This document shows, piece after piece, positions 1-64,000 of a stretch of 64,000 bases of DNA. Below the pieces are notes generated by a model. That model saw nothing but the letters and a program-made list of their open reading frames with translations. It had not been told where the DNA came from and searched no databases. The DNA is taken from NCBI RefSeq assembly GCF_000026545.1, contig NC_011601.1; one strand, given 5' to 3'. This stretch comes from Escherichia coli O127:H6 str. E2348/69. GTDB lineage: Bacteria > Pseudomonadota > Gammaproteobacteria > Enterobacterales > Enterobacteriaceae. Numbering within the stretch: the stretch's first letter is position 1; the number at the start of each line of letters is the position of its first letter. The translations under genes and the position numbers were made by a program.

Positions 1-186
1 AGCTTTTCATTCTGCCTGCAACGGGCAATATGTCTCTGTGTGGATTAAAAAAAGAGTGTCTGATAGCAGCTTCTGAACTGGTTACCTGCCGTGAGTAAAT
101 TAAAATTTTATTGACTTAGGTCACTAAATACTTTAACCAATATAGGCATAGCGCACAGACAGATAAAAATTACAGAGTACACAACA

Positions 187-255
<69 letters not shown>

Positions 256-278
256 CGCGTACAGGAAACACAGAAAAA

Positions 279-309
279 AGCCCGCACCTGACAGTGCGGG
301 CTTTTTTTT
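279..309 (+). terminator. thr attenuator (rho-independent terminator)
   Basis: GC-rich inverted repeat agcccgcacctgacagtgcgggct followed by a run of 8 T, between thrL and thrA. Confidence 0.8.
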
Positions 310-335
310 CGACCAAAGGTAACGAGGTAACAACC

Positions 336-2798
336 ATGCGAGTGTTGAAGTTCGGCGGTACATCAGTGGCAAATGCAGAACGTTTTCTGCGGGTTGCCGA
401 TATTCTGGAAAGCAATGCCAGGCAGGGGCAGGTGGCCACCGTCCTCTCTGCCCCCGCCAAAATCACCAACCACCTGGTGGCGATGATTGAAAAAACCATT
501 AGCGGCCAGGATGCTTTACCCAATATCAGCGATGCCGAACGTATTTTTGCCGAACTTTTGACGGGACTCGCCGCCGCCCAGCCGGGGTTCCCGCTGGCGC
601 AATTGAAAACTTTCGTCGATCAGGAATTTGCCCAAATAAAACATGTCCTGCATGGCATTAGTTTGTTGGGGCAGTGCCCGGATAGCATCAACGCTGCGCT
701 GATTTGCCGTGGCGAGAAAATGTCGATCGCCATTATGGCCGGCGTATTAGAAGCGCGCGGTCACAACGTTACCGTTATCGATCCGGTCGAAAAACTGCTG
801 GCAGTGGGGCATTACCTCGAATCTACCGTCGATATTGCTGAGTCCACCCGCCGTATTGCGGCAAGCCGCATTCCGGCTGATCACATGGTGTTGATGGCAG
901 GTTTCACCGCCGGTAATGAAAAAGGCGAACTGGTGGTGCTTGGACGTAACGGTTCCGACTACTCTGCTGCGGTGCTGGCTGCCTGTTTACGCGCCGATTG
1001 TTGCGAGATTTGGACGGACGTTGACGGGGTCTATACCTGCGACCCGCGTCAGGTGCCCGATGCGAGGTTGTTGAAGTCGATGTCCTACCAGGAAGCGATG
1101 GAGCTTTCCTACTTCGGCGCTAAAGTTCTTCACCCCCGCACCATTACCCCCATCGCCCAGTTCCAGATCCCTTGCCTGATTAAAAATACCGGAAATCCTC
1201 AAGCACCAGGTACGCTCATTGGTGCCAGCCGTGATGAAGACGAATTACCGGTCAAGGGCATTTCCAATCTGAATAACATGGCAATGTTCAGCGTTTCTGG
1301 TCCGGGGATGAAAGGGATGGTCGGCATGGCGGCGCGCGTCTTTGCAGCGATGTCACGCGCCCGTATTTCCGTGGTGCTGATTACGCAATCATCTTCCGAA
1401 TACAGTATCAGTTTCTGCGTTCCACAAAGCGACTGTGTGCGAGCTGAACGGGCAATGCAGGAAGAGTTCTACCTGGAACTGAAAGAAGGCTTACTGGAGC
1501 CGTTGGCGGTGACGGAACGGCTGGCCATTATCTCGGTGGTAGGTGATGGTATGCGCACCTTACGTGGGATCTCGGCGAAATTCTTTGCCGCGCTGGCCCG
1601 CGCCAATATCAACATTGTCGCCATTGCTCAGGGATCTTCTGAACGCTCAATCTCTGTCGTGGTCAATAACGATGATGCGACCACTGGCGTGCGCGTTACT
1701 CATCAGATGCTGTTCAATACCGATCAGGTTATCGAAGTGTTTGTGATTGGCGTCGGTGGCGTTGGTGGTGCGCTGCTGGAGCAACTGAAGCGTCAGCAAA
1801 GCTGGTTGAAGAATAAACATATCGACTTACGTGTCTGCGGTGTTGCTAACTCGAAGGCACTGCTCACCAATGTACATGGCCTTAATCTGGAAAACTGGCA
1901 GGAAGAACTGGCGCAAGCCAAAGAGCCGTTTAATCTCGGGCGCTTAATTCGCCTCGTGAAAGAATATCATCTGCTGAACCCGGTCATTGTTGACTGTACT
2001 TCCAGCCAGGCAGTGGCGGATCAATATGCCGACTTCCTGCGCGAAGGTTTCCACGTTGTTACGCCGAACAAAAAGGCCAACACCTCGTCGATGGATTACT
2101 ACCATCAGTTGCGTTATGCGGCGGAAAAATCGCGGCGTAAATTCCTCTATGACACCAACGTTGGGGCTGGATTACCGGTTATTGAGAACCTGCAAAATCT
2201 GCTCAATGCTGGTGATGAATTGATGAAGTTCTCCGGCATTCTTTCAGGTTCGCTTTCTTATATCTTCGGCAAGTTAGACGAAGGCATGAGTTTCTCCGAG
2301 GCGACCACACTGGCGCGGGAAATGGGTTATACCGAACCGGACCCGCGAGATGATCTTTCTGGTATGGATGTGGCGCGTAAACTATTGATTCTCGCTCGTG
2401 AAACGGGACGTGAACTGGAGTTGGCGGATATTGAAATTGAACCTGTGCTGCCCGCAGAGTTTAACGCCGAGGGTGATGTTGCCGCTTTTATGGCGAATCT
2501 GTCACAGCTCGACGATCTCTTTGCCGCGCGTGTGGCGAAGGCCCGTGATGAAGGAAAAGTTTTGCGCTATGTTGGCAATATTGATGAAGATGGCGTCTGC
2601 CGCGTGAAGATTGCCGAAGTGGATGGTAATGATCCGCTGTTCAAAGTGAAAAATGGCGAAAACGCCCTGGCCTTCTATAGCCACTATTATCAGCCGCTGC
2701 CGTTGGTACTGCGCGGATATGGGGCGGGCAATGACGTTACAGCTGCCGGTGTCTTTGCTGATCTGCTACGTACCCTCTCATGGAAGTTAGGAGTCTGA
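336..2798 (+). CDS. thrA: bifunctional aspartokinase I / homoserine dehydrogenase I
   Basis: 820-aa ORF starting [20 protein letters not shown]-track entry 294..2798 carries an N-terminal extension, the ATG at 336 is the recognised start. Confidence 0.95.
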
Positions 2799-2799
2799 C

Positions 2800-3732
2800 A
2801 TGGTTAAAGTTTATGCCCCGGCTTCCAGTGCCAATATGAGCGTCGGGTTTGATGTGCTCGGGGCGGCGGTGACACCTGTTGATGGTGCATTGCTCGGAGA
2901 TGTAGTCACGGTTGAGGCAGCAGAGACATTCAGTCTCAACAACCTCGGACGCTTTGCCGATAAGCTGCCGTCAGAGCCACGGGAAAATATCGTTTATCAG
3001 TGCTGGGAGCGTTTTTGCCAGGAGCTTGGCAAGCAAATTCCAGTGGCGATGACTCTGGAAAAGAATATGCCGATCGGTTCGGGCTTAGGCTCCAGCGCCT
3101 GTTCAGTGGTCGCGGCGCTGATGGCGATGAATGAACACTGCGGCAAGCCGCTTAATGACACTCGTTTGCTGGCTTTGATGGGTGAGCTGGAAGGGCGTAT
3201 CTCCGGCAGCATTCATTACGACAACGTGGCACCGTGTTTTCTTGGTGGTATGCAGTTGATGATTGAAGAAAACGACATCATCAGTCAGCAAGTGCCAGGG
3301 TTTGATGAGTGGCTGTGGGTGCTGGCGTATCCGGGGATTAAAGTCTCGACGGCAGAAGCCCGGGCTATTTTACCGGCGCAGTATCGCCGCCAGGATTGCA
3401 TTGCGCACGGGCGACATCTGGCAGGCTTTATTCACGCCTGCTATTCCCGTCAGCCTGAGCTTGCCGCGAAGCTGATGAAAGATGTTATCGCTGAACCCTA
3501 CCGTGAACGGTTACTGCCAGGCTTCCGGCAGGCGCGGCAGGCGGTCGCGGAAATCGGCGCGGTAGCGAGCGGTATCTCCGGCTCCGGCCCGACTTTGTTC
3601 GCTCTGTGTGACAAGCCGGATACCGCCCAGCGCGTTGCCGACTGGTTGGGTAAGAACTACCTGCAAAATCAGGAAGGTTTTGTTCATATTTGCCGGCTGG
3701 ATACGGCGGGCGCACGAGTACTGGAAAACTAA
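2800..3732 (+). CDS. thrB: homoserine kinase
   Basis: 310-aa [24 protein letters not shown], immediately after thrA. Confidence 0.95.
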
Positions 3733-5019
3733 ATGAAACTCTACAATCTGAAAGATCACAATGAGCAGGTCAGCTTTGCGCAAGCCGTAACCCAGGGGTT
3801 GGGCAAAAATCAGGGGCTGTTTTTCCCGCACGACCTGCCGGAATTCAGCCTGACTGAAATTGATGAGATGCTGAAGCTGGATTTTGTCACCCGCAGTGCG
3901 AAGATCCTCTCGGCGTTTATTGGTGATGAAATCCCGCAGGAAATCCTGGAAGAGCGCGTACGCGCGGCGTTTGCCTTCCCGGCTCCGGTCGCCAATGTTG
4001 AAAGCGATGTCGGTTGTCTGGAGTTGTTTCACGGGCCAACGCTGGCATTTAAAGATTTCGGCGGTCGCTTTATGGCACAAATGCTGACCCATATTGCGGG
4101 CGATAAGCCAGTGACCATTCTGACCGCGACCTCCGGTGATACCGGAGCGGCAGTGGCTCATGCTTTCTACGGTTTGCCGAATGTGAAAGTGGTTATCCTC
4201 TATCCACGAGGCAAAATCAGTCCACTGCAAGAAAAACTGTTCTGTACATTGGGCGGCAATATTGAAACTGTTGCCATCGACGGCGATTTCGATGCCTGTC
4301 AGGCGCTGGTGAAGCAGGCGTTTGATGATGAAGAACTGAAAGTGGCGCTGGGGCTAAACTCAGCTAACTCGATTAACATCAGCCGTTTGCTGGCGCAGAT
4401 TTGCTACTACTTTGAAGCTGTTGCGCAGCTGCCGCAGGAAGCGCGCAACCAGCTGGTTGTCTCGGTGCCAAGCGGAAACTTCGGCGATTTGACGGCGGGT
4501 CTGCTGGCGAAGTCACTCGGTCTGCCGGTAAAACGTTTTATTGCTGCGACCAACGTGAACGATACCGTACCACGTTTCCTGCACGACGGTCAGTGGTCAC
4601 CCAAAGCGACTCAGGCGACGTTATCCAATGCGATGGATGTTAGCCAGCCAAACAACTGGCCGCGTGTGGAAGAGTTGTTCCGCCGCAAAATCTGGCAACT
4701 GAAAGAGCTGGGGTATGCAGCCGTGGATGATGAAACCACGCAACAGACAATGCGTGAGTTAAAAGAACTGGGCTATACCTCGGAGCCGCACGCTGCCGTA
4801 GCTTATCGTGCGCTGCGTGACCAGTTGAATCCAGGCGAATATGGCTTGTTCCTCGGCACCGCGCATCCGGCGAAATTTAAAGAGAGCGTGGAAGCGATTC
4901 TCGGTGAAACGTTGGATCTGCCAAAAGAGCTGGCAGAACGTGCTGATTTACCCTTGCTTTCGCATAACCTGCCCGCCGATTTTGCTGCGTTGCGTAAATT
5001 GATGATGAATCATCAGTAA
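3733..5019 (+). CDS. thrC: threonine synthase
   Basis: 428-aa ORF MKLYNLKDHNEQVSFAQAV, start abuts thrB stop. Confidence 0.95.
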   Translation: MKLYNLKDHNEQVSFAQAVTQGLGKNQGLFFPHDLPEFSLTEIDEMLKLDFVTRSAKILSAFIGDEIPQEILEERVRAAFAFPAPVANVESDVGCLELFHGPTLAFKDFGGRFMAQMLTHIAGDKPVTILTATSGDTGAAVAHAFYGLPNVKVVILYPRGKISPLQEKLFCTLGGNIETVAIDGDFDACQALVKQAFDDEELKVALGLNSANSINISRLLAQICYYFEAVAQLPQEARNQLVVSVPSGNFGDLTAGLLAKSLGLPVKRFIAATNVNDTVPRFLHDGQWSPKATQATLSNAMDVSQPNNWPRVEELFRRKIWQLKELGYAAVDDETTQQTMRELKELGYTSEPHAAVAYRALRDQLNPGEYGLFLGTAHPAKFKESVEAILGETLDLPKELAERADLPLLSHNLPADFAALRKLMMNHQ

Positions 5020-5039
5020 CATCTATTCATTATCTCAAT

Positions 5040-5076
5040 CAGGCCGGGTTTGCTTTTATGCAGCCCGGCTTTTTTA
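5040..5076 (+). terminator. thr operon terminator
   Basis: inverted repeat gccggg...cccggc followed by tttttt just downstream of thrC stop. Confidence 0.6.
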
Positions 5077-5232
5077 TGAAGAAAATATGGAGAAAAACGA
5101 CAGGGAAAAAGGAGAAATTCTCAATAAATGCGGTAACTTAGAGATTAGGATTGCGGAGAATAACAACTGCCGTTCTCATCGCGTAATCTCCGGATATCGA
5201 CCCATAACGGGCAATGATAAAAGGAGTAACCT

Positions 5233-5529
5233 GTGAAAAAGATGCAATCTATCGTACTCGCACTTTCCCTGGTTCTGGTCGCTCCCATGGCAGCGCAGGC
5301 TGCGGAAATTACGCTAGTCCCGTCAGTAAAATTACAGATAGGCGATCGTGATAATCGTGGCTATTACTGGGATGGCGGTCACTGGCGCGACCACGGCTGG
5401 TGGAAACAACATTATGAATGGCGAGGCAATCGCTGGCACCCACATGGACCGCCGCCATCGCCGCGCCATAACAAGCACAATGATCATCGTGGCGATCATC
5501 GTCCGGGGCCTGACAAACATCATCGCTAA
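5233..5529 (+). CDS. yaaX: DUF2502 family secreted His/Arg/Trp-rich protein
   Basis: 98-aa ORF with signal peptide [23 protein letters not shown] and H/R/W-rich repeats; GTG start. Confidence 0.8.
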
Positions 5530-5578
5530 ATATCAATGCCGGATTGCCATCCGGCATTATCCGGCATTGACTACAAAC

Positions 5579-6355
5579 TTAACGTTGTTCGTAGCGTTTA
5601 AACACCAGTTCGCCATTGCTGGAGGAAGCTTCATCAAAGAAGTAACCTTCGCTATTAAAACCAGTCAGTTGCTCTGGTTTGGTCAGCCGATTTTCAATAA
5701 TGAAACGACTCATCAGACCGCGTGCTTTCTTAGCGTAGAAGCTGATTATCTTAAATTTGCCGTTCTTCTCATCGAGGAACACTGGCTTGATAATCTCGGC
5801 ATTCAATTTCTTCGGCTTCACCGATTTAAAATACTCATCTGACGCCAGATTTATCACTACATTATCGCCTTGTGCTGCGAGCGCCTCGTTCAGCTTGTTG
5901 GTGATGATATCTCCCCAGAATTGATACAGATCTTTCCCTCGGGCATTCTCAAGACGTATCCCCATTTCCAGACGATAAGGCTGCATTAAATCGAGCGGGC
6001 GCAGTACGCCATACAAGCCGGAAAGCATTCGCAAATGCTGTTGGGCAAAATCGAAATCGTCTTCGCTGAAGGTTTCGGCCTGCAAGCCAGTGTAGACATC
6101 ACCTTTAAACGCCAGAATTGCCTGGCGGGCATTCTCCGGTGTGAAATCTGGCTGCCAGTCATGAAAGCGAGCGGCATTGATACCCGCCAGTTTGTCGCTG
6201 ATGCGCATCAGGGAGCTAATCTGCGGGGGCGTCAGTTTCCGCGCTTCATGGATCAGCTGCTGGGCGTTGTCTAACAGCTCCGGCAGCGTATAGCGCGTGG
6301 TGGTCAACGGGCTTTGGTAATCAAGCGTTTTCGCAGGTGAAATAAGAATCAGCAT
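5579..6355 (-). CDS. yaaA: peroxide stress protein YaaA (UPF0246)
   Basis: 258-aa [19 protein letters not shown]. Confidence 0.9.
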
Positions 6356-6424
6356 ATCCAGTCCTTGCAGGAAATTTATGCCGACTTTAGCAAAAAAAGA
6401 GAATGAGTTGATCGATAGTTGTGA

Positions 6425-7855
6425 TTACTCCTGCGAAACATCATCCCACGCGTCTGGAGAAAGCTGGCGACCGATCTCCGGATAACGCAACGGATCAAAC
6501 ACCGGGCGCACGCCGAGTTTACGCTGGCGTAGATAATCACTGGCAATGGTATGAACCACAGGCGAGAGCAATAATATGGCGGTCAAATTGGTAATAGCCA
6601 TGCAGGCCATAATGATATCTGCCAGTTGCCACATCAGCGGAAAACTTAGCAAGGTGCCGCCGATGACCGTTGCGAAGGTGCAGATCCGCAGACACCAGAT
6701 CGCTTTAGGGTTGTTCAGGCGTAAAAAGAAGAGATTGTTTTCGGCATAAATGTAGTTGGCAACGATGGAGCTGAAGGCAAACAGAATAACCACGAGGGTA
6801 ACAAACTCCGCACCCCAGGAACCCATTAGCACCCGCATCGCCTTCTGGATAAGCTGAATACCTTCCAGCGGCATGTAGGTTGTGCCGTTACCCGCCAGTA
6901 ATATCAGCATGGCGCTTGCCGTGCAGATGACCAGGGTGTCGATAAAAATGCCAATCATCTGGACAATTCCTTGCGCTGCCGGATGCGGAGGCCAGGACGC
7001 AGCTGCCGCTGCCGCGTTTGGCGTCGACCCCATTCCCGCCTCATTGGAAAACATACTGCGCTGAAAACCGTTAGTAATCGCCTGGCTTAAGGTATATCCC
7101 GCCGCGCCGCCTGCAGCTTCCTGCCAGCCAAAAGCACTCTCAAAAATAGACCAAATGACGTGGGGAAGTTGCCCGATATTCATTACGCAAATTACCAGGC
7201 TGGTCAGTACCCAGATTATCGCCATCAACGGGACAAACCCCTGCATGAGCCGGGCGACGCCATGAAGACCGCGAGTGATTGCCAGCAGAGCAAAGACAGC
7301 GAGAATAATTCCTGTCACCAGCGGAGGAAAATCAAAAGAAAAACTCAGGGCGCGGGCAACGGCGTTCGCCTGAACTCCGCTGAAAATTATGCCGTAGGCG
7401 ATGAGCAAAAATAGGGCGAACAGAACGCCCATCCAGCGCATCCCCAGCCCGCGCGCCATATACCATGCCGGTCCGCCACGAAACTGCCCATTAACGTCAC
7501 GTTCTTTATAAAGTTGTGCAAGGGAACATTCGGCAAACGAGGTCGCCATGCCGATAAACGCGGCAACCCACATCCAGAAGACGGCACCTGGTCCACCGGC
7601 GGTAATAGCCAGCGCAACGCCAGCCAGGTTGCCGCTACCCACGCGCGCCGCAAGACTGGTACACAATGACTGAAATGAGGTTAAACCGCCTGGCTGTGGA
7701 TGAATGCTATTTTTAAGACTTTTGCCAAACTGGCGGATGTAGCGAAACTGCACAAATCCGGTGCGAAAAGTGAACCAACAACCTGCGCCGAAGAGCAGGT
7801 AAATCATTACCGATCCCCAAAGGACGCTGTTAATAAAGGAGAAAAAATCTGGCAT
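6425..7855 (-). CDS. yaaJ: alanine/glycine:cation symporter (AGCS family)
   Basis: 476-aa polytopic membrane ORF. Confidence 0.9.
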   Translation of the reverse strand: MPDFFSFINSVLWGSVMIYLLFGAGCWFTFRTGFVQFRYIRQFGKSLKNSIHPQPGGLTSFQSLCTSLAARVGSGNLAGVALAITAGGPGAVFWMWVAAFIGMATSFAECSLAQLYKERDVNGQFRGGPAWYMARGLGMRWMGVLFALFLLIAYGIIFSGVQANAVARALSFSFDFPPLVTGIILAVFALLAITRGLHGVARLMQGFVPLMAIIWVLTSLVICVMNIGQLPHVIWSIFESAFGWQEAAGGAAGYTLSQAITNGFQRSMFSNEAGMGSTPNAAAAAASWPPHPAAQGIVQMIGIFIDTLVICTASAMLILLAGNGTTYMPLEGIQLIQKAMRVLMGSWGAEFVTLVVILFAFSSIVANYIYAENNLFFLRLNNPKAIWCLRICTFATVIGGTLLSFPLMWQLADIIMACMAITNLTAILLLSPVVHTIASDYLRQRKLGVRPVFDPLRYPEIGRQLSPDAWDDVSQE

Positions 7856-8133
7856 GCATATCCCTCTTATTGCCGGTCGCGATGACTTTCCTGTGTAAAC
7901 GTTACCAATTGTTTAAGAAGTATATACGCTACGAGGTACTTGATAACTTCTGCGTAGCATACATGAGGTTTTGTATAAAAATGGCGGGCGATATCAACGC
8001 AGTGTCAGAAATCCGAAACAGTCTCGCCTGGCGATAACCGTCTTGTCGGCGGTTGCGCTGACGTTGCGTCGTGATATCATCAGGGCAGACCGATTACATC
8101 CCCCTAACAAGCTGTTTAAAGAGAAATACTATC

Positions 8134-9087
8134 ATGACGGACAAATTGACCTCCCTTCGTCAGTACACCACCGTAGTGGCCGACACTGGGGACATCGCGG
8201 CAATGAAGCTGTATCAACCGCAGGATGCCACAACCAACCCTTCTCTCATTCTTAACGCAGCGCAGATTCCGGAATACCGTAAGTTGATTGATGATGCTGT
8301 CGCCTGGGCGAAACAGCAGAGCAACGATCGCGCGCAGCAGATCGTGGACGCGACCGACAAACTGGCAGTAAATATTGGTCTGGAAATCCTGAAACTGGTT
8401 CCGGGCCGTATCTCAACTGAAGTTGATGCGCGTCTTTCCTATGACACCGAAGCGTCAATTGCGAAAGCAAAACGCCTGATCAAACTCTACAACGATGCAG
8501 GTATTAGCAACGATCGTATTCTGATCAAACTGGCTTCTACCTGGCAGGGTATCCGTGCTGCAGAACAGCTGGAAAAAGAAGGCATCAACTGTAACCTGAC
8601 CCTGCTGTTCTCCTTCGCTCAGGCTCGTGCTTGTGCGGAAGCGGGCGTGTTCCTGATCTCGCCGTTTGTTGGCCGTATTCTTGACTGGTACAAAGCGAAT
8701 ACCGATAAGAAAGAGTACGCTCCGGCAGAAGATCCGGGCGTGGTTTCTGTATCTGAAATCTACCAGTACTACAAAGAGCACGGTTATGAAACCGTGGTTA
8801 TGGGCGCAAGCTTCCGTAACATCGGCGAAATTCTGGAACTGGCAGGTTGCGACCGTCTGACCATCGCACCGGCACTGCTGAAAGAGCTGGCTGAGAGCGA
8901 AGGGGCTATCGAACGTAAACTGTCTTACACCGGCGAAGTGAAAGCGCGTCCGGCGCGTATCACTGAGTCCGAGTTCCTGTGGCAGCATAACCAGGATCCA
9001 ATGGCAGTAGATAAACTGGCGGAAGGTATCCGTAAGTTTGCTGTTGACCAGGAAAAACTGGAAAAAATGATCGGCGATCTGCTGTAA
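8134..9087 (+). CDS. talB: transaldolase B
   Basis: 317-aa [46 protein letters not shown]-track 8071 start is an upstream extension. Confidence 0.95.
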
Positions 9088-9201
9088 TCATTCTTAGCGT
9101 GACCGGGAAGTCGGTCACGCTACCTCTTCTGAAGCCTGTCTGTCACTCCCTTCGCAGTGTATCATTCTGTTTAACGAGACTGTTTAAACGGAAAAATCTT
9201 G

Positions 9202-9789
9202 ATGAATACTTTACGTATTGGCTTAGTTTCCATCTCTGATCGCGCATCCAGCGGCGTTTATCAGGATAAAGGCATCCCTGCGTTGGAAGAATGGCTGACA
9301 TCGGCGCTAACCACGCCGTTTGAACTGGAAACCCGCTTAATCCCCGACGAGCAGGCGATCATCGAGCAAACGTTGTGTGAGCTGGTGGATGAAATGAGTT
9401 GCCATCTGGTGCTCACCACGGGCGGAACTGGCCCGGCGCGTCGTGACGTAACGCCCGATGCGACGCTGGCAGTAGCGGACCGCGAGATGCCTGGCTTTGG
9501 TGAACAGATGCGCCAGATCAGCCTGCATTTTGTACCAACTGCGATCCTTTCGCGTCAGGTGGGCGTGATTCGCAAACAGGCGCTGATCCTTAACTTACCC
9601 GGTCAGCCGAAGTCGATTAAAGAGACGCTGGAAGGCGTGAAGGACGCTGCGGGTAACGTTGTGGTGCATGGTATTTTTGCCAGCGTACCGTACTGCATTC
9701 AGTTGCTGGAAGGGCCATACATTGAAACGGCACCGGAAGTGGTTGCAGCATTCAGACCGAAGAGTGCAAGACGCGACGTTAGCGAATAA
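9202..9789 (+). CDS. mog: molybdopterin adenylyltransferase
   Basis: 195-aa ORF MNTLRIGLVSISDRASSGVY. Confidence 0.9.
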   Translation: MNTLRIGLVSISDRASSGVYQDKGIPALEEWLTSALTTPFELETRLIPDEQAIIEQTLCELVDEMSCHLVLTTGGTGPARRDVTPDATLAVADREMPGFGEQMRQISLHFVPTAILSRQVGVIRKQALILNLPGQPKSIKETLEGVKDAAGNVVVHGIFASVPYCIQLLEGPYIETAPEVVAAFRPKSARRDVSE

Positions 9790-9799
9790 AAAAATCCCC

Positions 9800-9807
9800 C
9801 CGAGCGG
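9800..9807. repeat. left copy of target-site duplication flanking IS50-like element
   Basis: ccgagcgg immediately before the element end; identical 8-mer immediately after the other end at 11358..11365. Confidence 0.6.
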
Positions 9808-11357
9808 CTGTCTCTTATACACAAATCCCCACCCGGGGATTTGTGATGTCTGTCAGTCTGCTTTAGGGGGACTCTTTCCATCCGGTAGTTTCCTTCCTCC
9901 CCGGCAGCGATTTTTTGAACTTTTTCCTCACCCGTTGATCTTCTCTTATATTTCATTTTCTTCGGGTCTGTTATGGTACTTTCTGATTGTTATTCATGGG
10001 CTAACGAGCAGTTTGGACATGCCCGTCTCGGTGATCCGCGTCGTACACGACGCCTTGTGTCACTGGCCTCTTCTCTCGCTCAGCATGCAGGTCTTTCTAT
10101 TGTGAAATCATCCCAGTCCACTGCTCAGGTTGAAGGTGCGTACCGCCTGATACGTAACCCGTCTGTGTCCCCGCAAGCCATTGCCGAAGCCGGATTTACC
10201 GCCACTGTAAGGGCATGTGAGGCTCATCCGCTGCTCCTCGCGCTGGAAGACACCACCACCATTAACTTCAGTCACAGTACGGCATCTGATGACCTGGGGA
10301 ATACCACCACTAACCCGAAGACGCGCGGGCTGCTGGCTCACTCTGTCCTGATGTACGCCCCCGACAGCGCCCTGCCAGTCGGTCTTATCGAACAGCAGCG
10401 CTGGAGTCGTGCCACGGACACCTACGGTGTTAAGCACCAGCGAAAAGAACGTCCCTATGAAGAAAAAGAAAGTTACCGCTGGCAGCAGGCTTCGGAGCGC
10501 ATGGCCGAATGGCTGGGGGAGATACAGAAACGGGTAATCACTGTCTGTGACCGGGAAGCGGATATCTGGCATTACCTGCATTATAAAGTCAGCCACGGGC
10601 AGCGCTTCGTGGTGCGTGCAGCACAGAATCGCCGGCTGGAAGAAGCACCCGGCAAGCTCTTCGAACTGCCGGAAGTCCTGGCAACCGCGGGAAGCCACAC
10701 GCTGAATGTGATGCAAAAAGGCGGGCGGGCAGCCCGCCAGGCCCGGATGTTCATCAGTTACAGCGAAGTCAGCATAAAAAATCCCGACAACAGCGGCCAG
10801 GCGCTCCCGCTCACGTATGTCTGTTGCCGGGAGCAGGCAGAGGACGGCGCCTGCTGGCATCTGCTGACGTCAGAAAAAGTGGCGAGTGCCGCCGATGCGC
10901 GACGTATCGTCAGCCATTACGAGCGACGCTGGCTGATAGAGGAATACCACAAGGCGTGGAAAAGTGGTGGTACATGTGTGGAATCGCTGCGAATGCAGAC
11001 CCGGGATAACCTCGAGCGCATGGTGGTTATCAAGGCGTTTATCGCGGTGCGGGTGCTGGGCCTGCGGCAGGGCGGTATCAGTGAAGAAACACAAAATGAC
11101 AGCTGTGAGAAAATACTGACGCCGACAGAGTGGAAACTGCTGTGGGTTAAGCTGGAAGGAAAACCGCTTCCGTCACAGATGCCGACACTGAAATGGGCCT
11201 GTCTGAAACTGGCGAAACTGGGGCGATGGCATGACAGCAAACGCACCGGTCGCCCCGGTTGGGTAGTCATGTGGGATGGCTGGTTCAGACTTCAGGATAT
11301 GGTTGAGGGTTACCTGGTGATGAAGTCTCTTGATCAGGAGATCTGATCAAGAGACAG
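9808..11357 (+). mobile_element. IS50/Tn5-like insertion sequence (IS4 family), apparently complete
   Basis: left terminus ctgtctcttatacacaaat (17/19 to Tn5 OE, 17/19 to ME); right terminus agatctgatcaagagacag is the exact reverse complement of the Tn5 inside end CTGTCTCTTGATCAGATCT; single transposase ORF reads from the OE-like end and stops inside the IE-like end as in IS50; flanked by direct repeat ccgagcgg. Confidence 0.85.
9973..11346 (+). CDS. IS4-family (IS50-group) DDE transposase
   Basis: 457-aa ORF with Tn5 Tnp hallmarks: LGDPRRT near N-terminus, ALEDTT and VCDREADI (catalytic Asp positions), RWLIEEYHKAWKSG (YREK motif with catalytic Glu); overall only moderately similar to canonical Tn5 Tnp as recalled. 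Confidence 0.85.
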   Translation: MVLSDCYSWANEQFGHARLGDPRRTRRLVSLASSLAQHAGLSIVKSSQSTAQVEGAYRLIRNPSVSPQAIAEAGFTATVRACEAHPLLLALEDTTTINFSHSTASDDLGNTTTNPKTRGLLAHSVLMYAPDSALPVGLIEQQRWSRATDTYGVKHQRKERPYEEKESYRWQQASERMAEWLGEIQKRVITVCDREADIWHYLHYKVSHGQRFVVRAAQNRRLEEAPGKLFELPEVLATAGSHTLNVMQKGGRAARQARMFISYSEVSIKNPDNSGQALPLTYVCCREQAEDGACWHLLTSEKVASAADARRIVSHYERRWLIEEYHKAWKSGGTCVESLRMQTRDNLERMVVIKAFIAVRVLGLRQGGISEETQNDSCEKILTPTEWKLLWVKLEGKPLPSQMPTLKWACLKLAKLGRWHDSKRTGRPGWVVMWDGWFRLQDMVEGYLVMKSLDQEI

Positions 11358-11365
11358 CCGAGCGG
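11358..11365. repeat. right copy of target-site duplication flanking IS50-like element
   Basis: ccgagcgg, identical to 9800..9807; the two flanks reconstitute the C6-GAGC-G6 hairpin expected at this site. Confidence 0.6.
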
Positions 11366-11381
11366 GGGGATCTCAAAACAA

Positions 11382-11948
11382 TTAGTGGGATTCACCAATC
11401 GGCAGAACGGTGCGACCAAACTGCTCGTTCAGTACTTCACCCATCGCCAGATAGATTGCGCTGGCACCGCAGATCAGACCAATCCAGCCGGCAAAGTGGA
11501 TGATTGCGGCGTTACCGGCAATGTTACCGATCGCCAGCAGGGCAAACAGCACGGTCAGGCTAAAGAAAACGAATTGCAGAACGCGTGCGCCTTTCAGCGT
11601 GCCGAAGAACATAAACAGCGTAAATACGCCCCACAGACCCAGGTAGGCACCAAGGAACTGTGCATTTGGCGCATCGGTCAGACCCAGTTTCGGCATCAGC
11701 AGAATCGCAACCAGCGTCAGCCAGAAAGAACCGTAAGAGGTGAATGCGGTTAAACCGAAAGTGTTGCCTTTTTTGTACTCCAGCAGACCGGCAAAAATTT
11801 GCGCGATGCCGCCGTAGAAAATGCCCATGGCAAGAATAATACCGTCCAGAGCAAAATAACCCACGTTGTGCAGGTTAAGCAGAATGGTGGTCATGCCGAA
11901 GCCCATCAGGCCCAGCGGTGCCGGATTAGCCAACTTAGTGTTGCCCAT
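11382..11948 (-). CDS. satP: succinate-acetate/proton symporter
   Basis: 188-aa membrane ORF MGNTKLANPAPLGLMGFGMTTILLNLHN (YaaH/GPR1 family). Confidence 0.9.
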   Translation of the reverse strand: MGNTKLANPAPLGLMGFGMTTILLNLHNVGYFALDGIILAMGIFYGGIAQIFAGLLEYKKGNTFGLTAFTSYGSFWLTLVAILLMPKLGLTDAPNAQFLGAYLGLWGVFTLFMFFGTLKGARVLQFVFFSLTVLFALLAIGNIAGNAAIIHFAGWIGLICGASAIYLAMGEVLNEQFGRTVLPIGESH

Positions 11949-12096
11949 AATTCCTCAAAAATCATCATCGAATGAATGGTGAAATAATTTCCCTGAATAA
12001 CTGTAGTGTTTTCAGGGCGCGGCATAATAATCAGCCAGTGGGGCAGTGTCTACGATCTTTTGAGGGGAAAATGAAAATTTTCCCCGGTTTCCGGTA

Positions 12097-12810
12097 TCAG
12101 ACCTGAGTGGCGCTAACCATCCGGCGCAGGCAAGCGATTTGCAGTACGGCTGGAATTGTCACGCGATAGGCACTGCCGCTGACCGCTTTAACCCCATTTA
12201 ATGCTGCGCCCACAGGGCCTCCCAGACCCGCGCCGCGCAGCAAACCATGCCCAAGCACGCTCATTGCTGCGTGGGTGCGTAAAATGCGGGTCAATTGGCT
12301 GGAAAGCAAATGCGACACACCTTTTGCCAATAATTTGTCTTTCATCAGCAGCGGCAGCAGCTCTTCCAGCTCATTCACCCTGGCATCGACCGCGTGCAGA
12401 AACTCCTGCTTATGTTCCTCGTCCATTTTCTTCCAGGTATTACGCAGAAATTGTTCCAGTAACTGTTGCTCAATTTCAAACGTAGACATCTCTTTGTCGG
12501 CTTTCAGCTTCAATCGCTTTGAAACATCGAGCAAAATGGCGCGATACAATTTACCGTGTCCGCGCAGTTTGTTGGCGATACTATCGCCACCAAAATGCTG
12601 TAATTCTCCGGCAATCAGCTGCCAGTTGCGGCGGTATCGCTCGGGATGTCCTTCCATCGATTTAAACAGTTCGTTGCGCATCAGTACGCTGGAGAGGCGA
12701 GTTTTGCCTTTTTCATTATGGGTGAGCAGCCGGGCGAAATTTGCCAACTGTTCTTCACTACAATGCTGGAGAAAATCCAGATCTGAATCATTCAGGTAAT
12801 TAACATTCAT
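12097..12810 (-). CDS. yaaW: UPF0174 family protein YaaW
   Basis: 237-aa ORF MNVNYLNDSDLDFLQHCSEEQLANFARLLTHNEKGK. Confidence 0.8.
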   Translation of the reverse strand: MNVNYLNDSDLDFLQHCSEEQLANFARLLTHNEKGKTRLSSVLMRNELFKSMEGHPERYRRNWQLIAGELQHFGGDSIANKLRGHGKLYRAILLDVSKRLKLKADKEMSTFEIEQQLLEQFLRNTWKKMDEEHKQEFLHAVDARVNELEELLPLLMKDKLLAKGVSHLLSSQLTRILRTHAAMSVLGHGLLRGAGLGGPVGAALNGVKAVSGSAYRVTIPAVLQIACLRRMVSATQV

Positions 12811-12835
12811 TTTTTGTGGTTTCTATATTCTGGCG

Positions 12836-13240
12836 TTAGTCGTCGCCGATAATTTTCAGCGTGGCCATATCAGATGAGTTCACTGTATGACCGGAAAAGG
12901 TGATTTTTGAGACGCAGCGTTTGTTGTCGTTATCGCTGTTAATGTTGATCCAGTCAGTGGTTTGCCCTTCTTTTATTTCTGAAGGAATATTCAGGGTCTG
13001 ACTGGCGCTACGGGTGGCTTTGAAATAAACCGATGCACCGCTTAACTGCAAATCGCCATGGTCGGTTGAGAGCTGTATGCGTTTAACAATGCGACAAACA
13101 GGAAGTTTCAGCGCTAGATCGTTGGTTTCGTTTCGCGGCATTGCAATGACGCCGAGGATTTTATGGTCGTTTGCCTGCGCCGTGCAGCACAGCATCAGGC
13201 TAATCGCCAGGCTGGCGGAAATCGTAATAACGGATTTCAT
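12836..13240 (-). CDS. yaaI: DUF2541 family secreted protein YaaI
   Basis: 134-aa ORF with signal peptide [23 protein letters not shown]. Confidence 0.8.
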
Positions 13241-13454
13241 AAGGATTCTCTTGGTGGGGAGGGGTAGGGGGATGAAACTAGTTTACTGCTGATAAAGAGA
13301 AGTTTCAGGCACGTAATATTTTATTTTTATTACAATTTTTTGATGAATGCCTTGGCTGCGATTCATTCTTTATATGAATAAAATTGCTGTCAGTTTTACG
13401 TCTTGTCCTGCCATATCGCGAAATTTCTGCGCAAAAGCACAAAAAATTTTTGCA

Positions 13455-13490
13455 TCTCCCCCTTGATGACGTGGGTTACGACCCCATTTA
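13455..13490 (+). promoter_or_regulatory. sigma-32 heat-shock promoter of dnaK
   Basis: tctcccccttgatg (-35 like TCTCnCCCTTGAA) and ccccattta (-10 like CCCCATnTA) with appropriate spacing, about 120 bp upstream of dnaK. Confidence 0.6.
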
Positions 13491-13611
13491 GTAGTCAACC
13501 GCAGTGAGTGAGTCTGCAAAAAAATGAAATTGGGCAGTTGAAACCAGACGTTTCGCCCCTATTACAGACTCACAACCACATGATGACCGAATATATAGTG
13601 GAGACGTTTAG

Positions 13612-15528
13612 ATGGGTAAAATAATTGGTATCGACCTGGGTACTACCAACTCTTGTGTAGCGATTATGGATGGCACCACTCCTCGTGTACTGGAGAACGC
13701 CGAAGGCGATCGCACCACGCCTTCTATCATTGCCTATACCCAGGATGGTGAAACTCTGGTTGGTCAGCCGGCTAAACGTCAGGCAGTGACGAACCCGCAA
13801 AACACCCTGTTTGCGATTAAACGCCTGATTGGCCGCCGCTTCCAGGACGAAGAAGTACAGCGTGATGTTTCCATCATGCCGTTCAAAATTATTGCTGCTG
13901 ATAACGGCGACGCATGGGTCGAAGTTAAAGGCCAGAAAATGGCACCGCCGCAGATCTCTGCTGAAGTGCTGAAAAAAATGAAGAAAACCGCTGAAGATTA
14001 CCTGGGTGAACCGGTAACTGAAGCTGTTATCACCGTACCGGCATACTTTAACGATGCTCAGCGTCAGGCAACCAAAGACGCAGGCCGTATCGCTGGTCTG
14101 GAAGTAAAACGTATCATCAACGAACCGACCGCAGCTGCGCTGGCTTACGGTCTGGACAAAGGTACTGGCAACCGTACTATCGCGGTTTATGACCTGGGTG
14201 GTGGTACTTTCGATATTTCTATTATCGAAATCGACGAAGTTGACGGCGAAAAAACCTTCGAAGTTCTGGCTACCAACGGTGATACCCACCTGGGTGGTGA
14301 AGACTTCGACAGCCGTCTGATCAACTACCTGGTTGAAGAATTCAAGAAAGATCAGGGCATTGACTTGCGCAACGATCCGCTGGCAATGCAGCGCCTGAAA
14401 GAAGCGGCAGAAAAAGCGAAAATCGAACTGTCTTCCGCTCAGCAGACCGACGTTAACCTGCCGTACATCACTGCAGACGCGACCGGTCCGAAACACATGA
14501 ACATCAAAGTGACTCGTGCGAAACTGGAAAGCCTGGTTGAAGATCTGGTAAACCGTTCCATTGAGCCGCTGAAAGTTGCACTGCAGGACGCTGGCCTGTC
14601 CGTATCTGATATCGACGACGTTATCCTCGTTGGTGGTCAGACTCGTATGCCAATGGTTCAGAAGAAAGTTGCTGAATTCTTTGGTAAAGAGCCGCGTAAA
14701 GACGTTAACCCGGACGAAGCTGTAGCAATCGGTGCTGCTGTTCAGGGTGGTGTTCTGACTGGTGACGTGAAAGACGTACTGCTGCTGGACGTTACCCCGC
14801 TGTCTCTGGGTATCGAAACCATGGGCGGTGTGATGACGACGCTGATCGCGAAAAACACCACTATCCCGACCAAGCACAGCCAGGTGTTCTCTACCGCTGA
14901 AGACAACCAGTCTGCGGTAACCATCCACGTGCTGCAGGGTGAACGTAAACGTGCGGCTGATAACAAATCTCTGGGTCAGTTCAACCTGGATGGTATCAAC
15001 CCGGCACCGCGCGGCATGCCGCAGATCGAAGTTACCTTCGATATCGATGCTGACGGTATCCTGCACGTTTCCGCGAAAGATAAAAACAGCGGTAAAGAGC
15101 AGAAGATCACCATCAAGGCTTCTTCTGGTCTGAACGAAGATGAAATCCAGAAAATGGTACGCGACGCAGAAGCTAACGCCGAAGCTGACCGTAAGTTTGA
15201 AGAGCTGGTACAGACTCGCAACCAGGGTGACCATCTGCTGCACAGCACCCGTAAGCAGGTTGAAGAAGCAGGCGACAAACTGCCGGCTGACGACAAAACT
15301 GCTATCGAGTCTGCGCTGACTGCACTGGAAACTGCTCTGAAAGGTGAAGACAAAGCCGCTATCGAAGCGAAAATGCAGGAACTGGCACAGGTTTCCCAGA
15401 AACTGATGGAAATCGCCCAGCAGCAACATGCCCAGCAGCAGACTGCCGGTGCTGATGCTTCTGCAAACAACGCGAAAGATGACGATGTTGTCGACGCTGA
15501 ATTTGAAGAAGTCAAAGACAAAAAATAA
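13612..15528 (+). CDS. dnaK: chaperone Hsp70
   Basis: 638-aa [24 protein letters not shown]. Confidence 0.97.
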
Positions 15529-15616
15529 TCGCCCTATAAACGGGTAATTATACTGACACGGGCGAAGGGGAATTTCCTCTCCGCCCGTGCATTCATCTAG
15601 GGGCAAATCAAAAAAG

Positions 15617-16747
15617 ATGGCTAAGCAAGATTATTACGAGATTTTAGGCGTTTCCAAAACAGCGGAAGAGCGTGAAATCAAAAAGGCCTACAAACGCCTG
15701 GCCATGAAATACCACCCGGACCGTAACCAGGGTGACAAAGAGGCCGAGGCGAAATTTAAAGAGATCAAGGAGGCTTATGAAGTTTTGACCGACTCGCAAA
15801 AACGTGCGGCATACGATCAGTATGGTCATGCTGCGTTTGAGCAAGGCGGCATGGGCGGCGGCGGTTTTGGCGGCGGCGCAGACTTCAGCGATATTTTTGG
15901 TGACGTTTTCGGCGATATTTTTGGCGGCGGACGTGGTCGTCAACGTGCGGCGCGCGGTGCTGATTTACGCTATAACATGGAGCTCACCCTCGAAGAAGCT
16001 GTACGTGGCGTGACCAAAGAGATCCGCATTCCGACTCTGGAAGAGTGTGACGTTTGCCACGGTAGCGGTGCAAAACCAGGTACACAGCCGCAGACCTGTC
16101 CGACCTGTCATGGTTCTGGTCAGGTGCAGATGCGCCAGGGTTTCTTTGCCGTGCAGCAGACCTGTCCTCACTGTCAGGGCCGCGGTACGCTGATCAAAGA
16201 TCCGTGCAACAAATGTCATGGTCATGGTCGTGTTGAGCGCAGCAAAACGCTGTCCGTTAAAATCCCGGCAGGGGTGGACACTGGAGACCGCATCCGTCTT
16301 GCGGGCGAAGGTGAAGCGGGTGAACACGGCGCACCGGCAGGCGATCTGTACGTTCAGGTTCAGGTTAAACAGCACCCGATTTTCGAGCGTGAAGGCAACA
16401 ACCTGTATTGCGAAGTCCCGATCAACTTCGCTATGGCGGCGCTGGGTGGTGAAATCGAAGTACCGACCCTTGATGGTCGCGTCAAACTGAAAGTGCCTGG
16501 CGAAACCCAGACCGGTAAGCTGTTCCGTATGCGCGGTAAAGGCGTCAAGTCTGTCCGCGGTGGCGCACAGGGTGATTTGCTATGCCGCGTTGTTGTCGAA
16601 ACACCGGTAGGTTTGAACGAGAAGCAGAAACAGCTGCTGCAAGAGCTGCAAGAAAGCTTTGGTGGCCCAACCGGCGAGCACAACAGCCCGCGTTCAAAGA
16701 GCTTCTTTGATGGCGTGAAGAAGTTTTTTGACGACCTGACTCGCTAA
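15617..16747 (+). CDS. dnaJ: chaperone Hsp40
   Basis: 376-aa [40 protein letters not shown] with Gly-rich linker and four CxxCxGxG zinc-finger repeats; ATG at 15617 (track start 15587 is an extension). Confidence 0.97.
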
Positions 16748-16851
16748 CCTCCCCAAAAGCCTGCCCGTGGGCAGGCCAGGGTAAAAACCAGGGTGCGTTG
16801 AAGATATGCGAGCACCTGTAAAGTGGCGGGGATCACTCCCCGCCGTTGCTC

Positions 16852-17004
16852 TTACTCGGATTCGTAAGCCGTGAAAACAGCAACCTCCGTCTGGCCAATT
16901 CGGATGTGAACCTCACAGAGGTCTTTTCTCGTTACCAGCGCCGCCACTACGGCGGTGATACAGATGACGATCAGGGCGACAATCATCGCCTTATGCTGCT
17001 TCAT
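16852..17004 (-). CDS. hokC: Hok-family type I toxin
   Basis: 50-aa ORF MKQHKAMIVALIVICITAVVAALVTRKDLCEVHIRIGQTEVAVFTAYESE. Confidence 0.85.
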   Translation of the reverse strand: MKQHKAMIVALIVICITAVVAALVTRKDLCEVHIRIGQTEVAVFTAYESE

Positions 17005-17061
17005 TGCTCTCTTCTCCTTGACCTTTCGGTCAGTAAGAGGCACTCTACATGTGTTCTGCAT
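16852..17061 (-). CDS. mokC: mokC, overlapping reading frame that enables hokC translation
   Basis: in-frame upstream Met (MQNTCRVPLTDRKVKEKRA...) extends hokC to 69 aa, as in hok/mok loci. Confidence 0.65.
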   Translation of the reverse strand: MQNTCRVPLTDRKVKEKRAMKQHKAMIVALIVICITAVVAALVTRKDLCEVHIRIGQTEVAVFTAYESE

Positions 17062-17107
17062 ATAGGGGGCCTCGGGTTGATGGTAAAATATCACTCGGGG
17101 CTTTTCT
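17053..17107 (+). ncRNA. sokC: sokC antisense RNA (approximate placement)
   Basis: placed by position relative to the mokC start, by analogy with hok/sok loci; boundaries not verified from sequence. Confidence 0.3.
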
Positions 17108-17618
17108 CTATCTGCCGTTCAGCCAATGCCTGAGACAGACAGCCTCAAGCACCCGCTGCTATTATACTGCGCTTTTAATTCACTTCTGTTTTATCAATTC
17201 TTTTTCTGAAGACGCCTCGCATTTTTGCGGAATAATATTTCAATACATCAATTTATTTAACTTAAATATATCCAGGGATTCACAAAAAAAGGTGTTTTCC
17301 TCTATCAAAAGTGAATGGCTAAAGGAAATTAATTATTAAAGGTTACTGTAATACTATAGAGAGATAAAGAAATACGTTCAGCAGCCAATGCTAAGTTCAT
17401 CATGAAAAATGCCTATAAATCAAAGGGTGATGTTTAAAACAGACACATTTTCTGAAACACGATATCCCTCCGCCCGTTCGCAAAAGTAATCTGCGATCTT
17501 CATCACGCTTCGATAGTCATCTTTAAATATACTGGCCTGGTCATTCTTAATAAAAATGAATTGTCTGGTGTATTAATTCCTATGGAATCATAAAAACAAT
17601 GAATGGAGAACATATTAT

Positions 17619-18380
17619 ATGTCTGCCAAAAGACGACTTCTTATTGCGTGTACCCTGATAACAGCTATCTATCATTTTCCTGCATATTCTTCATTAGAAT
17701 ATAAAGGAACCTTTGGTTCAATAAATGCGGGTTATGCAGACTGGAATAGTGGATTTGTAAACACTCACCGTGGTGAAGTATGGAAAGTGACTGCGGATTT
17801 TGGGGTAAATTTTAAAGAAGCAGAATTTTACTCATTTTATGAAAGTAATGTACTCAATCATGCTGTAGCAGGGAGAAATCATACGGTTTCAGCAATGACG
17901 CATGTCAGACTCTTTGACTCTGATATGACATTCTTTGGCAAAATTTATGGCCAATGGGATAACTCATGGGGTGACGATCTGGACATGTTTTATGGATTCG
18001 GTTACCTCGGCTGGAACGGCGAGTGGGGCTTTTTTAAACCGTATATTGGATTGCATAATCAATCTGGTGACTACGTATCAGCTAAATATGGTCAAACGAA
18101 TGGTTGGAATGGTTATGTTGTTGGCTGGACAGCAGTATTACCATTTACGTTATTTGACGAAAAATTTGTTTTATCTAACTGGAATGAAATAGAACTGGAC
18201 AGGAACGATGCTTACACGGAGCAGCAATTTGGCCGGAACGGGTTAAATGGCGGTTTAACTATTGCCTGGAAGTTCTATCCTCGCTGGAAAGCCAGTGTGA
18301 CGTGGCGTTATTTCGATAATAAGCTGGGCTACGATGGCTTTGGCGATCAAATGATTTATATGCTTGGTTATGATTTCTAA
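17619..18380 (+). CDS. small outer-membrane beta-barrel channel, Tsx/OmpK-like (KdgM-like is an alternative)
   Basis: 253-aa ORF with N-terminal signal-like region, Trp/Tyr/Gly-rich alternating segments (WNGEWGFF, GWNGYVVGW) and C-terminal ...MLGYDF ending in Phe; low-GC gene preceded by ggagaa RBS. Confidence 0.65.
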   Translation: MSAKRRLLIACTLITAIYHFPAYSSLEYKGTFGSINAGYADWNSGFVNTHRGEVWKVTADFGVNFKEAEFYSFYESNVLNHAVAGRNHTVSAMTHVRLFDSDMTFFGKIYGQWDNSWGDDLDMFYGFGYLGWNGEWGFFKPYIGLHNQSGDYVSAKYGQTNGWNGYVVGWTAVLPFTLFDEKFVLSNWNEIELDRNDAYTEQQFGRNGLNGGLTIAWKFYPRWKASVTWRYFDNKLGYDGFGDQMIYMLGYDF

Positions 18381-18400
18381 TTTTTTATCAGGGAATAATT

Positions 18401-19894
18401 ATGCAGAAAACGTTAATGGCCAGTTTGATCGGCCTTACAGTTTGCACAGGGAATGCTTTTAGTCCTGCCTTAGCCGCAGAGGCTAAACAACCTAATTTAG
18501 TCATTATTATGGCGGATGATTTAGGTTATGGCGATTTAGCAACATATGGTCATCAGATCGTTAAAACACCTAATATCGACAGGCTTGCCCAGGAAGGGGT
18601 CAAATTTACTGACTACTATGCCCCCGCTCCTTTAAGTTCACCTTCACGCGCAGGGCTATTAACCGGCCGGATGCCATTTCGTACTGGAATTCGCTCATGG
18701 ATTCCTTCAGGCAAAGATGTTGCCTTAGGGCGTAACGAACTCACGATTGCTAATCTACTCAAAGCGCAAGGGTACGACACGGCAATGATGGGTAAGCTGC
18801 ATCTGAATGCAGGCGGCGATCGCACCGATCAGCCACAAGCACAAGATATGGGCTTTGATTACTCACTGGTTAATACGGCGGGCTTTGTTACCGACGCCAC
18901 GCTGGATAACGCTAAAGAACGCCCGCGTTATGGCATGGTTTACCCGACAGGCTGGCTACGTAACGGGCAACCCACTCCACGAGCCGATAAAATGAGCGGT
19001 GAGTATGTCAGTTCGGAAGTCGTCAACTGGCTGGATAACAAAAAGGACAGCAAGCCTTTCTTCCTCTATGTTGCTTTTACCGAAGTGCATAGCCCCCTGG
19101 CTTCGCCCAAAAAATACCTCGATATGTACTCACAATATATGAGCGCGTATCAGAAGCAGCATCCTGATTTATTTTATGGCGACTGGGCAGACAAACCCTG
19201 GCGTGGTGTGGGGGAATATTATGCCAATATCAGCTATCTGGATGCACAGGTTGGAAAAGTGCTGGATAAAATCAAAGCGATGGGTGAAGAAGATAACACC
19301 ATCGTTATTTTTACCAGTGATAACGGTCCGGTAACGCGTGAAGCGCGCAAAGTGTATGAGCTGAATTTGGCAGGGGAAACGGATGGATTACGCGGTCGCA
19401 AGGATAACCTTTGGGAAGGCGGAATTCGTGTTCCAGCCATTATTAAATATGGTAAACATCTACCACAGGGAATGGTTTCAGATACACCCGTTTATGGTCT
19501 GGACTGGATGCCTACTTTAGCGAAAATGATGAACTTCAAATTACCTACAGACCGTACTTTCGATGGTGAATCGCTGGTTCCTGTTCTTGAGCAAAAAGCA
19601 TTGAAACGCGAAAAGCCATTAATTTTCGGGATTGATATGCCATTCCAGGATGATCCAACCGATGAATGGGCGATCCGTGATGGTGACTGGAAGATGATTA
19701 TCGATCGCAATAATAAACCGAAATATCTCTACAATCTGAAATCTGATCGTTATGAAACACTTAATCTGATCGGTAAAAAACCAGATATTGAAAAACAGAT
19801 GTATGGTAAGTTTTTAAAATATAAAACTGATATTGATAATGATTCTCTAATGAAAGCCAGAGGTGATAAACCAGAAGCGGTGACCTGGGGCTAA
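18401..19894 (+). CDS. periplasmic sulfatase, Ser-type
   Basis: 497-aa ORF; signal peptide ending ALAAEA; sulfatase signature PLSSPSRAGLLTG with Ser at the formylglycine position; conserved N-terminal IIMADDLGYGD metal-binding region. Confidence 0.85.
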   Translation: MQKTLMASLIGLTVCTGNAFSPALAAEAKQPNLVIIMADDLGYGDLATYGHQIVKTPNIDRLAQEGVKFTDYYAPAPLSSPSRAGLLTGRMPFRTGIRSWIPSGKDVALGRNELTIANLLKAQGYDTAMMGKLHLNAGGDRTDQPQAQDMGFDYSLVNTAGFVTDATLDNAKERPRYGMVYPTGWLRNGQPTPRADKMSGEYVSSEVVNWLDNKKDSKPFFLYVAFTEVHSPLASPKKYLDMYSQYMSAYQKQHPDLFYGDWADKPWRGVGEYYANISYLDAQVGKVLDKIKAMGEEDNTIVIFTSDNGPVTREARKVYELNLAGETDGLRGRKDNLWEGGIRVPAIIKYGKHLPQGMVSDTPVYGLDWMPTLAKMMNFKLPTDRTFDGESLVPVLEQKALKREKPLIFGIDMPFQDDPTDEWAIRDGDWKMIIDRNNKPKYLYNLKSDRYETLNLIGKKPDIEKQMYGKFLKYKTDIDNDSLMKARGDKPEAVTWG

Positions 19895-19942
19895 CCTGAT
19901 AATCATAATAAATGTAATGTATGCCATTTAGGGCTATGCCCG

Positions 19943-19979
19943 CCTGATTCAGTGCTACGCATTGAATCAGGTTCTTTTC
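19943..19979 (+). terminator. putative rho-independent terminator after the sulfatase gene
   Basis: 9-bp stem cctgattca / tgaatcagg with 11-nt loop, followed by ttcttttcg. Confidence 0.45.
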
Positions 19980-20016
19980 GCGTTGAACAATATCAAGATA
20001 CGGCTATTCGCAGGGA

Positions 20017-21282
20017 GTGGATATGTTTACCAACGTAAATGTTGATTGTTGCAAAACACCAGGATGTAAAAACCTGGGGTTGCTGAATAGCCAGGATTAT
20101 GTCGCACAGGGTAAAAATATTTTATGCCGTGAATGTGGTTACTTGTTTCCAGTGATATCTGAACAGTCGCTTAATATTTATCGTAATATTGTGAATCACT
20201 CCTGGAGAGGTTTGATTTGCCAATGTTCAACTTGCGGAGGCACGTCCCTCAAAAAATATGGATATTCTGCACAAGGCCAGAGAAGAATGTATTGCCATCA
20301 TTGTGAGAAAACATTTATCACTCTGGAACATGTAATTACCACACCACGAGGAGCCCAGTTAGCATTGATGATTGAGCAAGGGGAGGCACTTGCGGATATC
20401 AGAAAGTCATTACTTCTTAACAGCACTGGACTTAGCCGTGAACTGTTAAAATTAGCGCGTGAAGCAAACTATAAAGAAAGTCGACAGTGTTTCCCAGCTT
20501 CTGATATTACCCTGAGTACCCGCGCTTTTCGCGTCAAGTATAATGGTAGCAATAACTCTCTTTATGCTCTTGTTACCGCAGAAGAACAAAGCGGCAGGGT
20601 GGTTGCCATCTCAACCAATTACTCCTCATCTGCCGTAGAGCAACATTATCAATACACATCGAACTATGAAGAGCGTATGTCTCCAGGGACGCTGGCACAT
20701 CATGTCCAGCGCAAAGAGTTACTTACTATGCGGCGGGATACCTTGTTTGATATTGATTACGGCCCGGCAGTTTTACATCAAAACGATCCGGGAATGTTGG
20801 TAAAACCGGTTCTTCCGGCATATCGCCATTTTGAACTGGTCAGAATACTGACCGATGAGCATTCCAACAACGTTCAGCATTACCTTGATCACGAATGCTT
20901 TATATTGGGCGGCTGCCTGATGGCTAATTTGCAGCATATTCATCAAGGTCGCTGCCATATTTCCTTTGTCAAAGAGCGCGGTGTGGCACCCGCCACCATT
21001 GATTTTCCACCGCGATTATTCCTTAGTGGTGGGGTACGAAATAATGTCTGGCGTGCATTTTCTAACCGCAATTATTCAATGGCTGTATGCAATCTCACTG
21101 GCAGTAAGAAAGTCCGCGAGATGCGGCATGCAACATTGAACAGTGCGACGCGTTTTATCCACTTTGTGGAGAACCATCCTTTCCTTATATCATTGAACCG
21201 AATGTCTCCTGCGAATGTCGTTTCTACATTAGATATCCTCAAACATCTGTGGAATAAAAAACTAGAGCATGGAACAATTTAA
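20017..21282 (+). CDS. cysteine-rich hypothetical protein with N-terminal zinc-ribbon-like region
   Basis: 421-aa ORF; first ~100 aa carry CCx4C, CxxC, CxCxxC and YCHHCEKTF motifs resembling transposase/InsA-type zinc ribbons, followed by a possible HTH; no CxxxCxxC radical-SAM motif; AGGGAG RBS favours the ATG at 20023 over the GTG at 20017. Confidence 0.6.
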   Translation: MDMFTNVNVDCCKTPGCKNLGLLNSQDYVAQGKNILCRECGYLFPVISEQSLNIYRNIVNHSWRGLICQCSTCGGTSLKKYGYSAQGQRRMYCHHCEKTFITLEHVITTPRGAQLALMIEQGEALADIRKSLLLNSTGLSRELLKLAREANYKESRQCFPASDITLSTRAFRVKYNGSNNSLYALVTAEEQSGRVVAISTNYSSSAVEQHYQYTSNYEERMSPGTLAHHVQRKELLTMRRDTLFDIDYGPAVLHQNDPGMLVKPVLPAYRHFELVRILTDEHSNNVQHYLDHECFILGGCLMANLQHIHQGRCHISFVKERGVAPATIDFPPRLFLSGGVRNNVWRAFSNRNYSMAVCNLTGSKKVREMRHATLNSATRFIHFVENHPFLISLNRMSPANVVSTLDILKHLWNKKLEHGTI

Positions 21283-21516
21283 TTATTACTTTTCCGAATA
21301 ATTTCTTCAGTAATCTTGACATTAGACTATGATTAATGGGGTTTAAGGTCATCAGCCGCCGCTTTCGGGCATCAAAAACTCATCTCTCGCTGATGGCGCA
21401 ATTCTTTTAATAGGTCGTAAAAAGCGAGCTATTCCTACACTATAATCTGATTTTAACGATGATTCGTGCGGGGTAAAATCGTGAAAACGATCTATTCACC
21501 TGAAGAGAAATAAAAA

Positions 21517-22683
21517 GTGAAACATCTGCATCGATTCTTTAGCAGTGATGCCTCGGGAGGCATTATTCTCATTATTGCCGCTGTATTAGCGATGATTATG
21601 GCCAACAGCGGTGCAACCAGTGGATGGTATCACGACTTTCTTGAGACGCCGGTTCAGCTCCGGGTTGGGACACTTGAGATCAACAAGAACATGCTGCTAT
21701 GGATCAATGACGCTCTGATGGCGGTATTTTTCCTGTTGGTTGGTCTGGAAGTTAAACGCGAGCTGATGCAAGGTTCGCTGGCCAGTCTGCGCCAGGCGGC
21801 ATTTCCTGTTATTGCCGCAATCGGCGGGATGATTGTCCCGGCATTGCTCTATCTGGCTTTTAACTATGCCGATCCTATCACTCGCGAAGGCTGGGCAATC
21901 CCGGCGGCGACTGACATTGCCTTTGCACTTGGTGTGTTGGCGCTGTTGGGAAGTCGTGTTCCGTTAGCGCTGAAGATCTTTTTGATGGCTCTGGCTATTA
22001 TCGACGATCTTGGGGCCATCATTATCATCGCATTGTTCTACACTAATGACTTATCGATGGCCTCTCTTGGCGTCGCGGCTGTAGCAATTGCGGTACTCGC
22101 GGTATTGAATCTGTGTGGTGTACGCCGCACGGGCGTTTATATTCTGGTTGGCGTGGTGCTGTGGACAGCGGTGTTGAAATCAGGTGTCCATGCAACGCTG
22201 GCTGGCGTCATTGTCGGCTTCTTTATTCCGTTAAAAGAGAAGCATGGGCGTTCTCCAGCGAAGCGACTGGAGCATGTGTTGCACCCGTGGGTGGCGTATC
22301 TGATTTTGCCGCTGTTTGCATTTGCTAATGCTGGCGTTTCACTGCAAGGTGTCACGCTGGAAGGTTTGACCTCCATTCTGCCATTAGGGATCATCGCTGG
22401 TTTGCTGATTGGCAAGCCACTGGGTATTAGTCTGTTCTGCTGGTTGGCGCTGCGTTTGAAACTGGCGCATCTGCCAGAGGGAACGACTTACCAGCAAATT
22501 ATGGCGGTTGGTATCCTGTGCGGTATCGGTTTTACTATGTCTATCTTTATTGCCAGCCTGGCATTTGGTAGCGTAGATCCAGAACTGATTAACTGGGCAA
22601 AATTAGGCATCCTTGTCGGTTCAATTTCTTCGGCGGTAATTGGATATAGCTGGTTACGCGTTCGTTTACGTCCATCAGTTTGA
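21517..22683 (+). CDS. nhaA: Na+/H+ antiporter
   Basis: 388-aa [25 protein letters not shown] start. Confidence 0.95.
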
Positions 22684-22742
22684 CAGGACGATGTACTGGG
22701 GAGCCATAAACGGCTCCCTTTTCATTGTTATCAGGGAGAGAA

Positions 22743-23648
22743 ATGAGCATGTCTCATATCAATTACAACCACTTGTATTACTTCTGGCATGTCTACAAAG
22801 AAGGTTCTGTGGTTGGCGCAGCGGAGGCGCTTTATTTAACACCACAAACCATTACCGGGCAGATCCGGGCGCTGGAAGAGCGCCTGCAAGGGAAACTATT
22901 TAAGCGTAAAGGACGTGGTCTGGAACCCAGCGAACTGGGGGAACTGGTCTATCGCTATGCCGATAAAATGTTCACCTTAAGCCAGGAAATGCTGGATATC
23001 GTCAACTATCGCAAAGAGTCCAACTTATTGTTTGATGTTGGTGTGGCAGATGCACTTTCCAAACGTCTGGTCAGCAGTGTTCTGGATGCCGCAGTTGTGG
23101 AAGACGAGCAGATCCATCTACGCTGTTTCGAATCGACGCACGAGATGCTTTTAGAGCAGTTGAGTCAGCATAAACTGGATATGATCATCTCTGACTGTCC
23201 GATCGATTCCACTCAGCAGGAAGGGCTGTTTTCCATGAAAATTGGCGAGTGTGGTATCAGTTTCTGGTGCACTAACCCACTACCAGAAAAGCCGTTTCCT
23301 GCCTGTCTTGAAGAGCGTCGTTTACTTATTCCGGGGCGTCGCTCAATGTTGGGGCGTAAACTATTAAACTGGTTTAACTCCCAGGGCTTGAATGTCGAAA
23401 TTTTGGGTGAGTTTGATGATGCTGCGTTGATGAAAGCCTTTGGGGCGACGCATAACGCTATTTTCGTTGCACCTTCGCTTTACGCTAATGATTTCTATAA
23501 CGATGACTCGGTTGTGGAGATAGGCCGTGTTGAGAACGTGATGGAAGAGTACCACGCGATTTTTGCCGAAAGGATGATTCAGCACCCTGCAGTACAGCGT
23601 ATCTGCAATACAGACTATTCTGCGCTGTTTACTCCAGCTTCAAAATAA
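22743..23648 (+). CDS. nhaR: LysR-family regulator of nhaA
   Basis: 301-aa [51 protein letters not shown] (HTH); track start 22725 is an extension. Confidence 0.9.
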
Positions 23649-23692
23649 ACATTTGTACTTTGCAGGCCGAATTTTGGCCTGCAGATGGATAT

Positions 23693-23720
23693 AAAAAAAC
23701 CCGCCAGAGCGGGTTTTTTT
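23693..23720. terminator. bidirectional rho-independent terminator (nhaR / rpsT)
   Basis: aaaaaaa-cccgc-cagagcggg-ttttttt: hairpin flanked by A-run and T-run between convergent genes. Confidence 0.6.
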
Positions 23721-23743
23721 ACAAAGCTGACAACAACAGGCAA

Positions 23744-24028
<285 letters not shown>

Positions 24029-24109
24029 CTATATGGACAATTCAAAGGCCGAGGAATATGCCCTTTTAGCCTTCTTTTGTCAATGGATTTGTGCAAATAA
24101 GCGCCGTTA

Positions 24110-24328
24110 ATGTGCCGGCACTCGTTACGTAGTGATGGCGCAGGATTCTACCAGCTTGCGGGGTGTGAATACAGCTTTTCCGCGAGAAAAATTGCAGCAG
24201 GCGGTCAGTTTCTTCCCATGATTTGCGCCATAGCAATGAAAAGCCACTTCTTTCTGATTTCGGTACTCAATCGCCGGTTAACCTTGACCGCTGTACAAGG
24301 TATACTCGGACGATTTTCACTGTTTTGA
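24110..24328 (+). CDS. yaaY: small uncharacterised ORF at the yaaY position
   Basis: 72-aa ORF between rpsT and ribF in the position of K-12 yaaY; coding status uncertain. Confidence 0.35.
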   Translation: MCRHSLRSDGAGFYQLAGCEYSFSARKIAAGGQFLPMICAIAMKSHFFLISVLNRRLTLTAVQGILGRFSLF

Positions 24329-24335
24329 GCCAGAC

Positions 24336-25277
24336 ATGAAGCTGATACGCGGCATACATAATCTCAGCCAGGCCCCGCAAGAAGGGTGTGTGCTGACTAT
24401 TGGTAATTTCGACGGCGTGCATCGCGGTCATCGCGCGCTGTTACAGGGCTTGCAGGAAGAAGGGCGCAAGCGCAACTTACCGGTGATGGTGATGCTTTTT
24501 GAACCTCAACCACTGGAACTGTTTGCTACTGATAAAGCCCCGGCACGGCTGACCCGGCTGCGGGAAAAACTGCGTTATCTTGCAGAGTGTGGCGTTGATT
24601 ACGTGCTGTGCGTGCGTTTTGACAGGCGTTTTGCGGCGTTAACCGCGCAAAACTTCATCAGTGATCTTCTGGTGAGGCACTTGCGGGTAAAATTTCTTGC
24701 CGTAGGTGACGATTTCCGCTTTGGCGCTGGTCGTGAAGGCGATTTCTTGTTATTACAGAAAGCGGGCATGGAATACGGCTTCGATATCACCAGCACGCAA
24801 ACTTTTTGCGAAGGTGGCGTGCGTATCAGCAGCACCGCCGTGCGTCAGGCGCTGGCGGATGACAATCTGGCTCTGGCAGAAAGTTTACTGGGGCACCCGT
24901 TTGCTATCTCCGGGCGTGTAGTCCACGGTGATGAATTAGGGCGCACTATAGGTTTCCCGACGGCGAATGTACCGCTACGCCGTCAGGTTTCCCCGGTGAA
25001 AGGGGTGTATGCGGTAGAAGTGTTGGGCCTTGGCGAAAAGCCGTTACCCGGCGTTGCAAACATCGGAACACGCCCAACGGTTGCCGGTATTCGCCAGCAA
25101 CTGGAAGTGCATTTGTTAGATGTTGCAATGGACCTTTATGGTCGCCATATACAAGTAGTGCTGCGTAAAAAAATACGCAATGAGCAGCGATTTGCATCGC
25201 TGGACGAACTGAAAGCGCAGATTGCGCGTGATGAATTAACCGCCCGCGAATTTTTTGGGCTAACAAAACCGGCTTAA
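24336..25277 (+). CDS. ribF: riboflavin kinase / FAD synthetase
   Basis: 313-aa ORF MKLIRGIHNLSQAPQEGCVLTIGNFDGVHRGH. Confidence 0.95.
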   Translation: MKLIRGIHNLSQAPQEGCVLTIGNFDGVHRGHRALLQGLQEEGRKRNLPVMVMLFEPQPLELFATDKAPARLTRLREKLRYLAECGVDYVLCVRFDRRFAALTAQNFISDLLVRHLRVKFLAVGDDFRFGAGREGDFLLLQKAGMEYGFDITSTQTFCEGGVRISSTAVRQALADDNLALAESLLGHPFAISGRVVHGDELGRTIGFPTANVPLRRQVSPVKGVYAVEVLGLGEKPLPGVANIGTRPTVAGIRQQLEVHLLDVAMDLYGRHIQVVLRKKIRNEQRFASLDELKAQIARDELTAREFFGLTKPA

Positions 25278-25319
25278 GCCTGTTATGTAATCAAACCGAA
25301 ATACGGAACCGAGAATCTG

Positions 25320-28136
25320 ATGAGTGACTATAAATCAACCCTGAATTTGCCGGAAACAGGGTTCCCGATGCGTGGCGATCTCGCCAAGCGCGAACCGGGA
25401 ATGCTGGCGCGTTGGACTGATGATGATCTGTACGGCATCATTCGTGCAGCTAAAAAAGGCAAAAAAACCTTCATTCTGCATGATGGCCCTCCTTATGCGA
25501 ATGGCAGCATTCATATTGGTCACTCGGTTAACAAGATTCTGAAAGACATTATCATTAAGTCCAAAGGGCTTTCTGGATATGACTCGCCGTATGTGCCTGG
25601 CTGGGACTGTCATGGTCTGCCAATCGAACTGAAAGTAGAGCAAGAATACGGTAAGCCGGGGGAGAAATTCACCGCCGCTGAGTTCCGCGCCAAGTGCCGC
25701 GAATACGCTGCGACCCAGGTTGACGGTCAGCGCAAAGACTTTATCCGTCTGGGCGTGCTGGGCGACTGGTCGCACCCGTACCTGACCATGGACTTCAAAA
25801 CTGAAGCCAACATCATCCGCGCGCTGGGCAAAATCATCGGCAACGGTCACCTGCACAAAGGCGCGAAGCCGGTGCACTGGTGCGTTGACTGCCGTTCTGC
25901 ACTGGCAGAAGCGGAAGTTGAGTATTACGACAAAACTTCTCCGTCCATCGACGTCGCTTTCCAGGCGGTCGATCAGGATGCGCTGAAAACGAAATTTGGT
26001 GTAAGCAATGTTAACGGCCCAATTTCGCTGGTTATCTGGACCACCACGCCGTGGACGCTGCCTGCTAACCGCGCAATCTCCATTGCACCTGATTTTGATT
26101 ATGCGCTGGTGCAAATCGACGGTCAGGCCGTGATCCTCGCGAAAGATCTGGTTGAAAGCGTAATGCAGCGTATCGGCGTTAGCGATTACACCATTCTTGG
26201 CACGGTGAAAGGTGCCGAGCTGGAACTGTTGCGCTTTACCCATCCGTTTATGGACTTCGATGTTCCGGCAATTCTCGGCGACCACGTTACGCTGGATGCC
26301 GGTACCGGTGCCGTTCATACCGCGCCAGGCCACGGTCCGGACGACTATGTGATCGGTCAAAAATATGGTCTGGAAACCGCTAACCCGGTTGGCCCGGACG
26401 GCACTTATCTGCCGGGTACTTATCCGACTCTGGATGGCGTTAACGTCTTCAAAGCGAACGATATTGTCATTGCGTTGTTGCAGGAAAAAGGCGCACTGTT
26501 GCACGTTGAGAAAATGCAACACAGCTATCCGTGCTGCTGGCGTCATAAAACACCGATCATCTTCCGCGCGACGCCGCAGTGGTTCGTCAGCATGGATCAG
26601 AAAGGTCTGCGTGCGCAGTCACTGAAAGAGATCAAAGGCGTGCAGTGGATCCCTGACTGGGGCCAGGCGCGTATCGAGTCGATGGTTGCTAACCGTCCTG
26701 ACTGGTGTATCTCTCGTCAGCGTACCTGGGGCGTGCCGATGTCACTGTTCGTGCACAAAGACACAGAAGAACTGCATCCGCGTACTCTCGAACTGATGGA
26801 AGAAGTGGCAAAACGCGTTGAAGTTGACGGCATTCAGGCGTGGTGGGATCTCGATGCGAAAGAGATCCTCGGCGACGAAGCTGACCAGTATGTGAAAGTA
26901 CCGGATACGCTGGATGTATGGTTTGACTCCGGATCTACCCACTCTTCCGTTGTTGATGTGCGTCCGGAATTTGCCGGTCACGCAGCGGACATGTATCTGG
27001 AAGGTTCTGACCAACACCGTGGCTGGTTCATGTCTTCCCTGATGATCTCTACCGCGATGAAGGGCAAAGCGCCATATCGTCAGGTACTGACTCACGGCTT
27101 TACCGTGGATGGTCAGGGTCGCAAGATGTCTAAATCCATCGGTAACACCGTTTCGCCGCAGGATGTGATGAACAAACTGGGTGCGGATATTCTGCGTCTG
27201 TGGGTGGCATCAACCGACTACACCGGCGAAATGGCTGTTTCTGACGAGATTCTGAAACGTGCTGCCGACAGCTATCGTCGTATCCGTAACACCGCGCGCT
27301 TCCTGCTGGCAAACCTGAACGGTTTTGATCCGGCAAAAGATATGGTGAAACCGGAAGAGATGGTGGTACTGGATCGCTGGGCCGTAGGTTGTGCGAAAGC
27401 GGCACAGGAAGACATCCTCAAGGCGTACGAAGCATACGATTTCCACGAAGTGGTACAGCGTCTGATGCGCTTCTGCTCCGTTGAGATGGGGTCCTTCTAC
27501 CTCGACATCATCAAAGACCGTCAGTATACCGCCAAAGCGGACAGCGTGGCGCGTCGTAGCTGCCAGACTGCGCTGTATCACATCGCAGAAGCGCTGGTTC
27601 GCTGGATGGCACCAATCCTCTCCTTCACCGCTGATGAAGTGTGGGGTTACCTGCCGGGCGAACGTGAAAAATACGTCTTCACCGGCGAGTGGTACGAAGG
27701 CCTGTTTGGTCTGGCAGACAGTGAAGCAATGAACGATGCGTTCTGGGACGAGCTGTTGAAAGTGCGTGGCGAAGTGAACAAAGTCATTGAGCAAGCGCGT
27801 GCCGATAAGAAAGTGGGCGGCTCGCTGGAAGCGGCAGTAACCTTGTATGCAGAACCGGTACTGGCGGCGAAACTGACCGCGCTGGGCGATGAATTACGAT
27901 TTGTCCTGTTGACCTCCGGCGCTACCGTTGCAGACTATAACGACGCACCTGCTGATGCTCAGCAGAGCGAAGTACTCAAAGGTCTGAAAGTCGCGTTGAG
28001 TAAAGCCGAAGGTGAGAAGTGCCCTCGCTGCTGGCACTACACCCAGGATGTCGGCAAGGTGGCGGAACACGCAGAAATCTGCGGCCGCTGTGTCAGCAAC
28101 GTCGCCGGTGACGGTGAAAAACGTAAGTTTGCCTGA
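25320..28136 (+). CDS. ileS: isoleucyl-tRNA synthetase
   Basis: 938-aa ORF with HIGH motif ([12 protein letters not shown]) and KMSKS motif. Confidence 0.97.
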
Positions 28137-28630
28137 TGAGTCAATCGATCTGTTCAACAGGGCTACGCTGGCTGTGGCTGGTGGTAGTCGTGCTGATTAT
28201 CGATCTGGGCAGCAAATACCTGATCCTTCAGAACTTTGCTCTGGGGGATACGGTCCCGCTGTTCCCGTCGCTTAATCTGCATTATGCGCGTAACTATGGC
28301 GCAGCGTTTAGTTTCCTTGCCGATAGCGGCGGCTGGCAGCGTTGGTTTTTTGCCGGTATTGCGATTGGTATTAGCGTGATCCTGGCAGTGATGATGTATC
28401 GCTCGAAGGCCACGCAGAAGCTAAACAATATCGCTTACGCGCTGATTATTGGCGGCGCGCTGGGCAACCTGTTCGACCGCCTGTGGCACGGCTTCGTTGT
28501 CGATATGATCGACTTCTATGTCGGCGACTGGCACTTCGCCACCTTCAACCTTGCCGATACTGCCATTTGTGTCGGTGCGGCACTGATTGTGCTGGAAGGT
28601 TTTTTACCTTCTAAAGCGAAAAAACAATAA
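28136..28630 (+). CDS. lspA: lipoprotein signal peptidase II
   Basis: 164-aa membrane ORF; start overlaps ileS stop by 1 nt (ATGA). Confidence 0.95.
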
Positions 28631-28637
28631 TAAACCC

Positions 28638-28706
28638 TGCCGGATGCGATGCTGACGCATCTTATCCGGCCTACAGATTGCTGCGAAATCGTAGGTCGCA
28701 TCCGGC
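28638..28706. repeat. REP (repetitive extragenic palindromic) element pair
   Basis: gccggatgcgatgctgacgcatcttatccggcctac plus inverted partner gtaggtcgcatccggc. Confidence 0.5.
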
Positions 28707-28737
28707 AAAAATCCTCAAAATATAAGAGCAAACCTGC

Positions 28738-29187
28738 ATGTCTGAATCTGTACAGAGCAATAGCGCCGTCCTGGTGCACTTCACGCTAAAACTCGACGAT
28801 GGCACCACTGCTGAGTCTACCCGCAACAACGGTAAACCGGCGCTGTTCCGCCTGGGTGATGCTTCTCTTTCTGAAGGGCTGGAGCAACACCTGCTGGGGC
28901 TGAAAGTGGGCGATAAAACCACCTTCTCGCTGGAGCCAGATGCGGCGTTTGGCGTGCCGTCACCGGACCTGATTCAGTACTTCTCCCGCCGTGAATTTAT
29001 GGATGCAGGCGAGCCAGAAATTGGCGCAATCATGCTTTTTACCGCAATGGATGGCAGTGAGATGCCTGGCGTGATCCGCGAAATTAACGGCGACTCCATT
29101 ACCGTTGATTTCAACCATCCGCTGGCCGGGCAGACCGTTCATTTTGATATTGAAGTGCTGGAAATCGATCCGGCACTGGAGGCGTAA
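28738..29187 (+). CDS. fkpB: FKBP-type peptidyl-prolyl isomerase
   Basis: 149-aa [26 protein letters not shown]. Confidence 0.9.
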
Positions 29188-29188
29188 C

Positions 29189-30139
29189 ATGCAGATCCTG
29201 TTGGCCAACCCGCGTGGTTTTTGTGCCGGGGTAGACCGCGCTATCAGCATTGTTGAAAACGCGCTGGCCATTTACGGCGCACCGATATATGTCCGTCACG
29301 AAGTGGTGCATAACCGCTACGTGGTCGATAGCCTGCGCGAGCGTGGGGCTATCTTTATTGAGCAGATTAGCGAAGTACCGGACGGCGCGATCCTGATTTT
29401 CTCCGCACACGGTGTTTCTCAGGCGGTACGTAATGAAGCGAAAAGCCGTGATTTGACGGTATTTGACGCGACCTGTCCGCTGGTGACCAAAGTGCATATG
29501 GAAGTCGCGCGCGCCAGCCGTCGTGGCGAAGAGTCAATTCTCATCGGCCACGCCGGGCATCCGGAAGTGGAAGGTACGATGGGCCAGTACAGTAACCCGG
29601 AAGGGGGAATGTATCTGGTCGAATCGCCGGACGATGTGTGGAAACTGACGGTCAAAAACGAAGAGAAACTCTCCTTTATGACCCAGACCACGCTATCGGT
29701 GGATGACACGTCTGATGTGATCGACGCGCTGCGTAAACGCTTCCCGAAAATTGTCGGTCCGCGCAAAGATGACATCTGCTACGCCACGACTAACCGTCAG
29801 GAAGCGGTACGCGCCCTGGCAGAGCAGGCGGAAGTAGTACTGGTGGTTGGTTCGAAAAACTCCTCCAACTCCAACCGTCTGGCGGAACTGGCCCAGCGTA
29901 TGGGCAAGCGCGCGTTTTTGATTGACGATGCGACAGATATCCAGGAAGAGTGGGTGAAAGAGGCGAAATGCGTCGGCGTGACTGCTGGCGCATCAGCTCC
30001 GGATATTCTGGTACAGAACGTAGTCGCACGTTTACAGCAGCTTGGCGGTGGCGAAGCCATTCCACTGGAAGGTCGTGAAGAAAACATTGTTTTCGAAGTG
30101 CCGAAAGAGCTGCGTGTCGATATTCGTGAAGTCGATTAA
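29189..30139 (+). CDS. ispH: 4-hydroxy-3-methylbut-2-enyl diphosphate reductase
   Basis: 316-aa [26 protein letters not shown]; track start 29105 is an extension. Confidence 0.95.
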
Positions 30140-30204
30140 GTCATTAGCAGCCTAAGTTATGCGAAAATGCCGGTCTTGTTACCGGCATTTTTTATGGAGA
30201 AAAC

Positions 30205-31119
30205 ATGCGTTTACCTATCTTCCTCGATACAGACCCCGGCATTGACGATGCCGTTGCCATTGCCGCCGCGATTTTTACCCCCGAACTCGATCTGCAACTG
30301 ATGACCACTGTCGCGGGTAATGTTTCGGTAGAGAAAACGACCCGCAACGCCCTGCAACTGCTGCATTTCTGGAATGTGGATATTCCGCTTGCCCAGGGCG
30401 CTGCCGTACCACTGGTTCGTGCGCCGCGCGATGCGGCATCTGTACACGGTGAATCGGGAATGGCTGGCTATGACTTTGTTGAACACAACCGTAAGCCACT
30501 GGGTATACCGGCGTTTCTGGCAATTCGTGATGCCCTGATGCGTGCGCCAGAGCCCGTTACCCTGGTGGCCATCGGCCCGTTAACCAATATTGCGCTGTTA
30601 CTTTCACAATGCCCGGAATGTAAGCCGTATATTCGCCGTCTGGTGATCATGGGCGGTTCTGCTGGTCGCGGCAACTGCACACCAAACGCCGAGTTTAATA
30701 TCGCTGCCGATCCAGAAGCGGCATCCTGTGTCTTCCGTAGCGGCATCGAAATCGTCATGTGTGGTCTGGATGTCACCAATCAGGCAATATTAACCCCTGA
30801 CTATCTCGCTACTTTGCCGGAGTTGAATCGCACCGGAAAAATGCTACACGCCCTGTTTAGCCACTACCGTAGCGGCAGTATGCAAAGTGGACTACGTATG
30901 CACGATCTTTGCGCTATCGCCTGGCTGGTGCGCCCGGAATTGTTCACTCTCAAACCGTGTTTTGTCGCGGTAGAAACTCAGGGTGAATTTACCTCAGGCA
31001 CGACGGTTGTTGATATCGACGGTTGCCTGGGCAAACCAGCCAATGTAAAGGTGGCATTGGATCTGAATGTAAAAGGCTTCCAGCAGTGGGTAGCTGAGGT
31101 GCTGGCTCTGGTGCCGTAA
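30205..31119 (+). CDS. rihC: non-specific ribonucleoside hydrolase
   Basis: 304-aa [22 protein letters not shown] (IU-nucleoside hydrolase motif DTDPGIDD). Confidence 0.9.
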
Positions 31120-31270
31120 CCTGTCACATGTTATCGGCATGCAGCCATTCATCGACTCATGCCTTTCACTGATATCCCTCCCTGTTTATCATTAATTTCT
31201 AATTATCAGCGTTTTTGGCTGGCGGCGTAGCGATGCGCTGGTTACTCTGAAAACGGTCTATGCAAATTAA

Positions 31271-32107
<837 letters not shown>

Positions 32108-32562
32108 CCACAAGATGTTTATGGTGATGCAAAAATAACACATTTAATTCTTTGAATATAAAGGGCTTTAATTTTTGGCCCTTTTATTTTTAGTATTATG
32201 CTTTTTAATTTAATTTAAACGCTGAAAATCACATGTTTTGTATTCTTTTTTTGTTGTTTTAATGTAAATTTTGACCATCTGGTCCACTTTTTTCTACTTA
32301 TTTAGATTTCATGCAATCTTCTTGCTGCGCAAGCGTTTTCCAGAACATGTTATATGATCTTTTTGCCGCTTAATGCCTGTAAAACATGCATGAGCCACAA
32401 AATAATATAAAAAATCCCGCCATTAAGTTGACTTTTAGCTCCCATATCTCCAGAATGCCGCCGTTTGCCAGAAATTCGTCGGTAAGCAGATTTGCATTGA
32501 TTTACGTCATTATTGTGAATTAATATGCAAATAAAGTGAGTGAATATTCTCTGGAGGGTGTT
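32108..32562 (+). promoter_or_regulatory. carAB control region (tandem promoters with regulator-binding sites)
   Basis: long AT-rich leader upstream of carA containing tgaattaatatgcaaata (ARG-box-like) immediately before the start; assignment by established knowledge of the carAB promoter, individual sites not mapped here. Confidence 0.45.
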
Positions 32563-33711
32563 TTGATTAAGTCAGCGCTATTGGTTCTGGAAGACGGAAC
32601 CCAGTTTCACGGTCGGGCCATAGGGGCAACAGGTTCGGCGGTTGGGGAAGTCGTTTTCAATACTTCAATGACCGGTTATCAAGAAATCCTCACTGATCCT
32701 TCCTATTCTCGTCAAATCGTTACTCTTACTTATCCCCATATTGGCAATGTCGGCACTAATGACGCCGATGAAGAATCTTCTCAGGTACATGCCCAAGGTC
32801 TGGTGATTCGCGACCTGCCGCTGATTGCCAGCAACTTCCGTAATACCGAAGACCTCTCTTCTTACCTGAAGCGCCATAACATCGTGGCGATTGCCGATAT
32901 CGATACCCGTAAGCTGACGCGTTTACTGCGCGAGAAAGGCGCACAGAATGGCTGCATTATTGCGGGTGACAACCCGGATGCGGCGCTGGCGTTAGAAAAA
33001 GCCCGCGCGTTCCCTGGCCTGAATGGCATGGATCTGGCAAAAGAAGTGACTACCGCAGAACCCTATAGCTGGACACAAGGGAGCTGGACGCTGACCGGCG
33101 GCCTGCCAGAAGCGAAAAAAGAAGACGAGCTGCCGTTCCACGTCGTGGCTTATGATTTTGGTGCCAAGCGCAACATCCTGCGGATGCTGGTGGATAGAGG
33201 TTGTCGCCTGACCATCGTTCCGGCACAAACTTCTGCGGAAGATGTGCTGAAAATGAATCCGGACGGCATCTTCCTCTCCAACGGTCCTGGCGACCCGGCC
33301 CCGTGCGATTACGCCATTACCGCCATCCAGAAATTCCTCGAAACCGATATTCCGGTATTCGGCATCTGCCTCGGTCATCAGCTGCTGGCGCTGGCGAGCG
33401 GTGCGAAGACTGTAAAAATGAAATTTGGTCACCACGGCGGCAACCATCCGGTTAAAGATGTTGAGAAAAATGTGGTGATGATTACCGCCCAGAACCACGG
33501 TTTTGCGGTGGATGAAGCAACATTACCTGCAAACCTGCGTGTCACACATAAATCCCTGTTCGACGGTACGTTACAGGGCATTCATCGTACCGATAAACCG
33601 GCGTTCAGCTTCCAGGGACACCCGGAAGCCAGCCCTGGTCCACACGACGCCGCGCCGTTGTTTGACCACTTTATCGCGTTAATTGAGCAGTACCGTAAAA
33701 CCGCTAAGTAA
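32563..33711 (+). CDS. carA: carbamoyl-phosphate synthase small subunit
   Basis: 382-aa ORF starting at a TTG codon ([17 protein letters not shown]); track start 32536 is an extension. Confidence 0.9.
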
Positions 33712-33728
33712 TCAGGAGTAAAAGAGCC

Positions 33729-36700
33729 ATGCCAAAACGTACAGATATAAAAAGTATCCTGATTCTGGGTGCGGGCCCGATTGTTATCGGTCAGGCGTGT
33801 GAGTTTGACTACTCTGGCGCGCAAGCGTGTAAAGCCCTGCGTGAAGAGGGCTACCGCGTCATTCTGGTGAACTCCAACCCGGCGACTATCATGACCGACC
33901 CGGAAATGGCTGATGCAACCTACATCGAGCCGATTCACTGGGAAGTGGTACGCAAAATTATTGAAAAAGAGCGCCCGGACGCGGTGCTGCCAACCATGGG
34001 GGGGCAGACGGCGCTGAACTGTGCGCTGGAGCTTGAGCGTCAGGGCGTGCTGGAAGAGTTCGGCGTCACCATGATTGGTGCCACTGCCGATGCGATTGAT
34101 AAAGCCGAAGACCGCCGCCGTTTCGACGTAGCGATGAAGAAAATCGGTCTGGAAACTGCGCGTTCCGGTATCGCTCATTCAATGGAAGAAGCGCTGGCGG
34201 TTGCCGCTGAAGTTGGCTTCCCGTGCATTATTCGCCCATCCTTTACCATGGGTGGTAGCGGCGGCGGTATCGCTTATAACCGCGAAGAGTTTGAAGAAAT
34301 TTGCGCCCGCGGTCTGGATCTCTCTCCGACTAAAGAGCTGCTGATTGATGAGTCGCTGATCGGCTGGAAAGAGTACGAGATGGAAGTGGTGCGTGATAAA
34401 AACGACAACTGCATCATCGTCTGCTCTATCGAAAACTTCGATGCGATGGGCATCCATACCGGTGACTCCATCACTGTCGCGCCAGCCCAAACGCTGACCG
34501 ACAAAGAATATCAAATCATGCGTAACGCCTCGATGGCGGTACTGCGTGAAATCGGCGTTGAAACCGGTGGTTCCAACGTCCAGTTTGCGGTGAACCCGAA
34601 AAACGGTCGCCTGATTGTTATCGAAATGAACCCGCGCGTGTCTCGCTCCTCTGCGCTGGCGTCGAAAGCCACTGGTTTCCCGATTGCCAAAGTGGCGGCG
34701 AAACTGGCGGTGGGTTACACCCTCGACGAGCTGATGAACGACATCACCGGTGGGCGTACTCCGGCCTCCTTCGAGCCGTCCATCGACTATGTGGTTACTA
34801 AAATTCCTCGCTTCAACTTCGAGAAATTCGCCGGTGCTAACGACCGTCTGACCACTCAGATGAAATCGGTTGGCGAAGTGATGGCGATTGGTCGCACGCA
34901 GCAGGAATCCCTGCAAAAAGCGCTGCGCGGCCTGGAAGTGGGCGCAACTGGCTTCGATCCGAAAGTGAGTCTCGACGACCCGGAAGCGCTGACTAAAATC
35001 CGCCGCGAACTGAAAGATGCTGGCGCAGAGCGTATCTGGTATATCGCTGATGCCTTCCGCGCGGGCCTGTCTGTAGACGGCGTGTTTAATTTGACCAACA
35101 TTGACCGCTGGTTCCTGGTACAGATTGAAGAGCTGGTGCGTCTGGAAGAGAAAGTCGCAGAAGTGGGCATCACTGGCCTGAACGCTGAATTCCTGCGCCA
35201 GCTGAAACGCAAAGGCTTTGCCGATGCGCGTCTGGCAAAACTCGCGGGCGTGCGTGAAGCAGAGATCCGCAAGCTGCGCGACCAGTATGATCTGCACCCG
35301 GTTTATAAGCGCGTGGATACCTGTGCGGCAGAGTTCGCCACCGACACCGCTTACATGTACTCCACTTATGAAGAAGAGTGCGAAGCGAATCCGTCTACCG
35401 ACCGTGAAAAAATCATGGTGCTCGGCGGCGGCCCGAACCGTATCGGTCAGGGTATCGAATTCGACTACTGCTGTGTACACGCCTCGCTGGCGCTGCGCGA
35501 AGATGGTTATGAAACCATTATGGTTAACTGTAACCCGGAAACCGTCTCCACCGACTACGACACCTCCGACCGCCTCTACTTCGAGCCGGTAACTCTGGAA
35601 GACGTGCTGGAAATTGTGCGTATTGAGAAGCCGAAAGGTGTTATCGTCCAGTACGGCGGTCAGACCCCGCTGAAACTGGCGCGCGCGCTGGAAGCTGCTG
35701 GCGTACCGGTTATCGGTACCAGCCCGGATGCCATCGACCGTGCGGAAGACCGTGAACGCTTCCAGCATGCGGTTGAGCGTCTGAAACTGAAACAACCGGC
35801 GAACGCCACCGTTACCACCATCGAAATGGCGGTTGAGAAAGCGAAAGAGATTGGCTACCCGCTGGTGGTGCGTCCGTCTTACGTTCTCGGCGGTCGGGCG
35901 ATGGAAATCGTCTATGACGAAGCTGACCTGCGTCGCTACTTCCAGACAGCGGTCAGCGTATCTAACGATGCGCCAGTGTTGCTGGACCACTTCCTTGATG
36001 ACGCAGTAGAAGTTGACGTGGATGCCATCTGCGACGGCGAAATGGTGCTGATTGGCGGCATCATGGAGCATATTGAGCAGGCGGGCGTGCACTCCGGTGA
36101 CTCCGCATGTTCGCTGCCAGCCTACACCTTAAGTCAGGAAATTCAGGATGTGATGCGCCAGCAGGTGCAGAAACTGGCCTTCGAATTGCAGGTACGCGGC
36201 CTGATGAACGTGCAGTTTGCGGTGAAAAACAACGAAGTCTACCTGATTGAAGTTAACCCGCGTGCGGCGCGTACCGTTCCGTTCGTCTCCAAAGCCACCG
36301 GCGTACCGCTGGCAAAAGTGGCGGCGCGTGTGATGGCTGGCAAATCGCTGGCTGAGCAGGGCGTAACCAAAGAAGTTATCCCGCCGTACTACTCGGTGAA
36401 AGAAGTGGTGCTGCCGTTCAATAAATTCCCGGGCGTTGACCCGCTGTTAGGGCCAGAAATGCGATCTACCGGGGAAGTAATGGGCGTGGGCCGCACCTTC
36501 GCTGAAGCGTTTGCCAAAGCGCAGCTGGGCAGCAACTCCACCATGAAGAAACACGGTCGTGCGCTGCTTTCCGTGCGCGAAGGCGATAAAGAACGCGTGG
36601 TGGACCTGGCGGCAAAACTGCTGAAACAGGGCTTCGAGCTGGATGCGACTCACGGCACGGCGATTGTGCTGGGCGAAGCGGGTATCAATCCGCGTCTGGT

Positions 36701-36950
36701 GAACAAGGTGCATGAAGGCCGTCCGCACATTCAGGACCGTATTAAGAATGGCGAATATACCTACATCATCAACACCACCTCAGGTCGTCGTGCGATTGAA
36801 GACTCCCGCGTGATCCGTCGCAGTGCGCTGCAATATAAAGTGCATTACGACACCACCCTGAACGGCGGCTTTGCCACCGCGATGGCGCTGAATGCCGATG
36901 CGACCGAAAAAGTAATTTCGGTGCAGGAAATGCACGCGCAGATCAAATAA
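33729..36950 (+). CDS. carB: carbamoyl-phosphate synthase large subunit
   Basis: 1073-aa [33 protein letters not shown]. Confidence 0.97.
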
Positions 36951-37002
36951 TAGCGTGTCATGGCGGATATTTTTCATCCGCTAATTTGATCGAATAACTA
37001 AT

Positions 37003-37030
37003 ACGGTTCTCTGATGAGGACCGTTTTTTT
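37003..37030 (+). terminator. putative carB terminator
   Basis: imperfect hairpin ggttctc...gaggacc followed by tttttttt. Confidence 0.5.
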
Positions 37031-37210
37031 TGCCCATTAAGTAAATCTTTTGGGGAATCGATATTTTTGATGACATAAGCAGGATTTAGCTCACACTTAT
37101 CGACGGTGAAGTTGCATACTATCGATATATCCACAATTTTAATATGGCCTTGTTTAATTGCTGCAAAACGAGTCATAGCCAGTCTTTTAATTTGTGAAAC
37201 TGGAGTTCGT

Positions 37211-37606
37211 ATGTGTGAAGGATGTGTTGAAAAACCACTCTATTTGTTAATCGCCGAATGGATGATGGCTGAAAACCGGTGGGTGATAGCAAGAGAGATC
37301 TCTATTCATTTCGATATTGAACACAGCAAGGCGGTTAATACCCTGACTTATATTCTGTCGGAAGTCACAGAAATAAGCTGCGAAGTTAAGATGATCCCTA
37401 ATAAGCTGGAAGGGCGGGGATGCCAGTGCCAGCGACTGGTAAAAGTGGTTGATATCGATGAGCAAATTTACGCGCGCCTGCGCAATAACAGCCGGGATAA
37501 ATTAGTCGGCGTAAGAAAGACGCCGTGTATTCCTGCCGTTCCGCTCACGGAACTTAACCGCGAGCAGAAGTGGCAGATGATGTTGTCAAAGAGTATGCGT
37601 CGTTAA
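37211..37606 (+). CDS. caiF: transcriptional activator of the cai/fix operons
   Basis: 131-aa ORF MCEGCVEKPLYLLIAEWMMAENRWVIAREI. Confidence 0.85.
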   Translation: MCEGCVEKPLYLLIAEWMMAENRWVIAREISIHFDIEHSKAVNTLTYILSEVTEISCEVKMIPNKLEGRGCQCQRLVKVVDIDEQIYARLRNNSRDKLVGVRKTPCIPAVPLTELNREQKWQMMLSKSMRR

Positions 37607-37636
37607 TGTCATTCCGTTGATACCACGCAGCCTGGT

Positions 37637-37720
37637 TGCCGGATGCAATGCTGGCGCATCTTATCTGGCCTACGGTTGCTTTCCAGCCAGGTCGGATAAG
37701 GCGTTTACGCCGCATCCGGA
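37637..37720. repeat. REP element pair
   Basis: gccggatgcaatgctggcgcatcttatctggcctac and inverted partner cgccgcatccgg. Confidence 0.5.
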
Positions 37721-37724
37721 AAGA

Positions 37725-38315
37725 TCACCGTTTCGGCGTCACATCCGTCGTCCCCTGCAAACGGGGGCGATTTTCCTCCATTTGCCTCAGTGGCTGCGTT
37801 TCATGTAACGATGCATGACAGCGCCCGACAAGATCCTGATACTCTTTGGTATTCAACCGTTTCCAGTGTAACTCGTCGTCACTCACGCTGCGTACAGCGC
37901 GGGCTGGCGTACCCATCAACAACTGGCGTTTCTCGCCGCGAAAGCCCGCTTTGACAAAGCTCATAGCGGCAACAATGCTCTCTTCGCCAATGACCGCGCC
38001 ATCCATAATCACGCTGTTCATCCCGACCAGTGCATCGCGACCAATCACACAACCATGCAGGATCGCTCCGTGCCCGATATGACCGTTTTCCCCAACGATG
38101 GTGTCAGTGTCGCAGTAGCCATGCATAATGCAGCCATCCTGAATATTGGCTCCCGCTTGCACGATCAACCGCCCGTAGTCACCACGCAGTGAGGCGAGTG
38201 GGCCGATGTAGACACCGGCTCCCACAATCACATCGCCAATCAAGACTGCGCTGGGATGGACAAACGCCGTCGGGTGAACAACCGGAATTAACCCCTCAAA
38301 GGCGTAATAGCTCAC
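37725..38315 (-). CDS. caiE: carnitine operon protein CaiE (hexapeptide-repeat acyltransferase family)
   Basis: 196 aa from a probable GTG start ([18 protein letters not shown]); the ATG at 38336 would give 203 aa. Confidence 0.85.
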
Positions 38316-38320
38316 GGTTG

Positions 38321-39106
38321 TTAACGTCCTTTCCACACTGGATCGCGCTTCTCGGCAAACGCCAGCGGCCCTTCAATGGCATCCTCCGAATGCAGAACCG
38401 ATGGATAGTGTTTCAACACGCCGCTGCGAATATAGCGATACGCTTCTTCTACCGGCATTGCACTGGTGGTGCGGTAGATCTCTTTCAGCGCCGCAATCGC
38501 CAGCGGAGCGCTGTTAACCAGCTGCTGCGCCAGTTCGCGGGCGTTATCCATCAGTTCCGCCTGGCTAACCACGCGGTTGACTACCCCCCAACGCAGCGCC
38601 TCTTCTGCGCCCATTCGTCTGCCGGTCATCACCATTTCATTGACGATGGCAGGCGGCAGGATCTTCGGCAGACGCAGCACGCCGCCGCTGTCAGGGACGA
38701 TGCCCAGTTTCGCTTCCGGCAGGGCGAAGCTGGCGTTATCGGCACAAACAATAAAATCTGCCGCCAGCGCCAGTTCAAAGCCGCCGCCAAAGGCATAGCC
38801 GTTCACAGCGGCGATAACCGGTTTGTCGAGATTGAAAATTTCGGTTAATCCCGCAAAACCTCCCGGGCCAAAGTCAGCATCCGGTGCTTCGCCTTCTGCT
38901 GCCGCTTTTAAATCCCAGCCCGCGGAAAAGAATTTCTCTCCGGCACCGGTAATAATGGCGACACGTAATTGCGGATCGTCACGGAAATTTAGAAATACTT
39001 CGCCCATTTCAAAGCTGGTTTTTGCATCAATAGCATTCGCTTTTGGACGATCAAGGGTAATTTCCAGAATTGATCCATTGCGGGTCAGATGTAATGATTC
39101 ACTCAT
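38321..39106 (-). CDS. caiD: carnitinyl-CoA dehydratase
   Basis: 261 aa from [27 protein letters not shown] (crotonase fold); track entry to 39214 is an upstream extension. Confidence 0.9.
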
Positions 39107-39214
39107 TCCTTTTCTCCATTTTTGCTTTTTCAGGGACGACAACATCCCTGCAAAAAATGCATATTGTTTTAGAGCGTGATTATTAGCTGGCAGGGTAGTT
39201 CCCTGCCGTTTCAT

Positions 39215-40768
39215 TTATTTCAGATTCTTTCTAATTATTTTCCCCGAGCAATTACGTGGCAGATCTTTTCTGATCTCCAGATAAGAGAGCACTTTAAATT
39301 TCGCCATATTCTGTTCACAGAAGCAGAAGAATTCCTCTTCGCTCAATGTTTCACCTTCATTCAGCACCACAAATGCTTTGATGGCTTCATCGCGAATCGA
39401 ATCTTTAATACCCACAACCACGATATCCTGAATTTTTGGATGGGTGGCGATGATATTTTCGAGCTCCACGCAGGAGACATTCTCGCCACCGCGTTTGATC
39501 ATATTGCAGCGGCGATCGACGAAATAAAAAAAGCCCTCTTCGTCGCGGTATCCGGTATCGCCGGTATGTAGCCAGCCATCGGCTTCCAGTACTTTCGCAG
39601 TGGCTTTCGGGTTGAGAAAATACTCTTTGAAGATGGTTTTCCCTGGTACGCCTTTAATACAGATTTCACCGATCTCACCTGCCGGGAGCGGGCGATTGTG
39701 ATCGTCGCGGATCTCCGCTTCGTAGCAAAACCCCGCCTGACCAATCGACGGCCAGCGTCGTTTATCGCCAGGGCGATCGCCGATAATGCCAACAATGGTT
39801 TCCGTCATCCCATAAGACGTCAGCAAGCGAACGCCAAAGCGTTCACAAAACGCGTCTTTTTCCTGCTCCGACAAGTTGAGATAAAACATCACTTCCCGCA
39901 GGCGGTGTTGCTGATCGTTCGCTGAAAGCGGCTGCACCATCAACGTACGAATCATCATCGGAATACATTCGGTAATGGTGGCGCGGTACTTTTGCACCTG
40001 TCCCCAGAAGGCACGGGCGCTGTATTTCTCGACCAGCACAAAGGTGGCCCCGGTAGAAAACGCCGCCATCGCCGCAGTACACTGGCAATCGATATGAAAC
40101 GCAGGCATTACCGTCAGGTAGACGTCATCGTCACGCAGTGCACACTGCCAGGCGGAGTAATATCCAGCGAAGCGCAGGTTGTAATGAGTTATCACCACCC
40201 CTTTCGGTCGGGAGGTGGTGCCGGAGGTGAAGAGAATTTCCGCCGTATCGTCAGTCGATAGCGGCGGTGCATAGCACAAGGTGGCAGGTTGTTGATTTTT
40301 CAGTTGAGTAAACGAACTCACGCCATCATCAGCGGGAAGTGACACATCTGTCAGGCAAATGTGCCGCAACTGCGTGGCATCTTCCTGCTGAATCTGTTGA
40401 TACATAGGATAAAATTGCGCACTGGTCACCAGCAGGCACGCCTGGCTATTTTGCAGGATCCACGTGCTTTCTTCGCGCAACAGGCGGGCGTTAATCGGCA
40501 CCATAATCGCGCCAATTTTTGCCAACCCGAACCAGCAAAAGATAAATTCCGGGCAGTTGTCGAGATGTAGAGCAACCTTGTCGCCTTTGCGAATCCCCAG
40601 CGTATAAAACAGGTTTGCCGTGCGGTTAATCTCCTGATTTAACTCAAGATAACTATACCGGTTAACGACTCCGCTGCTGGATTCACAAATCAGCGCCGTT
40701 TTATGACCGTAAACGTCCGCCAGATCGTCCCACATTTGACGTAGATGTTGTCCGCCAATGATATCCAT
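39215..40768 (-). CDS. caiC: carnitine-CoA ligase
   Basis: 517 aa from [22 protein letters not shown]-binding motif [10 protein letters not shown]. Confidence 0.9.
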
Positions 40769-40840
40769 TGCACCTCTATCCATTTTGTTCGTTTGTTATT
40801 GGGCGGGCGCTAGTCAGGCAAGTTGACTGACGCCACGCGT

Positions 40841-42076
<1,236 letters not shown>

Positions 42077-42089
42077 TTATGTAGCGCAT

Positions 42090-42170
<81 letters not shown>

Positions 42171-42175
42171 CGGAC

Positions 42176-43318
42176 TTAGCGGTATTGCTTCAGCACCGCG
42201 CGACCCAGCGTCAGGATCTGCATTTCGTCAGATCCTCCGGAAACGCGGTCTACACGCAGGTCACGCCAGAAGCGGCTGATGCGGTGGTTGCCCGCAATCC
42301 CGACACCGCCCAGCACCTGCATTGCGCTATCCACCACTTCAAATGCCGCATTGGCGCAGAAGTATTTGCACATCGCTGCATCGCCAGAGGTGATGGTGCC
42401 GTTGTCTGCTTTCCACGCTGCTTCATACAGCATGTTTTTCATGGAGTTTAATTTGATCGCCATGTGGGCGAATTTTTCCTGAATCAACTGGAAACGACCA
42501 ATAGCCTCGCCAAACTGCACACGCTGGTTGGCGTAGCGCGCCGCATCTTCAAAGGCGCACATCGCCGTACCGTAGTTGGTCAGGGCTACCAGGAAACGTT
42601 CATGGTCGAACTCTTCTTTGACGCGGTTAAAGCCGTTACCTTCCCGACCGAACATGTCTTTCTCGTCCAGTTCCACGTCGTCAAAAGTGATTTCACAGCA
42701 GCTATCCATACGCAGACCGAGCTTTTCAAGTTTGGTCACTTTGATGCCCGGTTTGCTCATATCAACAAACCATTCGGTGTAGACAGGTTTGTCCGGAGAA
42801 GCCCCGTCGCGCGCCATCACCACGATGTACGGGGTGTAGGCGCTACTGGTAATAAAACACTTACTACCATTAAGATAAATCTTACCATTTCTACGGGTAT
42901 AAGTCGTTTTCAGGCTACCCACGTCGGAGCCTGCGCCCGGTTCGGTAATCGCTGAGTTCCACATCTGCTTACCGGTGCCGCGGAAAGCCATGATCTTGTC
43001 GATCTGCTCTTGCGTACCTTCACGCAGGAAGGTGTTAAACCCGCCCGGTAACTGATACAGCACGTAAGTTGGCGCTCCCAGACGACCCAGTTCCATCCAC
43101 ACGGCGGCGAGAGTAACAAACCCCGCGTCCAGACCACCGTGCTCTTCAGGGATCAGCAGACTGTCGATACCCATATCCGCCAGGGCTTTGACAAAACGTT
43201 CCGGGTAGACGCTGTCACGGTCGCACTCGGCAAAATAGGCTTCCCAGTTTTCGCTGGCCATCAGTTCGCGGATACCGGCGACAAACAGTTCCTGCTCATC
43301 ATTTAAATTAAAATCCAT
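42176..43318 (-). CDS. caiA: crotonobetainyl-CoA reductase
   Basis: 380-aa acyl-CoA dehydrogenase-family [32 protein letters not shown]. Confidence 0.95.
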
Positions 43319-43348
43319 CTTTCAACCTCTTGATATTTTGGGGGTTAA

Positions 43349-45276
<1,928 letters not shown>

Positions 45277-46047
45277 ATGAAGATTATTACTTGCTATAAG
45301 TGCGTGCCTGATGAACAGGATATTGCGGTCAATAATGCTGATGGTTCGTTAGACTTCAGCAAAGCCGATGCCAAAATAAGCCAATACGATCTCAACGCTA
45401 TTGAAGCGGCTTGCCAGCTAAAGCAACAGGCAGCAGAGGCGCAGGTGACGGCCTTAAGTGTGGGCGGTAAAGCCCTGACCAACGCCAAAGGGCGTAAAGA
45501 TGTGCTATCGCGCGGTCCGGATGAACTGATTGTGGTGATTGATGACCAGTTCGAGCAGGCACTGCCGCAACAAACGGCGAGCGTACTGGCTGCAGCCGCT
45601 CAGAAAGCAGGCTTTGATTTGATCCTCTGTGGCGATGGTTCTTCCGACCTTTATGCCCAGCAGGTTGGTTTGCTGGTAGGCGAAATCCTTAATATTCCGG
45701 CAGTTAACGGCGTCAGCAAAATTATCTCCCTGACTGCAGATACCCTCACCGTTGAGCGCGAACTGGAAGATGAAACAGAAACCTTAAGCATTCCGCTGCC
45801 TGCGGTTGTTGCTGTTTCCACTGATATCAACTCCCCACAAATTCCTTCGATGAAAGCCATTCTCGGCGCGGCGAAAAAGCCAGTCCAGGTATGGTCGGCG
45901 GCGGATATCGGTTTTAACGCAGAGGCAGCCTGGTCAGAACAACAGGTTGCCGCGCCGAAACAGCGCGAGCGTCAGCGCATCGTGATTGAAGGCGACGGCG
46001 AAGAACAGATCGCCGCATTTGCTGAAAATCTTCGCAAAGTCATTTAA
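45277..46047 (+). CDS. fixA: electron transfer flavoprotein beta-subunit homologue
   Basis: 256 aa from [18 protein letters not shown]; track start 45214 is an extension. Confidence 0.9.
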
Positions 46048-46061
46048 TTACAGGGGATGCT

Positions 46062-47003
46062 ATGAACACGTTTTCTCAAGTCTGGGTATTCAGCGATACC
46101 CCTTCTCGTCTGCCGGAACTGATGAACGGTGCGCAGGCTTTAGCTAATCAAATCAACACGTTCGTCCTCAATGATGCCGACGGCGCACAGGCAATCCAGC
46201 TCGGCGCTAATCATGTCTGGAAATTAAGCGGCAAACCGGACGATCGGATGATCGAAGATTACGCCGATGTCATGGCTGACACTATTCGCCAGCACGGCGC
46301 AGACGGTCTGGTGCTGTTGCCAAACACCCGTCGCGGCAAATTACTGGCGGCGAAACTGGGTTACCGCCTTAACGCGGCGGTGTCTAACGATGCCAGCGCT
46401 GTTAGCGTGCAGGACGGTAAAGCGACAGTGAAACACATGGTTTACGGCGGTCTGGCGATTGGCGAAGAACGCATTGCCACGCCGTATGCGGTACTGACCA
46501 TCAGCAGCGGCACGTTCGATGTGGCTCAGCCAGACGCGTCACGCACTGGCGAAACGCACACCGTGGAGTGGCAGGCTCCGGCTGTGGCGATTACCCGCAC
46601 GGCAACCCAGGCGCGTCAGAGCAACAGCGTCGATCTCGACAAAGCCCGCCTGGTGGTCAGCGTTGGTCGCGGTATTGGCAGCAAAGAGAACATTGCGCTG
46701 GCAGAACAGCTTTGCAAGGCGATAGGTGCGGAGTTGGCCTGTTCTCGTCCGGTGGCGGAAAACGAAAAATGGATGGAGCACGAACGCTATGTCGGTATCT
46801 CCAACCTGATGCTGAAACCTGAACTGTACCTGGCGGTGGGGATCTCCGGGCAGATCCAGCACATGGTTGGCGCTAATGCGTCGCAAACCATTTTCGCCAT
46901 CAACAAAGATAAAAATGCGCCGATCTTCCAGTTCGCGGATTACGGCATTGTTGGCGACGCCGTGAAGATCCTTCCGGCACTGACCGCAGCTTTAGCGCGT
47001 TGA
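46062..47003 (+). CDS. fixB: electron transfer flavoprotein alpha-subunit homologue
   Basis: 313-aa [28 protein letters not shown]. Confidence 0.9.
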
Positions 47004-47053
47004 TCCACTCTGGCAGGGCTGCATTTTGGCCCTGCCGCTGACAGGGAGCTCTT

Positions 47054-48340
47054 ATGTCCGAAGATATCTTTGACGCCATCATCGTCGGTGCAGGGCTTGC
47101 CGGTTCGGTTGCCGCACTGGTGCTCGCCCGCGAAGGTGCGCAAGTGTTAGTTATCGAGCGAGGCAATTCCGCAGGTGCCAAGAACGTCACCGGCGGGCGT
47201 CTCTATGCCCACAGTCTGGAACACATTATTCCTGGTTTCGCTGACTCCGCCCCCGTAGAACGCCTGATCACCCATGAAAAACTTGCGTTTATGACGGAAA
47301 AGTCAGCGATGACTATGGACTACTGCAATGGCGACGAAACCTCGCCATCCCAGCGTTCTTACTCCGTTTTACGCAGTAAATTTGATGCCTGGCTGATGGA
47401 GCAGGCTGAAGAAGCGGGCGCGCAGTTAATTACCGGGATCCGCGTCGATAACCTCGTACAGCGCGATGGCAAAGTCGTCGGTGTAGAAGCCGATGGCGAT
47501 GTGATTGAAGCGAAAACGGTGATCCTTGCTGATGGGGTGAATTCCATCCTTGCCGAAAAGCTGGGGATGGCAAAACGTGTTAAACCGACGGATGTGGCGG
47601 TTGGCGTGAAGGAACTGATCGAGTTACCGAAGTCGGTTATCGAAGACCGTTTTCAGTTGCAGGGTAATCAGGGCGCGGCTTGCCTGTTTGCGGGATCACC
47701 CACCGATGGCCTGATGGGCGGTGGCTTCCTTTATACCAATGAAAATACCCTGTCGCTGGGGCTGGTTTGTGGTTTGCATCATCTGCATGACGCAAAAAAA
47801 TCGGTGCCGCAAATGCTGGAAGATTTCAAACAACATCCGGCCGTTGCACCGCTGATCGCGGGCGGCAAGCTGGTGGAATATTCCGCTCACGTAGTGCCGG
47901 AAGCAGGTATCAACATGCTGCCGGAGTTGGTTGGTGACGGCGTATTGATTGCCGGTGATGCCGCCGGAATGTGTATGAACCTCGGTTTTACCATTCGCGG
48001 TATGGATCTGGCGATTGCCGCCGGGGAAGCAGCAGCAAAAACTGTGCTTTCAGCGATGAAAAGCGACGATTTCAGTAAGCAAAAACTCGCGGAATATCGT
48101 CAGCATCTTGAGAGTGGCCCGCTGCGCGATATGCGCATGTACCAGAAACTACCGGCGTTCCTTGATAACCCACGCATGTTTAGCGGCTACCCGGAACTGG
48201 CGGTGGGCGTGGCGCGTGACCTGTTCACCATTGACGGCAGTGCGCCGGAACTGATGCGCAAGAAAATCCTCCGCCACGGCAAGAAAGTGGGCTTCATCAA
48301 TCTGATCAAGGATGGCATGAAAGGAGTGACCGTTTTATGA
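47054..48340 (+). CDS. fixC: ETF-quinone oxidoreductase-like flavoprotein
   Basis: 428-aa ORF with FAD-binding motif DAIIVGAGLAGS. Confidence 0.9.
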   Translation: MSEDIFDAIIVGAGLAGSVAALVLAREGAQVLVIERGNSAGAKNVTGGRLYAHSLEHIIPGFADSAPVERLITHEKLAFMTEKSAMTMDYCNGDETSPSQRSYSVLRSKFDAWLMEQAEEAGAQLITGIRVDNLVQRDGKVVGVEADGDVIEAKTVILADGVNSILAEKLGMAKRVKPTDVAVGVKELIELPKSVIEDRFQLQGNQGAACLFAGSPTDGLMGGGFLYTNENTLSLGLVCGLHHLHDAKKSVPQMLEDFKQHPAVAPLIAGGKLVEYSAHVVPEAGINMLPELVGDGVLIAGDAAGMCMNLGFTIRGMDLAIAAGEAAAKTVLSAMKSDDFSKQKLAEYRQHLESGPLRDMRMYQKLPAFLDNPRMFSGYPELAVGVARDLFTIDGSAPELMRKKILRHGKKVGFINLIKDGMKGVTVL

Positions 48341-48624
48341 CTTCTCCCGTCAATGTGGACGTCAAACTGGGCGTCAATAAATTCAATGTCGATGAAGAGC
48401 ATCCGCACATCGTTGTGAAGGCCGATGCTGATAAACAGGCCCTGGAGCTGCTGGTGAAAGCGTGCCCCGCAGGTCTGTACAAGAAGCAGGATGACGGCAG
48501 TGTGCGCTTCGATTACGCCGGATGTCTGGAGTGCGGCACCTGTCGCATTCTGGGGCTGGGGTCGGCGCTGGAACAGTGGGAATACCCGCGCGGCACCTTT
48601 GGTGTGGAGTTCCGTTACGGCTGA
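48337..48624 (+). CDS. fixX: ferredoxin-like protein
   Basis: 95-aa ORF with Cys cluster (CPAGLY...CLECGTC); overlaps fixC stop by 4 nt. Confidence 0.9.
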   Translation: MTSPVNVDVKLGVNKFNVDEEHPHIVVKADADKQALELLVKACPAGLYKKQDDGSVRFDYAGCLECGTCRILGLGSALEQWEYPRGTFGVEFRYG

Positions 48625-48682
48625 TGTTGGTTTGATACGTAATGCCGTACTGACTCTCATTGCAAAAAAACAGGAATAACCC

Positions 48683-50014
48683 ATGCAACCGTCCAGAAAC
48701 TTTGATGATCTTAAATTCTCCTCTATTCACCGCCGCATTTTGCTGTGGGGAAGCGGTGGTCCGTTTCTGGATGGTTATGTACTGGTAATGATTGGCGTGG
48801 CGCTGGAGCAACTGACTCCGGCGCTGAAACTGGACGCTGACTGGATTGGCTTGCTGGGCGCGGGAACGCTCGCCGGGCTGTTCGTTGGCACATCGCTGTT
48901 TGGCTATATCTCCGATAAAGTCGGACGGCGCAAAATGTTCCTCATTGATATCATCGCCATCGGCGTGATATCGGTGGCGACGATGTTTGTCTCATCCCCC
49001 GTCGAACTGTTGGTGATGCGGGTACTTATCGGCATTGTTATCGGTGCGGATTATCCCATCGCCACCTCAATGATCACCGAGTTCTCCAGTACCCGTCAGC
49101 GGGCGTTTTCCATCAGCTTTATCGCCGCGATGTGGTATGTCGGCGCGACCTGCGCCGATTTGGTCGGCTATTGGCTTTATGATGTGGAAGGCGGCTGGCG
49201 CTGGATGCTGGGTAGCGCAGCGATTCCCTGTTTATTGATTTTGATTGGTCGATTCGAACTGCCTGAATCTCCCCGCTGGTTGTTACGCAAAGGGCGAGTA
49301 AAAGAGTGCGAAGAGGTGATGATAAAACTGTTTGGCGAACCGGTGGCTTTCGAGGAAGAGCAGCCGCAGCAAACCCGTTTTCGCGATCTGTTTAATCGCC
49401 GCCATTTTCCTTTTGTTCTGTTTGTTGCCGCCATCTGGACCTGCCAGGTGATCCCAATGTTCGCCATTTACACCTTTGGCCCGCAAATCGTTGGTTTGTT
49501 AGGATTGGGGGTTGGCAAAAACGCGGCGCTGGGGAACGTGGTGATTAGTCTGTTCTTTATGCTCGGCTGTATTCCGCCGATGCTGTGGCTAAACACTGCC
49601 GGACGGCGTCCATTGTTGATTGGCAGCTTTGCCATGATGACGCTGGCGCTGGCGGTTTTGGGGCTGATCCCGGATATGGGGATCTGGCTGGTAGTGATGG
49701 CCTTTGCGGTGTATGCCTTTTTCTCTGGTGGGCCGGGTAATTTGCAGTGGCTCTATCCTAATGAACTCTTCCCGACGGATATCCGCGCCTCTGCCGTGGG
49801 CGTGATTATGTTCTTAAGCCGTATTGGCACTATTGTATCGACCTGGGCACTGCCGATCTTTATCAATAATTACGGTATCAGTAACACGATGCTAATGGGG
49901 GCGGGTATCTCGCTGTTTGGCTTGTTGATTTCCGTAGCGTTTGCCCCGGAGACTCGAGGGATGTCACTGGCGCAGACCAGCAATATGACGATCCGCGGGC
50001 AGAGAATGGGGTAA
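48683..50014 (+). CDS. yaaU: MFS transporter
   Basis: 443-aa 12-TM-like ORF MQPSRNFDDLKFSSIHRRILLWGSGGPFLDGY. Confidence 0.85.
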   Translation: MQPSRNFDDLKFSSIHRRILLWGSGGPFLDGYVLVMIGVALEQLTPALKLDADWIGLLGAGTLAGLFVGTSLFGYISDKVGRRKMFLIDIIAIGVISVATMFVSSPVELLVMRVLIGIVIGADYPIATSMITEFSSTRQRAFSISFIAAMWYVGATCADLVGYWLYDVEGGWRWMLGSAAIPCLLILIGRFELPESPRWLLRKGRVKECEEVMIKLFGEPVAFEEEQPQQTRFRDLFNRRHFPFVLFVAAIWTCQVIPMFAIYTFGPQIVGLLGLGVGKNAALGNVVISLFFMLGCIPPMLWLNTAGRRPLLIGSFAMMTLALAVLGLIPDMGIWLVVMAFAVYAFFSGGPGNLQWLYPNELFPTDIRASAVGVIMFLSRIGTIVSTWALPIFINNYGISNTMLMGAGISLFGLLISVAFAPETRGMSLAQTSNMTIRGQRMG

Positions 50015-50121
50015 TTTGTTCAGATTTCTCTCTTTTCTGAATCAATATTATTGACTATAAGCTGCGTGAATATATGACTACACTTTGTGGGAAAACAAAG
50101 GCGTAATCACGCGGGCTACCT

Positions 50122-50644
50122 ATGATTCTTATAATTTATGCGCATCCATATCCGCATCATTCCCATGCGAATAAACGGATGCTTGAACAGGCAAGGACGC
50201 TGGAAGGCGTCGAAATTCGCTCTCTTTATCAACTCTATCCTGACTTCAATATCGACATTGCCGCCGAACAGGAGGCGCTGTCTCGTGCCGATCTGATCGT
50301 CTGGCAGCACCCGATGCAGTGGTACAGCATTCCTCCGCTCCTCAAACTTTGGATCGATAAAGTTTTCTCGCACGGATGGGCTTACGGTCACGGCGGCACG
50401 GCGCTGCACGGCAAACATTTGCTGTGGGCGGTGACGACCGGCGGCGGGGAAAGCCATTTTGAGATTGGTGCGCATCCGGGGTTTGATGTGCTGTCGCAGC
50501 CGCTACAGGCGACGGCAATCTACTGCGGGCTGAACTGGCTGCCACCGTTTGCCATGCACTGCACCTTTATTTGTGACGACGAAACCCTCGAAGGGCAGGC
50601 GCGGCACTATAAGCAACGTCTGCTGGAATGGCAGGAGGCACATC

Positions 50645-50652
<8 letters not shown>
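50122..50652 (+). CDS. kefF: KefC ancillary flavoprotein / quinone oxidoreductase
   Basis: 176-aa [23 protein letters not shown]. Confidence 0.9.
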
Positions 50653-53178
<2,526 letters not shown>

Positions 53179-53263
53179 TTTTGTATATTAGAATTCCGGC
53201 ATCACTGATACGTGCAGATATCCGTGTATACTAGACGTATAAATTGTACAGGAGCACGAGATC

Positions 53264-53497
53264 ATGACTGCAAAACGTACCACACAAAGTGTGACCGTCA
53301 CCGTCGACCGTGAGTTAGTCAATCGCGCTCGTGATGCAGGCTTAAATATGAGCGCCACCCTTACGGTTGCGCTCAATGCTGAACTTAAAAAACATGCAGC
53401 AACACGTTGGCGTGAAGAGAACGCAGAAGCTATCGCTGCGTTAAATCAATTGGCTGATGAAACCGGATGTTTCTCTGATGAGTACCGGAGCTTCTAG
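53264..53497 (+). CDS. ccdA: type II antitoxin CcdA (chromosomal ccd, O157-type)
   Basis: 77-aa ORF MTAKRTTQSVTVTVDRELVNRARDAGLNMSATLTV...RWREENAEAI...CFSDEYRSF, same pattern as F-plasmid CcdA; lies in the folA-apaH intergenic region. Confidence 0.85.
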   Translation: MTAKRTTQSVTVTVDRELVNRARDAGLNMSATLTVALNAELKKHAATRWREENAEAIAALNQLADETGCFSDEYRSF

Positions 53498-53499
53498 CG

Positions 53500-53814
53500 A
53501 TGCAATTTACGGTATACCGCAGTCGCGGCAGGAACGCCGCGTTTCCCTTTGTTATTGATGTTACCAGCGACATTATTGGTGAGATTAATCGCCGTATCGT
53601 TATTCCATTAACACCTATTGAACGATTTAGCCGTATTCGCCCACCAGAACGGCTTAACCCAATCCTTTTACTGGTAGACGGCAAAGAATATGTGCTCATG
53701 ACGCATGAGACTGCAACTGTTCCAGTTAACGCGCTGGGAACGAAATTTTGCGATGCCAGCGCGCACCGAACGTTGATTAAAGGAGCATTAGATTTTATGC
53801 TCGACGGGATTTAA
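53500..53814 (+). CDS. ccdB: type II toxin CcdB (gyrase poison family)
   Basis: 104-aa [40 protein letters not shown]... ending ...FMLDGI, homologous to F-plasmid CcdB (MQFKVY...FWGI); starts 3 nt after ccdA stop. Confidence 0.85.
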
Positions 53815-54659
53815 GACGCTACCGCCTCTCCCTCACCCATATCTTTATGCCGATTCGACGGCTGGACAAAATACTGTTTATCTTCCCAGCGCAGGCAGGT
53901 TAATGTACCACCCCAGCAGCAGCCGGTATCCAGCGCGTAAATACCTTCCGGCGTACCTTTGCCTTCCAGCGATGCCCAGTGACCAAAGGCGATGTTGTAC
54001 TCTTCAGCGACGGGGCCAGGAATCGCAAACCATGGTTTCAGTGGGGCAGGGGCCTCTTCCGGCGATTCTTTGCTGTACATATCCAGTTGACCGTTCGGGA
54101 AGCAAAAACGCATACGGGTAAAGGCGTTGGTGATAAAACGCAGTCTTCCCAGCCCCCGCAATTCCGGCGACCAGTTATTTGGCATATCGCCGTACATGGC
54201 ATCAAGGAAGAAGGGATAGGAGTCACTCGACAGCACCGCTTCTACATCGCGCGCGCACTCTTTGGCTGTCTGCAGATCCCACTGCGGCGTGATCCCGGCG
54301 TGGGCCATCACTAACTTTTTCTCTTCGTCGATTTGCAGCAAAGGCTGGCGACGCAGCCAGTTAAGCAGCTCGTCGGCATCCGGCGCTTCCAGCAGCGGTG
54401 TCAGGCGATCTTTCGGTTTATTGCGGCTGATCCCGGCAAATACCGCCAGCAGATGCAGATCGTGATTACCCAGCACCAGACGTACGCTGTCGCCTAAGGA
54501 TTTCACATAGCGCAGAACATCCAGCGAACCCGGGCCGCGCGCGACCAGATCGCCCGTCAGCCAGAGGGTATCTTTCCCAGGGGTAAATTCTACTTTATGC
54601 AGCAATGCGATCAGTTCATCGTAACAACCATGAACGTCGCCAATAAGGTATGTCGCCAT
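53811..54659 (-). CDS. apaH: diadenosine tetraphosphatase
   Basis: 282-aa [23 protein letters not shown]. Confidence 0.95.
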
Positions 54660-54665
54660 ATTCTT

Positions 54666-55043
54666 TTAATGAATGAGTGTGGGAACGGCGAGTCGGAATA
54701 CGGGAATGTCGATGCTGAAAGGGACGCCATTTTCATCGATCATTTCGTAGTGACCCTGCATGGTGCCCAGCGGGGTTTCAATGATTGCACCGCTGGTGTA
54801 CTGGTACTCTTCGCCAGGCGCGATAAGTGGCTGGACGCCAACCACTCCTTCGCCCTGGACTTCGGTTTCACGGCCATTGCCATTGGTGATCAGCCAGTAA
54901 CGCCCCAACAACTGCACTGGCGCTCGCCCCAGATTGCGTATGGTTACGGTATAAGCAAAAACGTAACGTTCATTATCAGGTGAAGATTGGGCCTCAATGT
55001 AGACGCTTTGAACCTGAATACACACTCGGGGCGAATTGATCAT
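54666..55043 (-). CDS. apaG: ApaG (DUF525)
   Basis: 125 aa from [33 protein letters not shown]. Confidence 0.9.
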
Positions 55044-55045
55044 CG

Positions 55046-58139
<3,094 letters not shown>

Positions 58140-58191
58140 ACTTTTTCCATTTCAATTAACCGCACTGCGGATTACGTGGTAAATCAACAAA

Positions 58192-60546
58192 TCACAAAGT
58201 GTTTTGATACGGCAGAATGTTCGAACGCAGCATCTCTTGCGTACCCAGACCGTAGTTGGAGCTCAGGCCGCGAAGTTCGATGTTAAAGCCGATTGCGTTG
58301 TCATATACCGCATGTTGTTTATCGTTATCCCAACCGTTCAGCTTCCGCTCGTAACCGACGCGAATCGCATAGCAGCAGGAGCTGTATTGCACACCTAACA
58401 TAGAGTCGGCTTGCTTGTTCGCATTGGTGTCGTAGTAGTAGGCCCCAACAATGGACCAACGATCGGCAATTGGCCAGCTGGCGACGGCACCTACCTGCGA
58501 AATACCATTCTTATATTGCTCAGCAGTGGAATAGTACTTAGGCAGCGTTGCCTGAATATATTCCGGGCTGGCGTAACGGTAATTCAGCTGTACCAGACGG
58601 TCTTCATCCCGACGGTATTCAATGCTGGAGTTACTGGTCGCTACGTTATCCAGACGTGTATCGTACTGAATCCCGCCACGCAATCCCCAACGATCAGAGA
58701 TGCGCCAGTAAGTATCGCCTGCCCATACCAGTGAGCCCGTTTTGTCGTCATTCTCCCATGTTATGTTGTCATCGCCAGTGCGAGACTCCGTGAAATAGTA
58801 GATTTGACCAACGGAAATATTAAAACGTTCAACGGCAGCATCATCATATATGCGAGATGTGACACCGGTCGTCACCTGGTTAGCGGAGGCAATACGGTCA
58901 AGACCGCCGTAAGTCCGGTCCCGGAACAGGCCGGAGTAGTCAGATTGCAGCAGCGACGAGTCGTAGTTATAGATTTTGCTCTGATCGCGATATGGCACAT
59001 ACAGATACTGCGCGCGTGGTTCCAGTGTCTGGGTATAGCCCGGCGCCAGCATTTCCATATCACGCTCGAAGACCATTCTACCGTCTACCTTGAACTGCGG
59101 CATTACACGGTTAGCGGACTCTGCCAGCCTGGTCGTGTTTCTGGAGTTATACCAGTCAAGATTGGTTTGCTGATAATGGGTTGCCAGCAACTTCGCTTCA
59201 GTATTGATGCTGCCCCAGTTATTAGAGAGCGGCAGATTGATGGTCGGTTCCAGGTGAACACGAGTCGCCTCTGGCATGTCATCTCTGGTGTTAACAAAGT
59301 GCACTGCCTGGCCGTAAATACGCGTATCGAAAGGACCGACATCGTTTTGATAGTAGTTAACGTCTAACTGCGGTTCTGCCGAGTAGCTACTGGTGTTCTG
59401 CTCGCTGAAGACCTGGAACTGCTTGGTTGAAACGGTGGCATTGAAGTTTTGCACCGCATAGCCAACGCTGAATTTTTGCGTTGCATAGCCGTCGGTACTG
59501 GAACCGTATTTGTTATCGAAGTCATTGAAGTAGCTAGGATCGCTGACTTTGGTGTAGTCGACGTTGAAACGCCACACCTGATCCATGACCCCGGAGTGTT
59601 TCCAGTAGAACAACCAACGACGTGAACTGTCATCGTTCGGGTGTTCATCTTTATAGACTTTATCTGAAGGCAGATAGTCCAGTTCCATCAAGCCAGCGCC
59701 CGCCTGGGAGAGGTAGCGGAATTCGTTCTCCCACATGATGTTGCCACGACGATGCATATAATGCGGCGTGATGGTGGCATCCATATTTGGCGCGATGTTC
59801 CAGTAATATGGCAGGTAGAACTCAAAGTAGTTGGTGGTGGTGTACTTGGCGTTCGGGATCAAGAAACCAGAGCGACGTTTGTCACCCACCGGCAACTGCA
59901 AATACGGGCTATAAAAGATCGGTACCGGACCCACCTTAAAGCGGGCGTTCCAGATCTCCGCAACTTGTTCTTCGCGGTCATGAATAATTTCGCTCCCCAC
60001 CACGCTCCAGGTGTCAGAACCCGGCAGACAGGAGGTAAAGCTACCGTTATCCAGAATGGTATAGCGGTTTTCGCCACGTTGTTTCATCAGGTCCGCTTTA
60101 CCGCGACCCTGGCGACCTACCATCTGGTAATCACCTTCCCAGACGTTGGTATCTTTGGTGTTCAGATTCGCCCAGCCTTTCGGCCCTTTGAGGATCACCT
60201 GGTTATCGTCGTAATGGACATTACCGAGCGCATCAACGGTACGCACCGGCTCCGGTTGTCCTGGTGCCTCTTTTTGATGGAGCTGCACTTCGTCGGCCTG
60301 CAGACGGCTGTTACCCTGCATGATATCCACGCTGCCAGTAAACACGGCGTCATCCGGGTAGTCCCCTTTCGCGTGGTCAGCATTGATAGTCACGGGTAAG
60401 TCATTGGTATCGCCCTGTACCAGAGGACGGTCATAGCTTGGCACGCCCAACATGCACTGTGAGGCGAGGTCGGCTGCCAGTCCCTGTTGACTATAAAGGG
60501 CGGTGGCAATCATGGTGGCCAGGAGAGTGGGGATACGTTTTTTCAT
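58192..60546 (-). CDS. lptD: LPS assembly outer-membrane protein
   Basis: 784-aa [28 protein letters not shown]-terminal ...LPYQNTL. Confidence 0.95.
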
Positions 60547-60800
60547 ACGTTGATTTTATTGTTCCATCATCGGTAACGTTGCGCGTGACAAACGGTCAGA
60601 GACTAACGTACTCGTCATCTCTACGCTAGTGTTAATCCTGTCCGAATAGCGTCTGTGGTGTTAGGCACGGCATTGAATGACAGGTATGATAATGCAAATT
60701 ATAGGCGATGTCTCACAATAGACCGCAGCCAGAAATGGGTAAAAGCGCCTTTATATTGTGGGAGATAGCCCTGATATCCGTGTGTCGATTTGGGGAATAT

Positions 60801-61616
60801 ATGCAGTATTGGGGAAAAATCATTGGCGTGGCCGTGGCCTTAATAATGGGCGGCGGCTTTTGGGGCGTAGTATTGGGCCTGTTAATTGGCCATATGTTTG
60901 ATAAAGCCCGTAGCCGTAAAATGGCGTGGTTCGCCAACCAGCGTGAGCGTCAGGCGCTGTTTTTTGCCACCACTTTTGAAGTGATGGGGCATTTAACCAA
61001 ATCCAAAGGTCGCGTCACGGAAGCTGATATTCATATCGCCAGCCAGTTGATGGACCGAATGAACCTTCATGGCGCTTCCCGTACTGCGGCGCAAAATGCG
61101 TTCCGGGTGGGAAAATCAGACAATTACCCGCTGCGCGAAAAGATGCGCCAGTTTCGCAGTGTCTGCTTTGGTCGTTTTGACTTAATTCGTATGTTTCTGG
61201 AGATCCAGATTCAGGCGGCGTTTGCTGATGGTTCACTGCACCCGAATGAACGGGCGGTGCTGTATGTCATTGCTGAAGAATTAGGGATCTCCCGCGCTCA
61301 GTTTGACCAGTTTTTGCGCATGATGCAGGGCGGTGCACAGTTTGGTGGCGGTTATCAGCAGCAATCTGGCGGTGGTAACTGGCAGCAAGCGCAGCGTGGC
61401 CCGACGCTGGAAGATGCCTGTAATGTGCTGGGCGTGAAGCCGACGGATGATGCGACCACCATCAAACGTGCCTACCGTAAGCTGATGAGTGAACACCATC
61501 CCGATAAGTTGGTGGCGAAAGGTTTGCCGCCAGAGATGATGGAGATGGCGAAGCAGAAAGCGCAGGAAATTCAGCAGGCCTATGAGCTGATAAAGCAGCA
61601 GAAAGGGTTTAAATAA
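60801..61616 (+). CDS. djlA: DnaJ-like co-chaperone, membrane anchored
   Basis: 271 aa from [34 protein letters not shown] with C-terminal J-domain (HPD); track start 60708 is an extension. Confidence 0.9.
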
Positions 61617-61625
61617 GTTTCAACG

Positions 61626-61717
61626 TGTAGGCCTGATAAGACGCGGCCCGCGTCGCATCAGGCAATCGGCGCAAAATTGCCGGATGCGGCGTGAACGCCT
61701 TCTCCGGCCTACCGAAC
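61626..61717. repeat. REP element cluster
   Basis: aggcctgataagacgcggcccgcgtcgcatcaggc and gccggatgcggcgtgaacgccttctccggcctac. Confidence 0.5.
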
Positions 61718-61733
61718 TTCGCCAGCGTGACTA

Positions 61734-62393
61734 TTAAAAATCCGCTGGTGCTTTAAACGTCATACTATTGCCATACGCCGGATGGGTAATCGTCAGCATC
61801 TCTGCATGTAGCAACAAACGCGGTGCCATTGCTCTCGCTTCTGGTGATGCATAAAAACGATCGCCGAGAATCGGATGACCCAGCGCCAGCATATGCACAC
61901 GCAGCTGATGCGAACGCCCGGTAATCGGTTTTAACACCACTCTTGCCGTGTTATCCGCCGCATATTCCACCACTTCATACTCCGTCTGCGCAGGTTTACC
62001 TGTTTCGTAACAGACTTTCTGTTTCGGGCGGTTTGGCCAGTCGCAAATCAGCGGCAGATCCACCAGACCTTCCGCAGGGGATGGATGCCCCCAGACGCGG
62101 GCCACATACTGTTTTTTCGGCTCGCGCTCGCGGAACTGGCGTTTTAACTCCCGCTCCGCGGCTTTGGTCAGCGCCACTACAATCACGCCGCTGGTAGCCA
62201 TATCCAGACGATGCACCGATTCTGCCTGCGGATAATCACGCTGAATGCGCGTCATCACGCTGTCTTTGTGCTCTTCCAGACGCCCCGGCACAGACAACAA
62301 ACCGCTCGGCTTGTTGACCACCATAATGTGGTCATCCTGATACAGGACAATCAGCCAGGGGTCCTGCGGCGGATTGTAGTTTTCCATCCCCAT
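61734..62393 (-). CDS. rluA: 23S rRNA / tRNA pseudouridine synthase A
   Basis: 219-aa ORF MGMENYNPPQDPWLIVLYQDDHIMVVNKPSGLLSVPGR. Confidence 0.9.
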   Translation of the reverse strand: MGMENYNPPQDPWLIVLYQDDHIMVVNKPSGLLSVPGRLEEHKDSVMTRIQRDYPQAESVHRLDMATSGVIVVALTKAAERELKRQFREREPKKQYVARVWGHPSPAEGLVDLPLICDWPNRPKQKVCYETGKPAQTEYEVVEYAADNTARVVLKPITGRSHQLRVHMLALGHPILGDRFYASPEARAMAPRLLLHAEMLTITHPAYGNSMTFKAPADF

Positions 62394-62404
62394 CTTCGGC
62401 TCCG

Positions 62405-64000
62405 TTACTGATGCGTCACAACGATCAAACGCAGGGCATCCAGACGCCAGCCTGCCTGATCCAGGCTTTCCATTACCTGCTGACGGTTGCTCTCAATGGC
62501 GGTCAGTTCGTCGTCACGAATGTTCGGGTTCACTGCACGCAGCGCTTCCAGACGAGACAGCTCGGCAGACAGTTTTTCGTCGGCTTCGTTACGCGCTGCA
62601 TCAATCAGTGCACGGGCTGATTTCTCGATCTGCGCTTCCCCCAGCTGAAGGATAGCGTGAACATCCTGCTGCACGGCGTTAACCAGCTTGCTGCCGGTGT
62701 GACGGTTAACCGCGTTAAGCTGGCGGTTAAAGGTTTCAAACTCTACCTGCGCCGCCAGGTTGTTGCCGTTTTTATCCAGCAGCATACGTACCGGCGTCGG
62801 TGGCAGGAAGCGGTTGAGCTGCAACTGCTTCGGAGCCTGGGCTTCAACCACATAAATCAGTTCCACCAACAGCGTACCTACCGGCAACGCTTTGTTTTTC
62901 AACAGTGAAATCGTGCTGCTACCGGTATCGCCAGAAAGGATCAGATCCAGACCGTTGCGGATCAGCGGATGCTCCCAGGTAATAAACTGTGCATCTTCAC
63001 GCGCCAGCGCCACTTCACGGTCGAAGGTGATGGTGATGCCATCTTCCGACAGGCCAGGGAAGTCCGGCACCAGCATATGATCGGACGGCGTCAGCACGAT
63101 CATGTTGTCGCCGCGATCGTCCTGATTGATACCGATGATATCGAACAGGTTCATAGCGAAGGCGATCAGGTTGGTATCGTCATCCTGCTCTTCAATGCTT
63201 TCTGCCAGTGCCTGGGCTTTTTCGCCACCGTTGGAGTGGATCTCCAGCAGGCGGTCACGGCCCTGTTCCAGTTGTGCTTTCAGCGCTTCGTGCTGCTCAC
63301 GGCAGTTTTTGATCAGATCGTCAAAGCCTTCGGTCTCATCCGGCGAGGCCAGATAGTTAATCAAATCGTTGTACACGCTATCGTAGATAGTGCGTCCGGT
63401 CGGGCAGGTGTGCTCGAATGCATCCAGACCTTCGTGATACCAGCGCACCAGCACCGACTGAGCCGTTTTTTCCAGATAAGGCACATGGATCTGAATATCG
63501 TGCGCCTGACCGATACGATCCAGACGACCAATACGCTGCTCCAGCAGATCCGGGTTGAATGGCAGGTCAAACATCACCATGTGGCTGGCGAACTGGAAGT
63601 TACGTCCTTCAGAACCGATTTCCGAGCACAGCAGTACCTGTGCGCCGGTGTCTTCTTCGGCAAACCAGGCGGCAGCGCGGTCACGTTCGATAATCGACAT
63701 GCCTTCGTGGAACACTGCGGCGCGAATACCTTCACGTTCGCGCAGTACCTGCTCCAGTTGCAGCGCAGTGGCCGCTTTGGCGCAGATCACCAGCACTTTC
63801 TGAGAGCGATGGCTGGTCAGGTAGCCCATCAGCCATTCAACGCGCGGATCGAAGTTCCACCAGGTGGCGTTATCGCCTTCAAATTCCTGATAAATACGCT
63901 CCGGGTAGAGCATATCGCGAGCGCGATCTTCCGCACTTTTACGTGCGCCCATAATGCCGGAGACTTTAATAGCGGTCTGATACTGCGTCGGCAGTGGCAG
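62405..64000 (-). CDS. rapA: RNA polymerase-associated SWI/SNF-family ATPase, 3' part (N-terminus beyond window end)
   Basis: ORF open to the window edge; C-terminal helicase region ...LVVTHQ with stop at 62405..62407. Confidence 0.9.

Follow-up and report, generated by a model that had tools for sequence, protein, structure and literature searches.

Between hokC/mokC on one side and nhaA on the other, the chromosome of E. coli O127:H6 strain E2348/69 carries an AT-rich segment of 3.95 kb (positions 17339-21288 of the window, that is, of the whole 64-kb stretch of DNA analysed, which matches this strain at 100 % identity). On balance we favour the view, with reasonable rather than high confidence and together with the mechanism set out below, that this segment is what Escherichia has kept of an old Enterobacteriaceae cassette, one that already stood between dnaJ and nhaA before the genera diverged. 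The ancestral unit would have comprised genes for a channel of the Tsx family, an S1 sulfatase, a maturase (an anaerobic sulfatase-maturating enzyme, anSME) and a zinc-ribbon/HTH protein derived from a transposase. The first-pass annotation of this DNA overlooked both the anSME gene that the cassette usually has, lost in Escherichia, and the fact that the Ser type of the sulfatase is a change from Cys peculiar to Escherichia.

The segment and its previous description

Relative to strain L002, which lacks the segment, BLAST places the edges of the extra DNA at about 17273/17339 and 21272/21288; in such island-less strains mokC and nhaA are separated by about 585 bp. The GC content of the segment interior is 0.33-0.47 compared with 0.51-0.58 for dnaJ and nhaA, and each of its three genes has 40-45 % GC. 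These co-directional ORFs encode a Tsx/OmpK-like channel, an S1 sulfatase and a 419-aa Cys-rich protein. The first-pass annotation had thus correctly recognized a real three-gene low-GC segment at this position (BLAST boundaries, GC content and Pfam matches), its greater AT-richness relative to the flanking genes, its gene content (profile matches and RefSeq, where the genes are already annotated) and its absence from K-12, K-12-like genomes being devoid of it.

The segment is, however, known and not new. It was published as a “module” at the nhaAR locus in a comparison that included E2348/69, and the “putative cerebroside sulfatase” module of Lescat et al. (2014) is identical in locus and genes (PMC4182557). 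The sections of that paper dealing with the module report its low GC content and phylogroup-dependent presence or absence, and describe it as volatile and probably horizontally acquired; they do not touch on synteny between genera, on the absence of anSME, on the switch from Cys to Ser in the sulfatase or on what kind of protein the third gene encodes.

A cassette shared by seven enterobacterial lineages

Of 5426 complete E. coli genomes, 1277 (~23.5 %) carry the segment, whose genes are thus not core in the species. It is missing from K-12-like, O157 and most other E. coli genomes and has been kept in phylogroups B2 (E2348/69, 536) and F (IAI39) as well as in other strains. The same cassette is found directly 5' of nhaA in Escherichia, Salmonella, Citrobacter, Klebsiella, Kosakonia, Phytobacter and an unclassified enterobacterial MAG, and dnaJ also flanks it in five of these seven lineages, which contradicts the original proposal of a strain-specific acquired island. 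Orthologous cassettes usually contain anSME as a fourth gene, and in one enterobacterial assembly (GCA_032052055.1) the whole four-gene unit occupies another chromosomal site. At dS values of 0.5-1.2, dN/dS is 0.03 for the channel gene (0.027 versus E. albertii), 0.03 for the sulfatase gene (0.028-0.029) and 0.09 for the third gene; judged by these ratios, all three are under strong purifying selection.

Loss of the maturase gene and the serine-type sulfatase

The sulfatase gene (18401-19894, plus strand; Pfam Sulfatase, 3.9e-59) encodes a putative periplasmic S1 enzyme of 497 aa with the motifs MADDLGYGD, S79SPSRAGLLTG, GKLH and SDNG. Its Sec-type signal peptide ends in ALA-AE and contains no twin-arginine motif. 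Downstream of the gene, a terminator scan detects an intrinsic-terminator hairpin (19942-19979, plus strand) with a 14-bp stem, a 3-nt loop and the tail TTCTTTT. Six of its base pairs show compensatory changes in a four-genus alignment, and it is kept in all lineages examined, with or without anSME. In Klebsiella, Salmonella and Citrobacter, a radical-SAM/SPASM gene of ~1.2 kb lies between this same hairpin and the ribosome-binding site of the third gene. In all Escherichia sampled the anSME gene is missing while both of these borders are kept, the cross-genus comparison reducing the interval to a scar with the conserved ribosome-binding region (ATTCGCAGGGAGTGGAT; 19980-20022, plus strand); a tblastn search of the 64-kb window revealed no anSME remnant. 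As far as sequence comparison goes, this shows that anSME was cleanly deleted in the Escherichia lineage. The gene has also disappeared, leaving different scars, from K. oxytoca, K. spallanzanii, Phytobacter massiliensis and Kluyvera intermedia.

The protein had been classified as a Ser-type sulfatase, which its S79-S-P-S-R motif bears out. In a codon alignment the formylglycine position is occupied by AGT (Ser79; 18635-18637, plus strand) in 7/7 Escherichia sequences (the B2, F and SX4 alleles of E. coli, two E. albertii, E. whittamii and Escherichia sp. MOD1), and by TGT or TGC (Cys) in each of the 14 loci outside Escherichia. Judged by this alignment, Cys was replaced by Ser specifically in Escherichia. 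That such a switch should follow loss of the maturase is counter-intuitive, since the Cys type has more maturation routes, and this counts against the favoured reading.

Klebsiella AtsA/AtsB as well as E. coli AslA/AslB and YdeN/YdeM are pairs of a periplasmic S1 sulfatase and a radical-SAM/SPASM maturase, as are found in the orthologous cassettes. AslA and YdeN, the partners of AslB and YdeM, are both of the Ser type like the segment sulfatase, but the latter is only 25-30 % identical to them. Moreover, unlike the sulfatases of these three pairs, it has no adjacent maturase in Escherichia, its partners being the channel of the Tsx type and the protein with the transposase fold. The lost maturase, as known from orthologous cassettes, shares 48 % identity with AslB and 44 % with YdeM, and aslB is present in 5424 of the 5426 genomes. 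Either of these resident paralogs could therefore convert Ser79 of the still cytoplasmic precursor to formylglycine by oxidation, probably only under anaerobic conditions, after which the precursor would be exported by the Sec pathway and hydrolyse its ester. On the other hand, Klebsiella AtsA, also of the Ser type, reportedly depends on co-expressed AtsB in E. coli, which would speak against maturation in trans being efficient in the laboratory. AslB and YdeM themselves are “putative” maturases, and sulfatase maturation in E. coli is described as incompletely understood (PMC8379841; Benjdia 2007).

The loss of anSME, together with a Cys-to-Ser switch limited to Escherichia, may also be taken to mean that residue 79 stays unmodified and that the Escherichia protein is no longer a sulfatase but inactive, a binding protein or a hydrolase with a Ser nucleophile. 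E. coli is classically described as arylsulfatase-negative, which would agree with this. The PDB entry 3ED4, an unpublished structural genomics crystal structure of a “putative arylsulfatase from E. coli” without assigned substrate or function, is essentially the segment sulfatase (1140 bits, three differences over 492 aligned residues, shared SSPSR motif), and it has been grouped with active-site mutants because the sulfate makes no metal contact in the structure (PMC9063841). We nevertheless consider this reading doubtful. The dN/dS of the sulfatase is 0.03 across a deep divergence, and the channel gene has been co-retained under equal constraint. Purifying selection alone would also be compatible with a repurposed sulfatase. 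The metal and sulfate ligand motifs and the full S-x-P-x-R-xxxx-TG motif are invariant (C/S-x-P-x-R-xxxx-TG across the sulfatases compared), and the Pro and Arg of this maturation motif are required solely for formylglycine formation.

Origin of the empty site

A 13-nt direct repeat marks both edges of the segment. The left copy (AAATTAATTATTA, 17326-17338) and the right copy (AATTTAATTATTA, 21276-21288), which overlaps the stop codon of the third gene, agree at 12 of 13 bases, and the empty site of island-less strains (L002) contains a single copy. We infer that the empty site may have arisen by deletion at this short AT-rich repeat, although a target-site duplication would explain the junction equally well. 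Such a duplication would be expected if a low-GC foreign island had entered the B2 lineage, perhaps mobilised by the transposase-like third gene, whose product combines a transposase fold with an IS1-type zinc ribbon. Low GC content and patchy occurrence accord with such an event, as do the horizontal transfer and the repeated gains and losses inferred by Lescat et al. in their treatment of the module (PMC4182557) and the affinity of the B2 allele, which is ~96-97 % identical to that of E. whittamii and only ~84-92 % identical to the phylogroup F allele.

Against this stands the fact that the cassette occupies one and the same position in the seven lineages. Its GC content lies below that of the flanks in every host, including Klebsiella, Salmonella and Citrobacter, and follows host GC; the sulfatase is 88-89 % identical in amino acids to its Klebsiella and Salmonella orthologs, on a par with NhaA (85-92 %). 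In addition, the third protein has no DDE triad, no terminal inverted repeats were found at the segment edges, the cassette is single-copy in each genome, and in other Escherichia alleles, namely the 86 % allele and E. albertii, only a degenerate form of the repeat (TTATTAC, about 8-9 nt) is present. A recent foreign island is thus unlikely. As for allelic affinities, the B2 and F alleles differ at ~14 % of nucleotides, a divergence as large as that between E. coli and E. albertii in this region, so that some lineages probably received their copy from other Escherichia by recombination and not strictly vertically. Allele exchange of this kind, likely by homologous recombination, differs from de novo acquisition of an island. 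Since the position is shared by seven lineages and GC is low elsewhere too, the island-less state is most simply explained as a deletion, and the data lean towards presence of the cassette at the root of Escherichia.

The third gene

The first-pass annotation was right that the third ORF is a genuine Cys-rich gene but misplaced its start, which homolog alignment and RefSeq put at the ATG at 20023 (419 aa) and not at the GTG at 20017 (421 aa). The gene (20023-21282, plus strand) encodes a putative regulator whose eight invariant Cys make up two zinc ribbons (CxxC...CxxC) of the IS1 InsA type; the predicted fold also includes an HTH and a degenerate DDE-transposase/RNase-H domain. The closest sequence relative of its N-terminus is IS1 InsA, a DNA-binding repressor. 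Compared with IS1 InsA/InsAB' and other DDE transposases, domesticated ones included, the DDE triad is not conserved, terminal inverted repeats are lacking, and the gene is syntenic across genera (55-85 % identity) under purifying selection. Since it is single-copy and distant paralogs lie beside nucleoside or 5'-nucleotidase genes in 6/6 sampled cases (three divergent, two directly downstream), the protein is probably a regulator, as judged from its family and gene context, and might control the cassette, its zinc ribbons and HTH serving to bind DNA. Its co-directional position at the end of the cassette is not typical of a regulator and counts against this role.

A maturase it is not, given its transposase-fold zinc-ribbon/HTH nature. 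It might instead be an accessory of sulfatase maturation or export, such as a metal or Fe-S protein or a chaperone acting with anSME. In Klebsiella, Salmonella and Citrobacter the gene begins 24-27 nt past anSME, and in Salmonella both are listed as a single two-gene operon, for which a 4-fold change and a ChIP peak of SsrB are given (PMC2837388); the invariant Cys and the paralogs that follow 5'-nucleotidase-like genes co-directionally would suit this role. Yet at least five lineages without anSME have kept the gene under selection, some paralogs have no sulfatase or anSME gene nearby, and both the InsA-type arrangement of the Cys and the predicted fold count against an accessory function, which is improbable.

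Channel, expression and substrate

The channel gene (17619-18380, plus strand; 253 aa) begins with a signal sequence and ends in GYDF, as read from the sequence, and is named “outer membrane protein OmpK” in RefSeq. It matches Pfam Channel_Tsx (3e-13, residues 106-253) and, over its full length, NCBIfam PRK11528 (3e-34), the latter below the curated cutoff (119 versus 282 bits). The original assignment to this outer-membrane channel family is thereby upheld, with no sign of an unrelated non-porin family. Although the protein matches the families of the Tsx nucleoside channel, Vibrio OmpK and PRK11528 and is similar in size (about 250 aa), scores below the family cutoffs place it in a distinct subfamily. 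A sequence search turned up no solved structure for it.

About 120 nt 5' of the channel start codon, a CRP-like site (TGCGATCTTCATCACG; 17492-17507, plus strand) matches 8/10 bases of TGTGA-N6-TCACA. The pattern occurs four times in the 64 kb, about two being expected by chance, and the site is among the few upstream blocks conserved in Escherichia, Klebsiella, Kosakonia/Phytobacter and a relocated cassette (L019). We infer that CRP may bind here; a possibly CRP-dependent promoter would then serve the channel gene and the sulfatase gene, with transcription ending at the conserved terminator.

A role in desulfating mucin or glycosaminoglycan fragments, put forward by the first-pass annotation alongside sulfated sterols, would fit a sulfatase in a gut bacterium and the presence of GalNAc-6-sulfatases and carrageenan sulfatases among distant PDB relatives (about 1e-50), but it is unsupported and highly improbable. 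In none of the genera does the cassette contain or adjoin a gene for a glycoside hydrolase, a lyase or a sugar transporter, the barrel of the channel is small and of the Tsx type, and the best non-self PDB match of the sulfatase is human steryl sulfatase (4.6e-54). None of the PDB relatives is close enough for a substrate to be assigned. The narrow Tsx-type channel and the arylsulfate sulfotransferase-like and 5'-nucleotidase-like genes that accompany the Salmonella and Citrobacter cassettes rather suggest small sulfate esters as substrates, and the channel would let such an ester into the periplasm.

Structure and edges of the hokC-nhaA segment

In E2348/69, an enteropathogenic strain of phylogroup B2, the hokC/mokC toxin gene (16852-17094, minus strand) lies downstream of dnaK and dnaJ, together with its sok antisense RNA (sokC, 17002-17154; Rfam RF01794, 116 bits). 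Between this gene and nhaA (21517-22683) comes an AT-rich segment flanked by a 13-nt direct repeat, with the left copy, AAATTAATTATTA, at 17326-17338 and the right copy, AATTTAATTATTA, at 21276-21288. Strains without the segment have a single copy of the repeat, as seen by BLAST and by alignment against one such strain, and the extra DNA bounded by the repeat therefore amounts to 3.95 kb. The same comparison bears out the coordinates and description of the first-pass annotation. GC content ranges from 0.33 to 0.47 in windows across the segment versus 0.51-0.58 in dnaJ and nhaA, and the three cassette genes have 40–45 % GC versus 51–55 % for the flanks, an atypical composition of the kind expected of acquired DNA. 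Neither an integrase nor a tRNA gene is found at the segment, and an Rfam search yields sokC alone and no riboswitch. In K-12-type strains the dnaJ-to-nhaA interval also harbours an IS4-like (IS421/IS186) element, upstream of the empty site.

The three open reading frames are co-directional: a channel gene (17619-18380, 253 aa), a sulfatase gene (18401-19894, 497 aa) and a third gene (20017/20023-21282, 421/419 aa), whose start is placed at the ATG at 20023 by homolog alignment and RefSeq. The gene content first read from the sequence, namely an outer-membrane channel, a sulfatase and a Cys-rich protein, is correct. In the cassette, genes for an outer-membrane channel and a Sec-exported sulfatase are followed by a conserved terminator, beyond which the third gene stands apart.

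Annotation of the locus exists, the literature treats it as one module of the nhaAR region, and part of it has a solved structure (PDB). Lescat et al. 2014 (PMC4182557) divided the nhaAR neighbourhood into five modules in 12 Escherichia strains, E2348/69 included; they remarked on a low GC content (42.7 %) and inferred horizontal transfer with multiple gains and losses. What is new, and modestly interesting, is the conservation of the cassette's position across genera, the repeated loss of a maturase gene, a Cys-to-Ser switch specific to Escherichia, and, for the third gene, its derivation from a transposase and the company it keeps in genomes.

A probably ancestral cassette lost by most E. 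coli

Orthologs of the third gene, with 55–85 % identity, occur across the Enterobacteriaceae. Their genomic context was sampled in Klebsiella quasipneumoniae, K. oxytoca, K. spallanzanii, Salmonella enterica, Citrobacter spp., Kosakonia, Phytobacter spp., an unclassified enterobacterial MAG, E. albertii, E. whittamii and Escherichia sp. MOD1. In all these taxa the cassette sits immediately upstream of nhaA and, where the contig reaches that far, downstream of dnaJ. The usual gene order is channel, sulfatase, a radical-SAM/SPASM anaerobic sulfatase-maturating enzyme (anSME) and the third gene. In one enterobacterial genome assembly, GCA_032052055.1, the whole four-gene unit is found at a different chromosomal site, with a third gene only 34 % identical, and the four genes are therefore considered a functional unit.

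The low GC content is not confined to E. coli. The cassette has 44–51 % GC versus 58 % for its flanks in Klebsiella and 45–52 % versus 56 % in Salmonella, and is also lower in Citrobacter; a low GC content therefore characterises the cassette as such and does not speak for its recent entry into E. coli. The E. coli sulfatase shares 88–89 % identity with its Klebsiella and Salmonella counterparts, and NhaA is conserved to a comparable degree (85–92 %). The first-pass annotation regarded the segment as an island. However, instead of being empty in related genera, as would be expected for an acquired island with mobility genes, the site is occupied by the same cassette in seven enterobacterial lineages. 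On the simplest history, the cassette was already there in the ancestor and most E. coli have since deleted it, which makes the locus a remnant and not a B2 acquisition. The short flanking repeat fits a microhomology-mediated deletion, but equally a target-site duplication.

Expanded versions of the cassette are found at five Salmonella and Citrobacter loci. They contain two arylsulfate-sulfotransferase-like genes and a divergent pair of 5'-nucleotidase-like and Tsx-like genes. The Tsx-like protein shares only about 56 % identity with the channel of E. coli, whereas the channels of Klebsiella, Kosakonia and Phytobacter reach roughly 78–84 %.

Distribution and alleles within Escherichia

The segment is present in 1277 of 5426 complete E. 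coli genomes, invariably at a chromosomal location, and virtually every carrier has a single copy. Identity to the window is at least 99 % in 916 genomes and falls in the 95–99 % band in 131 (about 95.7 % in the rows sampled); a further 220 genomes lie in the 80–90 % band (about 86 % in the rows sampled). The 86 % allele is carried by IAI39 (phylogroup F), while the segment is absent from O157 Sakai (phylogroup E) and K-12-type strains. Divergence between the B2 and F alleles is as great as that between E. coli and E. albertii, with a dS of 0.6–1.0 (0.06 for dnaJ), which agrees with the view of Lescat et al. that Escherichia lineages have passed this neighbourhood among themselves. Divergence also extends into nhaA, where the B2/non-B2 dS is 0.33 versus 0.06 for dnaJ (nhaA/nhaR at 21517-23650 compared with E. 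coli SX4 and locus L037); this reproduces the B2/non-B2 split of nhaAR described in Lescat et al. 2014 (PMC4182557).

Over 18000-25900, the B2 segment and nhaA are about 96–97 % identical to E. whittamii (cryptic clade II) versus 84–92 % to the F allele. E. whittamii was rejected as the specific donor of the B2 allele: the flanking core genes are equally close (about 95–97 %), and the similarity is therefore not diagnostic of transfer. In SX4, an IS3-family element (positions 2317-4414 of the comparison locus) interrupts the channel gene of the 86 % allele, an example of how the cassette is still decaying in some strains. A role of the cassette in gut colonisation by B2/ExPEC strains is speculative.

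The sulfatase and its Cys-to-Ser switch

The second gene encodes an S1 sulfatase (Pfam PF00884, residues 31-378, E = 3.9e-59) with a Sec-type signal peptide. The C/S-x-P-x-R-xxxx-TG maturation motif reads S79SPSRAGLLTG, so that the enzyme of E2348/69 is indeed of the Ser type, as originally proposed; the MADDLGYGD, GKLH and SDNG motifs are present as well. PDB 3ED4, an unpublished structural genomics entry described as a ‘putative arylsulfatase from E. coli’, is essentially the same protein. Further PDB relatives appear only at about 1e-50 and include steryl sulfatase, GalNAc-6-sulfatases and carrageenan sulfatases, none of which is sufficient to assign a substrate. A connection with the ‘acid-inducible sulfatase’ of Salmonella (Das 2013) was discarded, as that enzyme is AslA/STM0084 and is encoded at another locus.

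At the position that becomes formylglycine, all seven Escherichia sequences (four species, three E. coli alleles) have the Ser codon AGT, whereas the 14 loci outside Escherichia all have a Cys codon (TGT or TGC), whether or not the anSME gene has been kept. The Ser type is therefore derived and specific to Escherichia, and goes back to one T-to-A substitution at 18635. The sulfatase is under strong constraint (dN/dS 0.028–0.029), with the maturation motif and metal ligands intact. Corresponding values are 0.027 for the channel and 0.09 for the third gene, at dS values of 0.5–1.2 for genes 1–3; judged from their sequences, all three genes remain functional in Escherichia. Orthologs that are about 88 % identical and yet differ at the formylglycine position offer sulfatase biochemists a natural comparison, and could help to find the E. 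coli enzymes responsible for sulfatase maturation, a problem that dates from 2007.

Loss of the dedicated maturase

In AtsA/AtsB-type operons the maturase gene adjoins that of the sulfatase, as it does in the cassettes of other genera. In contrast, the Escherichia sulfatase gene is separated from the third gene by a gap of 128 nt, and tblastn with the Klebsiella and Salmonella anSMEs found no remnant of the maturase in this spacer or anywhere in the 64-kb window. The spacer contains a terminator hairpin 3' of the sulfatase gene (19942-19979; a 14-bp stem followed by TTCTTTT), which is conserved in Escherichia, Klebsiella, Salmonella and Citrobacter with six compensatory base-pair changes. The ribosome-binding region of the third gene (ATTCGCAGGGAGTG) is also conserved; in Escherichia it follows the hairpin after a few dozen to about 75 bases, versus a 1.2-kb gene elsewhere. 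Immediately upstream of the terminator lies a smaller conserved hairpin (GTATGCC...GGGC.ATGCCC). Together the two hairpins may act as an attenuator that sets the expression ratio between the sulfatase and the maturase/third gene.

The anSME gene is also missing, with different scars, from K. oxytoca, K. spallanzanii, Phytobacter massiliensis and Kluyvera intermedia, and these losses outside Escherichia are independent. The pattern is thus recurrent: lineages drop the dedicated maturase and keep the sulfatase. In lineages with a Cys-type enzyme, this fits maturation via other routes.

How would the Escherichia enzyme be matured? Since the maturation motif has been kept, formylglycine is most likely still formed from Ser79. 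This step would be carried out by AslB or YdeM, the resident paralogs and the only candidate enzymes in E. coli, to which the lost maturase is 48 % and 44 % identical, respectively. The aslB gene is present in 5424 of the 5426 genomes, and the partner sulfatases of AslB and YdeM, AslA and YdeN, are of the Ser type. In published work AslB and YdeM are still termed ‘putative’, and a third, unidentified formylglycine system is suspected in E. coli. The Cys-to-Ser change and the loss of its own anSME may mean that the sulfatase was re-wired onto AslB/YdeM, and the switch to Ser may hypothetically have tied it to these enzymes and hence to anaerobiosis.

The channel gene and its upstream region

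The channel belongs to the Tsx/OmpK family (Pfam Channel_Tsx PF03502, residues 106-253, 3.1e-13); NCBIfam PRK11528 matches over its full length at 3e-34, under the curated cutoff, and RefSeq names it ‘outer membrane protein OmpK’. Its translation shows a signal sequence and a C-terminal aromatic residue (F). A PDB sequence search returned neither a solved structure nor a close characterised relative. Upstream of the gene, a CRP-like site (TGCGATCTTCATCACG, 17492-17507) is conserved across genera and suggests catabolite control, to judge by the sequence match. The cassette would then resemble tsx of K-12, which is under catabolite control. About 35 nt further upstream lies a second conserved block, CACATTTTCTGAAACACG (17441-17460), which Escherichia shares with Klebsiella, Kosakonia/Phytobacter and the relocated cassette; it is a candidate for the operator recognised by the third protein.

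A transposase-derived third protein

The third protein has no significant Pfam domain and barely reaches the NCBIfam IS1/IS1595 zinc-binding domain (28.1 bits versus a cutoff of 28). PDB sequence searches gave only compositional zinc-finger matches or none, and PHROGs only a weak zinc-ribbon ‘transposase’ match. Members of the family, from Enterobacterales and Vibrionaceae, are annotated as ‘cytoplasmic protein’ or ‘IS1 family transposase’. With 35 close homologs AF2 reached a pLDDT of 57; adding distant homologs, taken from the 299 matches of a profile search against 1.8 billion representatives, raised this to 94, with a pTM of 0.93. The resulting AlphaFold model predicts an N-terminal zinc ribbon and an RNase-H-like fold, as in DDE transposases of the IS1/IS1595 type. 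The possibility that the protein is itself the maturase was dismissed: it has no Radical_SAM/SPASM match, its predicted fold is that of a transposase, and in other genera the true anSME sits between the sulfatase and this gene.

The D-D-E catalytic triad is not conserved in a 47-sequence alignment placed on this model, as judged by alignment and secondary structure. Strand beta-1 has a conserved Thr and no conserved acidic residue, beta-4 is followed by K/R and then the invariant P262, which leaves H290-E291 as the sole conserved element. Neither the gene nor the ends of the segment are spanned by an inverted repeat. The best pair (17477-17490/21285-21298; 13 of 14 bases) is at about chance level, with one arm within the segment and the other in the core flank, and was rejected as transposon termini. 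The segment occupies a median of one place per genome across the 1277 genomes. A degenerate triad, the lack of terminal inverted repeats and a single copy per genome therefore point to a domesticated transposase-like protein.

Distant paralogs (seven loci; 420-510 aa, 17–25 % identity) adjoin nucleoside or nucleotide genes in all six cases with retrievable context. In four the neighbour is a 5'-nucleotidase-like metallophosphoesterase gene, divergent in two and directly upstream in the same orientation in the other two; one paralog adjoins NupC and a nucleoside phosphorylase, and one a phosphopentomutase-like gene, a phosphorylase and a nucleoside:H+ symporter. The transporters among the paralog neighbours include NupG-like ones. 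Within the cassettes of Salmonella, Citrobacter and K. spallanzanii, a 5'-nucleotidase-like gene accompanies the channel gene.

The N-terminus of the third protein resembles InsA of IS1, a known DNA-binding repressor. By this analogy, a role in regulating transcription is somewhat favoured over one as an accessory to maturation or export. In Salmonella, the anSME and third-gene pair (SL0037-SL0038, STM0036 operon) is listed as a two-gene operon in an SsrB ChIP/expression table, with a 4-fold change and an SsrB ChIP peak overlapping the 5' intergenic region (PMC2837388). Beyond this entry, the literature on the Salmonella orthologs STM0032-0038 holds essentially nothing functional.

Implications

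The third gene flags a conserved, transposase-derived family. In Enterobacterales and Vibrionaceae its members may be domesticated, catalytically degenerate IS1-like proteins, as yet uncharacterised, which may be dedicated, as regulators or cofactors, to operons that encode periplasmic ester hydrolases or serve nucleoside scavenging, such as the sulfatase cassette, the 5'-nucleotidase-like genes and NupC/PNP. That both readings hold together, a family of IS1-like regulators or cofactors and a sulfatase re-wired onto AslB/YdeM, is a tentative and rather doubtful proposition. If the re-wiring is true, however, E. coli of phylogroups B2 and F would provide a natural system in which the putative maturases, and the rules of Cys- versus Ser-type maturation, could be tested.

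Follow-up and report, generated by a model that had tools for sequence, protein, structure and literature searches.

Gene X of Escherichia coli E2348/69: a putative domesticated transposase with a candidate operator next to a CRP-like site

The locus and its gene neighbourhood

The window, i.e. the whole analysed stretch of 64,000 nucleotides from E. coli O127:H6 str. E2348/69, contains an envelope module on its + strand. The first gene of this module (17619–18380) encodes an outer-membrane channel of the Tsx/OmpK family, called 'outer membrane protein OmpK' in RefSeq, and orthologues of this tsx-like gene match PF03502 (Channel_Tsx). The second gene (18401–19894) encodes a periplasmic sulfatase according to RefSeq, with PF00884 matched in the orthologues. 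Motif comparison shows that the formylglycine site of the E. coli sulfatase reads SSPSR where CSPSR is expected. Next comes gene X (20023–21282, + strand), encoding an apparently transposase-derived protein of 419 aa (WP_000494929.1) that RefSeq labels 'hypothetical protein'.

The open reading frame of gene X runs uninterrupted on the + strand from 20017 to 21282. An earlier note on this DNA had read it as a protein of 421 aa; the frame is as described there, but the implied start at GTG 20017 is less likely than ATG 20023, the start used in RefSeq. A Shine-Dalgarno sequence (GGGAG) is located 5 nt 5' of this ATG and is overlapped by the GTG, and in the alignment all homologues begin with MF. 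The placement of the GGGAG and the MF start of the homologues make the ATG the likelier of the two. The protein has no signal peptide.

Between the sulfatase gene and gene X, a terminator scan detected a hairpin with a 14-bp stem followed by a U-rich tail (19942–19981, + strand; folding energy −27.1 kcal/mol, z −5.9). The hairpin is kept in Klebsiella and Salmonella, with both arms altered in the latter. It resembles an intrinsic terminator or an attenuator, which would limit the expression of X.

Gene X is immobile and under purifying selection. It is present in 1280 of 5426 E. coli genomes, in one chromosomal copy each and never on a plasmid, and it occupies the same dnaJ–nhaA site in Escherichia, Klebsiella, Salmonella and Citrobacter. 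X showed neither the inverted repeats nor the plasmid location nor the multiple or variable copy number that mark a mobile element. Terminal inverted repeats flanking X were looked for and none were found; one inverted repeat (19831–19849 and 20636–20654) was considered as a pair of element ends and judged a chance match, because one arm lies in the sulfatase gene and the other in X. Two E. coli alleles of X differ by 0.9 synonymous substitutions per site, with a dN/dS of 0.10.

Homologues of X can be divided into a close and a distant subfamily. All close-subfamily loci examined contain the Tsx-like channel, the sulfatase, often the sulfatase-maturing enzyme anSME, and X, in that order, and are spread over four or more different sites on the chromosome. 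In other genera the true anSME is a gene of its own that neighbours X; it is usually present in these loci, yet E. coli lacks a neighbouring anSME and retains X. In this subfamily the operon ends with X, which is not divergently oriented, an arrangement that also fits an accessory protein.

The distant relatives (20–30% identity) are found in another context. All 12 loci with usable context adjoin nucleoside or nucleotide genes (deo, add, PNP, nupC/nupG, 5'-nucleotidase), mostly in a divergent arrangement. Divergent placement beside the target genes is typical of regulators. A profile search of a 5.8-billion-protein set with the distant-subfamily alignment listed at least nine matches, and a search for related loci with alignment A5 gave seven. 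Judged by its gene context, the X family is linked to nucleoside and nucleotide scavenging.

Domain architecture of X

The N-terminus of X contains eight conserved cysteines (C10, C15, C35, C38, C68, C71, C91 and C94 in the 419-aa numbering), each invariant or at least 90% conserved, even in relatives of 20–30% identity. These residues form two four-Cys zinc ribbons. The first ribbon (residues ~8–44; 20044–20154, + strand; C10, C15, C35, C38) is specific to the family and has no counterpart in InsA of IS1; its cysteines are at least 90% conserved in both alignments A1 and A2, and short beta-strands are seen here in the AF2 model. The second ribbon (residues ~64–99; 20212–20319, + strand; C68, C71, C91, C94) is of the InsA/IS1595 type. 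It is followed by a helix-turn-helix (HTH) module homologous to that of InsA (residues ~106–153; 20338–20481, + strand), with AF2 helices at 108–119, 123–130 and 134–153.

The likeness to InsA could be traced with several profiles. The NCBIfam model IS1_IS1595_Zn (NF050000) scores 28.1 bits against X, with a cut-off of 28, and the Pfam model Zn_ribbon_InsA (PF03811) matches 7 of 30 family members at E≤1e-3. With hhalign, the family profile aligns to IS1 InsAB' with a probability of 96.6% (E 7e-10), residues 64–145 corresponding to InsA 4–88, so that the alignment covers both the CxxC...CxxC ribbon and the HTH. An InsA-type N-terminal ribbon followed by an HTH, as expected of the IS1 family, is therefore found in X. 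InsA is a DNA-binding regulator that exerts negative control over IS1 transposase expression (PMC8944449). General searches with the full-length protein gave less: Pfam returned no domain at E≤0.001, PHROGs nothing beyond a weak ribbon match, and the PDB sequence search nothing but spurious matches of the Cys-rich N-terminus to C2H2 zinc fingers.

The four Cys clusters pointed out in the earlier note are thus real and conserved, and its comparison of the last cluster with the IS1/IS1595 ribbon, as well as its suggestion of an HTH in the helix-rich segment that follows, agree with the profile matches and the AF2 helices.

The remainder of X (residues ~159–419; 20497–21279, + strand) is predicted to take the RNase H-like fold of DDE transposases and to contain an insertion as well as a bundle of helices at the C-terminus. 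The predicted fold has the RNase H-like topology b1-b2-b3-a1-b4-a2-b5; AF2 confidence is low for residues 215–245 and 321–349. Conserved residues in this part are T166, N199, Y211, R238, Y246, P262, H269, F270, H290, E291, W339, W343 and N411. When residues were placed at the active-site positions by the topology of the AF2 model, an invariant D, D, E (or D) triad was not found across the 30 family members. A Thr/Ser (T166) is conserved on strand 1, and K261-P262 follow strand 4. D161, at the start of strand 1, is acidic in close relatives but is not conserved in the wider family. Column 291 is the sole position that is acidic in all 30 members and has a conserved His beside it, while H269 is invariant.

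At the level of sequence, the 260-aa C-terminal domain shows no detectable kinship to the DDE domain of InsB. The hhalign probability of the C-terminal profile against the IS1 InsB alignment is 0.3%, the IS1 homologues in that alignment being very alike, and PF03400 (InsB DDE) is not matched by X or by family members in the Pfam searches. The IS1 family model NF033558 reaches 20.5 bits, with a cut-off of 100, its match being confined to residues 70–144 in the N-terminal part. Compared with the catalytic domains of Tn5 (IS4 family) and ISCth4 (IS256/Mutator family), sequence identity is 7–10%, and X lacks a conserved DDE triad or YREK-type motif. The radical-SAM/SPASM and FGE signatures of sulfatase-maturing enzymes (PF04055, PF13186, FGE) were not matched in X either. 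From the model, X is predicted to be a catalytically degenerate DDE-type transposase that has lost its triad. The earlier note recognised neither a DDE triad nor a radical-SAM motif in the C-terminal ~280 aa, which is consistent with these results. Its statement that there is no recognisable catalytic domain applies to the sequence (Pfam, InsB) and not to the predicted fold.

A candidate operator beside a CRP-like site

The comparison of seven orthologous promoters revealed a candidate operator, the X-box, a motif that was first spotted by eye. In the window it is located at 17439–17458 on the − strand and reads GTTTCAGAAAATGTGTCTGT (+ strand: ACAGACACATTTTCTGAAAC). The best conserved 16-mer of the same comparison is a CRP-like site, TGCGATCTTCATCACG, at 17492–17507 (+ strand), which agrees with the consensus at 8 of 10 positions and is separated from the X-box by 33 nt. 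A −10 hexamer, TATACT, is predicted from the sequence at 17528–17533 (+ strand) for the promoter of the tsx-like/sulfatase/X operon. Relative to the predicted transcription start, the CRP-like site would be at −41.5, the class II position, and the centre of the X-box at about −92.5; both values depend on this predicted hexamer.

The consensus of the element, AACAACA-N5-TGAYA, is common to promoters of the close and the distant subfamilies. Of 20 promoters, drawn from both subfamilies, 18 have their best CRP-like site (8–10 of 10 consensus positions) 32–35 nt away from the element, a spacing with a chance of about 1.5e-3 per promoter. This site always lies on the TGAYA side of the element, toward the regulated gene.

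A leave-one-out PWM was applied to the whole loci of 11–19 kb. For the distant subfamily, seven of eight loci have their top match between genes, in the intergenic region next to X. For the close subfamily this is the case in four of seven, and in the remaining three the match there ranks second or third. The X-box is the top match in Klebsiella, Salmonella, Scandinavium and Atlantibacter, and the second-best match in 20 kb of the window for E. coli. The PWM of the distant subfamily does not pick out the promoters of E. coli, Klebsiella and Salmonella, the match across subfamilies being weak. The motif therefore appears to exist in two versions, connected by resemblance and by the shared CRP spacing rather than by a statistical match. 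The half-sites CCAAC and TGAT of the candidate operator occur in IS1 at positions 11–23 of both terminal inverted repeats and nowhere else, with 0.04 matches expected in IS1 by chance. The spacer is N4 in the IS1 ends and N6 in the element. A DNA-binding domain and a conserved candidate site by the neighbouring genes, the combination looked for in a regulator, are both found for X.

Other candidates in the region were set aside. A third conserved block, ATAAATCAA..GT.A at 17415–17430, did not rise above shuffled controls, and a weaker X-box-like match at 17279 (+ strand) is absent as a conserved site in the other E. coli allele. A metagenome scan for the composite element returned seven matches, about the random expectation, among them one true locus (Providencia-like) with X adjacent.

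Proposed function and alternatives

The reading preferred here, with a probability of roughly 0.6, is that X is a domesticated transposase that now serves as a sequence-specific transcription regulator partnered with CRP, the regulator of sugar starvation. The first ribbon, the InsA-type ribbon and the HTH would together recognise an operator of ~19 bp (AACAACA-N5-TGAYA); its centre lies upstream of the centre of the CRP site, at a fixed distance of ~51 bp or about 5 helical turns. Bound at 17439–17458, X would modulate the CRP-dependent transcription of the operon of the tsx-like channel, the sulfatase and X. That the X-box is bound by X itself is inferred from the comparison of loci. The RNase H-like domain would no longer cut DNA and may instead serve in oligomerisation and/or in the sensing of an effector. 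Read-through of the conserved hairpin 3' of the sulfatase gene would supply X at a low level; since X would then be made from its own operon, it is proposed that the operon feeds back on itself. As to the sign of the regulation, we lean towards co-activation with CRP, plus autorepression in the divergent arrangements. Of the two roles suggested by the earlier note, comparative genomics favours that of a domesticated transposase-derived regulator of the sulfatase genes, although the nucleoside link and the CRP-coupled element had escaped it.

Its other suggestion, a maturation or accessory factor of the neighbouring sulfatase (e.g. a chaperone or a partner of anSME), is disfavoured and considered quite unlikely. 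X is Cys-rich and, in Klebsiella, Salmonella, Citrobacter, Atlantibacter and Scandinavium, lies directly behind anSME, on the same strand and 11–27 nt away. However, distant homologues of the same architecture sit beside nucleoside genes without any sulfatase, and E. coli has deleted anSME while retaining X under purifying selection. The sulfatase is periplasmic, whereas X has no signal peptide; radical-SAM, FGE and chaperone signatures were not found in X, and its N-terminus is a DNA-binding module. That X is a functioning transposase from an insertion sequence not yet recognised, or a functionless copy that decayed recently, is most improbable. Some members are named 'IS1 family transposase' by NCBI, and the predicted fold is that of a transposase; against this stand the single chromosomal copy in conserved synteny without terminal repeats, the IS1 and InsB scores, the missing triad and the low dN/dS over so many synonymous substitutions.

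An enzyme built on a re-tooled RNase H-like domain is somewhat easier to imagine, and still thought unlikely. Column 291 is always E or D with a conserved His beside it, and H269 is invariant; H269, H290 and E291 could form a new catalytic or metal site. The RNase H fold is that of a nuclease, and the neighbours of the family serve nucleic-acid and nucleotide catabolism. Such an enzyme might be a nuclease, process nucleotides or nucleosides, or process DNA specifically at the element. X is cytoplasmic, however, and the 5'-nucleotidase, the Tsx channel and the sulfatase are in the envelope; no known nuclease motif was found in X in the NCBIfam, Pfam and PDB sequence searches. The divergent single-gene arrangement and an element at a fixed helical phase to CRP are moreover the architecture of transcription control. 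Alternatively, X could be a regulator acting elsewhere, with AACAACA-N5-TGAYA bound by a different protein such as a second global factor. The element, which is rich in A and T, is in part similar to an IHF-type site (WATCAR...TTR) but differs from it in spacing. This possibility is likewise given a low probability, as the element tracks X-family genes over unrelated operons in Enterobacterales, Orbales and Vibrionales-like loci, and varies between the protein subfamilies in step with their divergence.

For the regulator reading, the closest functional analogue is CytR, the CRP-dependent nucleoside regulator of E. coli, which acts on genes of the tsx, deo, nupC/nupG and cdd type in a fixed geometry with CRP. 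The regulon proposed for X would be of the same kind, with CRP-dependent promoters and a fixed CRP geometry. At deoP2, the second CRP dimer is located near −93, matching the position of the X-box in the window. In contrast to X, CytR belongs to the LacI family, recognises a different operator and sits between or beside CRP dimers; the two proteins are unrelated in fold and origin.

That transposases can be recruited as transcription factors of the host is well known from eukaryotes. In SETMAR and FHY3/FAR1 the DNA-binding domain of the transposase has been kept, catalysis has been lost or repurposed, and the binding sites stem from the ends of the transposon, as with SETMAR and the ITRs (PMC8327481). 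The principle would be shared with X, but those proteins are eukaryotic and derive from other transposon superfamilies. A literature search found no comparable domestication of a bacterial DDE transposase into a promoter-specific regulator, no bacterial IS1-derived transcription factors, and no work that treats STM0037 or its neighbours as regulators. X would be a compact bacterial case, consisting of a single gene, a single predicted 20-bp operator and a single CRP site.

A bolder proposal, which is tentative and on balance doubtful, is that a single mobile element gave rise to the entire regulatory unit: the transposase would have become the CRP-partnered factor, a terminal inverted repeat (CCAAC...TGAT, as in IS1) the operator, and the dead active site an inducer pocket, possibly for a nucleoside, a sulfated nucleoside or a sulfated sugar. 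Apart from the half-site spacer, X differs from IS1 in the extra N-terminal ribbon, in being single-copy and immobile, and in the absence of a frameshift architecture and of inverted repeats. If true, this origin would make the X family a regulator family, so far unrecognised, of Enterobacterales and Vibrionales that fills the role held by CytR in E. coli K-12, and would connect nucleoside scavenging with the sulfatase islands of pathogenic E. coli, Salmonella and Klebsiella.

The carriers of X include well-studied pathogens (EPEC E2348/69, UPEC CFT073, ST131, Salmonella and Klebsiella). The regulator reading, if true, would offer a first way into an envelope module that is widely conserved and so far unstudied (Tsx-like channel, sulfatase, 5'-nucleotidase, arylsulfotransferases), and which may matter for gut growth on host-derived sulfated compounds or nucleotides. 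It would also correct the database names of the family members, which currently vary from 'IS1 family transposase' to 'cytoplasmic protein' and even 'lactate dehydrogenase'.

Gene X, its island and its domains

X, labelled 'hypothetical protein' (WP_000494929.1, 20023-21282), is the last of three genes and directly follows a sulfatase (18401-19894), itself preceded by an OmpK/Tsx-family channel (17619-18380). The 421-aa reading frame noticed earlier at 20017-21282 is real, but the ATG at 20023, which gives 419 aa, is the more likely start, because GGGAG, a Shine-Dalgarno sequence, lies 5 nt upstream and all homologues begin with MF. X belongs to an accessory island, bordered in E2348/69 by dnaJ/mokC-sokC and nhaA. 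Immediately 5' of this island lie the mokC/hokC toxin gene and the sok antitoxin RNA (16852-17154; Rfam RF01794, 116 bits); the 80-aa minus-strand ORF upstream of the island is MokC/HokC. K-12 lacks the island, and IS186 and hokC occupy the same position.

Exactly one copy of X, always chromosomal, is present in each of 1280 of the 5426 complete E. coli genomes. It occurs as two alleles (one at ≥99% identity, one at about 81%), both in the order ompK-sulfatase-X. Between them dN is 0.093 and dS 0.91 (dN/dS = 0.10). X is thus under purifying selection, while evolving faster than its neighbors (dN/dS 0.02-0.045). No terminal inverted repeats were found around X, and the orthologues of Klebsiella, Salmonella and Citrobacter occupy the same dnaJ-nhaA site. 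Single copy, purifying selection, missing repeats and shared site therefore identify X as a host gene and not an insertion sequence; it is very probably a domesticated, non-mobile transposase derivative.

When the alleles are compared directly (20023-21282 against 6001-7245 of L027, a homologous locus from another genome), they share 81% DNA identity with a dS of 0.91, compared to 0.32-0.53 for the flanking genes. This excess suggests either old allelic lineages or recombination limited to X. Some orthologues among the AFDB50 matches are seemingly truncated (Q8Z9N7 of S. Typhi, 327 aa; C0Q4H7 of S. Paratyphi C, 247 aa; S. arizonae, 258 aa), as if the gene were decaying in host-restricted Salmonella serovars.

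The four N-terminal Cys clusters described in the earlier note are conserved family-wide. Their eight Cys are invariant or nearly so in the alignments, even at 20-30% identity, and define two 4-Cys zinc ribbons. The likeness of the last cluster to IS1/IS1595-type ribbons was borne out as well: ribbon 2 reaches 28.1 bits with the NCBIfam IS1/IS1595 Zn-domain model (cut-off 28), Pfam Zn_ribbon_InsA matches 7 of 30 family members, and the family profile aligns with IS1 InsAB' (96.6% probability, E 7e-10; residues 64-145 with InsA 4-88). This last alignment spans both the ribbon and the helix-turn-helix; the latter, earlier offered as a possibility, is thereby confirmed too. The NCBI name 'IS1 family transposase', carried by some members, derives from the N-terminal match alone (20.5 bits, where the cut-off is 100).

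For residues 150-419 no Pfam, NCBIfam or PHROG model matched, so the earlier statement that no catalytic domain can be recognized holds at the sequence level. It does not hold at the level of the predicted fold. The AlphaFold2 model (24 homologues as input; pTM 0.80, mean pLDDT 72.7) shows the order b1 (161-172), b2 (179-187), b3 (193-198), helix (224-237), b4 (258-260), helix (263-278) and b5 (283-289), followed by additional elements and, at the C terminus, a helical bundle. From this order a catalytic-type domain, with an RNase H-like transposase fold, is predicted. No conserved catalytic triad was found among 30 diverse members, in agreement with the earlier note, which recognized no DDE triad: the sole always-acidic column is 291 (E or D), beside the conserved H290. 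The acidic D161 of strand 1 is present in close relatives and not kept across the family; a conserved Thr/Ser (T166) lies mid-strand, and K261 and the invariant P262 follow strand 4. Conserved throughout are N199, Y211, R238, Y246, P262, H269, F270, H290/E291, W339, W343 and N411. Against the IS1 InsB domain, the C-terminal profile gave a probability of 0.3% (hhalign), i.e. no detectable sequence relation. The parent of X may have been IS1-, IS1595- or IS1249/IS256-like.

Relatives and their gene neighborhoods

The family is small, with 97 representatives at E ≤ 1e-3 among 1.84 billion, and those members that were named or retrieved belong to Enterobacterales, Vibrionales, Gilliamella and Celerinatantimonas. 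Several Photobacterium records are labelled 'lactate dehydrogenase', evidently a propagated mis-annotation. The family is uncharacterized, and no study of the X protein or of STM0037 was found in the literature.

Relatives with ≥33% identity (the close subfamily) always belong to one kind of gene module, made up of a Tsx-like channel, a sulfatase, an anSME (radical SAM/SPASM) and X. This module occupies several unrelated chromosomal sites: dnaJ-nhaA, one in Atlantibacter, one beside cdd in Scandinavium and one proximal to matP. In Salmonella and Citrobacter it gains a periplasmic 5'-nucleotidase and two arylsulfotransferases; this larger island (L016, 1404-12091, and L029, respectively) thus holds two arylsulfate sulfotransferases, 5'-nucleotidase, channel, sulfatase, anSME and X. 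The Salmonella genes are probably STM0032-STM0038.

The distant relatives (20-30% identity) have the same architecture, and all adjoin nucleoside or nucleotide genes. They are divergent from tal-add-deoCABD, from nupC-PNP, from deoB-deoD-nupG-add (also in Gilliamella) or, in Celerinatantimonas, from tal-add-deoA-deoB; others adjoin PNP or a UshA-like 5'-nucleotidase (Proteus, Serratia, Providencia and an E. coli paralogue). Dedicated regulators are classically encoded by lone genes that diverge from a catabolic operon.

The E. coli paralogue, a 376-aa 'hypothetical protein', occurs in 1840-1877 of 5426 complete genomes, about one third. In SCU-124 (loci L026 and L038) it forms an insertion between metF and metL together with a divergently oriented gene for a periplasmic 5'-nucleotidase; the intergenic region that the two share reads ACCAAC..., 34 nt and a perfect CRP site. 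In Providencia rettgeri YPR31 (L021, 3528-12100) a sulfatase-like gene is divergent from X, after which come 5'-nucleotidase, TsgA, PNP and an anSME-like gene; three composites of element and CRP site are found, at 5243, 6679 and 12078. Since this locus unites both gene sets, it hints that sulfatase and nucleoside functions form one physiological pathway, possibly for sulfated nucleosides or nucleotides.

The promoter element and its spacing to CRP-like sites

In the distant subfamily a motif of about 19 nt, ACTATCAttTTgTGTTGGT, was found by inspection to recur in intergenic regions. When complete 11-17 kb loci were scanned on both strands with leave-one-out PWMs, the best match flanked X (intergenic) in 7 of 8 loci and ranked second in the eighth. 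Seven close-subfamily promoters, compared independently, yielded two conserved blocks: a CRP-like site (TG.GAT-N6-ATCAC) and AAAACAACAyWTTyTGACAC. In leave-one-out scans the latter outscored every other site of the locus in Klebsiella, Salmonella, Scandinavium and Atlantibacter; it ranked second in both E. coli alleles and third in Citrobacter. The tsx and sulfatase promoters are divergent in Salmonella and Citrobacter, and each of them has a single copy, in matching relative orientation, accompanied by a CRP-like site (L016, L029).

Read towards the regulated gene, both versions share the core AACAACA-N5-TGAYA, the candidate operator (X-box). The PWM of one subfamily gave no significant detection in the promoters of the other, which would be expected had operator and protein diverged together. 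What ties the versions together most strongly is the fixed spacing to a putative CRP site: of 20 promoters taken from both subfamilies, 18 have their best CRP-like site within 90 nt (matching 8-10 of 10 consensus positions) at a distance of 32-35 nt past the TGAYA end, with a chance of about 1.5e-3 per promoter. The centers are about 51 bp apart, five helical turns. At divergent loci the composite points at the nucleoside operon; in most of these the element is so close to X (20-60 nt from its start codon) that binding there could also autoregulate it. A metagenome search with the composite gave seven matches, of which only one, a Providencia-like locus, is genuine.

In the window the element occupies 17439-17458 on the minus strand; the CRP-like site TGCGATCTTCATCACG follows at 17492-17507. 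A TATACT hexamer, read from the sequence, follows 20 nt beyond (17528-17533). If it is the -10 hexamer, CRP would be centered at -41.5, the class II position, with the element near -92.5. A second activator occupies roughly this place in synergistic 'class III' CRP promoters, of which deoP2 is one. Directly upstream of X no element was found in the window; the gap between sulfatase and X contains a hairpin with a 14-bp stem and U-rich tail (19942-19981; -27.1 kcal/mol, z -5.9). It is kept upstream of anSME in Klebsiella and Salmonella, with both arms altered in the latter, and resembles a terminator or attenuator within the operon that sets the ratio of sulfatase to the downstream genes. As a hairpin and no element precedes X, its expression is probably low, via read-through from the CRP-dependent promoter.

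The half-sites of the element are CCAAC and TGAT (the distant consensus on the reverse strand is ACCAACAcAAAaTGATAGT). Within IS1 the pair is confined to positions 11-23 of the two terminal inverted repeats (CCAACTTACTGAT, CCAACTTATTGAT), with a spacer of 4 nt versus 6 nt in the element; 0.04 chance matches are expected in IS1. These common half-sites suggest, without being proof, a transposon end as the ancestor of the operator. IHF-type sequences are also carried by IS1 ends.

Candidate roles of X and the adjacent sulfatase

InsA binds the IS1 ends and controls IS1 expression (PMC8944449). In a similar manner, the domesticated X would bind the element via its zinc-ribbon and helix-turn-helix module and modulate CRP-dependent transcription of the channel/sulfatase operon. 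Its relatives in other genera would exert like control over nucleoside-scavenging genes, a role analogous to that of CytR, to which X is not homologous. The RNase H-like domain may serve in oligomerization and/or inducer sensing. We give a probability of roughly 0.6 to X being a regulator that acts at the element. Of the options in the earlier note, a domesticated regulator is the best supported. New for X are the predicted transposase fold, the family-wide nucleoside-gene link, a concrete candidate operator and the fixed CRP coupling. Transposases domesticated into DNA-binding regulators are a known theme, of which this family would be a further case.

The other option, a sulfatase maturation or accessory factor, would fit the module of the close relatives, but most distant-relative loci are without any sulfatase, which argues against it and leaves it improbable. 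Slightly better placed, though still unlikely, are two further readings: the predicted catalytic-type fold could belong to a re-tooled nuclease or other enzyme, or X could regulate from a different site while another protein binds the element. That X is an active or decaying insertion sequence is scarcely credible given its single chromosomal copy, its dN/dS of 0.10, the lack of terminal repeats and the dnaJ-nhaA site shared across genera.

The E. coli sulfatase (18401-19894) carries SSPSR at the formylglycine site (residue 79) in both alleles. Every orthologue with an adjacent anSME has CSPSR (Klebsiella, Salmonella, Citrobacter, Atlantibacter, Scandinavium and the homologous locus L009). In E. 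coli the anSME gene is cleanly gone (19895-20022), with the upstream intergenic hairpin retained, and the sulfatase is strongly constrained (dN/dS 0.03). Either another anSME (AslB or YdeM) matures this Ser-type enzyme, or the Ser is used directly, e.g. on phosphate esters.

Follow-up and report, generated by a model that had tools for sequence, protein, structure and literature searches.

The short nhaR-rpsT spacer of Escherichia coli E2348/69: most likely the empty allele of a cassette locus whose alleles are exchanged by recombination

Our comparisons make us fairly confident that the 95 bp separating nhaR from rpsT in the window (the whole 64-kb stretch of DNA that was analysed, from E. 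coli O127:H6 strain E2348/69) are the empty allele of a multi-allelic, recombination-exchanged cassette locus, and that this allele is most likely an old state native to non-ST131 B2. As a feature in its own right, the stretch is an ordinary spacer between convergent genes that carries a conserved, putative bidirectional terminator. A previous sequence-only reading had seen it as a site where K-12 carries an IS1 copy and the window does not. Its observations were accurate: the gap is exactly 95 bp (23649-23743) by open reading frames and RefSeq annotation alike, a BLAST search of K-12 IS1A against the whole 64-kb window gave no match, and K-12 MG1655 does carry IS1A (19796-20563, insA1/insB1) between the two genes, an arrangement also given in the literature (PMC12428005). 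What did not hold is the interpretation of the difference as presence or absence of IS1, since the K-12 interval is not the window's spacer plus IS1. That one K-12 IS copy is absent from a published non-K-12 genome is, in itself, already known, expected and without consequences.

The spacer and its two hairpins

The features discussed here are collected in Table 1. The junction region is 100% identical to RefSeq record NZ_LT827011.1 (E2348/69) at unchanged coordinates (23300-24100), which makes the window the first 64 kb of this genome. Both gene ends agree between the open reading frames of the window and the annotation of that record; nhaR closes with a TAA stop codon whose last base is 23648. 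At the protein level NhaR is 94.7% identical to its K-12 counterpart, and S20 is 100% identical in all E. coli strains compared. Folding of the whole 95-bp spacer gave z-scores of -5.4 to -6.0 and predicted two independent hairpins on either strand. The 'single bidirectional terminator' of the sequence-only reading is therefore half right: one putative bidirectional terminator (H2) is present, yet the strong hairpins are two in number rather than one.

Table 1. Features at the nhaR-rpsT junction, in positions of the window
Feature	Position	Strand	Basis and remarks
nhaR CDS	22743..23648	+	open reading frame and RefSeq annotation of the identical record; LysR-type activator of nhaA
rpsT (ribosomal protein S20)	23744..24007	-	open reading frame and annotation
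Convergent intergenic spacer, 'empty' allele	23649..23743	none	95 bp
Divergent 'W-type' block	23075..23690	+	last 574 bp of nhaR and spacer bases 1-42; goes with the empty state
Hairpin H1	23659..23685	+	folding; 12-bp stem, core GCAGGCC/GGCCTGC, 3-nt loop; allele-specific
Hairpin H2	23692..23721	none	folding; A7-CCCGCC-AGA-GCGGG-T7; putative bidirectional intrinsic terminator common to nhaAR and rpsT transcripts

H2 (dG -16.8 kcal/mol on the plus and -18.3 kcal/mol on the minus strand; z-scores -6.3 and -6.6) is a stable GC stem-loop that on either strand leads into a U tract; it lies just downstream of both convergent stops and is kept in relatives. This is the A tract/GC stem/T tract arrangement of known bidirectional Rho-independent terminators, which likewise sit between convergent stops and are conserved across genera; all that the window adds to this pattern is an allele-specific hairpin without a U tail between H2 and nhaR. 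Together with its flanks, H2 forms a module (CATAAAAAAACCCGC...GCGGGTTTTTT.ACAAAGC) conserved in at least 12 enterobacterial genera, including Citrobacter, Salmonella, Enterobacter, Klebsiella, Raoultella and Kluyvera as well as Leclercia, Buttiauxella, Shimwellia, Pluralibacter and Intestinirhabdus. The ST131 strain EC958 has it at 100% identity, and in the shortest spacers (57-59 nt; Leclercia, Enterobacter, Citrobacter) it is the sole element. Judged by sequence and predicted fold, H2 would end transcription arriving from the nhaR side as well as from the rpsT side, and its K-12 homologue has been called a strong Rho-independent rpsT terminator (PMC12428005). H2 was found by folding; a simple consensus terminator scan made no call there, the likely reason being that its A and T tracts base-pair as part of the stem, so that no T tail is left free. 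An Rfam scan of 23000-24500 (E <= 1) yielded nothing above the gathering threshold; the best match, STnc370, scored 32 bits against a threshold of 54, and all matches were of the generic hairpin-plus-terminator kind.

H1, the second hairpin (dG -18.7 kcal/mol, z-score -5.3), starts 11 nt past the nhaR stop, and a T tail, looked for on both strands, is absent from each. Queries containing H1 match one place per genome and there is no second copy in related loci, so H1 is not a REP- or BIME-type repeat. A hairpin homologous to H1 is found in the E. marmotae spacer, and in the other two E. coli alleles (see below) the corresponding place 3' of the nhaR stop is taken by unrelated GC-rich hairpins, so that every allele brings its own GC-rich hairpin directly 3' of nhaR. 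H1 probably shields the 3' end of the nhaR mRNA or has a part in setting it.

On the other side of rpsT, a strong sigma-70-like match (24055-24083, minus strand; TTGACA, 17-nt spacer, CATATT; 10 of 12 positions) is consistent with an rpsT promoter.

The K-12 interval and a census of interval contents

In K-12 MG1655, nhaR (18715-19620) and rpsT (20815-21078) are 1,194 bp apart, a distance made up of 175 bp, IS1A (768 bp) and another 251 bp. The flanking genes and their convergent orientation (b0020-b0023) are those of the window, and the 53 bp adjoining rpsT are homologous (96% identity over a block beginning at 23691). Towards its 3' end nhaR, in contrast, is just 79-80% identical, and K-12's 426 non-IS bases show no homology to the 95-bp spacer except for their last ~53 bp, the rpsT terminator. 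IS1A does lie between nhaR and rpsT in K-12 and is absent from the window, as a simple insertion polymorphism would have it, with the window as pre-insertion site and the strains differing by the 768-bp element alone. To our minds, however, such a scenario is ruled out by the non-homologous flanks, by the missing target duplication - a 9-bp repeat sought at the flanks of K-12 IS1A (GTAGTAATTGCT / TACCTCAATGTG) gave no sequence common to both - and by where these flanks map in O157:H7 Sakai. The left one equals the Sakai locus at 4069-4464 (100%) and the right one the locus at 10971-11307 (98.8%); they are 6,506 bp apart, inside an island that consists of a fimbrial operon and espX1, and K-12 IS1A therefore replaces 6,506 bp of that island. 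RefSeq, too, annotates 'fimbrial family protein' pseudogene fragments around the K-12-type IS1A.

Hence, where the window has 95 bp, K-12 has a fimbrial-gene remnant (the 175 bp) and an espX1-rpsT intergenic remnant (the 251 bp) on either side of the element: the K-12 interval is an IS1-truncated fimbrial/espX1 island, not an IS1 inserted into the 95-bp spacer. In the mechanism we propose, IS1A would sit in a different allele (chaperone-usher fimbrial operon plus espX1) from which 6.5 kb were removed. Conversely, the window contains no 768-bp element with terminal inverted repeats and insA/insB, its spacer does not correspond to the occupied K-12 site minus the element with one copy of an 8-9 bp duplication, and IS1 end scars, sought in the spacer, are not present; there is no sign that IS1 ever inserted in the window's empty allele. 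K-12 IS1A is, in other words, no neutral marker in a spacer but flags the loss of a fimbrial/espX1 island.

To see the K-12 and window arrangements in context, we classified the interval in 5,426 complete E. coli genomes. The empty state, a contiguous short junction (95 bp as in the window), occurs in 556 of them; 640 carry genes for a GH31 glycoside hydrolase and an MFS transporter, and the majority (4,222/5,426) have the fimbrial operon plus espX1 or remnants thereof. Together these three states account for 5,418 of 5,425 genomes. The fimbrial state was counted by the left junction of the island with a 611-bp probe, at least 80% of which is present in 3,643 of the 4,222 fimbrial-junction genomes; the K-12 IS1A form makes up 511 of the 4,222. 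About three quarters of E. coli are thus in the fimbrial/espX1 island state. Differing gene content between the same conserved flanks, in three E. coli states, marks the interval as an integration or recombination hotspot with alternative cassettes, and a literature search for nhaR/rpsT in combination with fimbrial, EspX1, chaperone-usher or hotspot found no paper on the locus.

The Sakai island (ECs_0019-ECs_0025) occupies exactly the interval of the window, from the nhaR stop to the rpsT terminator, but fills it with 6,932 bp of cargo where the window has none: a fimbrial adhesin pseudogene, usher, chaperone and major subunit genes (ECs_0019-0024) and the type III effector gene espX1 (ECs_0025), linked to a K-12-type nhaR 3' allele. 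The island is intact in IAI39, decayed in ST130 and IS1-truncated in K-12. A third allele is the cassette of GH31 glycoside hydrolase and MFS transporter, found in the ST131 strains EC958 and SE15 and in SMS-3-5 (this strain and IAI39 we take to belong to phylogroup F). It shares the interval and the right boundary (the terminator) with the window, and in ST131 the B2 backbone to either side shares 99-100% identity with the window; what differs is a cargo of 3,886 bp (EC958) and a K-12-type nhaR 3' end. The GH31-MFS copies of ST131 and SMS-3-5 are mutually only 84-90% identical, and the cassette is also present in Escherichia sp. E1V33, Citrobacter werkmanii, C. youngae and Klebsiella spallanzanii. 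E2348/69 (which we take to be phylogroup B2), CFT073 and UTI89 are all empty; the CFT073 spacer is identical to that of the window and the UTI89 gap is 95 bp as well. Outside E. coli, a gap of 54-215 bp is the rule: most of the sampled Enterobacteriaceae species representatives for which both genes could be located show it, while E. albertii and the divergent 'E. coli' SCPM-O-B-8794 hold fimbrial/espX1 remnants with a K-12-type nhaR end.

A fourth content was seen in Escherichia sp. MOD1-EC7003 (locus L019, 5366-10251), where at least 4.3 kb match neither known cassette and the nhaR 3' end belongs to a third allele class, ~79% identical to the window type and to the K-12 type.

The divergent nhaR 3' allele and the origin of the empty state

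The empty state comes with its own version of nhaR. In the alignment with K-12, nhaA-nhaR is 89% identical as against 96-98% for the flanking blocks, and the differences cluster towards the 3' end of nhaR. Compared to EC958, a fellow B2 strain, there are no mismatches in 22743-23074, 116 in 23075-23648 and one in 23691-24400, so that the divergent block has sharp edges, one at 23075 and one at 23690/23691. When 5,424 genomes are compared over 23075-23690, their identities to the window fall into a strictly bimodal pattern: 99% or more in 556, ~80-81% in 4,852, 90.9% in a single genome and lower in 15; the diversity of the empty allele within E. coli is at most 1%. Despite synonymous divergence at dS 2.0-2.2, dN is about 0.05 (dN/dS about 0.025), so both nhaR alleles are under strong purifying selection and both classes encode working proteins.

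Mosaic breakpoints in the flanks of the interval are seen in ST131 and in one further strain. In EC958 the nhaR 3' end is 98-99.3% identical to non-B2 strains, whereas its nhaA and nhaR 5' end reach 92-94%; this argues that ST131 is the recombinant and that the empty allele is native to B2. In strain Z1323CEC0015, the one genome at 90.9%, nhaR is K-12-type up to about 23460, then follows the window at 100% through H1 - that is, over the last ~190 bp of nhaR plus H1 - and continues into a K-12-type rpsT terminator, with breakpoints near 23460 and 23700. The mosaic shows directly that homologous recombination transfers the empty allele. In our model, alleles would pass between lineages in this way, by crossovers that fall within nhaR and at the rpsT terminator; this would be why the empty allele brings with it a 3' nhaR sequence that shares ~80% identity with the other class.

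As for where this sequence comes from, identities of the block to E. albertii and other Escherichia lineages, and likewise to Citrobacter and Salmonella, are ~77-82%. A donor search against 80 GTDB species representatives, in which the E. coli, E. fergusonii and E. marmotae representatives are not among the matches listed, gave ~81% (Citrobacter) as the best listed match outside E. coli, with SCPM-O-B-8794 reaching 82%. Using the C-terminal 199 aa of NhaR, a protein search placed the next cluster at 91-92% identity, the 90% clustering being too coarse to name a donor; the cluster holding the window's NhaR includes one E. marmotae sequence. The ~77-82% identities had first suggested an orphan import from outside the genus, a notion that was downgraded after comparison with EC958 and with E. 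marmotae. In the only E. marmotae genome compared (L093), nhaR and rpsT are 102 bp apart with the same terminator, and the spacer includes a homologous H1 (TTTGCAGGC...GGCCTGC). The 3' part of its nhaR shares 90% identity with the window (~80-82% with K-12 and EC958), and its flanks share 91-96% with the window. Collinear with E. marmotae at about between-species divergence, the empty haplotype is an old one in Escherichia, and since its layout is also the one usual among enterobacteria, the empty allele most likely represents the old state.

Could the empty allele have been imported into B2 nonetheless? This would require an island-bearing ancestor (GH31-MFS or fimbrial/espX1) of the non-ST131 B2 strains, in which ~0.6 kb of empty-junction DNA from a marmotae-like or other non-coli Escherichia replaced the nhaR 3' part and the island by homologous recombination. 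Exactly such a transfer is seen in Z1323CEC0015, and import is in keeping with a sharp-edged block whose identity is ~80% both to every other E. coli and to E. albertii, with its bimodal identity and low diversity, and with the island remnants next to a K-12-type allele in E. albertii, which suggest that islands are old. It sits less well with the ST131 comparison, in which the nhaR 3' end but not the flanks is near-identical to non-B2 strains and the event falls on the ST131 side, or with the finding that the other three B2 lineages sampled are all empty. Moreover, E. marmotae is about equally divergent inside and outside the block, as vertical descent predicts, and no donor above 90% emerged among the listed matches of the 80 species representatives or in the protein database. 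On balance, we regard import as unlikely and retention of the empty allele in B2, rather than its import at the base, as probable. The low diversity by itself would fit retention in one clade and, equally, a single import at the base of the clade. As regards the direction of evolution, the island remnants in E. albertii and SCPM-O-B-8794 imply that the fimbrial/espX1 allele is old in the genus, too.

That the spacer is instead the scar of an illegitimate deletion, by which a K-12/Sakai-like or ST131-like ancestor spontaneously lost its island without foreign DNA, strikes us as highly improbable. Its shortness and the coincidence of the right edges of all three alleles at the terminator (23691) may be read that way, but a deletion can produce neither 116 substitutions in the last 574 bp of nhaR nor a new H1 common to E. 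marmotae. A more far-reaching view, unlikely as we see it, is that the 3' two-thirds of nhaR and the spacer form a long-lived trans-species polymorphism of at least three classes (dS about 2), each with its own cargo (none, GH31-MFS, fimbriae plus espX1). Balancing selection or repeated interspecies exchange would maintain it, and it may tie variants of the NhaR effector-binding domain to neighbouring genes.

With retention of an old, recombination-exchanged empty allele as our preferred reading, the locus offers a compact and well-delimited example of cassette exchange via flanking recombination. Such exchange can make a core gene like nhaR look 20% divergent or, under orthology thresholds, even 'absent'. 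A comparative study reported 'absence of nhaR' in environmental and animal Escherichia strains (PMC3466228); we speculate that this may be an orthology-threshold artefact of the ~80% allele classes and not a true loss.

Outside the 3' block, too, in nhaA and the 5' part of nhaR (21273-23074), B2 and non-B2 E. coli differ by 6-8%, compared to about 1.3-4.4% for dnaJ, ribF and ileS, and ompK is only 90% identical between UTI89 and EC958. All of the region from 17 to 24 kb is a patchwork of deeply diverged alleles.

Other differences from K-12 in the window

The sequence-only reading had combined the missing IS1 with two further absences, of IS186 near hokC and of a yabP/yabQ segment before rluA, and both were borne out when the window was aligned with K-12 1-75000. 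IS186A (K-12 15387-16731) has no BLAST match in the window, which at this site has an intact, uninterrupted dnaJ-terminator site; here the difference from K-12 is a clean insertion polymorphism, just as had been assumed. Also absent by alignment is the yabP/yabQ segment (K-12 58178-59686). As to the proposal of a non-K-12 lineage with a different IS set, 100% identity to E2348/69 and the lack of IS1 and IS186 agree with it, although IS content is not the defining difference, because the last 574 bp of nhaR are of a different, ~80%-identical allele class.

Between sokC and nhaA, a 4-kb block (17273-21272) encodes an OmpK-like porin, a sulfatase and a 421-aa hypothetical protein, and is absent from K-12 and Sakai. 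Its genes are also found upstream of nhaA in E. albertii, Escherichia sp. MOD1-EC7003 and phylogroup F strains, as well as in Salmonella arizonae, Citrobacter braakii, Klebsiella and Phytobacter, so the block is ancestral and was lost in K-12-like lineages rather than inserted in B2. In IAI39 and SMS-3-5, the third gene of the block is annotated with an IS1/IS1595 N-terminal zinc-binding domain. Further downstream, ~645 bp between folA and apaH (53188-53832) have no K-12 counterpart, the K-12 gap being 84 bp (50312-50395).

An IS50-like (IS4-family) element (9808-11357) lies between mog and satP, where K-12 has none, and presumably is the 'single IS50-like insertion' of the sequence-only reading. 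It contains a 457-aa transposase open reading frame (9973-11346) and its ends, CTGTCTCTTATACACAAAT (left) and CTGTCTCTTGATCAG (right, reverse complement), are close to the Tn5 end sequences. The left ~280 bp of the element (window 9871-10147) match K-12 59294-59575 (locus L003, yabQ-rluA) at 86% in inverted orientation, so that the K-12-only yabP/yabQ segment seems to hold a remnant of a related element.

Follow-up and report, generated by a model that had tools for sequence, protein, structure and literature searches.

The chromosomal ccdAB toxin-antitoxin module of Escherichia coli O157:H7, ccdO157, was reportedly described by Wilbaux et al. in 2007 and by Mine et al. in 2009. The survey of Mine 2009 is said to have covered 395 isolates and to have distinguished four states of the insertion site, with both genes active in approximately 69% of the ccd variants, an inactive toxin in 29% and both genes inactive in 2%; ccdB was reportedly judged to evolve neutrally, and some missense alleles are said to be inactive. 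The site, between folA and apaH, has been characterised as plastic, holding ccdO157 in O157:H7 and REP sequences or defective copies in other strains (PMC3184786; PMC7167474). Gyrase is the target of the O157 chromosomal CcdB, and the cognate CcdA is degraded by Lon (PMC5543033). This CcdB is less toxic than that of the F plasmid and has an approximately fivefold lower affinity for gyrase, and the chromosomal O157 system does not mediate post-segregational killing (PMC5543033). Within O157:H7 only the plasmid-encoded CcdA neutralises the chromosomal CcdB, and not the reverse (PMC5543033; PMC10305079). The reviews conflict on which way cross-neutralisation runs between the chromosomal system of O157 and the F-type one, with one stating the opposite, that chromosomal CcdA protects against F CcdB (PMC10886550). 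Persister phenotypes have been ascribed to ccdO157 (Gupta 2017, as cited in PMC5543033). In the B2 strains NRG857c and CFT073 the islet occupies the folA-apaH site, with an Asp at the position of F CcdB W99, and in NRG857c the ccdB transcript is induced by bile salts (PMC7232551). Reviews regard chromosomal ccd as a decaying system that cannot stabilise plasmids or prevent deletions (PMC2654758). For the chromosomal ccd of Dickeya (Erwinia chrysanthemi), an anti-addiction function against F has been shown (PMC7167474).

The locus analysed in this work lies within the window, which is the first 64 kb of the chromosome of the enteropathogenic strain E. coli O127:H6 E2348/69. Window positions 39001–64000 match E2348/69 records with 100% identity, at unchanged coordinates in NZ_LT827011.1. 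Judged by comparison with the F plasmid and O157:H7 systems, it is very probably an intact type II toxin-antitoxin operon of the ccdO157 type, both in identity and in general mechanism. Earlier publications cover the module and the site it occupies, as well as the empty state of K-12, the alternative occupants and the decay in E. coli. RefSeq already annotates both genes on the E2348/69 record, naming the product of the first ‘CcdA family antitoxin’ and that of the second ‘CcdB family protein’. The importance of the present analysis therefore goes little beyond correct annotation of a real but ordinary islet. Modest additions are that the E2348/69 allele is intact and consensus-like, that at least 46% of the carriers among 5426 complete genomes have a dead ccdB, and that an F-type ccdAB is present on the plasmid pMAR2 of the same strain.

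The left flank of the islet is the core gene folA (52699–53178, plus strand), encoding a dihydrofolate reductase recognised by the Pfam DHFR_1 profile (E = 3e-60), by the NCBIfam type 3 DHFR equivalog (352 bits) and by RefSeq annotation. It is followed by an 85-bp spacer (53179–53263), the presumed ccd promoter and operator region, which was compared by alignment with K-12, O157 and the DUF4291-containing form of the site described below, as well as by promoter scan and motif comparison. In the alignment, sequence common to the K-12 empty site stops between approximately 53188 and 53200. A Shine-Dalgarno-like AGGAG (53250–53254), read directly from the sequence, precedes the ATG of ccdA by 9 nt. 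The plus-strand genes ccdA (53264–53497, 77 aa) and ccdB (53500–53814, 104 aa, protein WP_001160966.1) are separated by 2 nt (53498–53499). The right junction is a TTAA (53811–53814), with homology to the K-12 empty site resuming at approximately 53810. Within this tetranucleotide the TAA of ccdB (53812–53814) overlaps the stop of the convergent apaH (53811–53813, TTA on the plus strand), as had been predicted from the initial reading of the sequence. The right flank, apaH (53811–54659, minus strand), encodes a 282-aa Ap4A hydrolase (NCBIfam apaH equivalog, 556 bits), in agreement with alignment and annotations. A scan of positions 52400–54800 against Rfam for structured RNA returned only a sub-threshold chance match to a miRNA.

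The original prediction placed this pair at the position of the O157:H7 chromosomal ccd, and the comparison bore this out. E2348/69 and O157:H7 share the folA-apaH site, the 85-bp spacer, the 2-nt gap and the ccdB stop overlapping apaH; the islet DNA is 99.1% identical, CcdA is 100% identical (WP_000125566.1) and CcdB is identical at 102 of 104 residues (98%). Apart from the host, which is an EPEC of serotype O127:H6, the differences in protein sequence comprise G10 and E28 in the E2348/69 CcdB, as compared to S10 and V28 in that of O157. The E2348/69 protein was aligned with 28 other 104-aa CcdBs of Enterobacterales. Position 10 is a nearly invariant Gly, and position 28 is polar or acidic (Glu, Asp, Gln or Asn) in 27 of the 28; in the twenty-eighth, P0036, this residue is likewise E28, but the N-terminus is scrambled and position 10 is an Ala. 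On this alignment the E2348/69 CcdB is in the consensus state at both positions, and the O157 residues read as derived. A literature search found no experiment or report specific to the E2348/69 ccd allele.

Assignment of the two co-directional frames to the CcdA and CcdB families, also part of the original prediction, is supported by profile, sequence and fold comparisons. CcdA matches Pfam CcdA (PF07362) over residues 8–77, the full length of the family, with E = 1.3e-26 and 93.1 bits (cut-off 22.4). CcdB matches Pfam CcdB (PF01845) with E = 6.4e-32 and 110.2 bits (gathering score 28.6), residues 2–103 covering profile positions 1–101 of 101. Against the sequences of the PDB, CcdB retrieved CcdB chains only (Vibrio fischeri, E = 5e-17; F plasmid, E = 1e-10), and CcdA retrieved F CcdA alone (2ADL, E = 9e-6). 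By homology, CcdA would consist of an N-terminal ribbon-helix-helix region and a C-terminal toxin-binding region. An AlphaFold model of CcdB, for which 31 family members were given as input, had a pLDDT of 82.2 and a pTM of 0.77, and is predicted to contain six strands and a helix at residues 87–102, the type of SH3-like β-barrel with C-terminal helix seen in solved CcdBs. When this model was compared with the PDB using Foldseek, the best 16 matches were all CcdB (TM 0.72–0.82, E down to 9e-9), followed by MazF toxins with E of approximately 1e-2 or weaker. Both proteins missed the NCBIfam F-type equivalog cut-offs (NF010264 and NF010262), with 61.2 against 147 bits for CcdB and 38.6 against 100 bits for CcdA. 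The pair is therefore best described as belonging to the ccd family but not as an F-type orthologue, in agreement with the RefSeq naming, and details of the F-plasmid system may not transfer to it.

The F-plasmid ccdAB, which encodes a CcdA of 72 aa and a CcdB of 101 aa, shares with the E2348/69 module both Pfam families, the gene order and tight spacing, the predicted fold (TM approximately 0.8 to 1VUB, 2VUB and 1X75), a C-terminal Gly-Ile and a GTATAC at a similar distance before the ATG. Identity to the F proteins is, however, only 37% for CcdB and 29% for CcdA, below the NCBIfam cut-offs, and the E2348/69 islet is chromosomal and lacks an adjacent resD-like integrase. The gyrase-contact residues of F CcdB are W99, G100 and I101. 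The E2348/69 CcdB shows no frameshift and retains the conserved Gly-Ile as G103 and I104, whereas the W99 position is occupied by Asp (D102). D102 is also present in the O157 CcdB and is nearly invariant across the 104-aa subfamily, Dickeya included. The chromosomal CcdB of V. fischeri (PDB 2KMT, 3JSC and 4ELZ), the best PDB match in both sequence and fold (TM 0.81), likewise has no Trp at this position, carrying a Thr, and ends in Gly-Ile; it differs in genomic context and is only approximately 35% identical.

The chromosomal ccd of Dickeya and the other 104-aa CcdBs of Enterobacterales belong to the same subfamily as the E2348/69 protein, with 53–74% identity. Members share an (L/I/F)DG(I/V) motif at the C-terminus of CcdB, a CcdA of 77–78 aa and the 2-nt gap, but their loci occupy other insertion sites and some copies are found on plasmids, namely in Hafnia, Klebsiella, Pantoea and Serratia. 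Upstream of the genes, Dickeya and the other relatives carry GTGTAAGTTA(C/G)AC, where E2348/69 has GTGTATACTAGAC. In distant relatives an extended −10-like TGnTAnnAT stands just upstream of GTGTAAGTTA(C/G)AC.

Within the E2348/69 spacer, a consensus scan (9/12) predicted a σ70 promoter on the plus strand at 53205–53232, consisting of a −35 element CTGATA (53205–53210), a 16-nt spacer and a −10 element TATACT (53227–53232). Promoter-like sites identified by the scan are no more numerous than in shuffled sequence, and this promoter is therefore to be regarded as a candidate only. Overlapping the predicted −10 element is a perfect GTATAC palindrome (53226–53231), 38 nt before the ccdA ATG, with an imperfect GTATAA (53237–53242) 11 bp from it and 27 nt before the ATG. 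Motif searches also identified an imperfect GTATAT (53183–53188) and a TGTACA palindrome (53245–53250). The original prediction had regarded short palindromes in the 85-bp region as consistent with an autoregulated operator. GTATAC and TGTACA are indeed present, but palindromes are no more abundant than by chance, the spacer containing four of 6 bp where dinucleotide shuffles average 2.1 (P = 0.15). Similarly, the count of GTATAC-like hexamers in the spacer, three compared to 1.2 in dinucleotide shuffles, is not significant (P = 0.085). The 64-kb window contains only 7 copies of GTATAC, and E. albertii and E. fergusonii have kept both the GTATAC and the GTATAA motif. In the F plasmid a GTATAC lies 33 nt and a GTATGT 22 nt before the ATG, the latter 11 bp downstream of the former, and this GTATAC is the central site bound by CcdA2 (PMC5389731). 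The 113-bp F operator contains at least eight CcdA2 sites spaced by approximately 12 bp, its centre being occupied by three GTATAC palindromes, and the site specificity of F CcdA2 is low (PMC5389731). Given the counts against shuffled sequence, a putative ccd operator in the spacer, proposed by its resemblance to that of F, is reasonable and plausible but unproven.

At the 3’ end of the operon, no intrinsic terminator was found on either strand of the ccdB/apaH junction. Folding of the junction gave z = −0.04 for the plus strand and z = −2.3, without a T-tract, for the minus strand. In the K-12 alignment a REP-like palindrome stands in place of this junction. The original prediction had the two transcription units terminating into each other, for which the overlapping stops and the lack of an intrinsic terminator are the observations available; convergent read-through between ccdB and apaH is thus plausible.

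By homology with the F and O157:H7 systems, ccdA and ccdB would share one transcript, started at a promoter within the 85-bp spacer, and CcdA together with CcdB would repress the operon at GTATAC-like sites overlapping that promoter. Dimeric CcdB would act as a gyrase poison, binding the dimerisation domain of GyrA and trapping the cleavage complex. The C-terminal part of CcdA would bind and neutralise CcdB, and CcdA would be degraded by Lon. The only differences between the E2348/69 allele and the tested O157 protein are its consensus residues at positions 10 and 28, and it is likely that the E2348/69 CcdB is an active but attenuated toxin, like CcdB of O157.

The main rival reading is that the islet, although intact in appearance, is a spent selfish element, its CcdB inactive or too weak to matter, without a physiological role and simply not yet hit by an obvious null mutation. 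This possibility, considered rather unlikely, draws its support from widespread decay of the locus in the species. Of 5426 complete E. coli genomes, 2024 carry the 636-bp islet, in each case as a single copy and only on the chromosome. Four ccdB null alleles were counted among the carriers by megablast, using for each a 41-mer centred on the mutation such that every 28-nt seed must contain the mutation: a 13-nt deletion (53681–53693) in 259 genomes, an inserted T (53617) in 134, C84stop (C53751A) in 118 and G95stop (G53782T), which includes an O25b:H4 strain, in 413. Provided these four mutations never co-occur, at least 924 of the 2024 carriers (at least 46%) have a null ccdB, a figure that covers the four named alleles in a genome collection skewed towards clinical lineages. 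Six variant loci were retrieved. Four of these combine a dead ccdB with an intact ccdA. In the fifth, E. coli 2017-02-2CC (1841–2571 of the locus), ccdA and all but the last 72 nt of ccdB have given way to a gene annotated as ‘IS1096 element passenger TnpR family protein’. The sixth encodes a CcdB protein identical to that of E2348/69.

The site itself is found in further states. As predicted, it is empty in K-12, where folA and apaH are separated by a 77-bp spacer without ccd, and all 16 of the ‘empty’ genomes sampled have the K-12-type folA-to-apaH span of 1400 bp. An alternative occupant was found in approximately 540 of the 5426 complete genomes, for example in E. coli 24AR0376 (2043–3381 of the locus). 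It combines what is left of ccdA (45 aa) with a hypothetical ORF of 149 aa and, in the opposite orientation, a DUF4291 gene. It matches the ‘large DNA piece with ccdA remnant’ reportedly described in Mine 2009. Both the replacement by the IS1096 passenger and the ccdA remnant beside unrelated ORFs accord with a spent islet, as does the description, in reviews, of the system as decaying and as neither stabilising plasmids nor preventing deletions (PMC2654758).

Against this reading, the ccdB of E2348/69 contains no frameshift or stop, and the protein is among the two commonest alleles, present on at least 1000 contigs. Wherever it differs from the experimentally toxic O157 CcdB it carries the consensus residue. 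The bile salt induction of ccdB in NRG857c (PMC7232551) and the persister phenotypes ascribed to ccdO157 (Gupta 2017, via PMC5543033) also argue against a spent islet. An intact operon with a probably active, attenuated toxin remains the preferred reading for E2348/69, notwithstanding the decay elsewhere in the species.

In representatives of three of the null lineages the predicted −10 element is also altered, with A53228T in the 13-nt deletion and C84stop representatives and T53232C in the +T representative; each lineage was represented by a single genome. Positions 53228 and 53232 are the two most conserved positions of the −10 element (2 and 6). These substitutions fit further decay of the locus.

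Comparison across Escherichia showed the islet at the identical folA-apaH site and with the same geometry in E. albertii and E. fergusonii. Relative to E2348/69, synonymous divergence (dS) in E. fergusonii is 0 for ccdA and 0.027 for ccdB, compared to 0.18 for folA and 0.17 for apaH; in E. albertii the values are 0.12 for ccdA and 0.115 for ccdB, compared to 0.31 for folA and 0.40 for apaH. Overall, synonymous divergence of the islet is 3–6 times below that of the flanks, which suggests that the islet was moved by recombination after the species split, by recent interspecies transfer into the same site. The dN/dS ratios, calculated from small substitution counts, are 0–0.09 for ccdA, 0.31–0.62 for ccdB and 0.03–0.04 for the flanking genes. 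Together with the null alleles in at least 46% of carriers, the ratio for ccdB points to weak selection for toxin function in the species, and it too is among the observations that favour a spent islet.

Translation of the toxin may also have been lost outside E. coli. In E. albertii, ccdB begins with ATA in place of ATG (2501–2503 of the locus), and its second codon also differs (Q2P). The ATA start probably silences translation of the toxin, a further point on the side of a spent islet. At the other end of the islet, ApaH is 282 aa long in the ccd and DUF4291 forms, as well as in E. albertii and E. fergusonii. The K-12-type empty form encodes 280 aa, the result of a 6-nt difference near the 3’ end of apaH, a few codons before the stop (window positions 53815–53850). 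From this distribution, it may be that the ‘empty’ state with its REP sequence is a derived and not an ancestral one.

The same comparisons bear on a second rival reading, in which the antitoxin is the selected part of the islet, CcdA serving as an anti-addiction factor against plasmid-borne CcdBs of the 104-aa subfamily while ccdB is dispensable baggage. In its favour, ccdA is intact in 4 of 4 representative ccdB-null loci, the annotation of 59 of the 60 rows sampled includes a CcdA family antitoxin, and the dN/dS of ccdA is low, although this ratio rests on small counts. Members of the subfamily do reside on plasmids of Hafnia, Klebsiella, Pantoea and Serratia, and the chromosomal ccd of Dickeya works in this way against F (PMC7167474). 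However, a search of PLSDB found no genuine E. coli plasmid with a CcdB of the 104-aa subfamily, and in O157 neutralisation runs only from the plasmid CcdA to the chromosomal CcdB (PMC5543033; PMC10305079). Retention of ccdA can be a simple order effect, given that a live ccdB precludes the loss of ccdA, and the predicted −10 mutations in the three null lineages are at odds with selection for the antitoxin. Selection on CcdA as an anti-addiction factor is thus considered improbable. A single near-identical ‘plasmid’ record was rejected as a plasmid-borne copy, since it also contains apaH and thus resembles chromosomal DNA.

An extended form of this idea, for which the chances are similarly slim, has the Escherichia locus on its way from a toxin-antitoxin pair to an antitoxin that stands alone under selection. 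For this, ccdB has been inactivated in at least five independent events, ccdA has remained intact in the loci read and shows strong purifying selection, and the dS of the islet lies 3–6 times below that of its flanks. If true, the islet would have spread recently between species, into a single site and with no mobility gene of its own, and the E2348/69 copy would be the ancestral, still-armed form, standing beside the F-type ccd of pMAR2.

That the two frames are chance openings in an intergenic insertion rather than genes, a reading favoured by the small size of the ORFs and nothing more, is ruled out for all practical purposes by the full-length profile matches (1e-26 and 6e-32), the predicted fold and a pair geometry kept across genera, as well as by the lack of any family match, on profile comparison, for the antisense ORFs at 53430–53699 and 53188–53376.

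The target allele in the host bears on the preferred reading of an intact operon with a probably active toxin. Substitution of GyrA R462 by Cys confers resistance to F CcdB. The gyrA allele of E2348/69 (NZ_CP059840.2, 9457–12084 of the locus) was read in this work and is wild type at R462 and at D87. The same protein carries S83L, a common quinolone-resistance change.

The EAF virulence plasmid of E2348/69, pMAR2, carries an intact F-type ccdAB (22343–22868) beside a site-specific integrase. Its CcdB is 99% identical to that of F and ends in FWGI. E2348/69 therefore has two coexisting ccd systems, like O157:H7 with pO157, and could serve for repeating the cross-talk experiments performed in O157:H7, here with an ancestral-type toxin. 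The annotation of pMAR2 also includes RelE/Phd-YefM, Hok, VapBC and TacA-type modules.
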